Shown: one piece after another, positions 1 through 46,388 of the stretch
How positions within the stretch are numbered: position 1 is the first letter of the stretch
Layout of the letters: every line of letters starts with the position of its first letter
NCBI GenBank assembly: GCA_035607015.1
Contig: DATNDF010000505.1
Coordinates: 1 to 46,388 of the forward strand
Reading direction: 5' to 3'
Length of the DNA: 46,388 bases
Source of the DNA: Candidatus Angelobacter sp.
Lineage (GTDB): Bacteria; Verrucomicrobiota; Verrucomicrobiia; Limisphaerales; AV2
Made by a program: the position numbers and the translations under genes
Notes under the pieces: generated by a model
Database searches by the model: none
What the model saw: the letters and a program-made list of their open reading frames with translations, nothing else
What the model was told of the DNA's origin: nothing

Positions 1-543
1 GAGCGCCACGGAAGCGTTGGTCACCGGGGAACCACCGCTGGTGACGTTGCCGGTGACCCGCTGGGCGAACGCCGCCTGTGTGACTGTCAAGGGTCGGACC
101 AGCGGCGTGAACCGGCCCGTCGGACTGGAAACGCGAAACAAATGCTGGCCATCGGAGCGCGAAAACTCGGGACCGGAGTTGAAACTGAGGCTGGTTTGGA
201 TGCTCGCGTTGGTCGCCCCATCGTCGTCGCCGGGGACGTTGACGTCGCGAATTCCGTCGAAGGACGTGACCTGGCCTTCCGTGTCCTTGAAACTTTGGAC
301 GAGCAGATCGGCAACATCGACGACGCCGTTGTTGTTCAGGTCGAGGAACCGCTCGACGAGCACCGTCTCGCCGTTGGTGAGGCCGGTGATTTGCAAAGTG
401 ATGGAGCCGCTGTAGGTGTTGCTGATGGAGGACGGGTTGATCGTAAAGGTCGCGGCGTCCGCCAGAGGCACAAGGGAAAGGGCGACCGCCGACAAAGCGA
501 TTGATAATCCACGACCAAAAATCCGATGGAGATGCTTGTTCAT
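1..543 (-). CDS. secreted protein, N-terminal 181 codons only (gene continues past the left edge)
   Basis: Absent from the ORF track because there is no stop in the window. The reverse complement from ATG (543-541) reads MNKHLHRIFGRGLSIALSAVALSLVPLADAATFTINPSS... and stays open to base 1 in frame. It has a signal-peptide-like N-terminus. Confidence 0.7.
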   Translation of the reverse strand, partial: MNKHLHRIFGRGLSIALSAVALSLVPLADAATFTINPSSISNTYSGSITLQITGLTNGETVLVERFLDLNNNGVVDVADLLVQSFKDTEGQVTSFDGIRDVNVPGDDDGATNASIQTSLSFNSGPEFSRSDGQHLFRVSSPTGRFTPLVRPLTVTQAAFAQRVTGNVTSGGSPVTNASVAL

Positions 544-801
544 GTGTTTCGACAGTGGTGAATGAAGGCGAGAGGCAGAGGAAGACGGTTCTTCATTACA
601 GGTCATCTTCTAAGCGAACGGAGGAGCCAACACAAGTTGAATGTGATTGCGGGTGTCGGGGAGCGAGGGTCCCGGAGCCGCGCGGACTGACGTCCAAGAT
701 GCGCCGTGGCAGATGGAAGCCCGGGACATGGGTGGTTCACAATTCGTGCTGCCAGGTGGTTTGTGAGTTGCCGGACACGGCGCCGGCAGTAAACTCGGCT
801 C

Positions 802-1899
802 GTGATCCGCAACATCATTTTCGACTGGTCTGGGACGCTGGTGGACGATCTCCCGGCGGTGTGGCGGGCGTCGAACCACGTTTTCAAGCAGGCGGGTGTG
901 GCGGAGATGACCCTCGACCAGTTTCGCACCGAGTTTTCCCTTCCATTCAAGGACTTTTACGGCCGTTACGTTGCGCACATTCCACTGCCGCAACTGGAAG
1001 AATGGTTTCACCGTCATTTCAAACAGGTCCAGCACCTCTCCAGTGAACTGCCCCATGCGCGCGATTTCCTGGAATTCTGCCGCGGGAGCGGAATGCGCAC
1101 GTTTTTACTGAGCACGATTCACCGGGACCATTTCGCGGCGCAATCCGCGATGACCGGGTTCGACCGCTTCCTCGACCACCCGTACATCGAGGCATGGGAC
1201 AAGCGATCGTGGATTCTGGAGATTCTCGAACGGCATGAATTGAAAGCGGAGGAAACGTTGTTTATCGGTGACATGCAGCATGACATTGAGACGGCGCATC
1301 ACGGCGGGGTTTTCTCCTGCGCGGTGCTCACCGGTTACAACCGGCTTGAGCAATTGCGGGCGAGCCAACCCGACCTCATCGTTGAGCATCTCGGCGAATT
1401 GCGCGACATCCTGGAACGAAACCAGTTTGAACTCAAACGCGGCGGCCCGCAGTCTCCGGGCGGGACGGACGATCGTCCGGTCGTCACCGTCGGCGCGCTC
1501 ATTTACGACGAGGCCGGTCGGGCGCTCATGATTCGCACGCAGAAATGGTCGCAGCTCTGGGGCATCCCCGGCGGCAAGGTAAAATTTGGCGAGAGTTCCG
1601 TCGAGGCGTTACGGCGTGAAATCAAGGAGGAGACGAATCTGGACATCGAAGACGCCCGGTTCGTGCTTGTGCAGGATTGCATTCACTCGAAAGAATTCTA
1701 TCGCGACGCGCATTTTGTTCTGCTGAATTACTCCTGCCGTTGCGTGGGTGAACCGCGGGTAAAGCTGAATGAAGAAGCGCAGGAATTTCGCTGGGTCGGC
1801 GAAGATGAGTTGCTGGCGATGGAACTGAACCGCCCGACACGGATTCTGGTGGAAGCGGTATTGAAGGAAAAAGGGCCCCGCGCGGCGGGCCCGCGTTGA
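802..1899 (+). CDS. bifunctional HAD-superfamily phosphatase / NUDIX hydrolase fusion
   Basis: GTG start. The N-terminus IIFDWSGTLVDD is HAD motif I, and GDMQHDIETAHHGG is HAD motif IV-like. The C-terminal half carries a NUDIX box, GKVKFGESSVEALRREIKEETNL. Confidence 0.85.
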   Translation: MIRNIIFDWSGTLVDDLPAVWRASNHVFKQAGVAEMTLDQFRTEFSLPFKDFYGRYVAHIPLPQLEEWFHRHFKQVQHLSSELPHARDFLEFCRGSGMRTFLLSTIHRDHFAAQSAMTGFDRFLDHPYIEAWDKRSWILEILERHELKAEETLFIGDMQHDIETAHHGGVFSCAVLTGYNRLEQLRASQPDLIVEHLGELRDILERNQFELKRGGPQSPGGTDDRPVVTVGALIYDEAGRALMIRTQKWSQLWGIPGGKVKFGESSVEALRREIKEETNLDIEDARFVLVQDCIHSKEFYRDAHFVLLNYSCRCVGEPRVKLNEEAQEFRWVGEDELLAMELNRPTRILVEAVLKEKGPRAAGPR

Positions 1900-1911
1900 G
1901 GTCACCGGCGG

Positions 1912-2265
1912 ATGGATAAAATCATCATCAGCGATCTGGAGGTCTATTACCGTGTTGGCGTGCCCGAACAGGAACGGGCAAGCGCGCAGCGGCTGCTCAT
2001 TAGCGTGGAAATGACCCGCAATGTCTCCGGGGCGGCCGAGTCGGAAGACCTGACGAAAACGATCGATTATCACGCGGTGACGCAGCGGTTGCTCAGATTC
2101 GGAGACGGCCGAAGTTGGAAGTTGATCGAAAAGCTCGCCGCCGACATTGCAGGCATGATCCTGGCGGAATTCATGCCCGGCAGCGTCACAGTCGAAGTCA
2201 GGAAGTTTATCATTCCGGAAGCGCGCCATGTCGCTGTTCGGCTGACGCGCAATCCATCCGGCTGA
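1912..2265 (+). CDS. folB: dihydroneopterin aldolase
   Basis: 117 aa. MDKIIISDLEVYYRVGVPEQERASAQRLLISVEM...DYHAVTQRL...LIEKLAADIA is a typical FolB size and pattern. Confidence 0.85.
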   Translation: MDKIIISDLEVYYRVGVPEQERASAQRLLISVEMTRNVSGAAESEDLTKTIDYHAVTQRLLRFGDGRSWKLIEKLAADIAGMILAEFMPGSVTVEVRKFIIPEARHVAVRLTRNPSG

Positions 2266-3669
2266 TCAGGGATTTTTCGGAGGGGCAAAGCCGGGAAGCT
2301 TTGCGAGTTGGGCGCTGACCTCGGTTGGTTTTTTGGAGTCGTTCAGGGACAGCGCCGCCGCCGCGCCGGAGGCGTACGCCGCCGAAGCGGATGTTCCGGT
2401 AACCAGGTAGGCCTGGCCATTGAAATAAATGACAGATGCTCCCGGCGCCACCAAGGACACGAAATCCCCGTAATTGGCCCAACTGGCGATGTCACCGTTC
2501 CTGGCTCCTGCCGTAACCGCCAGGACATTCGGATTCGCGGCGGGATAGGTGGGAGTGGCGACGTGCTCGTTGCCCGCCGCGGCCACGAGCAATACTCCCT
2601 TGGCGCGTGCCTGTGCGAGGACATCATCCAAAAGAGGGCTGTCGCCCGTGCCGCCGAGACTGAGGTTCACGATCTGCGCGCCCTGGTTGACCGCCTCTAC
2701 GACAGCGCGCGCGACATCAAACATCGAAGCGGATCCGTTATCGCCGTAAACGTCGATGGGAAGGAACCCGATGGAGGCGGACGCGGGATCGGTGAGTGCC
2801 TTGCCAAGCGCGGACCAAAGGGTGTCCATCATTGCCGTCCCATGCGTCACCTGGCTGGAATCAGGATTAGCGTCGCCCGCCAGCGAAATCTTGTTCATGA
2901 GGTAATCCGCCCACGGCTCTCCTTGCGATTGGATGGGCGTGTCCACCAGAGCCACCACAAGTTTTCCCGGCGAATCCGGTGGAGCCAGTTTGAAGGAAGG
3001 CGGGGCCGGCGAACTCATCGCCAACGGCTGCAATTGGCCGGGTGGGGCGACTGAATAATTATTTTCAACTGATGCGACGTCGCTGTCGTTTTCCAGTTCC
3101 GCACGGGCCGATTGTGCGGCTGCGGCGTCGTCGAATTGCAGCCTGTAGGCGTTGAGACCGTCAATGCGACCGGTGACTTTTGCGCCAAGCCGTTTCGCGA
3201 GTGCGTCGATGGTCTCCCTCGCGCCGGGCTTGAGCCGGACAACCAGTTCGTTCGGGACGGGCCTGGAGGAAGGACCATTCGTGGATTTTCGCGCGGCCCG
3301 GATGAGTTGCGTCGCGTCATGCACCGAGCTGCGGTAAATGAAGAGCTTTGCCGGACCGTTCGTTTGCGGCAGGAGCGCGAAATTCAATTCGCCGAGCAGA
3401 CGTTTGAGAGCGTCGGCGGGGTTCAGTTTGCGGAACCGAGTCGTGACGGTGTAGTGAGTGTCGGGCTCGACGTAAATCTGCCATCCGGTCGCCGACGCGA
3501 TGGACTCCAACACCTTGGGCAGCGGCCACGATTCAATTTGTGCGTCCACTTCGTTCAAGCGGGTGTGCCAGCTCAAGGAATCCGCGGCGCGTACGAACGT
3601 TACCGGCGTGAACCCAAGGATTGCCGTCAGAAGCACAGGATTGAACCAACGTTGAAGCGTTATTCTCAT
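2266..3669 (-). CDS. secreted subtilisin-family (S8) serine peptidase with a non-catalytic N-terminal domain
   Basis: Catalytic triad contexts are VALVDTPI (Asp), HGTAMM (His) and GTSASAAYASGAAAAL (Ser). I prefer the start at 3669 (MRITLQRWFNPVLLTAILGFTPVTFVRA, a signal peptide) over the ORF-track start at 3918, whose extra 83 aa are R/S-rich junk. Confidence 0.85.
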   Translation of the reverse strand: MRITLQRWFNPVLLTAILGFTPVTFVRAADSLSWHTRLNEVDAQIESWPLPKVLESIASATGWQIYVEPDTHYTVTTRFRKLNPADALKRLLGELNFALLPQTNGPAKLFIYRSSVHDATQLIRAARKSTNGPSSRPVPNELVVRLKPGARETIDALAKRLGAKVTGRIDGLNAYRLQFDDAAAAQSARAELENDSDVASVENNYSVAPPGQLQPLAMSSPAPPSFKLAPPDSPGKLVVALVDTPIQSQGEPWADYLMNKISLAGDANPDSSQVTHGTAMMDTLWSALGKALTDPASASIGFLPIDVYGDNGSASMFDVARAVVEAVNQGAQIVNLSLGGTGDSPLLDDVLAQARAKGVLLVAAAGNEHVATPTYPAANPNVLAVTAGARNGDIASWANYGDFVSLVAPGASVIYFNGQAYLVTGTSASAAYASGAAAALSLNDSKKPTEVSAQLAKLPGFAPPKNP

Positions 3670-3922
3670 CAGCGACGCATTCGTTTCTATAGAGACACTG
3701 GCGGGCCGGATACGTTTCAATTTACTCCGATAACCTTGTCGTTGCCAAGAACTTCGCGTCCCGCAGCCGATTGAGCTTTGCACAGTGTACTGCCGTCGAA
3801 GCGTTCGCAAGGAGCCGGATTTATTGGAAGTCCGGTGTGACGTCGGGGCGCGAATTCCAGCGGGTTTCCGACTTTCACCTTGCGATGGTGCTGTTCGATT
3901 TGTTACAGAAAGACCCACTTAT

Positions 3923-4678
3923 ATGGCAGCAATCGGGCGGTTTCAAAAGGGTGACGACATTTTTTACGCGAAGGTGGTTGATGGCGAACTGTTCCGCCTG
4001 CAAGGGGACGTGTTTGGATCCCCATCCTTCGAAAAGAAGGCGGTCCTGTCCAAGGGAATCAAGACCCTCACACCGGTCAGTCCTTCCAAGGTTGTCGCGG
4101 TCGGATTAAACTACGCCGATCACGCGCGCGAGTCGGGCAAACCGGTTCCCAAGGAACCGTTGTTCTGGTTGAAGGCGCCCACGTCGCTGCTGCCGGACGG
4201 CGGCAAGATCGAGATTCCGTTCAACCACCATCGAACGGATTTTGAGGCGGAACTGGCCATTGTGGTCGGCCGCCGCATTCGCAACGTCACGCCGGCCGCC
4301 GCCGCACGCTACATTTTCGGTTACACCGCCGCGCAGGACGTGAGCGACCGGACCATTCAAAACTCCGAGAGCCAGTGGGCGCGCTCCAAATCGTTCGACA
4401 CGTTCACTCCGCTGGGACCGTACGTGGAAACGAAAATCGACCCGCACGATCTGACGATTCAACTGTTCCAGAACGGGCAACTGCGTCAGAACTCAAACAC
4501 CAGCCAGCTCATCTTCAACTGTTACCAGCTCGTCAGCTTTGTCTCGACGAACCTCACCTTGTTGCCCGGGGACATCATCCTGACCGGGACACCCAGCGGC
4601 GTGGGACCGATTGAGTCCGGGGACAGGCTCGAGGTCCGCATCCAGGGACTGGCGCCGCTGGTCAACACGGTCAAATAG
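3923..4678 (+). CDS. fumarylacetoacetate hydrolase (FAH) family protein
   Basis: GLNYADHA...EPLFWLKAP...DFEAELAIVVGR...GDIILTGTPSGVG is a FAH-fold signature. I prefer the ATG at 3923 (MAAIGRFQ...) over 3785. Confidence 0.85.
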   Translation: MAAIGRFQKGDDIFYAKVVDGELFRLQGDVFGSPSFEKKAVLSKGIKTLTPVSPSKVVAVGLNYADHARESGKPVPKEPLFWLKAPTSLLPDGGKIEIPFNHHRTDFEAELAIVVGRRIRNVTPAAAARYIFGYTAAQDVSDRTIQNSESQWARSKSFDTFTPLGPYVETKIDPHDLTIQLFQNGQLRQNSNTSQLIFNCYQLVSFVSTNLTLLPGDIILTGTPSGVGPIESGDRLEVRIQGLAPLVNTVK

Positions 4679-4778
4679 ACACGCATCGGTCGATGTGAGA
4701 CCCGGGTGCGGGACCTCGCGCGCGTGATTTCCATCTTTGCTCTCGACACCCGGAACCCGACTCTGAACCATCTTTTTT

Positions 4779-6494
4779 ATGCGCTGGACACAGACTTTCA
4801 TTCCCACACTCAAAGAGACTCCGGCGGACGCGGAAATCACCTCGCATAAACTGCTGCTGCGCGCCGGCCTCATGCGCAAACTGACCGGCGGCCTGTACAC
4901 GTTCCTGCCGCTGGGATTGCGGGCGCTGCGCAAAGTCGAACGGATCGTCCGCGAAGAAATGGACCGGACGGGCGCGCTTGAAGTCCTCATGCCCGCGCTG
5001 CAGCCGCCTGAAATCTGGCAGCAAAGCGGTCGCTACCAGACCGCCAGCGACGTGTTGTTCCATGTGAACGACAGGACGAAACGCGAATGGCTGCTCGGGC
5101 CGACACACGAAGAGGTCATCACGACACTGGTGGCGGGCGAGATCAGTTCCTACCGCCAGCTCCCGAAGGCCTTTTATCAGATTCAGACCAAGTTTCGTGA
5201 CGAAATCCGCCCGCGCTTCGGGCTCATGCGCGCGAAGGAATTCGTCATGAAGGACGCCTATACCTTCGATGTGAGCGACGAAGCGGCCCAGGCCAGCTAC
5301 CGGAAGATGTACGACGCATACACGCGTATCTTTCAACGGTGCGGGCTCAAAGCATTCCCGGTCGAGGCCGACACCGGTGTGATGGGCGGCAAGTTTTCCC
5401 ACGAGTTCATGGTGCCCGCCGAAACCGGAGAGAACGAGGTCGTGTACTGCGATGGTTGCGGCTACGCGGCGAACATCGAAAAGGCAACAAGCGCGGTGAG
5501 CAAACCCGAAACCGCGGGCCAGCCGGCCGCGGTTGAAAAACTCGCCACGCCCGGCGTCCTGACCATCGAAGCGCTTACGAAGGCTCCGTACAACGTCCCG
5601 GCCGCACGGCAGATCAAAACGCTGGTGTACCTCGTCGAAAGCAGGCTTGCGCTGATTTTGCTGCGCGGCGATCACCAGTTGAATGAGGCAAAACTGGCCG
5701 GTGCTTTGGGAACACCACAGTTTCGGCCCGCTACCGCCGATGAAATCTTCACGGGACTCGGGGCGCATCCCGGCAGTCTCGGCGCATTGACCGCCACGCT
5801 GAAAGGCGCCGTTACCGTGTACGCGGACGAATCGTTGCGCGGCGCGGCAGGCATGACGACCGGCGCCAATGAGGACGGCTTTCATTTCCGCAACGTGTCC
5901 ATCGAGCGCGACATTGGCGTGAAGGCCTGGGCCGATCTGCGGCTTGTTCAGGCGGGCGAAACCTGTTCCCAATGCGCGCAGCCGCTCAAAATCCGGCGGG
6001 CGATCGAAGTCGGCCACGTGTTCAAGCTGGGAACCAAATACAGCGTTGCGCTGGGAGCGCTGTTTCTGGACGAGGCGGGCAAACAGCGGCCGGCCATCAT
6101 GGGTTGCTACGGCATCGGAGTGACGCGCACGCTCCAGGCAGTCATCGAACAGTGCAACGACAGGGACGGCATTATCTGGCCGTTGTCCGTCGCGCCATAC
6201 TGCGTCTGTATCACGCCGCTGGGCATTGCTCCCGGCGGGAGCGTGATGACGCTGGCCGAGAAAATTTACGCCGAACTTTCCGCGCACGGCGTGGACGTGA
6301 TTCTCGACGACCGCGATGAGCGGCCCGGCGTGAAATTCAAGGACTCGGAATTGATCGGCTTTCCCATCCGGCTCGGGATCGGCGAAAAATCCCTGGCGAA
6401 AGGGGAAGTGGAAATAAAGCCGCGCGCGAGCGCCATGATTCCTGCGAAGGCCGAAGAGGCGGTTTCCAATGTCCTCGCGCTTCTGCAACAATGA
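4779..6494 (+). CDS. proS: proline--tRNA ligase (bacterial type with editing insertion)
   Basis: 571 aa. MRWTQTFIPTLKETPADAEITSHKLLLRAGLMRKLTGGLYTFLPLG..., with class II motifs and an INS-sized insertion. Confidence 0.97.
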   Translation: MRWTQTFIPTLKETPADAEITSHKLLLRAGLMRKLTGGLYTFLPLGLRALRKVERIVREEMDRTGALEVLMPALQPPEIWQQSGRYQTASDVLFHVNDRTKREWLLGPTHEEVITTLVAGEISSYRQLPKAFYQIQTKFRDEIRPRFGLMRAKEFVMKDAYTFDVSDEAAQASYRKMYDAYTRIFQRCGLKAFPVEADTGVMGGKFSHEFMVPAETGENEVVYCDGCGYAANIEKATSAVSKPETAGQPAAVEKLATPGVLTIEALTKAPYNVPAARQIKTLVYLVESRLALILLRGDHQLNEAKLAGALGTPQFRPATADEIFTGLGAHPGSLGALTATLKGAVTVYADESLRGAAGMTTGANEDGFHFRNVSIERDIGVKAWADLRLVQAGETCSQCAQPLKIRRAIEVGHVFKLGTKYSVALGALFLDEAGKQRPAIMGCYGIGVTRTLQAVIEQCNDRDGIIWPLSVAPYCVCITPLGIAPGGSVMTLAEKIYAELSAHGVDVILDDRDERPGVKFKDSELIGFPIRLGIGEKSLAKGEVEIKPRASAMIPAKAEEAVSNVLALLQQ

Positions 6495-6519
6495 AGATTG
6501 CCTGGTGTGCTTGCCGCCC

Positions 6520-6568
6520 GTGTGCCTCGAAACGCACGGTTGACGTCGCCGTCGTCGAAGTTTAATTT
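6520..6568 (+). promoter_or_regulatory. candidate sigma70-type promoter with upstream inverted-repeat motif (pseudopilin gene 1)
   Basis: The 25-nt motif GTGTGCCTCGAAACGCACGGTTGAC (6520-6544) ends in the first five bases of the -35 hexamer TTGACG (6540-6545). A 17-nt spacer follows, then TAATTT (6563-6568). The motif matches 7547-7571 at 22 of 25 positions. Confidence 0.45.
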
Positions 6569-6631
6569 TGGGCCCGCCCAAACAACGCCGGATGCACGAG
6601 TCCGGCGCAAACCGCAGAAAGTGTGATTGCC

Positions 6632-7468
6632 ATGCAAACATCCACTCCACTCCCCCAAAAGATGTATTCCTCCAGGACGGCGTTCACATTGATCGAGTTG
6701 CTGGTGGTGATCGCTATCATTGCAATCCTCGCCGGCATGTTGCTGCCTGCGCTGGCCAAAGCAAAGACCAAAGCCCAGGGCATCGGATGCCTGAACAACG
6801 GCAAACAGTTGATGCTTGCCTGGCGCCTTCAATCCGATGACAACAACGACATTCTTCTGGCAGCCGAGGACGGCTTCACGCCCGGGCGAAGCAACTGGTG
6901 TTCGGGCGTGCTGGACTTTACGAGCGCGCGCGTGAACTGGGACATCACCAATGACCTTGTTAAAAGTCCCATCTGGCCTTACACCGGCAACAGCCGCGGT
7001 ATCTACAAATGCCCCGCGGACCGGGCAATGGTAAAAAATAACCAGGGCCAGAGCATGCCCCGTGTCCGTAGCATCTCGATGAGCCAGGTATTTGGCCATG
7101 GCAGCTGGCTTCCCGCCAGCGTCTGGAAGATTTACGACAAACAGTCTGTGGTTGTCTCACCGGCCAGGACGTGGGTTTTTGTGGACGAGCACCCGGACAG
7201 CATCAACGACGCGGCGTTTGCCAACCAATGCAACGGCGCCGACCAAAAAGGCTCGGCCCAGATCATTGACATGCCCGCCAATTTTCACAACGGCGCCTGT
7301 GGCTTTTCGTTTGTGGATGGCCACGCGGAGGTCCACAAATGGATCGGTTCAAAGATTAAAAACTCGCGCGTCCGATACGTGATTATGCCGTTGCCGGTCG
7401 GCGCGGCGGGTGACTCCTGGGTGGACGTGCAGTGGATGAAGGAGAATTCAACTGTCACAATAAAATAA
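6632..7468 (+). CDS. prepilin-type N-terminal cleavage/methylation protein, H-X9-DG family (pseudopilin-like)
   Basis: [32 protein letters not shown] is a class III signal/pilin N-terminus. The C-terminal [13 protein letters not shown] gives the H-X9-DG spacing. The alternative GTG start is at 6623. Confidence 0.9.
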
Positions 7469-7546
7469 CGGTGGCTGCCTCTGGGCCTGCCTGCTGCAGA
7501 AAAGTCTGGCGCCGATCTCGTTTGATCGCGGCAACGCATGCAGGCT

Positions 7547-7595
7547 GTGTGCGTCGTAACGCACAGTTGACCGAAGGTGTCTCGTAGCATAGCAT
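7547..7595 (+). promoter_or_regulatory. candidate sigma70-type promoter with upstream inverted repeat (pseudopilin gene 2)
   Basis: Motif GTGTGCGTCGTAACGCACAGTTGAC (7547-7571) contains a perfect 7-bp inverted repeat, TGTGCGT-cgta-ACGCACA. TTGACC (7567-7572), a 17-nt spacer, then TAGCAT (7590-7595). Confidence 0.45.
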
Positions 7596-7628
7596 TGAAC
7601 AAAACTCAGTTCCGTAGTTTTCAGTCAA

Positions 7629-8546
7629 ATGGCTTTAAACTTTATGCAAACATCAAAAGCGACAACCGCCCAACCAAGAGCAGCTCTGCGACCTCACGGC
7701 TTCACGCTGATTGAACTGCTCGTGGTCATTGCCATCATTGCCATTTTGGCAGGTCTTCTGTTGCCCGCGCTGGCAAAAGCCAAGACCAAGGCGCAGGGGA
7801 TCCTATGCATGAACAATGGCAACCAGATGATGAAAGCAATGTTTCTGTACGGAGGGGATTTTAATGATCTATTACCACCAAACCCGGACGATGGCAATCA
7901 GGTCGATTACCACAATTGGTGTTCGGGAACAATGTCAAGCAGTCCCGATAACACGAATGTAACCCTGTTAACCAACCCAAAGAAGTGCTCTCTTGCGAAC
8001 TACATGGGAAGTTCAGCCAAGATTTTCAAATGTCCGGCCGACACGTCCCTTCAATTTTTTCCTTCGAAAAGGGGAGCCCCGCGCGTTCGTAGCTTCTCTA
8101 TGAGTCAAGCGGTAGGCACGGATCCGTATCCGCCAAGTTTGGGACAGCAACCCGTCAATGGTCCTTGGCTTGATGGTAACCACGGCAATACCCGCAACGG
8201 CCGGTACTACGTGTACGGAAAGTTTGGTGATTTTGTAGTGCCCGGCCCCTCAATGACCTTCATTTTTCTCGACGAAGATCCGTACAGCATTAACGACGCT
8301 GGATTCGCGGTGGGCATAGCTAAACCTGCGCAGTGGATTGACTGGCCGGCGAGCTACCATAACAAAGCGTGCGGCTTTGCTTTTGGTGACGGGCATTCTG
8401 AAATCCACAAATGGATCGACAGCAGAACGATCGTTAAAAACGGCAATGTTTCGCGCCTGGTCGTGCAGAATCCGTTGAGTCCGGATATGGTTTGGCTGGC
8501 AACAAGGACCTCGGCGATTAAGTCCACAGGCGGCATCGGCTTTTAA
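7629..8546 (+). CDS. prepilin-type N-terminal cleavage/methylation protein, H-X9-DG family
   Basis: [32 protein letters not shown], and [14 protein letters not shown] gives H-X9-DG. It is visibly lower in GC than its neighbours. Confidence 0.9.
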
Positions 8547-8690
8547 GGATCTTTTTTGTGGACTCGTCTGCGGTCGACCTAAGCTCACGCTCAGGCACGG
8601 TGGGGTTCGCACTTTTCGTTGAGACCCCTGTCCTTTCGGAAAATGGCCTTCGCCTAATTCGATTGAATCGAGTTTGATGCGGGAAGGCGC

Positions 8691-9830
8691 ATGTTCGAAC
8701 TGTTAAAGGCAGATTCCGATTCCAAAGCACGGCTCGGGCGCCTGACCACGACGCGCGGTGTCATTGATACACCGGTCTTCATGCCGGTCGGCACACAGGG
8801 CAGCGTCAAGGCGCTTGATCCGCGCGAGCTGCGTGAGATGGGGACGCAGATCATCCTCGGGAACACCTACCATCTTTCCATCCGTCCGGGCGTTGAAATC
8901 ATCCGCGAGGCCGGCGGATTGCACCGGTTCATTCACTGGCCGCACCCGATCCTGACCGATAGTGGCGGATTCCAGGTGTTCAGCCTCGCCAAAATCCGGA
9001 AGGTGAAGACGCACGGTGTCGAGTTCCGTTCCCATCTGGACGGTTCATTGCTGTTTCTTGGTCCCAAAGAGGCGATGGAGATCCAGCGTGCGCTGGGTTC
9101 GGACATCGCAATGGTGTTCGACGATTGTCCGTCGCACACCAGCACGCCCCGCGAATTTCGCGGCGCGGTCGAGCGGACGATTCGCTGGGCGAAGGAATGC
9201 CGCGAACAGCCACGCGCGCCGGGACAACTCGTGTTCGGCATCGTCCAGGGCGGCGCGAACGCGGCCTTGCGCGAGGAATGCGCGAAGGCGCTGGTCGCGA
9301 TGGAATTCGACGGCCATGCCATCGGCGGTGTGAGTGTGGGCGAGCCGGAGCCGGAGATGTTCAGGGCGGTGGAACTGACCGAGCAATTTCTTCCGCGAGA
9401 CCGCCCGCGCTATGCGATGGGGCTGGGCACGCCGGCACAACTGGTCGAGCTGGTGGCGCGCGGGGTGGACATGTTCGATTGCGTGCTGCCGACCCGTGTG
9501 GCGCGAAACGGAACGGCTTTCACGAGGAAGGGCACCGTGAGCGTGAAGGCGGGTTTCAACAAGGCGGACTTCCGGCCCATCGAAGAGGGCTGCGAATGTT
9601 TTGCCTGCCGCCATTTCACCCGGGCCTACCTGCGCCATCTGCTCAATGTGAACGAAATCCTCGGTCTGCGCATGGTCAGCGTGCACAACAGTCATCTCTA
9701 TTTGGAATTGATGGCCGACATCCGCGCGCATCTGGCGGCGGGGACGTTCGCGGAGTTCCGCCGCGATTTCGCGGCGGATTACGTTCCGACAAAGAAGGTG
9801 CTTCTGGCCCGGGAGAATTCGGAAAGATAA
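8691..9830 (+). CDS. tgt: tRNA-guanine transglycosylase (queuine tRNA-ribosyltransferase)
   Basis: TTRGVIDTPVFMPVGTQGSVK...LGNTYHL...DSGGFQVFSL...CECFACRHFTRAYLRHL. The conserved tgt-yajC-secDF context supports the call. Confidence 0.97.
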   Translation: MFELLKADSDSKARLGRLTTTRGVIDTPVFMPVGTQGSVKALDPRELREMGTQIILGNTYHLSIRPGVEIIREAGGLHRFIHWPHPILTDSGGFQVFSLAKIRKVKTHGVEFRSHLDGSLLFLGPKEAMEIQRALGSDIAMVFDDCPSHTSTPREFRGAVERTIRWAKECREQPRAPGQLVFGIVQGGANAALREECAKALVAMEFDGHAIGGVSVGEPEPEMFRAVELTEQFLPRDRPRYAMGLGTPAQLVELVARGVDMFDCVLPTRVARNGTAFTRKGTVSVKAGFNKADFRPIEEGCECFACRHFTRAYLRHLLNVNEILGLRMVSVHNSHLYLELMADIRAHLAAGTFAEFRRDFAADYVPTKKVLLARENSER

Positions 9831-9965
9831 TCTTCACGCCGGACCCGGGGGCAATGCCGGTTCTGCGCCAGCCGAGGTTGGCCGGGCCACGCGGCGTCCA
9901 TCGAGTTAAAACGCTTGCCAAACGTGGTCGCGTCCCTAGATTTAGCGACTCTTGACTCGAAAGAA

Positions 9966-10313
9966 ATGACCTTTTTCGCCTTGAACACCCTGCTGGCGGA
10001 CGCGGCACCGGCTGCCGCGCCGCAGGCGCCGGGCGTGGAGCAACTCGTCAAGGGCCCGCTGCCCCTGATGGTCATCATGTTCGCTGCTCTCTACATCATC
10101 ATGATCCGGCCGCAGCAAAAGAAGGCAAAGGAACACGCGCAGTTGCTCAAGACGCTCAAGCCGCGGGACAAGGTCGTCACCAGCGGCGGCGTGATGGGCG
10201 TTGTCGTCAGCGTCCAGGAGAAATCGGTCACCATCCGCTCGGCCGACACGAAACTGGAGGTGCTCAAGAGCGCCGTTTCGGAAATCACTGAACGGGCCGC
10301 GGGCGAGGGGTAA
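9966..10313 (+). CDS. yajC: preprotein translocase subunit YajC
   Basis: LMVIMFAALYIIMIRPQQKKAKEHAQLLKTLKPRDKVVTSGGVMGVVV. I prefer the ATG at 9966 to the ORF-track start at 9915. Confidence 0.9.
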   Translation: MTFFALNTLLADAAPAAAPQAPGVEQLVKGPLPLMVIMFAALYIIMIRPQQKKAKEHAQLLKTLKPRDKVVTSGGVMGVVVSVQEKSVTIRSADTKLEVLKSAVSEITERAAGEG

Positions 10314-10323
10314 TTCTCTTTTC

Positions 10324-12852
10324 ATGAAGCGCAATAATTTCTGGAAGTGGGCGTTCGTCGTCTTCATCGTGGCCTGGGCGTTGTGGGAGATCAACCCGCC
10401 GACCAACGGCGATCTCGTCGAGGAATTCAAGAACCGCGCAGTCAACACCGACACCAATTTCACGGCGATACTGGACCGGGTCCGGCAACTGCAACAACAG
10501 GCGCCGGGACGCGCATTCGCGAACCTGCAGGAGGCCGTCGGGACGAACAGCATCACGCGATACTTTCCGTTTGTGAACGCGGCGACGGAGGACGACCCCA
10601 CGCTGGCCATCCTGCACCGTTTGCAACGCGACGCCGCGGGCAAGGTCAAACTCGGTCTCGATCTTCAGGGAGGCTCTTCGTTTCTCGTGGAGATGGACAC
10701 GAACCAGATGGCCCAAGCCGAGCAAAAGAGCCGGGCGCTTTCACAGGCGGTCGAGGTGCTTCGCAAGCGGGTGGACCAGTTTGGAGTGGCCGAACCGCTC
10801 ATCCAGCCCGAGGGCGACAATCGCATCCTGATCCAGTTGCCCGGCCTGTCCGAACAGGACAAGGACAGCGTCAGAAAGAAGATACAACGCACCGCGTTTT
10901 TGGAATTTCGTCTGGTGCATCCTCAGAGCCACGAACTGATCAGCCAGGGTTTGGGGGCCATTGGTTACACGAACATGGTCTATCGTTCCCGGCCGAAAAA
11001 CGGGCAGGTACAGGTCACGCATTACCTGATCAAGAAAACTCCCGAACGGGGTCTGACCGGGAAATACGTCAAAAACGCACGGCCCATCATGGATCCGGGG
11101 ACGGGTCAGCCCGAAATCGAATTTACGTTGAACGACGAAGGAGCGGCCCTGTTTGCCGACGTGACCAAGGACAATGTGGGCAGATATCTGGCCATCATTT
11201 TGGATGGCGAAGTGAAATCAGCACCGGTCATCAAAGGACAGATCCCGGGCGGCAGAGGTGTTATTGAGGGGGATTTTACCGTGGAAGAAGCGTACGACCT
11301 GGCCAGCGTGCTGATGAATCCGCTCGAAGCGCCGGTCAGGATCGTCGAGGAACGGAGTGTGGATCCTTCGCTGGGCAGGGACTCGATTCGGAGCGGCATC
11401 AAGGCGTCGATCATCGGCACGATTTTCGTTTCTGTCTTCATGCTCGTCTATTACATGTTCGCCGGCCTGGTCGCGAATGTCGCCCTGATCACGAACATCG
11501 TCATCACGATGGGTGTCATGTGTTCGCTGAGCACAACGCTGACACTGCCGGGCATCGCCGGCATGGTGCTGACCATCGGCATGGCCGTGGATGCCAACGT
11601 GCTGATCTATGAGCGCATCCGCGAGGAACTGGCCAAGGGGAAGTCCATGCGCGGCGCACTGGCGGCGGGATACGACCGCGCGTTCGGCACGATTTTCGAT
11701 TCGCATGTGACCACGCTGATTTCCTCGGTGATTTTGATTTTCATGGGCACCGGGTCGGTCAAGGGTTTCGGCTTCACCCTCACCTTCGGCGTGGCCTCAA
11801 GCCTCTTTACGGCGCTGATTGTGACCCGGATTATTTTTGACTGGGTGCTCGAGCGCGGCTGGCTCAAATCGCTGCGCATGCTGCACCTCATCCGGAGCGT
11901 GAAACTCGACTTCATGAAACTGGCCAAACCGGCGTTCATCCTGTCGTGGACGATCATCCTGATCGGTCTGGGTTACGGCGTGTCGCGCGGCTCGAAACTG
12001 TTCGGGGTGGATTTTGTCGGCGGTGACACGACGACGTTCGGTTTTCAGCAAAAAGTGGAGGTCGAGAAGGTGCGGGATGCACTGACCAGGGTGGGCGAAA
12101 AGGAATCCCTGATCCAGTATCAGGGCGGGGTCGGCGGCGGCGCGGAGACTTTGCGTGTGACCACCTCGAAAGATTCGGCAAAAAAGATCCAGGAGGAGCT
12201 GACGAAGGAGTTCCCGCAGGCGAAATTCGAGGTGAAGGGCCAGGAAAGCGTCGGGCCGACCGTCGGGAAGGAGATTCAACAATCAGCGGTCATCGCCTCG
12301 CTGCTGTCCCTGTTTGGCATTCTGGTTTACGTGGCTTTCCGCTACGAGTTCTCCTTTGCCGTCGGCGCCGTGGTGGCGGTCATTCACGACGTGTTGATGA
12401 CCATTGGATGCTACTGCATGGCCAACGGCGTCTCCGGACGCGAATTCAACGCGACCGTGGTGGCGGCGGTCCTGACCATCATCGGCTTTTCCATCAACGA
12501 CACCATCGTCATCTTCGACCGCATCCGCGAGGATTTGAAGCTGGGCGTGCGGGGTTCGTTCAAGGACCTCATCAATCAGGCACTCAACCAGACCCTGAGC
12601 CGCACCATCATCACCTCGGGCACGGTATTTCTGGCGACCATAGCCCTCTACATCTTCGGCGGCGGGGTCATCAACGACTTCGCATTCACGTTTCTCGTCG
12701 GCATCATCACCGGCACGTATTCGAGCATCTACATCGCCAGCGCGCTCGTGTTGTGGTGGCACAAGGGCCATCGTCCCAAGGGGGCCACCCCGCAGTTGGC
12801 GATGGAAAACTCCGCGACGACCGGCGTGACGCGGCCCGCCCGGGCGGTCTGA
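10324..12852 (+). CDS. secDF: protein translocase subunit SecDF (fused SecD-SecF)
   Basis: Start MKRNNFWKWAFVVFIVAWAL. P1-head motif GRYLAIILDGEVKSAPVIKGQIPGGRGVIEGDFTVEEAYDLA. There are two sets of six TM segments. The ORF-track start at 10201 overlaps yajC and is rejected. Confidence 0.95.
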   Translation: MKRNNFWKWAFVVFIVAWALWEINPPTNGDLVEEFKNRAVNTDTNFTAILDRVRQLQQQAPGRAFANLQEAVGTNSITRYFPFVNAATEDDPTLAILHRLQRDAAGKVKLGLDLQGGSSFLVEMDTNQMAQAEQKSRALSQAVEVLRKRVDQFGVAEPLIQPEGDNRILIQLPGLSEQDKDSVRKKIQRTAFLEFRLVHPQSHELISQGLGAIGYTNMVYRSRPKNGQVQVTHYLIKKTPERGLTGKYVKNARPIMDPGTGQPEIEFTLNDEGAALFADVTKDNVGRYLAIILDGEVKSAPVIKGQIPGGRGVIEGDFTVEEAYDLASVLMNPLEAPVRIVEERSVDPSLGRDSIRSGIKASIIGTIFVSVFMLVYYMFAGLVANVALITNIVITMGVMCSLSTTLTLPGIAGMVLTIGMAVDANVLIYERIREELAKGKSMRGALAAGYDRAFGTIFDSHVTTLISSVILIFMGTGSVKGFGFTLTFGVASSLFTALIVTRIIFDWVLERGWLKSLRMLHLIRSVKLDFMKLAKPAFILSWTIILIGLGYGVSRGSKLFGVDFVGGDTTTFGFQQKVEVEKVRDALTRVGEKESLIQYQGGVGGGAETLRVTTSKDSAKKIQEELTKEFPQAKFEVKGQESVGPTVGKEIQQSAVIASLLSLFGILVYVAFRYEFSFAVGAVVAVIHDVLMTIGCYCMANGVSGREFNATVVAAVLTIIGFSINDTIVIFDRIREDLKLGVRGSFKDLINQALNQTLSRTIITSGTVFLATIALYIFGGGVINDFAFTFLVGIITGTYSSIYIASALVLWWHKGHRPKGATPQLAMENSATTGVTRPARAV

Positions 12853-12862
12853 GCGCGGGGCC

Positions 12863-13840
12863 ATGTTCGGCCAGATTGAAATCACCCCGCTTCACTGGGC
12901 TGGTTTCATCGCCATCGTCCTCGTTTTTCTGGCGCTCGATCTCGGTGTTTTTCATCGGCGCGCGCACGTCGTGAAATTCAGGGAGGCGCTGCTGTGGACC
13001 ACCGTTTGGTGCGTCTTGTCGCTCGTGTTTTGCGGCGCGCTGGCGAAACTCCGGAACCGGCAGGAATCGCTTGAGTTTATCACCGGCTACATCATCGAGC
13101 TGTCGCTGTCGATGGACAATGTGTTCGTCATCGCGGTCCTCTTCGCCTATTTCCGCGTGCCGCTCGAATACCAGCACCGGGTATTGTTCTGGGGAATCCT
13201 CGGGGCGCTGGTCATGCGGGGCGCGATGATCGGGCTGGGCGCGGCGCTGATTGACCGCTTTGACTGGATGCTTTATGTGCTGGGCGCGGTCCTCGTGTTC
13301 ACCGGTGTCCGCATGATCCTCGTGGGCGACAGGCCGCCCGATCCGGAAAAAAACATCGTCATCCGCGCCGCGCGCAGGCTTTTTCCGGTGACCGCGGAAT
13401 TCAACGGGCAGAAGTTTTTCGCGTCCCTCAACGGGCGGACCGCGCTGACGCCTCTGGCGCTCGTGCTGCTGATGGTGGAAACGACCGACCTGCTTTTCGC
13501 CGTGGACTCCATCCCGGCGATTTTCGCCGTGACCAAAAAGCCGTTCATCGTTTTTACGTCGAACGTTTTTGCCATTCTCGGCCTGCGCTCGCTCTATTTC
13601 GTGCTGGCCGGGGCGATCGGTTATTTTCGCTTCCTCAAGGTCGGTCTGTCGCTCGTGCTGTGTTTCATCGGCACCAAGATGTTGCTCGGCGCCTGGGACG
13701 TTGACATCTCCATCACGGTCTCTCTCGCTGTCGTGGCCTCGATCATCCTGACCTCGGTCGTTTTCTCGGTCCTCGCGGCGCGCCGGGAGCAGTCCACCGG
13801 GGACAAGGCGGGACGTGATCCTGAAGCGGATTCGCCGTGA
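12863..13840 (+). CDS. TerC-family integral membrane protein
   Basis: FITGYIIELSLSMDNVFVIAVLFAYFRVP and VDSIPAIFAVTKKPFIVFTSNVFAILGLRSLYF are TerC/Alx repeats. Confidence 0.88.
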   Translation: MFGQIEITPLHWAGFIAIVLVFLALDLGVFHRRAHVVKFREALLWTTVWCVLSLVFCGALAKLRNRQESLEFITGYIIELSLSMDNVFVIAVLFAYFRVPLEYQHRVLFWGILGALVMRGAMIGLGAALIDRFDWMLYVLGAVLVFTGVRMILVGDRPPDPEKNIVIRAARRLFPVTAEFNGQKFFASLNGRTALTPLALVLLMVETTDLLFAVDSIPAIFAVTKKPFIVFTSNVFAILGLRSLYFVLAGAIGYFRFLKVGLSLVLCFIGTKMLLGAWDVDISITVSLAVVASIILTSVVFSVLAARREQSTGDKAGRDPEADSP

Positions 13841-13874
13841 AGGCGACTCCGGCCGCCGCGCGGACTGAACACCG

Positions 13875-15593
13875 ATGAAATATCGCTGGTCCATCGCGCC
13901 GTCACAGCCGCTCATGGCGGGGCCGCTGGCGGGCGAACTCAAGATTTCGCCCATGCTGGCCCAATGCCTCGTCAATCGGGGCGTGACCCAACCGGACCGC
14001 GCCGCGGATTTCCTCCAGCCCCGGTTGAACCAGTTGAGCGACCCGTTTCTGTTGCCGAACATGGCGGCGGCAGTTGACCGGCTGTTTCTGGCGCGAGGCC
14101 GGGACGAGCCGCTGGTCATTTTCGGTGATTACGACGTTGATGGGGTGACCTCAACCGCGTTGCTGACGGAGGTGTTGGGCGCGCTCGGCTGGCGGGTCAG
14201 CCATTACCTGCCGCACCGTCTCGAGGAAGGCTACGGACTGAGCCAGGACGGCGTGGAGAACTGCCTGCTCAAACATCCCGTCAAACTTGTGCTGGCGGTG
14301 GATTGCGGATCGACCGCGGTGTCCACGGTTGACTGGCTTCGTCAGCGCGGGGTGGATGTCATCGTGCTGGATCATCACCAGGTGTCGAGTCCGCCGCCCG
14401 CGGCGTCGGCGCTCGTAAATCCCCAACTCGCGGTCGCGGCCGGATCGCCGTTCAACGGGCTTTGCTCTGTCGGACTTGCGTTCAAGCTGGCCCACGCGAT
14501 TGTGAAACGCGGGCGCGAAACGGGTTTGTCTGGCGCCGCGGAATATGATGTGCGCCCGTTGCTCGACCTGGTGGCGCTGGGGACGGTCGCCGACCTCGTC
14601 CCGCTGTCCGGTGAAAACCGCATTCTCGTCGCAATCGGGCTTCAACGTCTGAACGCGACGCAACGGCCGGGGTTGGTTGCGTTGAAAACGGTCGCTCAAA
14701 CCCCGGCGCTCATCGGTATTTATGAAGTCAGTTTCCAGCTCGGCCCGCGACTCAACGCGGCAGGCCGGCTGGAGACAGCGGCGGCCGCCCTGGATCTCCT
14801 GCTTGCGCGCAGCCTGGCGGAAGCCGAACCGCTGGCCCGCGAGTTGGACGCGCAAAATCGCGAGCGGCAGCAAATCGAACGCGGCATCGCCGGAGAGGTC
14901 ATCGGCGCGGTTCGCGCGAAATTCAATCCGGAGACGGATTATGTCGTGGTCGAAGGAAAACTGCTCTGGCACATCGGCGTGGTCGGCATCGTGGCGTCGC
15001 GGGTTCTGCGCGAGTTCTACCGGCCGACAATCATCCTGGGCGGCGAGGGGAACGAATGGCGGGGATCGGGACGGAGCATCGAGGGATTCGATCTCGCGGC
15101 GGCGTTGCGCGAATGCGATGACCTGCTGCTGCGGCACGGCGGTCACGCAATGGCGGCGGGCCTTTCTGTCCGTCCTCAGAATCTCGATGCGCTGCGTGAG
15201 CGGCTTAACAATCTGGCCCGGCGGACGCTGACGCGCGAACAACTTCAGCCGCTGCTTCGACTGGACGCCGAGGTCCGTCTGGTTGATTTGACACTCGAAC
15301 GGTTGAAGGAATTGCGGCGTCTGGAACCGATCGGGCAGGGGAACCCGCCGGTGCAATTCGTCGTGCGCGATGTCACGCTCCAGCGTCCTTCACAGCGGAT
15401 GGGTCGCGAGAAACAGCACGCGAAACTTTGGATCACCGACGGACACGCCGTCCGCGAGGTGGTTTGCTGGAACCATGATGAGGCGGCGCTCCCGTCCGGC
15501 ATTTTTGATCTGGCCTTCGCTCGGCAAATCAACGAATACAGCGGCGTGCGCTCGGCGCAATTGAAATTATTGGATTGGCGATCGGTTCATTAG
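13875..15593 (+). CDS. recJ: single-stranded-DNA-specific exonuclease RecJ
   Basis: DHH motifs IFGDYDVDGVTSTALL, AVDCGS, VIVLDHHQ, and the DHHA1 motif GGHAMAAG. Confidence 0.95.
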   Translation: MKYRWSIAPSQPLMAGPLAGELKISPMLAQCLVNRGVTQPDRAADFLQPRLNQLSDPFLLPNMAAAVDRLFLARGRDEPLVIFGDYDVDGVTSTALLTEVLGALGWRVSHYLPHRLEEGYGLSQDGVENCLLKHPVKLVLAVDCGSTAVSTVDWLRQRGVDVIVLDHHQVSSPPPAASALVNPQLAVAAGSPFNGLCSVGLAFKLAHAIVKRGRETGLSGAAEYDVRPLLDLVALGTVADLVPLSGENRILVAIGLQRLNATQRPGLVALKTVAQTPALIGIYEVSFQLGPRLNAAGRLETAAAALDLLLARSLAEAEPLARELDAQNRERQQIERGIAGEVIGAVRAKFNPETDYVVVEGKLLWHIGVVGIVASRVLREFYRPTIILGGEGNEWRGSGRSIEGFDLAAALRECDDLLLRHGGHAMAAGLSVRPQNLDALRERLNNLARRTLTREQLQPLLRLDAEVRLVDLTLERLKELRRLEPIGQGNPPVQFVVRDVTLQRPSQRMGREKQHAKLWITDGHAVREVVCWNHDEAALPSGIFDLAFARQINEYSGVRSAQLKLLDWRSVH

Positions 15594-15597
15594 GCTT

Positions 15598-16317
15598 GTG
15601 AAACGTCGCCTTAACTTTCTTGCCTTGGTCTTGCTAGGATTTCTTTCTATTGCTGAGTGGTTTTATTCTTTTGGTTTACATGACGACGCCAAGTTTATTT
15701 TGGACGTTTTGACCGCCTTTTCTGTCATTGTTGCGATTCTCATGGCTCTCTTCGGCGATGCACTGAGGCAACATTTCGATCCGATTCGGCTTTCTATCGG
15801 GATTCCTGAAGTCACAAACAATTTCTTAGACAACCCTGTCTTGAAGGGAAAGCCTACTGCCGTCTATTGTCATCACCTGATGGTAAAAAACCACTCACCG
15901 CATCGAGTGATCGAGAGCTGTCGCGTCTGGCTTGTTGCGATACTTGACCAAGACCCTAATGGTGAATTTGGAGGAAAAGGGAAAGTCCAATTTGCCGTTC
16001 CTCGGCTGATGGAGTGGGCACCGAAGGAATACTCTAAAGACAAAAGATCTTTTTCGGATTCTCAGGTCTTTGATTTTGGAGAGTTTTTCCCCGAATGCGG
16101 CCTATTTAAGCTTCGAATATTAGAAGAACAAGGAGGTTATTTCACTCCAGACTGTAGGCCAGGAAACAAGCGGAGATATGTGTTTCACGTAACGGCCGAC
16201 AATTATGTAAGGTCGGATCGGTTTACAGTAGAAGTCAAAAGCAACTTCCATAAACCGGAATTTGATTGGCCCTATCCGTTCAAATCGGAAGTAAAGGTTG
16301 TTTCTCACGAACATTGA
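15598..16317 (+). CDS. hypothetical membrane-anchored protein, AT-rich orphan gene
   Basis: GTG start 4 nt after the recJ stop, and a stop 3 nt before the ispD ATG. Two N-terminal TM helices (LNFLALVLLGFLSIAEWFYSF, ILDVLTAFSVIVAILMALFG) precede a ~170-aa soluble domain that I do not recognise. Confidence 0.6.
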   Translation: MKRRLNFLALVLLGFLSIAEWFYSFGLHDDAKFILDVLTAFSVIVAILMALFGDALRQHFDPIRLSIGIPEVTNNFLDNPVLKGKPTAVYCHHLMVKNHSPHRVIESCRVWLVAILDQDPNGEFGGKGKVQFAVPRLMEWAPKEYSKDKRSFSDSQVFDFGEFFPECGLFKLRILEEQGGYFTPDCRPGNKRRYVFHVTADNYVRSDRFTVEVKSNFHKPEFDWPYPFKSEVKVVSHEH

Positions 16318-16320
16318 GCC

Positions 16321-17013
16321 ATGACTTCTGCCGTCATCGTTGCCGCCGGCAAGGGCACCCGCATGGGGCCGGATGTGGACAAGCTCTTTCTGGAGATGGC
16401 AGGGCGCCCGGTCGTGGCCCACACGTGGCAGCGGTTCGACAAGGCGGCGTGCGTTGACGAAATCATTCTGGTCGTGCGCGACACGATGCAACCGGCCTTC
16501 GCCGAGCTGGCGAAAAGATTTCGCTTTCAAAAACCGCACCGCGTGGTCGTCGGCGGAAAAGAAAGGCAGGATTCGGTCTGGAACGGATTACAGAGTCTGG
16601 ACCCGGCGGCGGAAATCGTGGCGATCCAGGACGGCGCGCGTCCATGCACTTCGGAAAAGGTGATCGGTGACACCGTTCGGGCCGCGCGCGAAATCGGCGC
16701 CGCGGTTGCGGCGCAGCGGGTCACGGACACGATCAAGGAATCCGACGGCGACTCACTGATAGCCCGGACCGTGGATCGCTCGAAGCTTTGGGCAGTGCAA
16801 ACACCGCAGGCGTTTCGCGTCGAGGTCATCCGCCGTGCATTGAGCGCGGTGCGGCAGAAAGGATTGCTGGTGACCGACGATACCGCCGCGTGTGAACTGA
16901 TCGGGCAGGCGGTCAAGCTGGTCGAATGCGTGGCGCCCAATCCGAAGGTGACCGTGGCGGCTGATTTGCCATATATCGAACGGGTTTTGCTCGGTGTGAA
17001 GTCGTCCGCGTGA
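16321..17013 (+). CDS. ispD: 2-C-methyl-D-erythritol 4-phosphate cytidylyltransferase
   Basis: AVIVAAGKGTRMG...KLFLEMAGRPV...VAIQDGARP...VQTPQAF. Confidence 0.93.
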   Translation: MTSAVIVAAGKGTRMGPDVDKLFLEMAGRPVVAHTWQRFDKAACVDEIILVVRDTMQPAFAELAKRFRFQKPHRVVVGGKERQDSVWNGLQSLDPAAEIVAIQDGARPCTSEKVIGDTVRAAREIGAAVAAQRVTDTIKESDGDSLIARTVDRSKLWAVQTPQAFRVEVIRRALSAVRQKGLLVTDDTAACELIGQAVKLVECVAPNPKVTVAADLPYIERVLLGVKSSA

Positions 17014-17128
17014 AGCTGCGCGAGGCGCGGGTTTCGACAAACCGCGACGACGGGCCCGGCGTCGCCAAGCCCGCCCTTGCCAATTGGACGACGGCCCGTT
17101 ACTGTCTGCCATAGTTGATCATCTGTTT

Positions 17129-18475
17129 ATGAAGAAACGCATCTTATATGGTCTCCTGCTCACCGCCCTCACTTTGAACCTGCTGCTGGGCGCGCGCATT
17201 TATTTCAGCTATGCGCAGGCCGGCGAAAAGGACGACGTTTATCAGAACATCGAGCTTTTCACGCGCGTGCTCGAACGCGTGCGCAAGGATTATGTGGACG
17301 GCGACAAGGTGACGTACAAGGACCTGATCTACGCCGCGATGAAGGGAATGCTCAATTCGCTGGATCCTCACAGCGAGTTCATGGACGCGTCAAAATACAA
17401 TGAACTGAAGGACGACACGGAGGGCCTGTTCGGCGGCGTGGGCATCGTCATCGGCGTGCGCGACAGCTTTCTGACGGTTATTTCACCGATGGAGGACACA
17501 CCGGCGTTCAAGGCGGGCATTCTGACCGGCGACCGCATCATCAAGATCGAGGGAAAAAGCGCGGAGAAACTCACCCTGCCGGACGCGGTGAAACGGTTGC
17601 GCGGCGCGCCGGGCACCGAAGTGAACATCACCGTGCTGCGTCCGTCCTCCGGTCAGGCGAAGGATTACAAGCTGACCCGCGCGGAAATCAAACTGGACAC
17701 CGTCAAGGACATCAACGGGAAGCGTGAATTTCCCCTGGGCGAAAATAAAATCGGTTACATCCGGCTCACCCAGTTCGGCGAGCAGACGAGTTCGGAACTT
17801 GACGATGCGTTGAAGAAGCTGGACAGGCAGGGGATGCAGGCGCTGGTGCTGGACTTGCGGAACAACCCGGGCGGGTTGCTGGACCAGGCGGCCAAGGTTT
17901 GCGAGAAATTTCTCCCAAAGAACCAGTTGATCGTTTCCACGGAAGGGCGGCACGCGGAAGAGCGGAGCGAGTATCGCTCTTCGGGGCGGGGCGCGCATCC
18001 GACGCTGCCGCTGGTCATCCTCGTGAACAACGGGAGCGCCAGCGCCTCGGAAATCGTGGCCGGTTGCCTGCAGGACACGACCGCAACCGGCGCTTCACGC
18101 GCCATCATTCTCGGTGAACAAACCTTCGGGAAGGGTTCTGTGCAGAAGATCCTGCCGTTGCAGGACGGGTCCGCCTTGCGCCTGACCACGGCAAAGTATT
18201 ACACGCCCAGCCACAAAGTGATCCACGAAAAGGGCATCACGCCGGATATTGTCGTGCCAATGAGCGTAGAGGACGAGGAGGCGCTCTTCCTCCGCCGCAG
18301 TCCCGGCGCGGTCGAGACGCTTCCGGATGACAAACGCGAAGAGATCCTGGCGATCCACGATGTCCAGCTGGAGCGCGCCCTCGAGGTGCTCAAAGGCGTC
18401 ACAATCTACGCCCAGCGCTCCGTCGGCGAGAAAGTCGCGGTCCGGAAAAGCGAAAAAGTTGCCGCGGCGAAATAA
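17129..18475 (+). CDS. ctp: carboxy-terminal processing peptidase (S41)
   Basis: Signal/TM start MKKRILYGLLLTALTLNLLLG. PDZ segment GILTGDRIIKIEG. LVLDLRNNPGGLL and VNNGSASASEI (catalytic Ser), followed by GKGSVQ. Confidence 0.92.
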   Translation: MKKRILYGLLLTALTLNLLLGARIYFSYAQAGEKDDVYQNIELFTRVLERVRKDYVDGDKVTYKDLIYAAMKGMLNSLDPHSEFMDASKYNELKDDTEGLFGGVGIVIGVRDSFLTVISPMEDTPAFKAGILTGDRIIKIEGKSAEKLTLPDAVKRLRGAPGTEVNITVLRPSSGQAKDYKLTRAEIKLDTVKDINGKREFPLGENKIGYIRLTQFGEQTSSELDDALKKLDRQGMQALVLDLRNNPGGLLDQAAKVCEKFLPKNQLIVSTEGRHAEERSEYRSSGRGAHPTLPLVILVNNGSASASEIVAGCLQDTTATGASRAIILGEQTFGKGSVQKILPLQDGSALRLTTAKYYTPSHKVIHEKGITPDIVVPMSVEDEEALFLRRSPGAVETLPDDKREEILAIHDVQLERALEVLKGVTIYAQRSVGEKVAVRKSEKVAAAK

Positions 18476-18544
18476 TCCGGCGCCGGACAAGATCCATTCC
18501 CGCGCAGTCAGGATGACTGTCAGCGACGCCCCGGCGTTCCGGTC

Positions 18545-19579
18545 ATGACCCTTCTTGCCCTCGAAACTTCCTGCGACGAAACCAGTGCGGCCGTCGTCCG
18601 GGCGGGACGGGTGCTCGCCAATGTCGTCTCTTCACAGATCAAACTCCATGCCGAATACGGCGGCGTTGTGCCGGAACTGGCGACGCGCGAACATTTGCGC
18701 AATCTCATGCCGGCGGCGGACGCCGCGCTGAACGAGGCCGGCGTGGCGCCGGCTGAACTCGACGCGGTGGCGGCGACGAAAGGACCCGGTTTGCCGAGCG
18801 CGCTGATGGTCGGATCGAAGGCCGCGCAGGCGATGGCTTTCGTTTTGCGCAAGCCGTTTGTCGGAATTCACCATCATGAAGCGCACCTTTATTCGCCGTG
18901 GATTTCAGGTGATCCGCTGACGGCGGACTTCGACTCAATTCAACCCAACGTCTCGCTCATCGTCAGCGGCGGACACACGATGCTTGTCCACGTTCAGGCC
19001 GGGTTGGAACATCAGTTGCTCGGCTCGACGGTTGACGATGCCGCAGGAGAATGTTTCGACAAAGTGGCGAAACTCATCGGCCTGCCATATCCCGGAGGGC
19101 CGGCGCTGGAGAAACTCGCGGAAGGCGCGAATGCATCGGCTTTCGAACTGCCCCGCCCGATGCTGCGCGACGCGAATGATGATTTCAGTTTCAGCGGCTT
19201 GAAAACATCCGTCCGTTATCTTCTGCGCGACCATCCTGAAATCCTGGAGGACCGCCGGCGCTTGCGTGCCCTTGCAGCGAGCGCGCAGGCGGCCATCGTT
19301 GACGTGCTGGTGGCCAAGACGGTGCGCGCCGCGAAACGACTGGGCGTGGGTTGCGTCACGGCATCCGGTGGCGTCACATGCAATCGCATGTTGCGCGAGG
19401 CGCTTGCCGCCGCGTGCAAGAAGAACGCTTTGCGACTGCGCCTGGCTGAAAAAAGCCTGTGCACCGACAACGCGGCAATGATCGGAATTCTCGCGGAGCG
19501 GAAGTTAATGCTTCGTCGTCCCTCGACCGACCCCGATGCCGATATCATTCCGAACTGGCCGCTCGACAGGGTTGCGTAA
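18545..19579 (+). CDS. tsaD: tRNA N6-adenosine threonylcarbamoyltransferase
   Basis: LALETSCDETSAAVV...HAEYGGVVPELATREH...HHHEAHL...SGGHT...ASGGVTCN are Kae1/TsaD signatures. Confidence 0.95.
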   Translation: MTLLALETSCDETSAAVVRAGRVLANVVSSQIKLHAEYGGVVPELATREHLRNLMPAADAALNEAGVAPAELDAVAATKGPGLPSALMVGSKAAQAMAFVLRKPFVGIHHHEAHLYSPWISGDPLTADFDSIQPNVSLIVSGGHTMLVHVQAGLEHQLLGSTVDDAAGECFDKVAKLIGLPYPGGPALEKLAEGANASAFELPRPMLRDANDDFSFSGLKTSVRYLLRDHPEILEDRRRLRALAASAQAAIVDVLVAKTVRAAKRLGVGCVTASGGVTCNRMLREALAAACKKNALRLRLAEKSLCTDNAAMIGILAERKLMLRRPSTDPDADIIPNWPLDRVA

Positions 19580-19590
19580 CGCGGCGCCGC

Positions 19591-22500
19591 TCAATTTGGA
19601 ATCAAGCGATAAAACCGGGTTGGAGTTGCACCGGGAGGCACGCGGCCGTTTTGTCCCGTATCGCGGAACACCCAATTCGTCGTGGAGGTGTTCGTGACAA
19701 CGTCCACGAGCTGCCAGGCGTCCGCAGACAGAATATCGGCGCATTCGACGCGCCAGACCGAATTGAAGGGAACAGTGATGCCCAGATCGGTGGCCTGGAC
19801 ACCCTGAAGGGCAGACGTTTCCTGGCTGACGGAGTTGATGCGGGCATCGACGGGCTCATAGGAGGTCGCTTTAAGATTCAGGTCGAAGGCGACGTCATCC
19901 CAAGAGGGCTGCCAGACGTTGTTGAGCGCGACAGCAATCGTGTTCGTGCCCGGTCGGAGCAGGTCAATGAACGGCGTCAGGTCGTAATATTCGGTTTCGT
20001 TTCCCTGAAGGCTGACGGCCTCGATGCCGGAAGTGGCGAGCCTGACGCCGTTGAGGTAAATCTCCAACGCTTTGCCGCCTCCATCCGTACACGTGGCCGA
20101 CAACAGCAGGTTCTCACAAGGCAGTGGCGGAGCGACGAACGTGTTGCGAAAGTAGTAAACGGGTTTTTGCGGCGGCAACGGTGTGACGATGTTCGTTGGC
20201 CCGCTCCCGGCTCCAAACTTCGCAATTCCAACCGGCCAAAGAAGGTCGTTGAACCCGGCGGCGAACCAGTTCGTTGAAGGCGCGGCCGTCGCGTATCGCC
20301 AGACTCCACCGAACGGAATCAGGTCGGTCCAGTTCGTTGACGCGGGAGAGGGAAGCGCGCGGAAGAAAACGTCATCAAGATAAATTGATCCGCTGCCGGG
20401 CGCGGCAATGCTGTAGCGATGCGTCAACTCGACGTTCGGAAAACCGGCCGGCATGACGAAAGTGCGATTGGCGTACGTCCAGCCGGTCGCATCCGCGCCA
20501 ACGACAAAATGCGGTGTGAAATAGAGCGGGAACGGACGCAAGGGACGGTCGTTGGTGTCTTCACCGGTCTTCGTGGAGCTCCATTCGAGCCAGTGTTCCG
20601 ACGGTTGGGAAATTCCCCCGCTCCTAAAGAAGCACCCAACGCTGTAAAGCCGGCCGGGTACCACGGGCAGGCAGGCGTCGGGCGTGCCGTATTGCCCATA
20701 CTGCGAGATTGAGCCGTTGTTGCCTTTGTTAACCAACGTAATCTCCATGGATTTCTGTCCCTGGTACGAGGTGTTGGTCGTGACCACCATGTTCGTCCAG
20801 TCAATGTCGCCGGTGAACCATTTGTCCCAATGACTGTTGTCGTTCTCCTCGAAGCCCCCGTTCGCGACGAGGTTGTCGTTGAACGAGGACAGCATGGCGA
20901 AAGGCGCGGAGCGGATTTCGCCGCCGGCCAGGACTGCCGCCACTTCATAAACGTATTGGCAGCCGGGCTTGAGTTGATAATCCGTGTAGGAATTTGCGCC
21001 GGCCGCCAGGGTGACGATGTGAGTGAACGGGCCCCCGGGTTGGTCGGCGCGATAGATGCGCCAGGCCCGGGCCGGGTTGGCAGTGGGCGTGCTCCACGAA
21101 AAAGCCGCGCGGCGGTAACCCGTCTGTCTGGAGATGATCAAAGGTGTGCCGGGCGGGAATAATGAAACGCCGAAGTTTCCATCGCGCCGACGGTTGCCGC
21201 GATGTGTCGACCAGGAAACCGGGCCGGAGTTGGTGGCACCGAAGTTTTGAATGTAAATGTGCCCCGCCAGCGAGCGGTAAATGACGTCGAGCCCGTTGCC
21301 ATCGACATCCGCCAGCGTTGGAATGTGCTTCAAACCGCCCGGCACCGGCACGGAAAACTTCAGCGAACCGTCGAGGCCGAAGACGTAAAGAGCTCCTTCG
21401 GACGGATTTTTCTCCGGGTCGTATGTGCCGATGACGATTTCCTCCTGGCCATCGCCATCCACGTCGCCGACGACGGGCGGCGTCGGCAGACACGGATAAA
21501 AACTCTTCGGCCAGCCCGGCCGGTCAACCAGCTCAACTCCGTTCCAGTACCGAAACGAGATGTCGTAAGAATGGGTAAAACTGAGGACGTCAATGTGGTT
21601 GTCGTGGTCGGGATTGAGCGGAATCATACAGGCGTTGTTTTGCCACTGATTGAGAGAATAGGTGACCGGCTGCTTCCATTGACGCCAGAGGATCGCGCCA
21701 TCATCGTCCAGAACGGTCTCACTGGGTTGCCAGAGGGGATTGAGTTGCGTGGTTGGCACAAGCACCTCCGCCCGTCCATCGCCGTCGATATCGACCGTGT
21801 AAACATCAACACCCTGTTCGTAAGCGCCGCTCAAGAGCCGTTGATTCTTGCCGAATTGCTTGTGCAACGTTCCGTTCCCATAAAGACCGTGCGGCCTGGT
21901 CTTGTCGAAGCAAACAACGCTGTCGCTGTCGTTCAGAACGTAGGTTTCCAGGGGCTTGTTCTCGTCCGCGTGCCCGACGGCCAGTCCGGATTCGACGAGC
22001 TGATGAATGTGATACACGTAATTTTTCGCGCCCGTGGCCGCGTCGAAAAAAACCACGCCCCCCGACCATGTTTCGCCGACCGTTCCCCATTCGCCAAAAC
22101 CCCAGATGTCATTGATGAACGGGTTGAAATCCTGGTCGCTGCTCGTGCTGTCCGGGTCTATTTTCCACGCTGTCACCACTTTTTTCGCACCGTCACCGTC
22201 GATGTCGGCGATGATCGGGCTGGATACCTGCGAGGAAAAAACCGCGGTTGCGGGAAGATTCGGAATGAACCCGCCGCCGTTGGACCAGTAAAAGCCGTTG
22301 GTGACCGTCATGTAGCCGCCATCGGGTATGTAGTTGAACCGGTTCACTTCGGTGGACCACATCAGCGAACCGTCGCCCCGCAGCGCGATCACACGAGCGC
22401 CGCATGTGAAGATGATTTCGTCGCGACCGTCGCCATCCAGGTCGTAAAGGGTCGGCGAGACGTTGATTTCCGCATCTCCCGCGAAGGGAAAACCGGACAA

Positions 22501-22788
22501 TCGCGTGCCATCCGGTTTGAAGGCGTCGAGATACCAGTGGCTGGATGAGTCTCGATAAGGAACGACGATCTCGAGCTGCGGGTCGTCGTCAAGATTACCA
22601 ACTGCGAGGGTCCCCAGGTGCCAGCCGCCGCTCCCGGCTTGAAAAGAGGAAACCTCCGCGGACTGCGCGGGTGGCGTTGGACAGAGCCAGATTGCCATGA
22701 GCACGCATCCTTGAGCGATGGGCTTGCGCAGGCAATCCGCGCGGTTGCCTGCGCGCAAATACTCCTGCCACCGGATCCAACGATTCAT
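19591..22788 (-). CDS. large secreted FG-GAP/VCBS-repeat protein with Ig/FN3- and CBM-like C-terminal modules
   Basis: 1065 aa. Repeated Ca-binding-like DxDGDG motifs: DLDGDGRDEIIF, DIDGDGAKKVV, DIDGDGRAEVLV, DVDGDGQEEIVIG, DVDGNGLDVIY. N-terminal hydrophobic signal. The C-terminus is ...PTRFYRLIPN. Confidence 0.85.
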   Translation of the reverse strand: MNRWIRWQEYLRAGNRADCLRKPIAQGCVLMAIWLCPTPPAQSAEVSSFQAGSGGWHLGTLAVGNLDDDPQLEIVVPYRDSSSHWYLDAFKPDGTRLSGFPFAGDAEINVSPTLYDLDGDGRDEIIFTCGARVIALRGDGSLMWSTEVNRFNYIPDGGYMTVTNGFYWSNGGGFIPNLPATAVFSSQVSSPIIADIDGDGAKKVVTAWKIDPDSTSSDQDFNPFINDIWGFGEWGTVGETWSGGVVFFDAATGAKNYVYHIHQLVESGLAVGHADENKPLETYVLNDSDSVVCFDKTRPHGLYGNGTLHKQFGKNQRLLSGAYEQGVDVYTVDIDGDGRAEVLVPTTQLNPLWQPSETVLDDDGAILWRQWKQPVTYSLNQWQNNACMIPLNPDHDNHIDVLSFTHSYDISFRYWNGVELVDRPGWPKSFYPCLPTPPVVGDVDGDGQEEIVIGTYDPEKNPSEGALYVFGLDGSLKFSVPVPGGLKHIPTLADVDGNGLDVIYRSLAGHIYIQNFGATNSGPVSWSTHRGNRRRDGNFGVSLFPPGTPLIISRQTGYRRAAFSWSTPTANPARAWRIYRADQPGGPFTHIVTLAAGANSYTDYQLKPGCQYVYEVAAVLAGGEIRSAPFAMLSSFNDNLVANGGFEENDNSHWDKWFTGDIDWTNMVVTTNTSYQGQKSMEITLVNKGNNGSISQYGQYGTPDACLPVVPGRLYSVGCFFRSGGISQPSEHWLEWSSTKTGEDTNDRPLRPFPLYFTPHFVVGADATGWTYANRTFVMPAGFPNVELTHRYSIAAPGSGSIYLDDVFFRALPSPASTNWTDLIPFGGVWRYATAAPSTNWFAAGFNDLLWPVGIAKFGAGSGPTNIVTPLPPQKPVYYFRNTFVAPPLPCENLLLSATCTDGGGKALEIYLNGVRLATSGIEAVSLQGNETEYYDLTPFIDLLRPGTNTIAVALNNVWQPSWDDVAFDLNLKATSYEPVDARINSVSQETSALQGVQATDLGITVPFNSVWRVECADILSADAWQLVDVVTNTSTTNWVFRDTGQNGRVPPGATPTRFYRLIPN

Positions 22789-22916
22789 CAGGCTGCGATT
22801 ATGGGCTTTCGCGGTCGAGACGTAACATCAGGGTCAGTCTCATTCCGCTGTCGGTGTCCTGCCTACAAGGACCGTATGGGCAGGCATGCCGTTAACGGCG
22901 TGCGAAAGAGGGAAGG

Positions 22917-24092
22917 CTACTTCGCGAGGCCTTTGCAGAAACGTTCCAGCCGCTCCAGTCCCTTCTCAATATTCGCCATGCTTGTCGCATAGCTGAGTCG
23001 AAGGTATTCATCCGCACCAAAGGCGATGCCGGGGACGGCGGCGACTTTTTCCAGTTCAAGCAGCTTCGCGCAAAAGTCGGTGGACTTGAGGCCGAGTTTG
23101 GAAATATTCGGGAAAAGATAGAAAGCGCCCTTCGAGTTCACGCAACTGACGCCGGGTATGCTGTTTAATTTCTTCCATGCGTAGGTGCGGCGCCTGTCGT
23201 ATTCGGCGAGCCATTTCGGGAGATGATCCTGTGGTCCGGTGAGCGCGGCGACGCCGCCCTTCTGCGCGAACGAAGTCGGGTTGCTCGTGCTGTGACTCTG
23301 GATGGCGTCAATGGCCCTGGCAATCGGCTCCGGCGCGGCGAGGAAGCCCAGACGCCAGCCGGTCATGCTCCACGCCTTGGCAAAGCCATGCACGACAATG
23401 GTGTGGTCATAGTGCCCCTGCGAAAAACTGGCGACGCCCTTGTGTTTGGCGCCGTCGTAGAGCAGATGTTCGTAAATCTCGTCGCTCATGATGAGCACGT
23501 CCTTCTCCACGCAAATATCGCCGATGGCCTTGACTTCCTCCGGTGTATAAACCGAACCGGTCGGGTTGCTGGGTGAGTTCAGGACGAGCAATCGTGTGCG
23601 CGGCGTGATCGCGTCGCGGAGCTGGTCTGGCGTGAGTTTGAATTCAGTCCGGTCGCTGGTCTGCAAAATGACCGGCTTCGCCCCCGCAAGCTTTACCATT
23701 TCAGGGTAGCTCAACCAGTACGGCGCGGGAATGACGACCTCGTCGCCTTCCTGACACGTCGCCAGGATGACGTTATAGCAGGAATGTTTGCCGCCGCAGG
23801 AGACGATGACCTGTGACGGTTTGTAGCTGAGGCCATTCTCGCGTTTGAACTTGTCGGCGATTGCCTGGCGCAATTCGGGAATGCCGCTCGACGGTGTGTA
23901 TTTCGTGAAACCTTCGTTGAGCGCCTTGATCGCAGCATCCTTGATGTGCTGTGGCGTGTCGAAATCGGGTTCGCCCGCACCGAAACCGACGACGTCCTGG
24001 CCTTCCGCCTTCATCTGTTTGGCCTTGGCGTCGATGGCCAGCGTGAGCGAAGGCGACAGCGAAGAGGCACGTTGCGATATTTTATAATTCAT
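22917..24092 (-). CDS. aspC: pyridoxal-phosphate-dependent aminotransferase (aspartate aminotransferase class I)
   Basis: MNYKISQRASSLSPSLTLAIDAKAKQMKAEGQDVVGFGAGEPDFDTP...SNPTG...FAKAWSMTGWRLG (PLP Lys context). The start is at 24092, or 24107 in the ORF track. Confidence 0.92.
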   Translation of the reverse strand: MNYKISQRASSLSPSLTLAIDAKAKQMKAEGQDVVGFGAGEPDFDTPQHIKDAAIKALNEGFTKYTPSSGIPELRQAIADKFKRENGLSYKPSQVIVSCGGKHSCYNVILATCQEGDEVVIPAPYWLSYPEMVKLAGAKPVILQTSDRTEFKLTPDQLRDAITPRTRLLVLNSPSNPTGSVYTPEEVKAIGDICVEKDVLIMSDEIYEHLLYDGAKHKGVASFSQGHYDHTIVVHGFAKAWSMTGWRLGFLAAPEPIARAIDAIQSHSTSNPTSFAQKGGVAALTGPQDHLPKWLAEYDRRRTYAWKKLNSIPGVSCVNSKGAFYLFPNISKLGLKSTDFCAKLLELEKVAAVPGIAFGADEYLRLSYATSMANIEKGLERLERFCKGLAK

Positions 24093-24171
24093 AAAAGCCG
24101 CAAACAAATAACGGCGAGGACAGGGGAGCGCAAGAGGGAATTCCTGTTGCGTCGAACTTCCAAATCGAAAG

Positions 24172-25077
24172 CTATTGCGCTAACAGCAAAATTGGATCTT
24201 TTGCCGGCCGCACATCTGCTTGGACACGTCGATAATCTTTGATTTCGCCGTTCAGATCAACAGGTTGTCCGATCTTCACGAATACTTTTGGAACGGCCCA
24301 TTTCCAATGCTCCGCGTGTCCGTCAGCGAAAGAGAAGTTACACCCTTGACTGTGCCGGTTCGCGGGCAAGTCCCACCATGTCGCTGCTGCGGGGATGCCA
24401 TTTGTGTTGACGAAATTCCAGCCTGGAGGTGGGATGCCAAACAGGGAGTCAAGGATTCCACCTTCGTGTACATCGATAAAAACGAACAACTGCGAGGGTG
24501 ACGGCTCATCGATAGCCGACTCTCTTTTAAAGCTGGGGGGATAAATAAATTGATCCGGGTCAATAGGATGTCCATTGATCGACTGGCTCATGTTGTAACT
24601 GCGTGTCCTTGTCAGAGGCAGTCGAATGCCGTCGGTCGTTTCAACTTTCGATTTGTCGGCTGGGCAATGATAGATGGCTATGGAGCGGTTGTACGAAAAG
24701 AGCAAACCACTTTCGATATTGGCCGGGGTTGAATCGTAGGGAGCCAATCCGGGGCACCAAGTAATGTTTGAGCTAAATCCTGCGGATGGTTGGCTTGTAT
24801 TAACGTCGTAGACGTAGTTGTTCGGAGGAAGGGTGTCCGTGTTATCGAGCGCGTAAAGATGACAGCAGATTTGAAGCTGCTTGAGATTGTTCATGCATGC
24901 GACACTCAATGCTTGAGCCTTTGCTTTGCCCAAGGCCGGCAAAAGGAGACCCGCTAGAATTGCGATCACGGCAATGACGACCAGCAATTCGATCAGTGTG
25001 AAGGCCGCCGGCCGGAATCCATTTTCCATTCCGCGTGAATGGACGCGCAGTTGTTTTTTGCTGGTGTTGATATTCAT
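24172..25077 (-). CDS. prepilin-type N-terminal cleavage/methylation protein, H-X9-DG family
   Basis: [31 protein letters not shown], and [14 protein letters not shown] gives H-X9-DG. Lower GC than its surroundings. Confidence 0.9.
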
Positions 25078-25158
25078 TCGGCCACCAAAGCCCGACCGTC
25101 ATGCAATTTAGCGGAAACGTCTCGATCCGCAAAGAAATTTGCCGAAAGGCCTCGCTGG

Positions 25159-26175
25159 TCAGTAGGTCAGCAGTTCCAGCAAATGATTTCCGTTTTGTCC
25201 GAGTTCCCAGCGGTTGCCGCGTTTCACCACCAGCCGGCGGCAGGGATTTTTCTCCTGCTCGTGCACGTTGACGGAGAGGACCTGGAAGCGGGCCTTGTTC
25301 TTGATTTCGGAAGCCGCGCGTGGAATGAGCCGGAATGGGATGCCGTTGAAATTCAGCGAAAGTTCGTAACCGGCCACGCCTTCTTTTTCCGCGATCGGAT
25401 TTCTTTCAATCAGGGCCGGATACCGTTTCAGCCAGGGAAAGTTTGTATCGCGCACAATAACGCGGCAGATTTCCGACTGCGAGCGAATGAAGTTCAACAA
25501 ATTGAAGTTTGCGCCCTGCTTTAGTTGTTCCAGGAAAATCAGCCGCGGATCCAAGCCCAGCAGGTTTTGTCCGTTCCATTCGCCATGGTCATTGCGCTGC
25601 CCGGGAAAGGCCTTCCCATACCAGGCGGAAAACCGGTCGTTGACGAAGAGGTCCAGCTCGAAGTGAACATGCGCACGTTCTTTGGAGATGCCTTCGCGTG
25701 TGTTGGTAGTGCGCCCCATGACGGCAATGGTCTCTCCCGCCTTGACCTCCAGGCCGATTTTCAGTCCCTCGCGAACTTTTTTTAAGTGGGCATAGAGGGA
25801 ATAAACTTCCAGACCAGCGATGTGGTGTCGGAGTATGACGTAGTTGCCATAGTTGGAAAGCGACGGTTTGGTGCTGAAATACACAACCGTGCCGTCAGCG
25901 GTGGCGACGACCGCATCAGCCGGCTCGCCTCGCGAGTCGCGTTGAAGACATTTGATGTCGAGTCCTTCGTGTATTTGCCGGCCATCCGAGCGTACACAAC
26001 CGAACGTGCCGGTTGTCCAAGGTTTGCCCACGGTACCGACAAAAAATCTTTCTCCGCCTCCAGACTCAAACAGGGTGTGATTGGCTGTCGGTGGCAGAAA
26101 CGGTTGTGGCAAGGCCGGTGACTGGGCGAAGGTGACCAGCAGGACTGGAAAACAACAGCAGGCGAGGCGGCGCAC
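25159..26175 (-). CDS. M23-family metallopeptidase, secreted
   Basis: HEGLDIKC (HxxxD), GNYVILRHH, YAHL, and HVHFEL (HxH). N-terminal signal MRRLACCCFPVLLVTFAQSPA. Confidence 0.88.
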   Translation of the reverse strand: MRRLACCCFPVLLVTFAQSPALPQPFLPPTANHTLFESGGGERFFVGTVGKPWTTGTFGCVRSDGRQIHEGLDIKCLQRDSRGEPADAVVATADGTVVYFSTKPSLSNYGNYVILRHHIAGLEVYSLYAHLKKVREGLKIGLEVKAGETIAVMGRTTNTREGISKERAHVHFELDLFVNDRFSAWYGKAFPGQRNDHGEWNGQNLLGLDPRLIFLEQLKQGANFNLLNFIRSQSEICRVIVRDTNFPWLKRYPALIERNPIAEKEGVAGYELSLNFNGIPFRLIPRAASEIKNKARFQVLSVNVHEQEKNPCRRLVVKRGNRWELGQNGNHLLELLTY

Positions 26176-26180
26176 GACAA

Positions 26181-26705
26181 CTAATTATTCTTTTTGGCCA
26201 CTTTTCGAGCCACATTATTCAGGCCAAGGACGATCTCCTCCGCTTCCTCGCGCGTGGCCGCTGGCGTGAAAATGAGCACGCCATCTGTGATCGGAGAACC
26301 GTACGGGGCGGCCAACCAGCGATTGTGCTCCAGCTTGCCGTTGCCGTATTGCGTGAAAATGGCGAGACGCCTGCCGCGGCTCTCCACAGTCACAGATTCC
26401 AGGATCAGCGTTCCGTGATGGTCGTATTGGACGCGCATGGCGAAGCCGCCATCGCGGGTGTTCACGACCGCCGCGTTGGTGACGCTGGTCTCGTCCAGGA
26501 AGGAAGCATTGTTCACGAACAGCTCGGTTCCGGCGATTTGGATGGCGGCGGTGGATTCCGTGCCGCCCGGATTGCCCTCGAGATGGAGGCGCAACGTGCT
26601 GATCGCCCGATCCCGCCCTCGTTGTTCCGCCGTCTTGCAGCCAACGACCATCACAAGCGCCAGCAGGGGCAAATAGGTGTTGAACCGGAGAAGGCGAGTC
26701 TTCAT
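26181..26705 (-). CDS. lipoprotein with SecD P1-head-like domain
   Basis: Lipobox LALVMVVGC. GRRLAIFTQYGNG...WLAAPYGSPITDGVLIFTPAATREEAEEIVLGLNN parallels the SecDF segment [47 protein letters not shown] found in this same window. Confidence 0.7.
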   Translation of the reverse strand: MKTRLLRFNTYLPLLALVMVVGCKTAEQRGRDRAISTLRLHLEGNPGGTESTAAIQIAGTELFVNNASFLDETSVTNAAVVNTRDGGFAMRVQYDHHGTLILESVTVESRGRRLAIFTQYGNGKLEHNRWLAAPYGSPITDGVLIFTPAATREEAEEIVLGLNNVARKVAKKNN

Positions 26706-26749
26706 ATTCGCGGTTAAAGAACCGAATCGTTCGCTGAAAGTAAAGACTT

Positions 26750-26848
26750 ATGGGCAAGCAATCCAACAAAGCCGAAAAACGCAGACGCCGTGCGCGCTAT
26801 TTGAAACGGAGGAAGGGAATCGCAAAGGCGAAAGTTTCGAAAGCTTGA
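26750..26848 (+). CDS. 32-aa highly basic small protein (possible ribosome/nucleic-acid-associated)
   Basis: Not in the ORF track (under 60 aa). ATG preceded by gaaagtaaagactt. Translation MGKQSNKAEKRRRRARYLKRRKGIAKAKVSKA, with 15 of 32 residues K or R. A canonical intrinsic terminator follows within 21 nt. Confidence 0.5.
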   Translation: MGKQSNKAEKRRRRARYLKRRKGIAKAKVSKA

Positions 26849-26868
26849 AGGTGTCGGCGATGAGCGAG

Positions 26869-26891
26869 GCCGCCCGCGGGGGCGGCTTTTT
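26869..26891 (+). terminator. rho-independent terminator
   Basis: GCCGCCC-gcgg-GGGCGGC, a perfect 7-bp GC stem, followed by TTTTT. Confidence 0.7.
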
Positions 26892-27099
26892 CGTTCGGAC
26901 GCCGAACAAAACTTGTTCACCAACGGTGATTGGCGCGAATGGCGGGTGTGAATAACACACTTTCGAATTGAATGGACGCCGCGGTTTCACGCGTGATCCT
27001 CGCTTGTTCACAAACCCTTCAACTGCGCGCTTCGGTCAATAACCTTGTGGACAACAATTCGTTGTTCCTTGCGTAATATTTGATAGTCTTTTCGCAGTT

Positions 27100-27969
27100 C
27101 ATTGAAAGAACCGGAACGGCCGGCGGCAATCGAAAGAATGACGTTGAACGTTCCGAAGATAATCCCAGGCAACTGGGGAAAGGTGGAGCCAGGCTGGTTG
27201 GCGCGACCCCTCGATGACCGGGCCGCAAGGCGCGGAAACTGGAGGCACAATTCACCAGCTCCTCTGGCGGCGTTCGCGCGCCGTCACAACGCGAATGAGG
27301 GGCTTGGCGGCCAGGAACGATGAGAAACCGTTCCGAGCCGGTTCAAGTAGTCCGGGAGAGTTTCGAACCCGGGCCAATCGCGGTTACCCAGAGGGTATTC
27401 GGTTGCTACCGCGCACCAGAACGGTGCGGGCGACTCTGGCGGATTCGAATTAAGTTTTGAAAACCGCCCAACGAAAAGCATCGAAAGATGGACAAAAGGA
27501 GCGCACGCACCGGGAAGGGCACGAGGTCTCGGCAGGATCCGTGAAAACCTTCCGAAACGCCGGCGATGTTAAAAACGGCACCGCTGGCCTGTGAGCCAAA
27601 AGCAACCTGAGAGTCAAGAGGCGAGACCCGTGGCACTGGGCCAACGCACAGCCAAAAGCCGTGGCCGACCCAGCGCTAAGTGGTGAAGACGCGGAGCCGT
27701 AGTCACAGACGTGTCTTGACCTGGTTCGCAAGCCGGTGGCGCAACCACCAGCACAAGCGAGCTGAAAAGCCTCACTCGAAATCCAGACGCAGCAATGCGC
27801 TGGGCGGCCCTGCTACGAGGCCGGAGACTCCGCTTGCCGTGGAGAATAGCGTCGGGAAGCTGGCAGCCAACGCGCGCCTAATGCCGGCACGGGAAAGAGA
27901 GTGTGGCGCACTCCCACCCCCCATTTCGTCCCCGTCGAATCGAAAGATTCGGCGGGGACATTTGTTTTC
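27100..27969 (+). ncRNA. candidate long structured non-coding RNA or leader, family not identified
   Basis: No credible ORF on either strand. Many short GC helices are joined by A-rich linkers (gaaaag, gtgaaaacc, gttaaaaac, gccaaaagc twice, gctgaaaagc, gggaaagag). It ends in a strong intrinsic terminator. The start coordinate is a guess, placed after the AT-rich patch at 27040-27100. Confidence 0.3.
27930..27969 (+). terminator. rho-independent terminator
   Basis: CCCCGTCGAATC-GAAA-GATTCGGCGGGG, a 12-bp stem with one G-T wobble and a GNRA loop, followed by ACATTTGTTTT. Confidence 0.75.
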
Positions 27970-28115
27970 GGCAGATTCTGCGCCGCCCCGGCCTTGGAAC
28001 CGGATCGTGCGAAGCACCTGGAGGATGCCAAAAAATACTTGCCCCGTTGAAATATTCGGCCACTATCCGGACACACAAATCAGTCCGTTTTCGCGCAAGC
28101 GCGCCTTTGATTTTT

Positions 28116-29099
28116 ATGGGACGAATTTACAACGACATTGTCGAGACCGTCGGCAGCACGCCACTGGTGAGACTTAACAGAGTGACGGCGGGGGTGCCGG
28201 CGACCATTCTATTGAAATGCGAATTCTTCAATCCGCTCGGCAGCGTCAAGGACCGCATCGGCATGGCGATGATCGAAGACGCCGAGCGGCGGAAGATCAT
28301 CGACAAAGAGACGACGATCATCGAACCGACGAGTGGCAATACGGGTATCGCACTGGCGTTTGTGGCAGCCGCGAAGGGTTACAAACTCATTCTTACGATG
28401 CCTGAGACCATGTCGATTGAGAGGCGCACCCTGCTGGCGATGCTCGGCGCGAAACTCGTATTGACGCCGGGCGCCGAAGGAATGAAGGGCGCGATCGCCA
28501 AGGCCGAGCAACTCGCCAAAGAGACGCCGAAATCCTGGATACCCCAGCAGTTTGAAAATCCGGCGAATCCCGAAATCCATCGCAAAACGACGGCCGAAGA
28601 AATCTGGGCCGACACGGATGGTCAGGTGGACATCGTGGTATCGGCGGTGGGAACCGGAGGAACGATCACCGGCTGCTACGAAGTGATCAAACCGCGCAAA
28701 CCATCCTTCCAGGCCGTGGCGGTGGAGCCGAAGGATTCGCCCGTGATTTCTCAAAGTCTCGCGGGCCAACCACTGAAGCCCGGACCGCACAAGATCCAGG
28801 GAACGGGTGCCGGCTTCATTCCCAGGAACCTTCATTTGAAGGACGGGAAGGGAAACCCGCAAATCGCCGAGTGCATCCTGGTCACAAATGAGGACGCTTT
28901 TGCCATGGCGCGGCGGCTGGCGAAAGAAGAGGGTATTCTTGCGGGCATCTCTTCCGGTGCCAACGTCTGGGCGGCAATCGAATTGGCAAAGCGTCCGGAA
29001 AACAAGGGAAAGATGATCGTGACGGTCGCCTGCTCGACTGGCGAACGCTATCTCAGCACGCCGCTGGCGGCAGAGGCGAAGGCCGAAGTCGGGGGATGA
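28116..29099 (+). CDS. cysK: cysteine synthase A (O-acetylserine sulfhydrylase)
   Basis: [23 protein letters not shown]...[11 protein letters not shown]...[12 protein letters not shown]...GTGGTITG...[16 protein letters not shown]. The ORF-track start at 27903 adds 71 implausible residues. Confidence 0.95.
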
Positions 29100-29302
29100 G
29101 GACAGTGTTTTTTTGGATAAAATACTTGTTGCGTTGCCAGGGGATTGACCGTATTAGTCCGGTGTCACAGGTCCAAACCGGACGCACGGGGTAAAAACAG
29201 TGCTTTTCGTATTTCGGTGCGGCGGTTCTCCCTAGATTCAAATTCTGATGGCGTTCAAGCCACACTTTTGGGGCGGTCCTTCGGACATAACACAGTCGAA
29301 TT

Positions 29303-30436
29303 ATGAGCAACAAGCCTAATGGCACACCGGACTACGGTTCCGGTTATTTGGAAATATCGGAGAAGGGCTTCGGTTTCCTCCGTTCCTCGGACAACCACTT
29401 TCAACCCAAACCGACAGACATTTTCGTCACGCCGGACACGATCAAGAAAAACTTCCTGCGCGAAGGTTCGCAGGTCGCCGGTCCGCTTCAACCGCCGCAT
29501 CGGGGAACCAGCCCGCAACTGCGCGAAGTGGAAAAAGTCAATGGCATGGCGTTTTCCGAATATACCAAGGCCGTGCGGTTCGAGAACCTGACGACCATTG
29601 ATCCGACGGAAAAGTTCCAGCTCGAAACGGCGCCTGATCTGGTTGAAACCCGCATTATTGACCTGGTCACACCCCTCGGCAAAGGCACGCGCGGATTGAT
29701 CGTGGCGCCACCGCGGACGGGCAAGACGACCATTCTCAAACAGATCGCGAATGCCGTCACCGCGAACCATCCGGAGGTACACGCAATGGTGCTGCTCATC
29801 GATGAGCGGCCGGAGGAGGTCACGGATTTCCAGCGCTCGGTCAAAGCCGAGGTCGTGGCGTCATCGAACGACCAGGATCTGGAAACACACGTGCGCCTGT
29901 CGCGGTTCATGATCGAACGCTGCCGTCGCATGGTGGAGTCGGGCAAGGACGTGTTTGTGCTGCTGGATTCGCTCACTCGCGTGGCGCGCGCCTATAACAG
30001 CGTGCACGGCGGGAGCGGCCGCACGATGACCGGCGGCGTTGACGCTCGCGCCCTGGAAATTCCCCGGAAAATGTTCGCGTCGGCGCGCAAGATTGAAGGC
30101 GGCGGATCGCTGACCATCCTGGCAACGGCCCTCGTGGATACAGGCTCTCGCATGGACGAACTGATTTTTCAAGAGTTCAAAGGAACCGGCAACATGGAAT
30201 TGATCCTCGATCGCAAGCTTTCCGACCGCCGGCTGTTTCCGGCCATTGACATTCCCAAAAGCGGCACGCGCAAGGAGGAAAAGCTTTTTCCACCGAAACA
30301 TATCGAGGCCATTCGTAAACTGCGTCGAACGATGGTGGACTTGAATCCCGTGGAAGCGATGGAGACGCTCATCGCCGCGCTGAAAAAGCACAAGACGAAT
30401 GAGGAACTGCTGGCGAAACTCGACAAAAGTTCCTGA
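29303..30436 (+). CDS. rho: transcription termination factor Rho (short form lacking the N-terminal helix bundle)
   Basis: GYLEISEKGFGFLRS (start of the OB/RNA-binding domain), Walker A APPRTGKTTILK, LLIDERPEEV, and the C-terminal PAIDIPKSGTRKEE. An in-frame TAA at 29288-29290 blocks any upstream extension. Confidence 0.95.
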   Translation: MSNKPNGTPDYGSGYLEISEKGFGFLRSSDNHFQPKPTDIFVTPDTIKKNFLREGSQVAGPLQPPHRGTSPQLREVEKVNGMAFSEYTKAVRFENLTTIDPTEKFQLETAPDLVETRIIDLVTPLGKGTRGLIVAPPRTGKTTILKQIANAVTANHPEVHAMVLLIDERPEEVTDFQRSVKAEVVASSNDQDLETHVRLSRFMIERCRRMVESGKDVFVLLDSLTRVARAYNSVHGGSGRTMTGGVDARALEIPRKMFASARKIEGGGSLTILATALVDTGSRMDELIFQEFKGTGNMELILDRKLSDRRLFPAIDIPKSGTRKEEKLFPPKHIEAIRKLRRTMVDLNPVEAMETLIAALKKHKTNEELLAKLDKSS

Positions 30437-30531
30437 TTCGCGCGCGGGGCGACCACTCGCCGCGCCCAACGGGGTCGGCCGCGGAGGATCGGTGGTTTAC
30501 TTTCAGAAAGGATTGTAGTTCCCTCGTTCCG

Positions 30532-31539
30532 GTGAAGGTGCCCGACAGGCCGAAGGCAAGATCGCTGTGTTCCCGACCCCCGCTTGAGCGGATGCTGCGG
30601 ATTCACCAGGCGGTTCAGTCCGGCGGATATCCCAACGCCACTGCTCTCGCGGGTGAACTTGAAGTCAGCACCAAATCGATTTATCGCGACATCGAGTTCA
30701 TGCGTGACCGCCTGGAGTTGCCGGTTGAATTCGACAGCGTGCGGAATGGGTTCCATTACACGGAGGAGGTCAGCGGCTTTCCCACCCTTCAGATCACCGA
30801 GGGGGAACTTTTCGCCTTGCTCGTCGCTGAAAAGGCCTTGCAGCAGTATCGCGGCACGACCTTCGAGAAGCCGCTCGTCAGCGCCTTCAAGAAAATGGCC
30901 GCGTCCCTGCCTGACACGGTGTCGTTGAACCTTGCCGACTGGGAGCAGACGATTTCCTTCCGCACAAGCGCGGAGCCGGTCTTGGACTTGAAAATCTTCG
31001 ATACTCTTGCCAAGGCGACAGCCAATCGCAAACAACTCGAGCTGACCTACCGCAAGCCCGGGCGAAAGGAAACCGAGCCGCGCGTGGTTGACCCGTATCA
31101 CCTGGCCAATATCAATGGCGAGTGGTTTCTTTTCGCCTACTGCCATCTGCGAAAGGACATCCGCACGTTTGTTCCGGCTCGGATTCTGGAGGCCACCGTC
31201 ACCGGCAAGTCGTTCGTCCGTCCGCAGAAGTTTTCGTTGGAGAAGCGGTTGCGCGACAGTTTCGGAGTTGTCACCGGCGGTGATGAGTTTGACGTCGTGG
31301 TCCGTTTCGACGAACTGGCTGCCGATTACATCCGCGAAAAGCGGTGGCATCCTTCCCAACGGTTGGTCGAGTTGGAGGACGGCGGCGTTGAGTTGCGTTT
31401 GAGGCTTTCCAGTCTCGCGGAAATTCAACGGTGGATTCTGAGTTGGGGCGGCCGTGCCGTCGCGGTGGCTCCACGCGAACTGGCGGAGTCGGTCACCAGC
31501 GCCGCGCGCGCAATTGTCGAGCGCGCGGAGCGGGCCTGA
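30532..31539 (+). CDS. HTH-WYL-domain transcriptional regulator (PafB/PafC-like)
   Basis: RPPLERMLRIHQAVQSGGYPNATALAGELEVSTKSIYRDIEFMRDRLELPVEFD is the HTH. The central WYL-type domain is ...VVDPYHLANINGEWFLFAYCH. GTG start; the alternative ATG at 30592 would cut the conserved RPPLERM. Confidence 0.85.
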   Translation: MKVPDRPKARSLCSRPPLERMLRIHQAVQSGGYPNATALAGELEVSTKSIYRDIEFMRDRLELPVEFDSVRNGFHYTEEVSGFPTLQITEGELFALLVAEKALQQYRGTTFEKPLVSAFKKMAASLPDTVSLNLADWEQTISFRTSAEPVLDLKIFDTLAKATANRKQLELTYRKPGRKETEPRVVDPYHLANINGEWFLFAYCHLRKDIRTFVPARILEATVTGKSFVRPQKFSLEKRLRDSFGVVTGGDEFDVVVRFDELAADYIREKRWHPSQRLVELEDGGVELRLRLSSLAEIQRWILSWGGRAVAVAPRELAESVTSAARAIVERAERA

Positions 31540-31598
31540 TCCGACGCAAGACCGGAGTACGCACGCGCCCGCGATTCGCGCAAAAAATGCTTGTCTGC

Positions 31599-31628
31599 AT
31601 TTGCAAATCGAACGAAGCAGCGTAATAT
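31599..31628 (+). promoter_or_regulatory. candidate promoter with overlapping 10-bp palindrome in front of the proteasomal ATPase gene
   Basis: TTGCAA (31601-31606), a 16-nt spacer, then TAATAT (31623-31628). The perfect palindrome ATTTGCAAAT (31599-31608) overlaps the -35. The -10 ends 7 nt before the A of the ATG at 31635, and there is no Shine-Dalgarno. Confidence 0.35.
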
Positions 31629-31634
31629 CATGGC

Positions 31635-33344
31635 ATGGCTGAGCCAAAGAAGAAGTCCGTGCCGCCATCTCCAGCCGGCAAATCCCCGGCTGACGGCCCG
31701 GAGGTTTCTTCACCACTCGGCGGTCTGCTTCCGCGTGAGGAGTTGGATCGGCTTTCCGCCCTGCAGTTGACTGATCTTATCGTTGGCAAACTGCCGCCGC
31801 GCCACCCGGCCATCCTCGACATGGTCTATTTGCGCGAACGCATCGCATCCATTGAAGAAACAAACGAGGAGGCGCGCCAGGCGATCGAGAAGATGGACGC
31901 GATCATCGAGAAGCTGCGCTCTCCTGCTTTTCGCGTCGGCACGCTGCTGACTCTGATTCAACCGGACCAGGCCCACGTCTGCGTTGGTGGCACGGATTAC
32001 GTCTGCCGTGTCGATCCACAGGTTCCGCTGTCCAGCCTGCAGGTCGGCCAACGCGTGTTGCTGAATGAGGCGTTTGCAGTGGTGCAGGGGCTTGGTTTCG
32101 ACCGCAACGGCCCGATTGTCCGCATTGACGAATTGCTTTCCGACGGCCGTTTGCGCATTGGTCAGGAATCCGGCCTGATGCCGCTCGTTCTTCAACGCTC
32201 CGCCTTGTTGAGCAAGGAAAAGCTCAAGCCGGGCATGGACATCCGGCTTGATGTGAACCAACGGGTGGCGCTCGAGGTCATTGGGATTGGAAAGCGGGTT
32301 GAACGCTCGCTTGAGAACGTGACCGAGCTGCCGTGGTCGTCCATCGGGGGCCAGGAAGAGGCGGTGCAGGCGATTCGCGACACGATTGAACTGCCGTTCC
32401 TGCATCGGGACCTGTTCAAGCGATTCGAGCACACAGTGCCGAAGGGCTTCCTGCTCTATGGGCCGCCGGGTTGTGGCAAGACGCTGCTCGGGAAGGCGAC
32501 CGCCTACAATTTGCGACAGCAAATAAAGACGCAAAGCGGCGTGGACCGGCCGGAATTCTTCCTCCATGTCAAAGGCCCGGAAATCCTGAACATGTGGGTG
32601 GGCGAATCTGAACGGCAGGTGCGCGACCTGTTCACTCAATGCCGCGAACGCGCGAACGACGGGGCGCTGGCGTTTCTGTTCATCGACGAGGCGGAATCCA
32701 TTCTCGGCACCCGCCACGGCGGACGCTTTCACACGATGGCGAGCACACTTGTCCCCATGTTCTGCACGGAGATGGACGGACTTGAGCCGCTGCAAAACGT
32801 GGTCGTGATCCTGGCCTCGAACCGGGCTGATTTGATTGATCCCGCCATTCTTCGGCCCGGCCGCATCGACCGGAAGATCAAGGTCAAACGCCCGGATATC
32901 GCCGGAGCGCAGAGCATCTACGAGATTTACCTTCGCGACTCGCTCCCACTGGCGGAGCCGAAGATCGAATTGGCCCGGGCCGCCGTTCAGGTGCATTACG
33001 CGAAAGCGGAGGAGAACCAGTTTCTGGAGGTGGTTTACCGCAGCGGGAAGCGGGACATTCTGTACCGCGGAGATCTGGCGAGTGGCGCGATCATTGCCGC
33101 CGTGGTGGAGAGGGCCAAGAGCCTGGCGATCAGACGTTCGATAGACACCAGGCAGGAGACCCAGTTGACTCGCGAAGACCTGCTGGCCGCCCTGCGGCGG
33201 GAATACATCGAGAACGATCTGTTCCCCTCGACCGACATCACTGAAGACTGGCTGAAACTGACGGATTTTGACCCGGACAACGTGATCAAACTCGGTCCCA
33301 TCCGCCCACGCAAAGCGGACACCGTTGGAAACGCCGTGGTATGA
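31635..33344 (+). CDS. proteasome-associated AAA+ ATPase (Mpa/ARC-like)
   Basis: N-terminal coiled coil (RERIASIEETNEEARQAIEKMDAIIEKL) followed by an OB-like region. A single AAA module has Walker A GPPGCGKTLLGKA and Walker B FLFIDEAES. It sits directly upstream of the dop-like, modifier and prcBA genes. Confidence 0.9.
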   Translation: MAEPKKKSVPPSPAGKSPADGPEVSSPLGGLLPREELDRLSALQLTDLIVGKLPPRHPAILDMVYLRERIASIEETNEEARQAIEKMDAIIEKLRSPAFRVGTLLTLIQPDQAHVCVGGTDYVCRVDPQVPLSSLQVGQRVLLNEAFAVVQGLGFDRNGPIVRIDELLSDGRLRIGQESGLMPLVLQRSALLSKEKLKPGMDIRLDVNQRVALEVIGIGKRVERSLENVTELPWSSIGGQEEAVQAIRDTIELPFLHRDLFKRFEHTVPKGFLLYGPPGCGKTLLGKATAYNLRQQIKTQSGVDRPEFFLHVKGPEILNMWVGESERQVRDLFTQCRERANDGALAFLFIDEAESILGTRHGGRFHTMASTLVPMFCTEMDGLEPLQNVVVILASNRADLIDPAILRPGRIDRKIKVKRPDIAGAQSIYEIYLRDSLPLAEPKIELARAAVQVHYAKAEENQFLEVVYRSGKRDILYRGDLASGAIIAAVVERAKSLAIRRSIDTRQETQLTREDLLAALRREYIENDLFPSTDITEDWLKLTDFDPDNVIKLGPIRPRKADTVGNAVV

Positions 33345-33509
33345 CGACGTGGAACGTTCGTCTCACCAATGAATCACCGATTGGACAAAGGCGGACACAG
33401 TGATCGGGGTTGACCCAACGGCAGGATCGGGAAAGGGATTCTTTTCCAGGTTGTAAAAAATTTTCCATAACGGGTCGCGCAATCCGTCTGTCTTAATGCG
33501 TAACAATAC

Positions 33510-35018
33510 ATGATCGCGCCCACCATCCAGTTTGGGTTGGAGACGGAAATCGGCATCTTCAGCGACGCGCCGGGCGAGGTTGATGTCGTTGCCGAGTCGA
33601 TCGCGCTCGTGCGTAGCGCCACCGAGCCTGGGGTCTGGATGTGCTGGGACTACGAGTGCGAGGATCCGCACGTGGACATGCGCGGTTTTCGCGTCCACGA
33701 ACTGCGCCAGGACACCGACGAGGCAGACTATTACGCCCAGGACGCGGCGCGCGAACTGAGCTTCGTGGAAATCAAAAGCGATCTCGTGCTCGGCAACGGG
33801 GCGCGCTTTTACAACGACCACGCCCATCCCGAATACTGCACCCCGGAATGCCGCACCCTCGATGAACTGGTCGCGCACGACCGCGCCGGAGAGCGCATCC
33901 TGATGGCCTGCGCGCATCATCTGACTCAACAACGCGGCGTCGCGGTCAGGCTTTACAAGAACAACACGGATTTTTGCGGCCACAGCTACGGTTGCCACGA
34001 GAATTATCTGCTGCCCCGTTCGCTGGCGTGGGAAACGCTGGCGCAGGGAATCCAGGCTTTTTTGGTGACGCGTCAGATTTTTGCCGGGGCGGGCAAGTTC
34101 GCCGTGGAAACCGAGGATAAATTCCTCTCCGCCGGCTTCCAGATTTCGCAGCGCAGTGACTTTTTCTGCGAATTGCAGAGCGTTGATACGATGCAGCGGC
34201 GGCCGCTTATCAACACGCGCGATGAACCGCACGCGAACCCCAAAAAGTTTCGGCGGTTCCATGTCATTCTGGGGGACGCGAACATGTCGCCGTTCGCGAC
34301 CCGGTTGAAGGTTGGCGCGACCGCCCTGGTTTTGGAGGCGCTGGTGTTGGATCCCAGGAGGATTTATCCCGTACTCGCCGATCCCCTGAAGGCACTGACG
34401 AAGATTTCCCGCGATGAGAAGTTTCGTTGGCCGGTGATGCTCGATGGAGGGCGGGCCTCCACGGGCCTGGCGGTCCAGCGGGCCTATCTGGCGGCGGTGC
34501 GCGAGGTCTGTGATCTGACGGTTGCCGCAAAGGCGTCGCTGGTGGCTGATTGGGAAAAGGTGTTGACCGACTTGGAAACCGATCCCATGCGTTGTCACGA
34601 CCGGCTTGATTGGGTGGCAAAGCTCGCGTTGGTGCGGCGTTTTCAAGCGGCGCAAAAACTGCCCGACGGTGACCCGTGGTTGCAGAGTCTCGACCTTGAA
34701 TATCACCGGCTGGACCTGGCGGAAGGGCTGTATTACGGCCTCGAACAATCGGGCGCGATTCTGGGAGCGCCCGATGAGGCAACCGTACGGCGCGCCGTTA
34801 CGCATCCACCGACGACCCGCGCGACCGTGCGGGGAAAGTGCATTCAGAAATTCGCGTCGGCTGTGACGGCGGCGCAATGGGACCACATAACGTTGCAAGG
34901 CAAGGACGGTTCCTTTAAGATTTCGCTCCTCGATTTGTTCACACCTGACGACGTGTTGCGTTGCAGTCGGGCGATTGACGCGGCGCGTTCGCCGGACGAT
35001 TTGCGAATCTTGTCATAA
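33510..35018 (+). CDS. Pup-ligase-family enzyme, Dop-like by position and size (depupylase/deamidase homolog)
   Basis: FGLETEIG, GARFYNDHAHPEYCTPEC, GCHENYL, QRRPLINTRDEPHA, RFHVILGDANM. It is 502 aa and lies immediately upstream of the modifier gene, as dop does in Mycobacterium. Confidence 0.85.
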   Translation: MIAPTIQFGLETEIGIFSDAPGEVDVVAESIALVRSATEPGVWMCWDYECEDPHVDMRGFRVHELRQDTDEADYYAQDAARELSFVEIKSDLVLGNGARFYNDHAHPEYCTPECRTLDELVAHDRAGERILMACAHHLTQQRGVAVRLYKNNTDFCGHSYGCHENYLLPRSLAWETLAQGIQAFLVTRQIFAGAGKFAVETEDKFLSAGFQISQRSDFFCELQSVDTMQRRPLINTRDEPHANPKKFRRFHVILGDANMSPFATRLKVGATALVLEALVLDPRRIYPVLADPLKALTKISRDEKFRWPVMLDGGRASTGLAVQRAYLAAVREVCDLTVAAKASLVADWEKVLTDLETDPMRCHDRLDWVAKLALVRRFQAAQKLPDGDPWLQSLDLEYHRLDLAEGLYYGLEQSGAILGAPDEATVRRAVTHPPTTRATVRGKCIQKFASAVTAAQWDHITLQGKDGSFKISLLDLFTPDDVLRCSRAIDAARSPDDLRILS

Positions 35019-35040
35019 CGTGTCACAATAACCGCAAGAT

Positions 35041-35214
35041 ATGCCTGACCAATCACAAAAATCCCGTCCAGTGGCGCCGGCCGGTCCGGGCGGAGGAGGC
35101 GACGGTCCGAGCGCGCCGAAAGTGGACAAACCCAACGTGGATGATCTGCTCAAACGGATGCGCAAAGTGGATCCGGACCAGGCGCGCCGCTACCGCCAAC
35201 GCACCGGCCAATGA
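35041..35214 (+). CDS. ubiquitin-like small modifier, UBact/Pup-type (57 aa)
   Basis: Missing from the ORF track (under 60 aa). Translation MPDQSQKSRPVAPAGPGGGGDGPSAPKVDKPNVDDLLKRMRKVDPDQARRYRQRTGQ. The N-terminal half is low-complexity and predicted disordered, the C-terminal half is helical and charged, and the last residue is Gln. Its TGA overlaps the prcB ATG (ATGA at 35211-35214). It occupies the pup position between the dop-like gene and prcB. Confidence 0.85.
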   Translation: MPDQSQKSRPVAPAGPGGGGDGPSAPKVDKPNVDDLLKRMRKVDPDQARRYRQRTGQ

Positions 35215-35984
35215 GCGATCCTTCTCCGATCGCGGGCGATTTCCTTTCCCTGCTCGCGCTTCACCGTGTTTCGCCCTTGCGCGCCGCCGTGTCGCCCGAC
35301 GCGCCCGTCCAGACACAGGCGACCACCGTCTTTGCGTTCCACTTCGCAGATGGCGTGCTGATGGCCGGCGACCGCCGCGCGACCGCGGGTAATGTCATCG
35401 TCACAGACCGCGTTGACAAAGTTCTCGAACTGGATGCGACGTCGGTCCTGGCGATCGCCGGAGTACCCGCAACCGCGTTTGAAATGGCGCGGGTGCTGGA
35501 AACTTCGTTTGAATACTACCGGCGCAGCCAGTTGCAGTCGCTCAGCCTGCCGGCCAAGGTCCGCGCCCTCGCGCGGTTATTGCGCGAAAATCTACCATTG
35601 ACCATGCAGGGCGTCGGCGTCGTGATGCCGCTGTTCGCGAGCGTGGATCTGACGGTGACGCCACCCGAGCCACAGATTTACTTTTACGACCCGCTCGGGG
35701 CGCAGTTCCACGCCGTCGGCTATGCCGCATCCGGTTCGGGATCGGGGACGATCCGCAGCATCCTGAGTTTCCAGGACAGGTATGGCGAACCACGGCCCGC
35801 GCGGATGAACCTTCAACAGGCGGTGCAGTTCGCACTGCGTCTGCTGATGACTGCGTCCGAATTTGACTCGGCCACCGGCGGTGTAAATCCGGAAGCGCAC
35901 ACTTTTGCGACCATCAAGATCCTGCGCGGGTCCGGCGTTGAAGATGTGACTGCCGAACAGCAGTCCGAACTGCTGAAATCATGA
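35211..35984 (+). CDS. prcB: 20S proteasome beta subunit with propeptide
   Basis: ...VQTQATTVFAFHFADGVLMAGDRRATAGNVI carries the active-site Thr after a ~37-aa propeptide. GSGS motif: YAASGSGSG. Confidence 0.92.
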   Translation: MSDPSPIAGDFLSLLALHRVSPLRAAVSPDAPVQTQATTVFAFHFADGVLMAGDRRATAGNVIVTDRVDKVLELDATSVLAIAGVPATAFEMARVLETSFEYYRRSQLQSLSLPAKVRALARLLRENLPLTMQGVGVVMPLFASVDLTVTPPEPQIYFYDPLGAQFHAVGYAASGSGSGTIRSILSFQDRYGEPRPARMNLQQAVQFALRLLMTASEFDSATGGVNPEAHTFATIKILRGSGVEDVTAEQQSELLKS

Positions 35985-36721
35985 CGGAAGAACCATATCG
36001 TTGGCTGGAGGCAATCGGGAATCGGCGCGAGTACGTGCGCGAACAGCTGAAGGGCGGATCGCCTGTTTTTGCGGCCTCGCTGCCGGACGGCATCCTGCTG
36101 CTCGGTGTCGGCACGGGCCATTCGAAAGTGTTTGAGCTGTTTGACCGCCATGGGCTCGCTGGCCTGGGGCATCCCGCAGACATTGAAAAAATCCGGCAAG
36201 CCGCCATTGATGCCGCGCATCTGGAAGCGTTCAATCGCGCCCCCGAGGACGTGAGCCTGCGCCGGCTGATCAGCTTCGGGTTAAGCCCGCAACTTAAAAC
36301 GAATTTCGAGCAAATATTCAGCGCCCCGTTTCTGGTGGAACTCCTGCTGGTGGAGGCCGGCACTGAGCCGGGCCAGGATCTGATTGCACGACTGCATTTC
36401 GACGGTGCGTTTCAACTTCACAGCAAAGGTGTCGTCGTGGCCGCGAGCCAGCCCGAGCCCGAAGCGGCTGCGCAAACGTGGGCGAACCAGGTGCTGGCGG
36501 GAAAATCAGACCGCGGCGAGGTTGCCGAAATCCTGCTTCAGGTGTGGTGGTGCCTGATTGAGAACAAACCCTTTAATGACGGGATTCCCGCCGAAGCCGA
36601 GCGACGGGACGGCTGGCGGAAGGCCGTTAATGGACGGACGGCGGAGATTGGCTGGCTGGGGAGAAAGGGTGGCCGCCGTGCGCGGTACGAAGCAGTGACC
36701 GTCGCCCAGCTCGGCTTATGA
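35981..36721 (+). CDS. prcA: 20S proteasome alpha subunit
   Basis: 246 aa with a proteasome-fold pattern (SPVFAASLPDGILLLGV...FELFDRHGLAGLG). ATGA overlaps with prcB (35981-35984) and with the next gene (36718-36721). Confidence 0.85.
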   Translation: MTEEPYRWLEAIGNRREYVREQLKGGSPVFAASLPDGILLLGVGTGHSKVFELFDRHGLAGLGHPADIEKIRQAAIDAAHLEAFNRAPEDVSLRRLISFGLSPQLKTNFEQIFSAPFLVELLLVEAGTEPGQDLIARLHFDGAFQLHSKGVVVAASQPEPEAAAQTWANQVLAGKSDRGEVAEILLQVWWCLIENKPFNDGIPAEAERRDGWRKAVNGRTAEIGWLGRKGGRRARYEAVTVAQLGL

Positions 36722-38112
36722 ACCGGATCGTCGGCCTGGAAACTGAATATGGTTGTTTGACCAGCGACCCCTCCGGGCCGCCCAGCGCCGTCGGCCGGGT
36801 TCGCAACTGGATTTTTGAGAAGAACCGCTTCGGCCTTGCGGACATGCACCAGCGCGACTGGGATGAACCGGCTGGGAATGGCGGTTTTCTTTTCAACGGC
36901 GGAAGGTCCTATGTGGACATGGGCCACCTGGAGTATTGCACACCGGAATGTCTTTCATTGATTGACCTGCTGCGCTACGATCGCGCCGGGGACGCCATTC
37001 TGCTGCACGCGCTCAAAGAAATGCACCTTGCGGAGCAGGTCAGTTTCATTCGCAACAACGTCGATCATTACTCCGGAGCCACTTTTGGCTGCCACGAGAA
37101 TTATCTCGTTCGGCGCACCGCGCCACTCTCTGAAAACAACGTGCTGGCGTTGCTGGCGTTTTTGACGCTGCGGCTGCTCTTCGCCGGATCGGGCCGGGTG
37201 GGTTCGACGCCGGGGGCGGAGTTGCGCGGCGATTTGTTGCGACACGGCGCTGACAGCCATTTTCAGATCAGCCAGCGCGCGGATTACATCAACAACGACC
37301 TGTTCGAGTGGGTGCAATTCAACCGCGCCATCATCAACACGCGCGACGAACCCCTGGCCGACGCCAGAAAGTACCGCCGCCTGCACCTGCTTCACGGGGA
37401 TACGAATGTTTTGCCGACATCTCTCCTGCTCAAGGTGGGCACGACAGCGCTCGTGCTTGACCTGCTGGAACTGGACCAGCTGCCGAAAATCGTTCTGGCC
37501 GACGCGGTGATGACCTTTCGCAATTTGTCCCACCAACCCGACGGTCCCTGGCTGGTGCCTCTGACGGACGGCCGTTGCGCGAGCGCGGTAGAGCTTCTTT
37601 TTAAATTCCTCGACGCGTCGCGGAGGGAGTTTTTCGGCCGCGACAACGAGACTGACGTTGTCCTCCGGGTCTGGGAGGAAGTCCTTTCCGCGCTGGCGAC
37701 GCGTCCGGATATTCTGGTCGGCAAGGTTGACTGGATCACAAAGCGGTGGCTGTTCCGCCAGTTTATGGAGCGAGAGAACATCAGTTGGAGCGATCCGTGG
37801 CTGAAGGCGCAGGACCTCGAGTTTCATCACATCGACCCCGCGCGCAATTTGGGGATCGCCCTGGCCCAGACGCCTTCCGCCTGGGACCCTCCGTCGGCCG
37901 AAATAGCCGACGCCATGCGCTCGGCGCCCGGTAACACGCGCGCGCAGGCGCGTTCCAGGATCATGCGGATGCTCAAAAACCAGCACATCCGCTACTTCGT
38001 GGATTGGGAAGTGATCGACGCGGAGGGAGTCAACTCGTTGAACCTGCTCAATCCATTCGATGCGTCGCCTCCGGAAGCAGACAGCTGGGCGCGCCAGCTG
38101 AACCTTGTTTGA
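36718..38112 (+). CDS. Pup-ligase-family enzyme, PafA-like by position and size (modifier ligase homolog)
   Basis: MNRIVGLETEYGC, GGRSYVDMGHLEYCTPEC, GCHENYL, NRAIINTRDEPLA, RLHLLHGDTNV. 464 aa, compared with 502 aa for the paralog at 33510. Confidence 0.88.
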   Translation: MNRIVGLETEYGCLTSDPSGPPSAVGRVRNWIFEKNRFGLADMHQRDWDEPAGNGGFLFNGGRSYVDMGHLEYCTPECLSLIDLLRYDRAGDAILLHALKEMHLAEQVSFIRNNVDHYSGATFGCHENYLVRRTAPLSENNVLALLAFLTLRLLFAGSGRVGSTPGAELRGDLLRHGADSHFQISQRADYINNDLFEWVQFNRAIINTRDEPLADARKYRRLHLLHGDTNVLPTSLLLKVGTTALVLDLLELDQLPKIVLADAVMTFRNLSHQPDGPWLVPLTDGRCASAVELLFKFLDASRREFFGRDNETDVVLRVWEEVLSALATRPDILVGKVDWITKRWLFRQFMERENISWSDPWLKAQDLEFHHIDPARNLGIALAQTPSAWDPPSAEIADAMRSAPGNTRAQARSRIMRMLKNQHIRYFVDWEVIDAEGVNSLNLLNPFDASPPEADSWARQLNLV

Positions 38113-38115
38113 CCT

Positions 38116-38610
38116 TCAGCGCAGCAACTCCGGTCGCGGAACGGTCGACCGTTTGGTCTCATCATCTGCCTGGTGCCTGTGCTGGCGCTTCAAACCTGAG
38201 GCCGCAGGACGGCGCCCAACCGGCGGTTCCTTTTCCGTGATGTAGCCGCGCAAAAACTTTGGCTTGTCCGGGCGGCCGGCTCGACGGTAATCACTCCAAA
38301 GGGAATCGGCGACGACCGAATGCGGCAGCCCGGATTCTGTCGTCAAAAACTCAAACAGCCACTCCATCAGACGCGGCAGCGCAATGCCGGACTTGCGTCC
38401 GGCCCGCGCGAAGAGCCAGTCGCTCCACCGCATAAACGCCGCGAACGGTGACGGTGTCCCGCTCCAAATCAGCGGCGTGGTCTCCACAAAATTGCCGCTG
38501 TTGCCCACGAGATCCCAATAGCGGGCGAAGCGGCGCACCCGTTGCATGTCGACGAAGCTCACAAGTTTGTTCTGCAGGATTTCGTACGGCGGGTCGGGAT
38601 TGTAGATCAT
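38116..38610 (-). CDS. DUF4080-like C-terminal module of a B12-binding radical SAM protein (separated from the catalytic part by an in-frame TGA)
   Basis: MIYNPDPPYEILQNKLVSFVDMQRVRRFARYWDLVGNSGNF. It is in the same reading frame as 38614-39690, with only TGA-GGA between the two ORFs. Confidence 0.7.
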   Translation of the reverse strand: MIYNPDPPYEILQNKLVSFVDMQRVRRFARYWDLVGNSGNFVETTPLIWSGTPSPFAAFMRWSDWLFARAGRKSGIALPRLMEWLFEFLTTESGLPHSVVADSLWSDYRRAGRPDKPKFLRGYITEKEPPVGRRPAASGLKRQHRHQADDETKRSTVPRPELLR

Positions 38611-38613
38611 TCC

Positions 38614-39690
38614 TCATTCAGCGTCGTGGCGAATGATCGGCGTTCCGCGCAACCGTTTGAGAATGCCCACTTGAATCTCCTGGGGACGGAGCGCGATCAG
38701 CCGGTCGAACCCGGAGGCGAAGCTCTCAAGCGATTCTCCGGGAAGGCCGGCGATCAGGTCCGTGTGGACATGGACGCCGGTTTGTGAACGGAGAAACCGA
38801 AGGTTGTCGGCGAGTTTGGCATAATCCTGCCGACGGCTGATGAGCCGGCTGACCCCGGCATTGAACGTCTGAATGCCGATCTCAAACTGCAGGGCGCCTG
38901 CCGGGAATTGTGCGATGAGATGGCGCAATGCGTCCGGCAGACGATCGGGGATCATTTCAAAGTGTACGAACAAACCCGGTCGATAACGCTCGTAGAAGAA
39001 CTGGAGTATTGCTTTGCTGACGTCCAGGTTCAGGTTGAATGTGCGATCCACAAACTTGAATTGTCGGACTCCGCGACCGAGCAGGCGTTCCATCGCTTCA
39101 AGAAAAGCGGGCAGGGGAAACTGCCGCACGGGAACGTTGAGTGACGACAGGCAAAACTCGCAGGTGAACGGACAACCGCGCGATGCCTCCACATAAATGA
39201 CACGATGCGCCACGTCCTCTTCCGTGTAGAGGTCGTAAGGCAGCACCAGTTCGCTCAAACCGGGACGTTCGGCGGCGATGATTTTATCCGCAGGGCGGCT
39301 CCCGGAAAGGATTTTGCGGCAAGCTTCGGCGAACTTCCGGTCTGCTTCGCCCGTGATGACATAATCCGCGAGGCGCGCGATTTCCTGATTCTCGACCTCG
39401 AAACTGACTTCCGGCCCACCAATGACAACAACAACATCGGGCCGCAATCGTTTGAGTGCCGCGACGGTTTCGGTCGTCTGCGCCACGTTCCAGATGTAAA
39501 CGCCGAGGCCGATGATTTTTGGCTGGCGGGCCAGCAGCACCTCCACCACATCGAGAGGCCGCTGCGTGATATCGAACTCGACGAGGCAGGTTTGTGTCCT
39601 CAGTTCGCCCAGATTGGCGAGCAGGTAACGGAGACCGAAGGCACTGTGGACATATTTCGCGTTCAGCGTGGCAAGGATGATCTCAGCCAT
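38614..39690 (-). CDS. B12-binding-domain radical SAM protein (N-terminal and catalytic part)
   Basis: [23 protein letters not shown] (cobalamin-binding-like Rossmann N-terminus). [14 protein letters not shown] is the CxxxCxxC radical-SAM cluster motif. Confidence 0.88.
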
Positions 39691-39935
39691 AGGGGCGGCT
39701 CAACTTATCACGTTACATCGTCGGTGCGCAAAGTGAATAGCAGAGAGGGGAGCATCCTCTTTGTTCGTATTCCACCGCAGAGACACACGTTCATAACCTG
39801 GGAACAAGCGGTGAATAACAAGTGACAAAGTCGCTCTTGACTTCCTTCGAGTCGGGCCGAGTTTGGTAGCGACGGTGCAATCGTATCCGGCCGTCTTTGT
39901 TTCGTGAAAAGTCGTTGCCAACAGCTGCCGATTTC

Positions 39936-40517
39936 ATGAACGACCTGCTTGCTAAACCGAATGTCAGTGAATCAACGGCGGCGAGGGAGGGAGTTTTTTC
40001 CGCGGTCATCGCTTACGAGGATGCCATGACACGCGATCGTGCGATGCAGGTCTGCGAACGCCTTGTTCAGAGGTTCTGGAAGGACATGGAATTCAATTTC
40101 AGATGGTGGCGGTTCGATTTCCTGCGGGATGCTGGATTCGTCCGGCAGGCCGCGCGTCAGGCAGCGGGTTCTGATTTGATATTGTTTTCCGCGCACGCGC
40201 GGCGCGAGTTGCCTTGCATTGTTGAAAAATGGATCGAGACCTGGGTGCCGTGGCGGGGTGCGCGCGATGGAGTTCTGGTGGCGATGATCGGCACAGCTGA
40301 AGATCAGCTCAGAGGATTGGTCCCGATCCAGGTATATTTGCGCGAAGTCGCGCGGCGCGCCAATATGGACTATCTGTCGCAGGCCGCGGGCGCCTCAGTG
40401 AGTGAATTGAACACCTCGATCGAGACCATCACGAAGCGCGCGGAAAAGGTCACTTCGCTCCTGGATGGAATTCTGCATCACGCGACGATTCCTCCGCGTT
40501 GGGGAATAAACGAGTAA
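39936..40517 (+). CDS. hypothetical protein
   Basis: 193 aa from the ATG at 39936 (the track uses a TTG at 39897). Protein-like, balanced composition (VIAYEDAMTRDRAMQVCERLVQRFWKDMEFNFRWWRFDFL...). I recognise no domain. Confidence 0.55.
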   Translation: MNDLLAKPNVSESTAAREGVFSAVIAYEDAMTRDRAMQVCERLVQRFWKDMEFNFRWWRFDFLRDAGFVRQAARQAAGSDLILFSAHARRELPCIVEKWIETWVPWRGARDGVLVAMIGTAEDQLRGLVPIQVYLREVARRANMDYLSQAAGASVSELNTSIETITKRAEKVTSLLDGILHHATIPPRWGINE

Positions 40518-40618
40518 GCGTGGTTCGACGAGTCGGGTTCGTGGTTGCGAGGGAACCGGGAACACATCTGAACACTCAAGGTGGTTGATTTAACTCACGC
40601 GTTCATTAGCATCCAGGC

Positions 40619-40906
40619 ATGAAAGTGCTTCTCCGACTTCGCTCGATACCCGGCGCGCTGTTCGCGATGATATGTGTTGCCTGGCTTCCGACGGGCGGCG
40701 CAGCACGCGCGATCGAAACGGCGATGGAGTCGTTACGGACATGCACGCCGATGTTGCAGATAACGATGGCGCAGCGTTTGTCGGCGTCGGACATCGCCAT
40801 CTGCGAGCACAGCTATCATGCACTGGTTGTCGGCAGTTGGCCGCAGTATTGGAGGTCAGGAGGAAGGCAGTTCAGGGGAAGGGGATTCGATCGAGATCCG
40901 CGATGA
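40619..40906 (+). CDS. possible small secreted protein
   Basis: 95 aa with a signal-like start, MKVLLRLRSIPGALFAMICVAWLPTGGAARA. GC-rich third positions over the first ~60 codons, but the tail is R/G-rich and weak. Confidence 0.3.
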   Translation: MKVLLRLRSIPGALFAMICVAWLPTGGAARAIETAMESLRTCTPMLQITMAQRLSASDIAICEHSYHALVVGSWPQYWRSGGRQFRGRGFDRDPR

Positions 40907-40975
40907 ATTTCACGGTGTGCCTCGCTGAACTTCTCGCAATATTCGGACGAGATCGGGATCGAGTCGAACGGAATT

Positions 40976-43060
40976 TCAGTGCTCCACTTGCTTCCGGCTC
41001 TTGCTTTCGGTGATGATTTTCTGTTCCAGCTCGCGCGGCATTTCTTCGTAGTGGCTGAATTCCTCGGTGTGAATGCCGCGGCCGCCGGTGAGTGAGCGAA
41101 CCGTGGTGGCGTAGTGGTAAAGTTCCATCGCCGGAACCTGGGCTTTGACCACCTGAAACGAGCCGTCGGTGTCCATGCCCAGAATTCTTCCGCGCCGGCT
41201 GGAAAGGTCACCGATCACTTTGCCGAGCGCGTCCTCGTGGACTTTGATTTCGAGGTTGTAGATGGGTTCGAGCAAGCCGGGCCGCGCGTTGGTGAATGCT
41301 TCCTTGAACGCTTCCTTGCCGGCGATCTGAAACGAAATGTCGTTCGAATCCACCGGATGCATCTTGCCGTCGTAGAAATCAATCTTCAAATCCACCACGC
41401 GATAACCGGCGAGGATGCCTTCCGCGCAGGCCGACAGAACGCCCTTTTCAACGGACGGCACATAAACGCGGTCCACGTTCTGGCCGGTGAGAGTTTGTGT
41501 GAATTCAACGCCGGTGTTGCGTGGCTTTGGTTCAATGCGCATCCAGACCTCGGCGAATTGCCCGGCGCCACCGGTCTGCTTTTTGTGGCGATACTTCGAC
41601 TCGGCCCGGCCCTTGATGGTCTCGCGAAATGGGATCCTCGGCGGGATAAGCTCAATCTCGACTTTATAGCGCCTCTTCAACCGGTCGGTGAGCACGGCAA
41701 GGTGCAAATCGCCTTGGGCGGACATCACGGTCTGGTGCAATTCGGAATCCACATGGTAAAGAAACGTGGGATCCTCCTCGTGCAATGCGGCCAGGCCGGT
41801 GGCGATTTTGTCCTCATCGCCCTTGGAATTCAGTTTGAGCGCAGCGTGAATGTTGGGTTTGGGATAAACGACTTTGGGAAGCGCAACGATCATGCGCGAA
41901 CTGCAGAGCGTGTTGCCGGTGTGTGTGTCCTTGAGTTTGACAACCGCCCCGATGTCGCCAGCGTTGAGGCCGTTGACGGGCGTCCGGTTTTTTCCGTTGA
42001 GAACATAGATCTGGCCGACTTTTTCAGTGATGCGCCTGTCGCTGTTGTAGAGTTCCCCCCCAACTTTCACGGATCCGGAATAAAGCCGGAAAAAGGAAAG
42101 CTCGCCGAACTGGGCCTCGCTCATCGTCTTGAACACGTACAGGACCGGTTCGGGACTCGAGAGGGCGACCTGGGTTTCGTTGCCCGCGGTATCCACAGCC
42201 CCGACTTTCTCGCGGTCAACCGGTGACGAGCCGTATTTGGCAATGAAATCCATGAGTCGGGCGACACCGACGTTCGTTTCGGCGGAGGTGCAAAACACGG
42301 GAATGAACGACTGCTTTTGCACGGCGGCATGAACTCCGGCGCGCAGTTCGTCTTCCGACAAACTCCCTCGGTCGAAGAATTTCTCCAGCAGCGAGTCATC
42401 GGATTCCGCGATGTGTTCGATCAATCGTTTGTGCAGTTGATTGACTTTTTCCGACCATTCTCCGGCAGCCGGCACTTCCTGAAATTTGCCGCTCAAGTCC
42501 TTCTGATAAGTGACGATCTCACTGCGCATGACATCGAGGATGGTGTTAAAGCCGGAGCCCGGATTGACCGGCCAGTTCATTGGGAAGACCCGTTCTCCGA
42601 AGTGCTCACGGCACTGAGCGAGCGTTTTCTCGAAGTTCGACTGATCCTTGTCCATGGCATTTATCACAATCATCTTCGGAATGCCATATTGCGTGGCGTA
42701 ATTCCAGACCTGGTCGGTACCAACCCCGACTCCATGATTCGCGTGGATGACGACGAGCGCGAAGTCACCGACGCGCAATGCGCCTAGACCTTCGCTGATG
42801 AAGTCCAGGTAACCGGGGGTGTCGATGACGTTGAATTTTTTTCCAAGCCATTCGGCGTGGAGCAACGAGGCGTGGACGGAGATGTGACGTTGCTGCTCGC
42901 TTACATGGTAATCGGATACCGTCGTGCCGTTCGCGACGCTGCCCATCCGGTGAATCGAGCCGCTGCACACCAGCATCGCCTCACTCAACATTGTCTTGCC
43001 CGATGAGGCGTGTCCGACGATTGCGAAATTCCTGATGTCAGACGATTGATACGTTTGCAT
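40976..43060 (-). CDS. elongation factor G paralog (EF-G-like translational GTPase)
   Basis: G1 VGHASSGKT, G3 DTPGYLDF, G4 NAMDK, followed by EF-G domains II-V. I prefer the start at 43060 (MQTYQSSDIRNFAIVGH...). The ORF track extends it to 43168. Confidence 0.9.
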   Translation of the reverse strand: MQTYQSSDIRNFAIVGHASSGKTMLSEAMLVCSGSIHRMGSVANGTTVSDYHVSEQQRHISVHASLLHAEWLGKKFNVIDTPGYLDFISEGLGALRVGDFALVVIHANHGVGVGTDQVWNYATQYGIPKMIVINAMDKDQSNFEKTLAQCREHFGERVFPMNWPVNPGSGFNTILDVMRSEIVTYQKDLSGKFQEVPAAGEWSEKVNQLHKRLIEHIAESDDSLLEKFFDRGSLSEDELRAGVHAAVQKQSFIPVFCTSAETNVGVARLMDFIAKYGSSPVDREKVGAVDTAGNETQVALSSPEPVLYVFKTMSEAQFGELSFFRLYSGSVKVGGELYNSDRRITEKVGQIYVLNGKNRTPVNGLNAGDIGAVVKLKDTHTGNTLCSSRMIVALPKVVYPKPNIHAALKLNSKGDEDKIATGLAALHEEDPTFLYHVDSELHQTVMSAQGDLHLAVLTDRLKRRYKVEIELIPPRIPFRETIKGRAESKYRHKKQTGGAGQFAEVWMRIEPKPRNTGVEFTQTLTGQNVDRVYVPSVEKGVLSACAEGILAGYRVVDLKIDFYDGKMHPVDSNDISFQIAGKEAFKEAFTNARPGLLEPIYNLEIKVHEDALGKVIGDLSSRRGRILGMDTDGSFQVVKAQVPAMELYHYATTVRSLTGGRGIHTEEFSHYEEMPRELEQKIITESKSRKQVEH

Positions 43061-43207
43061 GAGTCGAATTGACTGATCCTGGGGCCATGGATATTGGAAT
43101 GCTTCGGTTCTATCAAACCGGGCCGGGATGGCCAACAAATCTTTACGCCCCGGAATGTTTTTTGCCATTTGCCTTTCAAGATTTGTAGGTTAAAATGAGT
43201 TCATCCT

Positions 43208-43516
43208 ATGAAGACCGTGACCGTAGCTGCGTTTAACTCGCCTGCCGAAGCCGAACCGCTGAAGGGCCGGTTGGCAGCGGTTGGCATACAGGCCGAAATT
43301 CACAGCGAATCGAAATTGGGTGAGACACTTGATTTCTCTCGCCCGAGGGCCGGTGTGCGAATCGAAGTGCCGAGGGGCGATTTCGAAAGAGCGCTGCGCG
43401 TGGTGTATGACTGGAACGTCGCGTCAGCTCCTGAAGGAGCGGCTTCGTCGGCTGTGAATCGCGGTTCGACGGGGGGTGGTGCTCCTCGCCAAAGCGATTC
43501 GTGGCGTCCGGCGTGA
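43208..43516 (+). CDS. DUF2007-like small protein (putative signal-transducing fold)
   Basis: MKTVTVAAFNSPAEAEPLKGRLAAVGIQAEIHSE...GVRIEVPRGDFERALRVV fits the DUF2007 pattern. The C-terminal 35 aa are low-complexity. Confidence 0.6.
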   Translation: MKTVTVAAFNSPAEAEPLKGRLAAVGIQAEIHSESKLGETLDFSRPRAGVRIEVPRGDFERALRVVYDWNVASAPEGAASSAVNRGSTGGGAPRQSDSWRPA

Positions 43517-43770
43517 CTCTGATTCGCGGCAAGTGGTCGAAGTCGATGCTGCGATTGCGAAGTTGTGAACAGGTGGTGAATACGTTTTGAATATCTTCGC
43601 ATTGCAGATCGTCGTACTCCGCCGTATAGAGCATTTGCTTCTTCATTAATGGGGTGAGCGGTCTGCGGGAAACGTGAGAAAAAGTTTTGCAGCTGGCGCA
43701 CGACCCAGGTGGATTTGAAGGAGAGCAGTCCAAGCATACTGCCCGGACGGATTTGTGTGAAGGACGTGTT

Positions 43771-43980
43771 ATGACAACTGAGTCAACCAGGATGGAGCCG
43801 CGAGTCATCGGCGTTGCGCGCGCCACTCGTGACTCGAAGACTGAGCCGGCACCGGGTGCGCACAGGTTGAGGGCGTTGCGCGGCGAACTGGAAGAAGAGC
43901 GCAACCACTGGACAGAGCAGGTAGCCGCGATGGTGGAGGAGGATTACCGTCAGCTGATGGCGGATTTGGACCAGGATTAG
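43771..43980 (+). CDS. small hypothetical protein with acidic helical C-terminus
   Basis: ATG at 43771 with gaagga 6 nt upstream. 69 aa, ...LRALRGELEEERNHWTEQVAAMVEEDYRQLMADLDQD. Confidence 0.35.
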   Translation: MTTESTRMEPRVIGVARATRDSKTEPAPGAHRLRALRGELEEERNHWTEQVAAMVEEDYRQLMADLDQD

Positions 43981-44102
43981 AACTCCTCACTCGATCGTTT
44001 CCCCGTCGCTTCAAAAGCCCGGTCGTGCGGGAAAAAGTGGTTGTGTCCACGGGGGCGATGTCGCAGATTTTGGAGGCGGAATTCATTGCCAGAACCTCAT
44101 CT

Positions 44103-45218
44103 ATGAACACACTCTATCCTCTTTTTGTCGCGTTGCTTGCGGGTGCGCGGTTGCTCTCCGCAGCGCCATCTGGTGAGGCGCTCGCCCTTGGGTCGCACGC
44201 GCCTGATTTCAAACTGCGCGGAGTGGATGGGAAGAGGTATTCGCTTGGAAGTTTCAAGAAGGCGGATGTTCTTGTGATCGTCTTCACATGCAATCATTGC
44301 CCGACCGCCCAGTATTATGAAGAACGGCTCAAACAGATTGCGGGCGATTACAAAACAAGGGGCGTTTCTCTCGTGGCGATCAACCCCAACGATCCTGGCT
44401 CGATTCGCCTCGACGAACTGGGCTACACTGATCTGAGCGATTCATTTGATGAAATGCGGATCCGGGCAAGGAGCAAAGAATTCAACTTTCCGTATCTTTA
44501 CGACGGAGAAATGCAGGCGGCGGCACGAGCCTATGGCCCGGTGGCGACGCCACACGTTTTCGTTTTCGACAAGGAGCGTAAACTTCGCTACGCGGGCCGT
44601 GTGGATGACAGCGAACGGCCGGAATTCGTAAAGGTTCACGATCTACGCGACGCGATTGACGCATTGCTGGCAGGGCGGGAGGTTCAGTCCAAGCGCACAA
44701 AGTCGTTCGGCTGTTCGATCAAGTGGGCGGGCAAAGAGGAGGCGGTCAAACGATACATGCAAAACCTGGCCGCGGAACCGGTAGGTGTGGAGCTAGCGGG
44801 CGCGGACGTTTTGAAAGCCCTGCGCGACGGCGCTCCCGGCAAAACGCGGCTCATCAACTTTTGGGCGACATGGTGCGGGCCGTGCATCACTGAGTTTCCA
44901 GATTTGGTCACAATCAACCGCATGTACCGTCACCGTGCGTTTGAAATGATCACGGTATCCGCGAATTATCCCGACGAGAGGAATGCCGTTCTTGCATTCC
45001 TTCAAAAAAATCACGCATCAGGCCGCAACCTACTTTTTGGCGAGACGGACAAATACAAGCTCATGGAGGCGTTCGACCCCAAGTGGGACGGCGCGCTGCC
45101 ATATACGATATTGATCGGGCCAGACGGACAAGTGGTCTATCGATGTCAGGACGCGGTTGACCCGTTGGAACTGAGGCGGGCGATCGTGAAATCGCTCCAA
45201 GAAGACCGCTTCAAATAA
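44103..45218 (+). CDS. secreted two-domain thioredoxin-fold (TlpA/redoxin-like) protein
   Basis: Signal MNTLYPLFVALLAGARLLSAAPS. First domain VIVFTCNHCPTAQ (CxxC), second domain INFWATWCGPCITEFP (WCGPC). Confidence 0.85.
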   Translation: MNTLYPLFVALLAGARLLSAAPSGEALALGSHAPDFKLRGVDGKRYSLGSFKKADVLVIVFTCNHCPTAQYYEERLKQIAGDYKTRGVSLVAINPNDPGSIRLDELGYTDLSDSFDEMRIRARSKEFNFPYLYDGEMQAAARAYGPVATPHVFVFDKERKLRYAGRVDDSERPEFVKVHDLRDAIDALLAGREVQSKRTKSFGCSIKWAGKEEAVKRYMQNLAAEPVGVELAGADVLKALRDGAPGKTRLINFWATWCGPCITEFPDLVTINRMYRHRAFEMITVSANYPDERNAVLAFLQKNHASGRNLLFGETDKYKLMEAFDPKWDGALPYTILIGPDGQVVYRCQDAVDPLELRRAIVKSLQEDRFK

Positions 45219-45224
45219 GCGCTT

Positions 45225-45246
45225 GCGCGGAGGCATCCGCGTTTTC
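45225..45246 (+). terminator. rho-independent terminator
   Basis: CGCGGA-ggca-TCCGCG followed by TTTTCC, starting 7 nt after the stop of the thioredoxin-fold gene. Confidence 0.6.
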
Positions 45247-45492
45247 CGACGACTTTGCCATCCGGGAATTGTCAGGTTTCAAAACAATATGCTGGACATT
45301 CAGTCAATGATTCTCTAACTGACTGGGTGTCGTAAGTTGTAGTCTCGGTCCGCCTGCAAGGCGGAACATCGGCTTTAGCCGAAACATAGCTTCTGCCTCC
45401 ATTAGTTGAGTCCTCGCCCAGGGCTTACCCCGATATATTGTGGTTTTTAGGCTTTACTTTACAAGCCGTAGTGTAGTTACTCTGGGCAAATT

Positions 45493-46388
45493 ATGTATCT
45501 GAAAAACCTGACCATGCTCGGCTTCAAGTCGTTTGCCGACAAGACGTCATTGAATTTTCAGCCTGGTATTACCGCCATCGTCGGCCCCAATGGGTGTGGC
45601 AAATCGAACGTTGCTGACGCGATCCGCTGGGTGCTTGGCGAACAATCTGCCAAAGCGCTTCGCGGTGGCGAAATGGCGGATGTGATATTCAATGGCACTG
45701 ACGGCCGCAAGCCGCTGGGGATGGCGGAGGTGTCGTTGACGATTGGCGACGTGGACACGGAGCATTTGCTGGCTGCAGGCGTGGAACTGGCCTTCAACGA
45801 AGTGACGATCACGCGCCGCGTCTTTCGCGACGGGGGAAGCGAGTATTTTATCAACCGCACGCCGTGCCGCCTGAAAGACATTCAACAGCTGTTCATGGGG
45901 ACAGGTGTTGGGCGGACGAGCTACAGCATCATGGCACAGGGAAACATTACGCAAATCCTCTCCAGCAAACCCGAAGACCGGCGAATGGTATTCGAGGAGG
46001 CCGCAGGCATTACGAAATTCAAGGCGCAGAAGCGCGAGGCACTGCGCAAGCTCGAATATACCGAGCAGAATTTATTGCGTGTCGGGGATCTGATTCGAGA
46101 AGTAAAACGACAAATCGGTTCACTCCAGCGTCAGGCAGGCAAAGCGCGCCGCTACAAGCAGTTGATGGTCGAGTTGCAGCATCTTGATACCCAACTCGCG
46201 CGGCACCAGTTTGACGTGCTGCAAGCGGAAATTGGCGAGCGGCGGAGTGCGGTCGAAAAGCTTCGGGCCGAAATCGAGGAATGTTCGGAAAACGTGCTCC
46301 GTGATGAAAATGAGATCTCAAAAATCCGCGAACACCTGGCGGAGTCCGAGCAGGAGATCAGCGAATCAAAACGGTTGGGGTTGGAGTT
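45493..46388 (+). CDS. smc: chromosome segregation protein SMC, N-terminal part (continues past the right edge)
   Basis: Not in the ORF track because there is no stop in the window. MYLKNLTMLGFKSFADKTSLNFQPGITAIVGPNGCGKSNVADAIRWVLGEQSAKALRG... is the Walker A head, followed by coiled-coil sequence. Confidence 0.93.
   Translation, partial: MYLKNLTMLGFKSFADKTSLNFQPGITAIVGPNGCGKSNVADAIRWVLGEQSAKALRGGEMADVIFNGTDGRKPLGMAEVSLTIGDVDTEHLLAAGVELAFNEVTITRRVFRDGGSEYFINRTPCRLKDIQQLFMGTGVGRTSYSIMAQGNITQILSSKPEDRRMVFEEAAGITKFKAQKREALRKLEYTEQNLLRVGDLIREVKRQIGSLQRQAGKARRYKQLMVELQHLDTQLARHQFDVLQAEIGERRSAVEKLRAEIEECSENVLRDENEISKIREHLAESEQEISESKRLGLE

Follow-up and report, generated by a model that had tools for sequence, protein, structure and literature searches.

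An intact UBact–20S proteasome locus in a Limisphaerales genome

In Mycobacterium and other Actinobacteria, the genes of the Pup–proteasome system follow the order mpa-dop-pup-prcB-prcA ... pafA-pafB-pafC. A modifier called UBact was reportedly named by Lehmann, Udasin, Livneh and Ciechanover in 2017 (BBRC 483:946), in a study said to cover Nitrospirota, Verrucomicrobiota and other Gram-negative phyla. PMC5751360 cites that paper. In 2008, Iyer, Burroughs and Aravind had reported Pup/PafA/proteasome neighbourhoods in Verrucomicrobia, including those of Methylacidiphilum and Chthoniobacter (PMC2588565). The literature that we searched contained no experimental work on any UBact system.

Here we describe a locus in a 46,388-nucleotide stretch of DNA (the window) from Candidatus Angelobacter sp., of the Limisphaerales. 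Its gene content, the families and catalytic residues of the products, and the conservation of the genes and the selection on them, as observed below, argue that it encodes a UBact–proteasome system, the non-actinobacterial counterpart (in Verrucomicrobiota and other phyla) of the actinobacterial Pup–proteasome, and we put the probability of this reading at roughly 0.85.

Gene order and the modifier

An earlier note on this DNA had described a complete, intact modifier/20S proteasome locus of seven co-oriented genes. The ORF listing places all seven on the + strand, full length and with neither frameshifts nor internal stops; profile-HMM searches found the expected family for each, and the neighbouring rho and cysK genes were both borne out (cysK as a PALP match). 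The core order of ATPase, Dop, modifier, PrcB, PrcA and second ligase-family gene is common to this locus and Mycobacterium, so the note's comparison with actinobacterial gene order holds for the core but not for the regulators: a single WYL gene lies upstream here, with no pafBC-like pair downstream, whereas Mycobacterium has its pafB-pafC pair downstream. Also unlike in Mycobacterium, all of the genes here are contiguous and some overlap. The ATGA stop/start overlaps at positions 35211, 35981 and 36718 can be read directly in the sequence and recur in relatives; the overlap between UBact and PrcB is kept in 51 of 57 of them. Together with the tight spacing, these overlaps indicate that UBact, PrcB, PrcA and paralog 2 are co-transcribed and probably translationally coupled. 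A terminator-like hairpin found by consensus scan (38082..38100, + strand) overlaps the 3′ end of the paralog 2 gene; it is weak evidence for a terminator and stands as a candidate, because terminator-like sites in the region (7 observed) are fewer than shuffles lead one to expect (11.9).

The modifier gene (35041..35214, + strand) encodes 57 amino acids that match UBact rather than Pup. The product scored above the curated thresholds of the two UBact models, with E 3.3e-23 for PF20513 in the Pfam profile search and 82.7 bits (cutoff 35) for NF033388 in NCBIfam, and no other Pfam family matched it even at E ≤ 10. It ends in ...RYRQRTGQ, and RTGQ closes the protein in 55 of 56 relatives, the remaining one having RTGE. 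A Gly-Gln C terminus, as present here, is a requirement for deamidation and conjugation. By its profile matches, then, the modifier is a member of UBact, an already named family.

UBact loci as reportedly described in 2017 share the Gly-Gln end and the layout found here (an Mpa-like ATPase upstream, a Dop-like gene, the modifier, prcB-prcA and a second Pup-ligase-family gene); we found no substantive difference, and the present locus is a further member from a Limisphaerales/Pedosphaera-type genome. Like the Verrucomicrobia of the 2008 survey, it brings together a pair of PafA-family paralogs, one of which adjoins a small modifier with a G[EQ] end, and three genes for proteasomal subunits, although it belongs to another verrucomicrobial order (Limisphaerales/Pedosphaerales) and that paper predates both the functional split of Dop and PafA and the name UBact (PMC2588565). 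To call such loci rare, as the earlier note had done, or novel would be an overstatement: publications of 2008 and 2017 describe them, public databases annotate them, with models in both Pfam and NCBIfam, and they are common within this order, where a narrow pattern scan found them in 163 GTDB species.

The proteasomal ATPase and the 20S core

Profile and structure-sequence matches point to an Mpa/ARC-type proteasomal AAA ATPase (31635..33344, + strand; 569 aa). Pfam found Prot_ATP_ID_OB_N, Prot_ATP_ID_OB_C and AAA domains in a protein with a disordered N terminus, two OB domains, an AAA domain, a beta-grasp region and the C terminus GNAVV. It aligned with Mtb Mpa (7px9) at E 2.5e-94 over residues 65–561, beta-grasp segment included, and thus shares the Mpa architecture, OB domains and beta-grasp region alike; its score with TIGR03689 (pup_AAA), 428 bits, lies under the cutoff of 504.75. 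The tails differ: GNAVV stands here in place of the GQYL by which Mtb Mpa opens the gate, a motif essential to that step (PMC9599533), and GQYL is absent from the ATPase tails of the window and 20 relatives, all of which read G-x-[IVM]-[IV].

PrcB (35211..35984, + strand; 257 aa), the 20S beta subunit, matched Pfam Proteasome at E 1.7e-23 and scored 144.9 bits with TIGR03690. As the earlier note had proposed, it carries a propeptide and an active-site threonine: the propeptide has 37 residues, and residue 38 aligned with the first residue of the mature beta chains of Rhodococcus and Mtb (E 3e-25), so that Thr38, Asp54 and Lys70 correspond to the Thr1, Asp17 and Lys33 shared with the mycobacterial subunit. 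The cleavage context QA|TTVFAF is kept in relatives. The length of the propeptide distinguishes this PrcB from its mycobacterial counterpart, as does the alanine at position −1, where glycine is usual.

PrcA (35981..36721, + strand; 246 aa) is a divergent alpha subunit. It had no Pfam match and matched TIGR03691 (20S_bact_alpha) weakly (E 1.7e-13; 50.5 bits versus a cutoff of 139), but aligned with the Rhodococcus alpha chain (1q5q_A, E 7e-9) and Mtb PrcA (E 2e-5), and the best matches of its AF2 model (pLDDT 75) were Mtb alpha chains (TM 0.64/0.72). Because it has glycine at the position of Mtb Arg26, docking may differ from that in Mtb. The GNAVV tail, the missing Arg26 and the alanine at −1 set the locus apart from the mycobacterial system in minor ways.

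The two Pup-ligase-family paralogs

Paralog 1 (33510..35018, + strand; 502 aa) is robustly placed by its sequence as Dop-like, the deamidase/de-conjugase type that the earlier note had assigned to it. It matched Pup_ligase in Pfam (E 8.6e-142) and scored 401.6 bits with the NCBIfam Dop equivalog (TIGR03688) versus 324.3 bits with that of PafA (TIGR03686). It aligned end to end with Acidothermus Dop (4b0r, E 5e-93), an alignment that covers the Dop-loop motif WDYEcEDPhvDmRGF. The Dop-specific insertion is present as a loop of 54 residues, the protein nests within the Dop clade of the tree, and 99 of 100 bootstrap quartets placed it with Dop. At the discriminating positions in Table 1 of PMC7947786, it is of the Dop type at Ser27, Val31, Ile84 (Val here), His95, Ala96, Pro103 and Phe208. 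The Dop-loop and the Pup-ligase-family catalytic residues are common to this locus and Mycobacterium.

Paralog 2 (36718..38112, + strand; 464 aa) matched Pup_ligase at E 1e-110, but its Dop and PafA equivalog scores (272 and 265 bits) both lie far under their cutoffs, and its model fold was about as close to PafA (E 1e-20) as to Dop (E 5e-19). In the tree it belongs to a clade of its own, marked by the motif YVDMGHLEYCTPE and named 'PafA2 family' by NCBI, and quartets split 23/34/43 over its placement relative to PafA and Dop. Its alpha-loop (YINNDLFEWVQFN) is lineage-specific and resembles neither that of PafA, in which this region contacts substrates (PMC7947786), nor that of Dop. Unlike its mycobacterial counterpart, therefore, paralog 2 does not group inside the canonical PafA clade, and orthology with the PafA of Actinobacteria is not demonstrable. 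Both paralogs nevertheless keep 52 of 52 family-wide conserved positions, including GxExE, the catalytic Asp, HENY and RxH...GD, and with them the catalytic residues.

With such ambiguous scores and quartets and an alpha-loop of its own, paralog 2 can be called a ligase by elimination only. The roles might instead be distributed differently, with paralog 2 a second amidase or an enzyme acting on another substrate, and with ligation left to the Dop-like paralog or to the product of a gene outside the locus. The slightly higher Dop score, the split quartets, a Dop-like spacing from the catalytic Asp to EY, a proline at the Pro103 position and an extra solo copy in some genomes (L008 and L027 being one MAG) would fit that arrangement. 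We consider it unlikely, however: paralog 2 has neither the Dop-loop nor the conserved motif of that loop, it resembles PafA at Phe41, Phe54, Gly66 and Asp439, and it retains every ATP/Mg and catalytic residue. It is also the sole other family member in the locus, any tagging system needs a ligase, and in many relatives UBact, PrcB, PrcA and paralog 2 stay side by side, also in cases in which the Dop gene is not next to them. We infer from elimination and context, not orthology, that paralog 2 is the UBact ligase; the earlier note's assignment of the ligase role to it needs correcting to that extent.

Conservation, the WYL gene and the predicted pathway

The cluster recurs gene for gene, with full-length ORFs, in 12 or more related genomes of Limisphaerales/Pedosphaera (L001, L003, L007–L010, L013, L017, L020, L033, L035 and L071), and the best 80 of the 163 related loci come almost entirely from Verrucomicrobiota/Limisphaerales/Pedosphaera MAGs, in agreement with the PVC-type genome proposed earlier. 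dN/dS is 0.02–0.15 for every gene at dS around or above 1, indicating strong purifying selection. Five of the six scores of the components with actinobacterial NCBIfam equivalogs fell under the curated cutoffs, and it has been proposed that other phyla acquired the pathway horizontally from Actinobacteria (PMC7947786), as might suit a remnant of actinobacterial origin, in decay or newly transferred, without current function. Such a remnant is extremely improbable: the intact ORFs, the conserved order in relatives and the dN/dS values refute decay, the GC content of the locus (0.59–0.615) resembles that of its flanks, and an identity to actinobacterial proteins of only 34–39% rules out recent transfer.

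The WYL gene (30532..31539, + strand; 335 aa) encodes an HTH-WYL-WCX transcriptional regulator of PafB/PafC-like architecture (Pfam WYL, E 2.8e-21; WCX, E 3.8e-16; HTH_11, E 6e-5), with dN/dS of 0.06–0.13. Its identity is as the earlier note had described; its membership in the system is uncertain. The gene is co-oriented with the ATPase and directly upstream of it in 12 of the 18 relatives with enough upstream DNA, and the best PDB sequence matches of its product are PafBC (6sj9, E 4.8e-10) and PafC (7p5x, E 6.5e-8), whose genes are linked to pafA in Actinobacteria. This locus and that of Mycobacterium thus both have a linked regulator of the WYL type, and it is plausible but unproven that the protein regulates the locus. 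There is close to an even chance that it is a mere neighbour with no functional part: it is missing from this place in the other six relatives (L014, L015, L022, L029, L031 and L032), 95-nt gaps flank it on both sides, and other WYL regulators, including CapW/BrxR-like chains and CRISPR-associated WYL models, match about as well as PafBC and PafC.

The locus is an intact copy of the described UBact–20S proteasome cluster of Verrucomicrobiota, well conserved rather than new. By homology to the Mycobacterium system, UBact would be made with a C-terminal Gln, which the Dop-type paralog 1 would deamidate to Glu. Using ATP, paralog 2 would activate the gamma-carboxylate of this Glu and join it to lysine side chains of targets, and paralog 1 would also strip UBact from conjugates. 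Removal of the 37-residue propeptide would expose Thr1 of PrcB, and the hexameric Mpa/ARC-type ATPase would bind the tag, unfold the substrate and thread it into the PrcA/PrcB 20S core.

Organization and conservation of the UBact–proteasome locus

The earlier note had read seven co-oriented genes at positions 30532–38112, and the ORF listing agrees with it exactly: on the forward strand lie, in order, genes for a WYL regulator, an AAA ATPase, a Pup-ligase-family protein (paralog 1), the Pup-like modifier UBact, the proteasome subunits PrcB and PrcA and a second Pup-ligase-family protein (paralog 2). The ATGA overlaps that had been claimed at 35211, 35981 and 36718 are also present in the sequence. 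They join UBact (35041–35214, 57 aa), PrcB (35211–35984, 257 aa), PrcA (35981–36721, 246 aa) and paralog 2 (36718–38112, 464 aa), implying that the presumed ligase is translated together with the tag and the core particle. The other gaps in the locus are 95, 95, 165 and 22 nt. Among relatives, the 4-nt overlap between UBact and PrcB is kept in 51 of 57, the overlap between PrcB and PrcA is 4 nt in 32 and 8 nt in 11, and the 4-nt overlap between PrcA and paralog 2 is found in 25.

Scanning one genome for each GTDB species by pattern, we found 163 loci encoding a close relative of paralog 2; the sequence covered reached about 10 kb to either side of each. The best 80 of the 163 come almost entirely from MAGs of Verrucomicrobiota, Limisphaerales or Pedosphaera, the nearest at 93% identity. 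Using tblastn with the window proteins, we recovered the full order cysK–rho–WYL–ATPase–Dop–UBact–PrcB–PrcA–paralog 2 in L001, L007–L010, L013, L017, L020, L033, L035 and L071, and the same order from WYL onward in L003 (numbered loci in related genomes), in every case at about 100% coverage. Three types of locus occur in the order: the full locus; UBact–PrcB–PrcA–paralog 2 with no ATPase or Dop gene within 8 kb; and a solo paralog 2. This variation was noted at L005, L006, L012, L019, L026, L027, L034, L037, L039 and others. UBact still ends in Gln in the loci without Dop or ATPase within 8 kb, and in relatives without WYL, Dop or Mpa genes, what lies upstream of the ATPase or UBact gene is heterogeneous. 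One MAG holds both a full locus (L008) and a solo copy (L027, 75% identity), which means that two copies of the paralog 2 type occur together in some genomes. Several loci (L001, L017, L034, L042, L069, L070 and L077) are filed as Haliangiales, Akkermansia muciniphila, Baltobacteraceae, Saccharimonadales or Klebsiella sp.; these implausibly named contigs with a Limisphaerales-type locus are probably mis-binned or mislabelled MAG contigs.

Comparing the window with L001, L003, L033 and L035 (Nei–Gojobori), we obtained for each gene a dN/dS of 0.02–0.15 at a dS of about 1 or more, and none of the locus genes is interrupted. Together with the synteny and the kept overlaps, these values mark the locus as a functional, vertically maintained operon. 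The synteny and dN/dS rule out a decaying remnant. We also looked for a compositional signal of recent horizontal transfer and found none in the GC content of the window, which is 0.59–0.615 over the locus and does not depart from that of the remainder.

Upstream of the locus lie a PALP-family cysteine-synthase-like gene and rho. The rho gene (29303–30436, +) encodes a product of just 377 aa with a Pfam Rho_RNA_bind domain (residues 13–83) and the ATPase domain; the N-terminal Rho_N domain is absent, and no longer ORF was found upstream of 29303. Directly upstream of cysK, the MISL RNA (Rfam RF03079), a large structured non-coding RNA, was matched over its full length at 27157–27914 (+; 572.9 bits, gathering score 274.6; model positions 1–751 of 751). 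The true start of cysK is probably near 28113 (MGRIYNDIV...), not at the GTG at 27903. On the opposite strand, a B12-binding radical-SAM gene with a DUF4080 C-terminal domain (38116–39690, −) is interrupted by one in-frame TGA (38614–38616, context ...RHDAE*GMIY...). Trp occupies this position in five of six relatives (L001, L002, L003, L025 and L032; RHDAEWQMVY), and also in L028, where the context is slightly different, so the TGA in the window is either a nonsense mutation or a sequencing error.

The first gene of the locus (30532–31539, +) encodes a 335-aa protein with the Pfam domains HTH_11, WYL and WCX, an architecture of the PafBC type. Its best PDB matches are PafBC and PafC, with generic WYL regulators scoring similarly. 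The gene stands alone, upstream of the ATPase gene, with no pafB/pafC pair downstream of pafA. Of 18 loci in which an ATPase gene is accompanied by enough upstream DNA, 12 contain it and 6 do not. Regulation of the operon is a possible role for the WYL protein; another is control of a stress regulon, as with PafBC. A reading of the locus as a defence system was rejected: a PADLOC scan gave only generic matches to the WYL and AAA proteins and nil for the ligase-family proteins.

The modifier and the two ligase-family proteins

UBact scored 81.6 bits against its Pfam profile PF20513 (cutoff 27.8) and 82.7 bits against NF033388 (cutoff 35), and gave no match to Pup or to any further Pfam family at E ≤ 10. 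Its C terminus, RTGQ, supplies the Gly-Gln end for the proposed deamidation and conjugation. The same ending was found in 55 of 56 relatives, with RTGE in one, and the C-terminal half of the modifier is almost unvarying among them (...LLKRMRKVDPDQA[KR]RYRQRTGQ).

Paralog 1 (33510–35018, +; 502 aa; Pfam Pup_ligase), which the earlier note had taken for the deamidase and de-conjugase, is clearly a Dop-type protein by its sequence features. Its best profile was the Dop model TIGR03688, built on Actinobacteria, at 401.6 bits (cutoff 492.3, not reached), against 324.3 bits for the PafA model TIGR03686, and it matched the Acidothermus and Mycobacterium Dop proteins at E 5e-93. Its Dop-loop motif, WDYEcEDPhvDmRGF, aligns to WDFEeENPlrDaRGF in Acidothermus Dop. 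We scored the Dop-loop by aligned loop length, a motif regular expression having been too strict and having missed most Dops; the loop has 54 residues in paralog 1, 48–49 in reference Dops and 7–8 in PafAs. At the positions that discriminate Dop from PafA (Table 1 of PMC7947786), paralog 1 is Dop-type at Ser27, Val31, Ile84 (Val here), His95, Ala96, Pro103 and Phe208. It has no additional residue behind the catalytic Asp, and its alpha-loop is Dop-like in part only. In a neighbour-joining tree of 115 sequences (50%-identity representatives with Acidothermus Dop, Mycobacterium Dop and Corynebacterium PafA; 450 trimmed columns), paralog 1 was nested in the Dop clade, and 99 of 100 bootstrap quartets with PafA and a fourth clade joined it to Acidothermus Dop. 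The loop insertion, the residues and the tree thus all place paralog 1 with Dop, as the earlier assignment would have it.

Both paralogs also retain the ATP/Mg-binding and catalytic residues of the family: each keeps all 52 of the columns that are at least 90% conserved among 115 family members (PF03136), including GxExE, the catalytic Asp, HENY and Arg/His residues.

The identity of paralog 2 (Pfam Pup_ligase) as the ligase is less direct. It has no Dop-loop motif, the corresponding region being 24 residues, and the PafA profile matched it end to end (residues 3–455), whereas the Dop profile matched only from its position 81. Phe41, Phe54, Gly66 and Asp439 are PafA-like. Yet the two profile scores, 264.6 bits for PafA TIGR03686 (cutoff 551.3) and 272.2 bits for Dop, are both far under their cutoffs, and paralog 2 departs from PafA at Ala37, Ser50/51, Ala72 and Ala74 and in the extra residue that PafA has behind the catalytic Asp. 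The spacing there (VDMGHLEY) has the Dop length, and Pro stands at the Pro103 position. The alpha-loop, YINNDLFEWVQFN, is unvarying in relatives and resembles neither the PafA consensus HxWEGxSSAxxRS (PMC7947786) nor the FxEVExGLExxLK of Dop. In the tree, paralog 2 fell apart from the canonical PafA clade (LYLDVGSHPEYATAE), in a clade of its own (motif YVDMGHLEYCTPE).

Neither quartets nor structural models separated PafA from Dop as the closer match. The quartet that joins paralog 2 to PafA and Dop to paralog 1 received 95/100 support, which mainly reflects the strong grouping of Dop with paralog 1. When paralog 2 was placed in distance-based quartets with PafA, Dop and the fourth clade as reference, the topologies split 23/34/43. 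An AlphaFold (AF2) model of paralog 2 (pLDDT 74) was used to ask which form the alpha-loop takes, the helix of PafA or the loop of Dop; it shows a low-confidence helix at 194–206, where pLDDT is below 50. In Foldseek, the model matched PafA at E 1e-20 and Dop at E 5e-19 (TM 0.69–0.73), and the two were not separated.

The likeliest reading is that paralog 2 is the ligase, to which we give a probability of about 0.7–0.75, because the system requires a ligase and paralog 2 is the sole candidate in the locus. The lack of a Dop-loop and the end-to-end PafA match agree with the assignment in the earlier note; the scores, the spacing at the catalytic Asp, the alpha-loop and the separate clade make the equation with PafA weaker than it had been taken to be.

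The proteasome core and its ATPase

PrcB matched the Rhodococcus and Mycobacterium tuberculosis (Mtb) beta subunits at E about 1e-25. Its match to the Pfam Proteasome family PF00227 passes the cutoff, and its score against the 20S_bact_beta model TIGR03690 is 144.9 bits, under the cutoff of 191.9. As the earlier note had proposed, a propeptide precedes the predicted active-site Thr: Thr38 aligns to residue 1 of the mature beta chains 1q5q_H and 2fhg_H. The other Ntn-hydrolase residues are in place, with Asp54 at the Asp17 position and Lys70 at the Lys33 position. Gly is typical at position −1 of active beta subunits from actinobacteria, archaea and eukaryotes, as also in the Rhodococcus alignment. 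In PrcB, this position is Ala (QA|TT; residues 37–39, window 35319–35327), and it is likewise Ala in 46 of 47 relatives.

PrcA is more diverged, with a weak match to 20S_bact_alpha (TIGR03691, 50.5 bits, E 1.7e-13; cutoff 139) and no Pfam match. It matched the Rhodococcus alpha subunit 1q5q_A at E 7e-9, and the top Foldseek matches of its AlphaFold model (pLDDT 75) were Mtb alpha chains (TM 0.64/0.72). When PrcA is aligned pairwise with alpha subunits from actinobacteria, it retains the pocket Lys (Mtb Lys52) and has Gly in place of Arg26. The 1q5q_A match, the Foldseek matches and the kept Lys together identify PrcA as a predicted proteasome alpha subunit, by both sequence and modelled fold.

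The ATPase (31635–33344, +; 569 aa; Pfam Prot_ATP_ID_OB_N, Prot_ATP_ID_OB_C and AAA) is of the Mpa/ARC type, with a double OB, AAA and beta-grasp architecture. It matched Mtb Mpa at E 2.5e-94 over residues 65–561, covering the beta-grasp segment, and its best NCBIfam model was TIGR03689 (pup_AAA; 428 bits, under the cutoff of 504.75). In Mtb, the penultimate Tyr of the gate-opening GQYL tail (HbYX type) contacts Arg26 or Glu119 of the alpha subunit (PMC9599533). The tail in the window is GNAVV (33330–33344), and GQYL or a penultimate Tyr was found in none of the 20 relatives examined, all of which end G-x-[IVM]-[IV]. The ATPase tail, the PrcA pocket and the PrcB site show small, consistent differences, which suggests co-adapted docking and processing.

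Relation to the Pup system

By homology, the Gln-ended UBact would be deamidated by Dop, activated by paralog 2 and ligated to substrate lysines; the Mpa-type ATPase would then recognize and unfold the tagged substrate for degradation by PrcAB, and Dop would also undo the tagging. Compared with the mycobacterial model of the Pup system, there are differences in the alpha-ring pocket, the ATPase tail and the presumed ligase. A possible but rather doubtful reading of these differences is that the verrucomicrobial UBact system is not a simple copy of the Pup system but an anciently diverged sister with its own mechanics, since features of the ligase, the ATPase docking, the PrcB site and the WYL gene point that way. 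The ligase would then be an independent Pup-ligase lineage, with a lineage-specific substrate-binding alpha-loop and, at the catalytic Asp, a spacing similar to that of Dop. The ATPase would dock without the GQYL/HbYX tyrosine, onto an alpha ring without Arg26; the beta subunit would process itself after Ala, not Gly; and the single WYL regulator would be ancestrally linked, as pafBC is in Actinobacteria.

In 2017, Lehmann et al. (cited in PMC5751360) reportedly gave the modifier the name UBact, and they are said to have described, in Gram-negative phyla, homologous components for conjugation and for the proteasome. Iyer, Burroughs and Aravind (2008, PMC2588565) had noted that the genes for Pup, two PafA paralogs and the proteasome lie next to one another in Verrucomicrobia, in Nitrospirae and in further phyla, and Dop/PafA homologues are described as sporadic in Verrucomicrobia (Hecht et al. 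2020, PMC7947786). Near-identical database proteins (98–99% identity) carry names such as 'proteasome accessory factor A', 'PafA2 family protein' and 'proteasome alpha subunit'. Our literature search for experimental work on UBact or on non-actinobacterial pupylation found only citations and reviews. The interpretation in the earlier note was largely right, but the UBact–proteasome system, one of the non-actinobacterial 20S proteasomes that it had presented as rare, is already known and is common in the order, as the 163 loci attest.

Proteasome-linked protein tagging in Gram-negative bacteria was known from genomes, and the window adds one more intact example, leaving knowledge of this kind of system unchanged. 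Set beside the roughly 80 related loci, it allows a clear comparison: the tag and the overlap of UBact with PrcB hardly vary, and Dop and the actinobacterial enzyme are orthologues. The differences from the mycobacterial model help in the design of experiments on the system.

What the first reader, a model, noticed from the sequence alone, without database searches (positions are those of the whole stretch)
35041..35214. Unlisted 57-aa ORF is the modifier gene, with a UBact-like ...YRQRTGQ C-terminus instead of Pup GGQ
The supplied ORF track skips this ORF because it is shorter than 60 aa.

Seen in the sequence: the ATG is at 35041 and the TGA at 35212-35214 overlaps the prcB ATG. The product is MPDQSQKSRPVAPAGPGGGGDGPSAPKVDKPNVDDLLKRMRKVDPDQARRYRQRTGQ. 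The N-terminal half is Pro/Gly/Ala-rich and likely disordered. The C-terminal half is charged and helical.

It sits exactly where pup sits in actinobacteria. From memory, an R-[T/S]-G-[E/Q] ending is the hallmark of the UBact family reported from Nitrospirae, Verrucomicrobia and some other Gram-negative phyla, whereas Pup ends GGQ or GGE.

Inference: a terminal Gln means a deamidation step to Glu is needed before ligation to substrate lysines. That fits the presence of two ligase-family paralogs.
Basis: partly seen in the sequence, partly recalled or inferred. Interest (0 to 1): 0.85.

Follow-up and report, generated by a model that had tools for sequence, protein, structure and literature searches.

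The report
Ordinary UBact protein-tag gene

Summary
The ORF at 35041-35214 (+) exists exactly as described: 57 aa, ending YRQRTGQ, with its TGA overlapping the ATG of the proteasome beta-subunit gene. It matches the curated UBact models far above their cut-offs: Pfam PF20513 at 81.6 bits (cut-off 27.8) and NCBIfam NF033388 at 82.7 bits (cut-off 35). More than 1000 homologues exist, and the closest are 91-95% identical. Several are already named "ubiquitin-like protein UBact" in Verrucomicrobia MAGs.

In 45 related verrucomicrobial loci the same small gene lies between a Dop-like gene and prcB. Nucleotide diversity by codon position is 0.15/0.09/0.52, so the protein is under purifying selection. 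Across the family the C-terminus is R-[T/S]-G-[Q/E].

The flanking genes are:
- a proteasome AAA ATPase;
- a clear Dop-type paralogue, with the Dop-loop and the D-H-A-H motif;
- prcB with an intact Thr1/Asp17/Lys33 triad;
- a divergent prcA;
- a second paralogue that lacks the Dop-loop.

Deamidation of the terminal Gln, ligation to lysines and proteasomal delivery are inferred from the Pup system. I found no experimental test of them for UBact.

Verdict: observation confirmed, interpretation supported, already known, low interest.

The parts
35041..35214 (+). UBact gene. The product is a 57-aa ubiquitin-like modifier ending RTGQ. Residues 1-32 are Pro/Gly-rich and unstructured. Helices are predicted at 33-42 and 45-55.
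   Evidence: Sequence and translation. Pfam PF20513 81.6 bits and NCBIfam NF033388 82.7 bits. 1033 homologues. Conserved synteny. Codon-position diversity 0.145/0.094/0.519. AF2 model.
33510..35018 (+). Dop-type paralogue of 502 aa, the predicted UBact deamidase and de-conjugase.
   Evidence: Pfam Pup_ligase 473.6 bits. NCBIfam Dop 401.6 bits against PafA 324.3 bits. Full-length match to the Acidothermus Dop structure 4b0r (315 bits), including the Dop-loop region, whereas PafA matches only from residue 89. The motifs G-L-E-T-E and D-H-A-H-P-E-Y-C-T-P agree with the Dop-specific positions in Table 1 of PMC7947786.
36718..38112 (+). Second Pup_ligase-family paralogue of 464 aa, without the Dop-loop. 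It is the presumed UBact ligase (PafA-like). This assignment is inferred.
   Evidence: Pfam Pup_ligase 371.2 bits. NCBIfam Dop 272.2 bits (partial match) against PafA 264.6 bits (full-length match). PDB scores are 210.3 bits to Dop and 209.4 bits to PafA, and the protein is collinear with PafA. Signature residues are mixed. It is 34% identical to the first paralogue.
31635..33344 (+). Mpa/ARC-like proteasome AAA ATPase of 569 aa, with a predicted coiled-coil stretch, two OB domains and an AAA module. Its C-terminus is ...GNAVV.
   Evidence: Pfam Prot_ATP_ID_OB_N, Prot_ATP_ID_OB_C and AAA. NCBIfam pup_AAA 428 bits, below the cut-off of 504.75. Sequence. C-termini of orthologues.
35211..35984 (+). 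Proteasome beta subunit PrcB of 257 aa, with a propeptide. The catalytic residues Thr38 (Thr1), Asp54 (Asp17) and Lys70 (Lys33) are present.
   Evidence: Pfam Proteasome 83.7 bits. NCBIfam 20S_bact_beta 144.9 bits. Residues read from the translation.
35981..36721 (+). Divergent proteasome alpha subunit PrcA of 246 aa. Its start overlaps the prcB stop and its stop overlaps the start of the next gene.
   Evidence: No Pfam hit. NCBIfam 20S_bact_alpha 50.5 bits, below the cut-off of 139.05. Position conserved in related loci.
30532..31539 (+). HTH-WYL-WCX regulator with a PafB/PafC-like architecture, upstream of the ATPase gene.
   Evidence: Pfam WYL, WCX and HTH_11. Conserved upstream of the operon in at least 16 of the related loci.

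Best explanation
The ORF encodes UBact, the Pup-like small protein modifier of the proteasome operon found in some Gram-negative phyla. Here the host is a verrucomicrobial genome of the Limisphaerales/Pedosphaera type.

Proposed mechanism, by homology with the actinobacterial Pup-proteasome system:
1. The 57-aa protein is largely disordered.
2. Its C-terminal Gln57 is deamidated to Glu by the adjacent Dop-type enzyme (33510-35018).
3. The gamma-carboxylate of that Glu is activated with ATP and joined to lysine side chains of target proteins by the second Pup_ligase-family paralogue (36718-38112).
4. The two C-terminal helices are recognised by the coiled-coil region of the AAA ATPase (31635-33344).
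5. The ATPase threads the disordered N-terminus and feeds the substrate into the 20S proteasome (35211-36721).
6. The Dop-type enzyme can also remove the tag.

Shown here: family membership, translation-level selection, conserved operon context, intact catalytic motifs in the enzymes, and Q/E alternation at the last residue.

Inferred here: deamidation, ligation, ATPase recognition and degradation.
For: - Profile matches lie far above the curated cut-offs.
- There are 1033 homologues. The best 120 all end YRQRTGQ (104) or YRQRTGE (16), and NCBI names several of them UBact in Verrucomicrobia.
- The family-wide C-terminus is R[TS]G[QE] in 102 of 132 cluster representatives.
- The gene order atp-dop-UBact-prcB-prcA-pafA is identical in 45 loci, and the ATGA overlap with prcB is mostly retained.
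- Codon-position diversity is 0.145/0.094/0.519. For the last 30 codons it is 0.085/0.045/0.468.
- The first paralogue has the Dop-loop and the Dop-specific H95/A96/P103 equivalents.
- Both paralogues keep the GhExE motif and the catalytic Asp.
- PrcB keeps Thr1/Asp17/Lys33.
- AF2 predicts a disordered N-terminal half followed by two short helices. This matches the bihelical core plus extended tail described for Pup-like proteins (PMC2588565).
- The requirement for Pup-Gln deamidation by Dop before ligation is established for Pup (PMC8223512).
Against: - No experimental demonstration of UBact conjugation was found in the searchable literature.
- The second paralogue cannot be assigned to PafA by the residues that discriminate actinobacterial PafA from Dop. 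Its alpha-loop matches neither, and it carries Dop-type V63/P74/Y188 equivalents.
- The ATPase lacks the GQYL/HbYX docking motif.
- prcA is very divergent.
- The UBact helical region is basic (net +5), whereas that of Pup is acidic (net -10). Recognition details therefore cannot simply be copied from Pup.
- All enzyme NCBIfam scores are below the equivalog cut-offs.
Confidence: 0.85

Rival explanations
1. It is simply a divergent Pup orthologue. On this reading UBact and Pup are one family, and the distinction is only one of naming, with an identical mechanism.
For: - Iyer, Burroughs and Aravind (PMC2588565) already listed verrucomicrobial and nitrospiral small proteins with a C-terminal G[EQ] as Pup orthologues.
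- The gene occupies the same position as pup.
- hhalign aligns the UBact profile collinearly with Mtb Pup over the last 26 columns: DDLL...(R)(A/R)Y.Q..GQ.
Against: - The Pfam Pup model does not hit even at E<=10.
- phmmer finds no Pup chain in the PDB.
- The hhalign probability is only 1.2%, with E 0.045 for a single comparison.
- The motif is RTGQ rather than GGQ.
- The charge of the binding region is inverted, +5 against -10.
- Pfam and NCBIfam curate UBact as a separate family.
Confidence: 0.1
2. UBact is a real protein but is not covalently conjugated. It would act non-covalently, for example as an adaptor, regulator or assembly factor for the ATPase or proteasome. The second paralogue would then be a second hydrolase or a regulator rather than a ligase.
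For: - The second paralogue has no PafA-type alpha-loop signature and scores equally against Dop and PafA.
- No experimental evidence of UBact conjugates was found.
- About 22 related genomes carry ATPase and Dop-like genes with no UBact, proteasome or second paralogue nearby.
Against: - The invariant Gly followed by a terminal Gln or Glu, with Q/E alternation confined to the last residue, is what a gamma-carboxylate ligation substrate requires.
- The second paralogue keeps GhExE and the catalytic Asp, lacks the Dop-loop, and has PafA-type Phe54, Gly66 and Asp439 equivalents.
- UBact is strictly linked to both paralogues in 45 loci.
Confidence: 0.04
3. The ORF is a chance open frame in a GC-rich spacer between the Dop-like gene and prcB and is not translated.
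For: Short ORFs are abundant in this GC-rich sequence: 148 ORFs of at least 40 aa in 16 kb. No obvious Shine-Dalgarno sequence precedes the ATG.
Against: - Profile E-values are about 1e-23.
- More than 1000 homologues exist.
- Codon-position diversity shows strong purifying selection in this frame.
- The start (MPDQ) and the stop are conserved in 45 loci, while the in-frame residues upstream of the ATG are not.
Confidence: 0.01

Closest known systems
UBact (Pfam PF20513; NCBIfam NF033388), described by Lehmann, Udasin, Livneh and Ciechanover 2017, BBRC 483:946-950. The reference is taken from the reference lists seen; the paper itself is not held.
   Same: - The ORF scores above both curated cut-offs.
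- It is 57 aa long, with a disordered Pro/Gly-rich N-terminus and a helical, basic C-terminal half.
- It ends R-T-G-Q.
- It lies between a Dop homologue and prcB, in an operon with Mpa, PrcA and PafA homologues.
- The host phylum is Verrucomicrobia.
- The closest database members are 91-95% identical and are already named UBact.
   Different: Nothing of substance. This exact sequence was not among the listed hits, the best of which is 95% identical. It is an ordinary orthologue.
Pup, the prokaryotic ubiquitin-like protein of Actinobacteria (Pfam PF05639)
   Same: - Similar size and intrinsic disorder.
- A C-terminal helical binding region followed by a short tail ending in Gly and a terminal Gln or Glu.
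- The same gene position, dop-pup-prcB-prcA.
- The same partner enzyme families: Dop, PafA, Mpa/ARC and the 20S proteasome.
- The need to deamidate a terminal Gln, which is established for Pup.
   Different: - There is no match to the Pup profile.
- The ending is RTGQ rather than GGQ.
- The binding region has net charge +5, against -10 in Mtb Pup.
- The partner ATPase ends GNAVV instead of GQYL.
- The presumed ligase lacks the PafA alpha-loop signature.
- Conjugation has been shown experimentally for Pup, but I found no such evidence for UBact.

Membership tests
UBact (PF20513 / NF033388) | Score above the curated family cut-offs | tested here: met
   Pfam 81.6 bits against 27.8, E 3.3e-23. 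NCBIfam equivalog 82.7 bits against 35, E 1.6e-23, covering residues 6-57 of the protein and positions 2-54 of the 54-position model.
UBact (PF20513 / NF033388) | C-terminal R-[T/S]-G-[E/Q] as the last four residues | tested here: met
   The window protein ends RTGQ. Family-wide counts among cluster representatives are RTGQ 58, RTGE 26, RSGE 10 and RSGQ 8. All of the 120 closest hits end YRQRTG[QE].
UBact (PF20513 / NF033388) | Small protein (about 50-70 aa) with a disordered N-terminus and a helical C-terminal region | tested here: met
   The protein is 57 aa. AF2 gives coil for residues 1-32 and helices at 33-42 and 45-55, with mean pLDDT 71.9.
UBact (PF20513 / NF033388) | Encoded in an operon with Mpa-, Dop-, PrcB-, PrcA- and PafA-like genes | tested here: met
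   Searches identify the window genes. The same order is found in 45 related loci.
UBact (PF20513 / NF033388) | Occurs in Gram-negative phyla such as Verrucomicrobia and Nitrospirae | tested here: met
   Most of the 68 loci retrieved with the adjacent Dop-like protein are titled Verrucomicrobiota MAGs (Limisphaerales, Pedosphaera). The best is 89% identical. A few carry other bin labels, such as Haliangiales or Saccharimonadales.
UBact (PF20513 / NF033388) | Covalent conjugation to substrate lysines through the C-terminal Glu | not testable with these tools
   This needs mass spectrometry or an in vitro assay. No experimental report was found in the library.
Pup (PF05639) | Match to the Pup profile | tested here: not met
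   No Pup hit at E<=10. As a control, the Mtb Pup sequence that I supplied from memory scores 79.7 bits on PF05639.
Pup (PF05639) | C-terminal G-G-[Q/E] | tested here: not met
   The ending is T-G-Q. Thr or Ser occupies that position in 102 of 132 family representatives.
Pup (PF05639) | Detectable sequence relationship to Pup | tested here: inconclusive
   hhalign of the UBact alignment against Mtb Pup gives E 0.045 and probability 1.2%, with 26 collinear columns at the C-terminus. phmmer against the PDB finds no Pup chain.
Dop (TIGR03688), for the paralogue at 33510-35018 | Dop-loop insertion of about 40 aa and the Dop-specific residues around the catalytic Asp (D-H-A, no insertion, S/T-P) | tested here: met
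   The full-length alignment to 4b0r includes the loop region. The motif is Y-N-D-H-A-H-P-E-Y-C-T-P. The positions compared come from Table 1 of PMC7947786.
Dop (TIGR03688), for the paralogue at 33510-35018 | NCBIfam equivalog cut-off | tested here: not met
   401.6 bits against a cut-off of 492.3. The protein still scores better on Dop than on PafA (324.3 bits).
PafA (TIGR03686), for the paralogue at 36718-38112 | Absence of the Dop-loop and full-length collinearity with PafA | tested here: met
   The PafA model is matched over positions 2-451 of 457. Dop is matched only from model position 81. The PDB alignments agree.
PafA (TIGR03686), for the paralogue at 36718-38112 | PafA-specific residues: L-D-V-G-S next to the catalytic Asp, A-T-A, the alpha-loop H-x-W-E-G-x-S-S-A-x-x-R-S, and Asp439 | tested here: inconclusive
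   The Phe54, Gly66 and Asp439 equivalents are PafA-like. The Val63, Pro74 and Tyr188 equivalents are Dop-like. None of the nine alpha-loop positions matches PafA.
PafA (TIGR03686), for the paralogue at 36718-38112 | NCBIfam equivalog cut-off | tested here: not met
   264.6 bits against a cut-off of 551.3.

The most novel reading that the evidence does not exclude
The verrucomicrobial UBact system may not be a simple copy of pupylation. Four features differ from the Pup system:
- the tag's binding region is basic where that of Pup is acidic;
- the ATPase carries a conserved G-x-G/A-[IV]-[IV] C-terminus instead of the GQYL/HbYX docking motif;
- the alpha subunit is highly divergent;
- the presumed ligase has an alpha-loop unlike that of either PafA or Dop.

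Recognition, docking or even the chemistry of the second paralogue could therefore differ from the actinobacterial paradigm. These would be properties of the whole family, not of this window.
Probability: 0.2. Interest if true: 0.45.

Novelty: already known. Interest (0 to 1): 0.15.

Why it matters
It matters little as a discovery. The gene is a routine member of a family that has been published and curated since 2017, and NCBI's pipeline names its near-identical orthologues automatically.

The result has three modest uses:
- It confirms that ORF tracks with a 60-aa floor miss this functionally central gene of the operon.
- It documents, with data, the purifying selection on the gene and the family's R[TS]G[QE] terminus.
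- It flags that UBact biochemistry is still inferred from Pup. The open points are deamidation, ligation and docking of an ATPase that lacks the GQYL motif.

Tried and rejected
- **Pfam Pup profile at E<=10.** No hit.
- **phmmer of UBact against PDB sequences.** Only low-complexity noise with E>3, so no solved relative and no Pup hit.
- **hhalign of the UBact alignment against Mtb Pup.** Collinear but not significant. I therefore do not claim demonstrated homology to Pup.
- **A second UBact copy in the window.** None. The next best hit has E 0.12.
- **Promoter and terminator scan of 30400-38700.** Counts were at or below the shuffled expectation, so it was uninformative.
- **The original UBact paper.** I tried to read it, but it is not held. 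Details of that paper come from my own knowledge and from the title as cited elsewhere.
- **Relaxed HMM and motif search for a hidden UBact.** I ran this on the roughly 22 related loci that have only ATPase and Dop-like genes. Nothing was found.
- **Assigning the second paralogue to PafA by discriminating residues.** The signal was mixed, so this is left as inconclusive.
- **The chance-ORF rival.** Considered and rejected.
- **Presence of Dop in loci whose UBact ends in Glu.** This is not independent evidence, because the loci were retrieved with the Dop-like protein as the query.

Full report
**Observation**

The ATG is at 35041 and the product is the 57-aa protein MPDQSQKSRPVAPAGPGGGGDGPSAPKVDKPNVDDLLKRMRKVDPDQARRYRQRTGQ. 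The TGA at 35212-35214 shares the tetranucleotide ATGA with the ATG (35211) of the next ORF. The stop-to-stop frame opens only three codons upstream, so the start is unambiguous.

An ORF of this size is not in itself remarkable in this GC-rich DNA. One search lists 148 ORFs of at least 40 aa in the surrounding 16 kb. The case therefore rests on homology and conservation.

**Identity**

The protein matches the curated UBact models far above their thresholds. Pfam PF20513 scores 81.6 bits against a gathering score of 27.8 (E 3.3e-23). The NCBIfam equivalog NF033388 'ubiquitin-like protein UBact' scores 82.7 bits against 35 (E 1.6e-23). The Pfam Pup model does not hit even at E<=10.

A search of 5.8 billion proteins gives 1033 homologues. 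The best 120 are 74-95% identical, and all of them end YRQRTGQ (104) or YRQRTGE (16). Several are named 'ubiquitin-like protein UBact' by NCBI in Verrucomicrobia MAGs.

A search of 50%-identity cluster representatives finds only 136 clusters. Of the 132 new representative sequences, 102 end RTGQ (58), RTGE (26), RSGE (10) or RSGQ (8). The rest look like read-through or truncated gene calls.

**Context**

The window operon on the + strand contains, in order:
- an HTH-WYL-WCX regulator (30532-31539);
- a proteasome AAA ATPase with two OB domains (31635-33344);
- a Pup_ligase-family protein of 502 aa (33510-35018);
- UBact (35041-35214);
- PrcB (35211-35984);
- a divergent PrcA (35981-36721);
- a second Pup_ligase-family protein of 464 aa (36718-38112).

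The last four genes overlap by 4 nt each.

The same order, with the same gene lengths, is seen on metagenomic contigs that carry a 91%-identical UBact. A scan of one genome per species with the Dop-like protein returned 68 loci. Most are titled Verrucomicrobiota MAGs (Limisphaerales, Pedosphaera), and a few carry other bin labels. The best is 89% identical.

Counting the three metagenomic contigs as well, 45 of 71 loci carry UBact directly after the Dop-like gene, followed by prcB-prcA and the second paralogue. This is the dop-pup-prcB-prcA order of actinobacteria (PMC8223512).

**Selection**

I aligned 44 distinct UBact genes by codon. Nucleotide diversity is 0.145, 0.094 and 0.519 at codon positions 1, 2 and 3. 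For the last 30 codons it is 0.085, 0.045 and 0.468.

The MPDQ start is conserved, while the in-frame residues upstream of it are not. The CAATGA or GAATGA junction with prcB is retained in most loci. The region is a translated gene under purifying selection, not a spacer.

**Structure**

AF2 on a 45-sequence alignment gives no secondary structure for residues 1-32 and two helices at 33-42 and 45-55, with mean pLDDT 72. This matches the 'bihelical unit plus extended tail' predicted for Pup-like proteins by Iyer et al. (PMC2588565).

**The two paralogues**

The upstream paralogue is clearly Dop-type:
- It aligns full-length to Acidothermus Dop (4b0r, 315 bits), including the Dop-loop region. 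PafA aligns only from residue 89 (208 bits).
- It carries G-L-E-T-E and Y-N-D-H-A-H-P-E-Y-C-T-P. These match the Dop-specific His95, Ala96 and Pro103 and the absence of the PafA insertion, as listed in Table 1 of Hecht et al. (PMC7947786).

The downstream paralogue is less clear:
- It lacks the Dop-loop and is collinear with PafA over its full length.
- It has PafA-type equivalents of Phe54, Gly66 and Asp439.
- It has Dop-type equivalents of Val63, Pro74 and Tyr188.
- Its alpha-loop matches neither enzyme.
- It scores equally against Dop and PafA structures (210.3 against 209.4 bits).

The two paralogues are 34% identical. All NCBIfam scores are below the equivalog cut-offs. Naming the first paralogue a Dop-type deamidase/de-conjugase is therefore well supported by sequence. 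Naming the second the ligase is an inference from architecture, synteny and necessity.

**Mechanism**

This section is inferred from the Pup system. Pup that ends in Gln must be deamidated by Dop before PafA can ligate it (PMC8223512). Pup's C-terminal half binds the Mpa coiled coil, and its disordered N-terminus is threaded into the ATPase pore (PMC3511204).

By analogy, UBact-Gln57 would be deamidated by the Dop-type enzyme. The second paralogue would ligate it through its gamma-carboxylate to substrate lysines. The ATPase would recognise it, and the 20S particle would degrade the substrate. The beta subunit of that particle retains Thr1, Asp17 and Lys33. Restriction of Q/E variation to the last residue fits this chemistry.

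Several things do not transfer automatically from Pup:
- The last 31 residues of UBact have net charge +5. The family mean is +4.9 (n=222, range +2 to +7). Mtb Pup has -10. The Pup sequence was supplied from my memory and validated as Pup by Pfam at 79.7 bits.
- The ATPase ends GNAVV, and its verrucomicrobial orthologues end G-x-G/A-[IV]-[IV], instead of GQYL.
- prcA is too divergent for the Pfam Proteasome model.

I found no experimental paper on UBact conjugation in the library. The original description (Lehmann et al. 2017, BBRC 483:946) is not held.

**Relation to Pup**

hhalign of the UBact alignment against Mtb Pup aligns the last 26 columns collinearly, NVDDLLKRMRKVDPDQ----ARRYRQRTGQ against ETDDLLDEIDDVLEENAEDFVRAYVQKGGQ. 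The E-value is 0.045 and the probability 1.2%. A common origin is plausible, and it was assumed by Iyer et al. in 2008, but this test does not demonstrate it. I file the ORF as UBact. It works like Pup but is not a member of the Pup profile family.

**Verdict**

The caveat is that the enzymology is inferred and the ligase assignment is weaker than implied.

The thing itself is already known. The family, its motif, its operon and its host phylum were published in 2017 and foreshadowed in 2008. Near-identical orthologues are auto-annotated as UBact. Interest is low, at about 0.15.

The only modestly novel thread is that the verrucomicrobial UBact machinery differs from the Pup paradigm in charge, in the ATPase C-terminus and in the alpha-loop of the second paralogue. 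That is a property of the family, not of this window.

Noticed in passing
window 38614-38616 (- strand), within 38116-39690: An in-frame TGA replaces a Trp codon in the B12-binding radical-SAM gene downstream of the operon. The window reads HDAE*GMIY, whereas the orthologue in L001 reads HDAEWQMVY in an uninterrupted 526-aa ORF. This is a nonsense mutation (pseudogene) or a sequencing error.
   Followed up: partly
window 33330-33344 (C-terminus of the ATPase gene 31635-33344): The proteasome ATPase ends ...GNAVV. More than 50 verrucomicrobial orthologues end G-x-G/A-[IV]-[IV]. None has the penultimate Tyr of the GQYL/HbYX motif that Mpa uses to dock on the 20S particle, so docking may differ.
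   Followed up: partly
L018, L022-L024, L026-L028, L031-L033, L035, L039, L042-L046, L048, L049, L062, L066, L068: About 22 related verrucomicrobial loci have the ATPase and a Dop-like gene (about 72% identical to the window's). They have no UBact, prcB, prcA or second paralogue within 6 kb, even with a relaxed HMM search. The operon is either split in these genomes or the system is reduced.
   Followed up: partly
window 35981-36721: The proteasome alpha subunit is unusually divergent. It has no Pfam Proteasome hit, and it scores only 50.5 bits on NCBIfam 20S_bact_alpha against a cut-off of 139.
   Followed up: no
window 36718-38112: The second Pup_ligase paralogue mixes PafA-type and Dop-type discriminating residues and has an alpha-loop unlike either (YINNDLFEWVQFN). 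Its role as the ligase is inferred, not shown.
   Followed up: partly
window 29303-31539: A short Rho-like protein (Rho_RNA_bind plus an ATPase domain, 377 aa) and a single HTH-WYL-WCX regulator with a PafB/PafC-like architecture lie upstream of the ATPase gene. Both are conserved there in at least 16 of the related loci.
   Followed up: no
P0004, P0016, P0026, P0033, P0121 and other database entries: Many public gene calls for UBact carry spurious N-terminal extensions (70-126 aa) or read through the stop into prcB. This small gene is therefore often mis-called in metagenome annotations.
   Followed up: no
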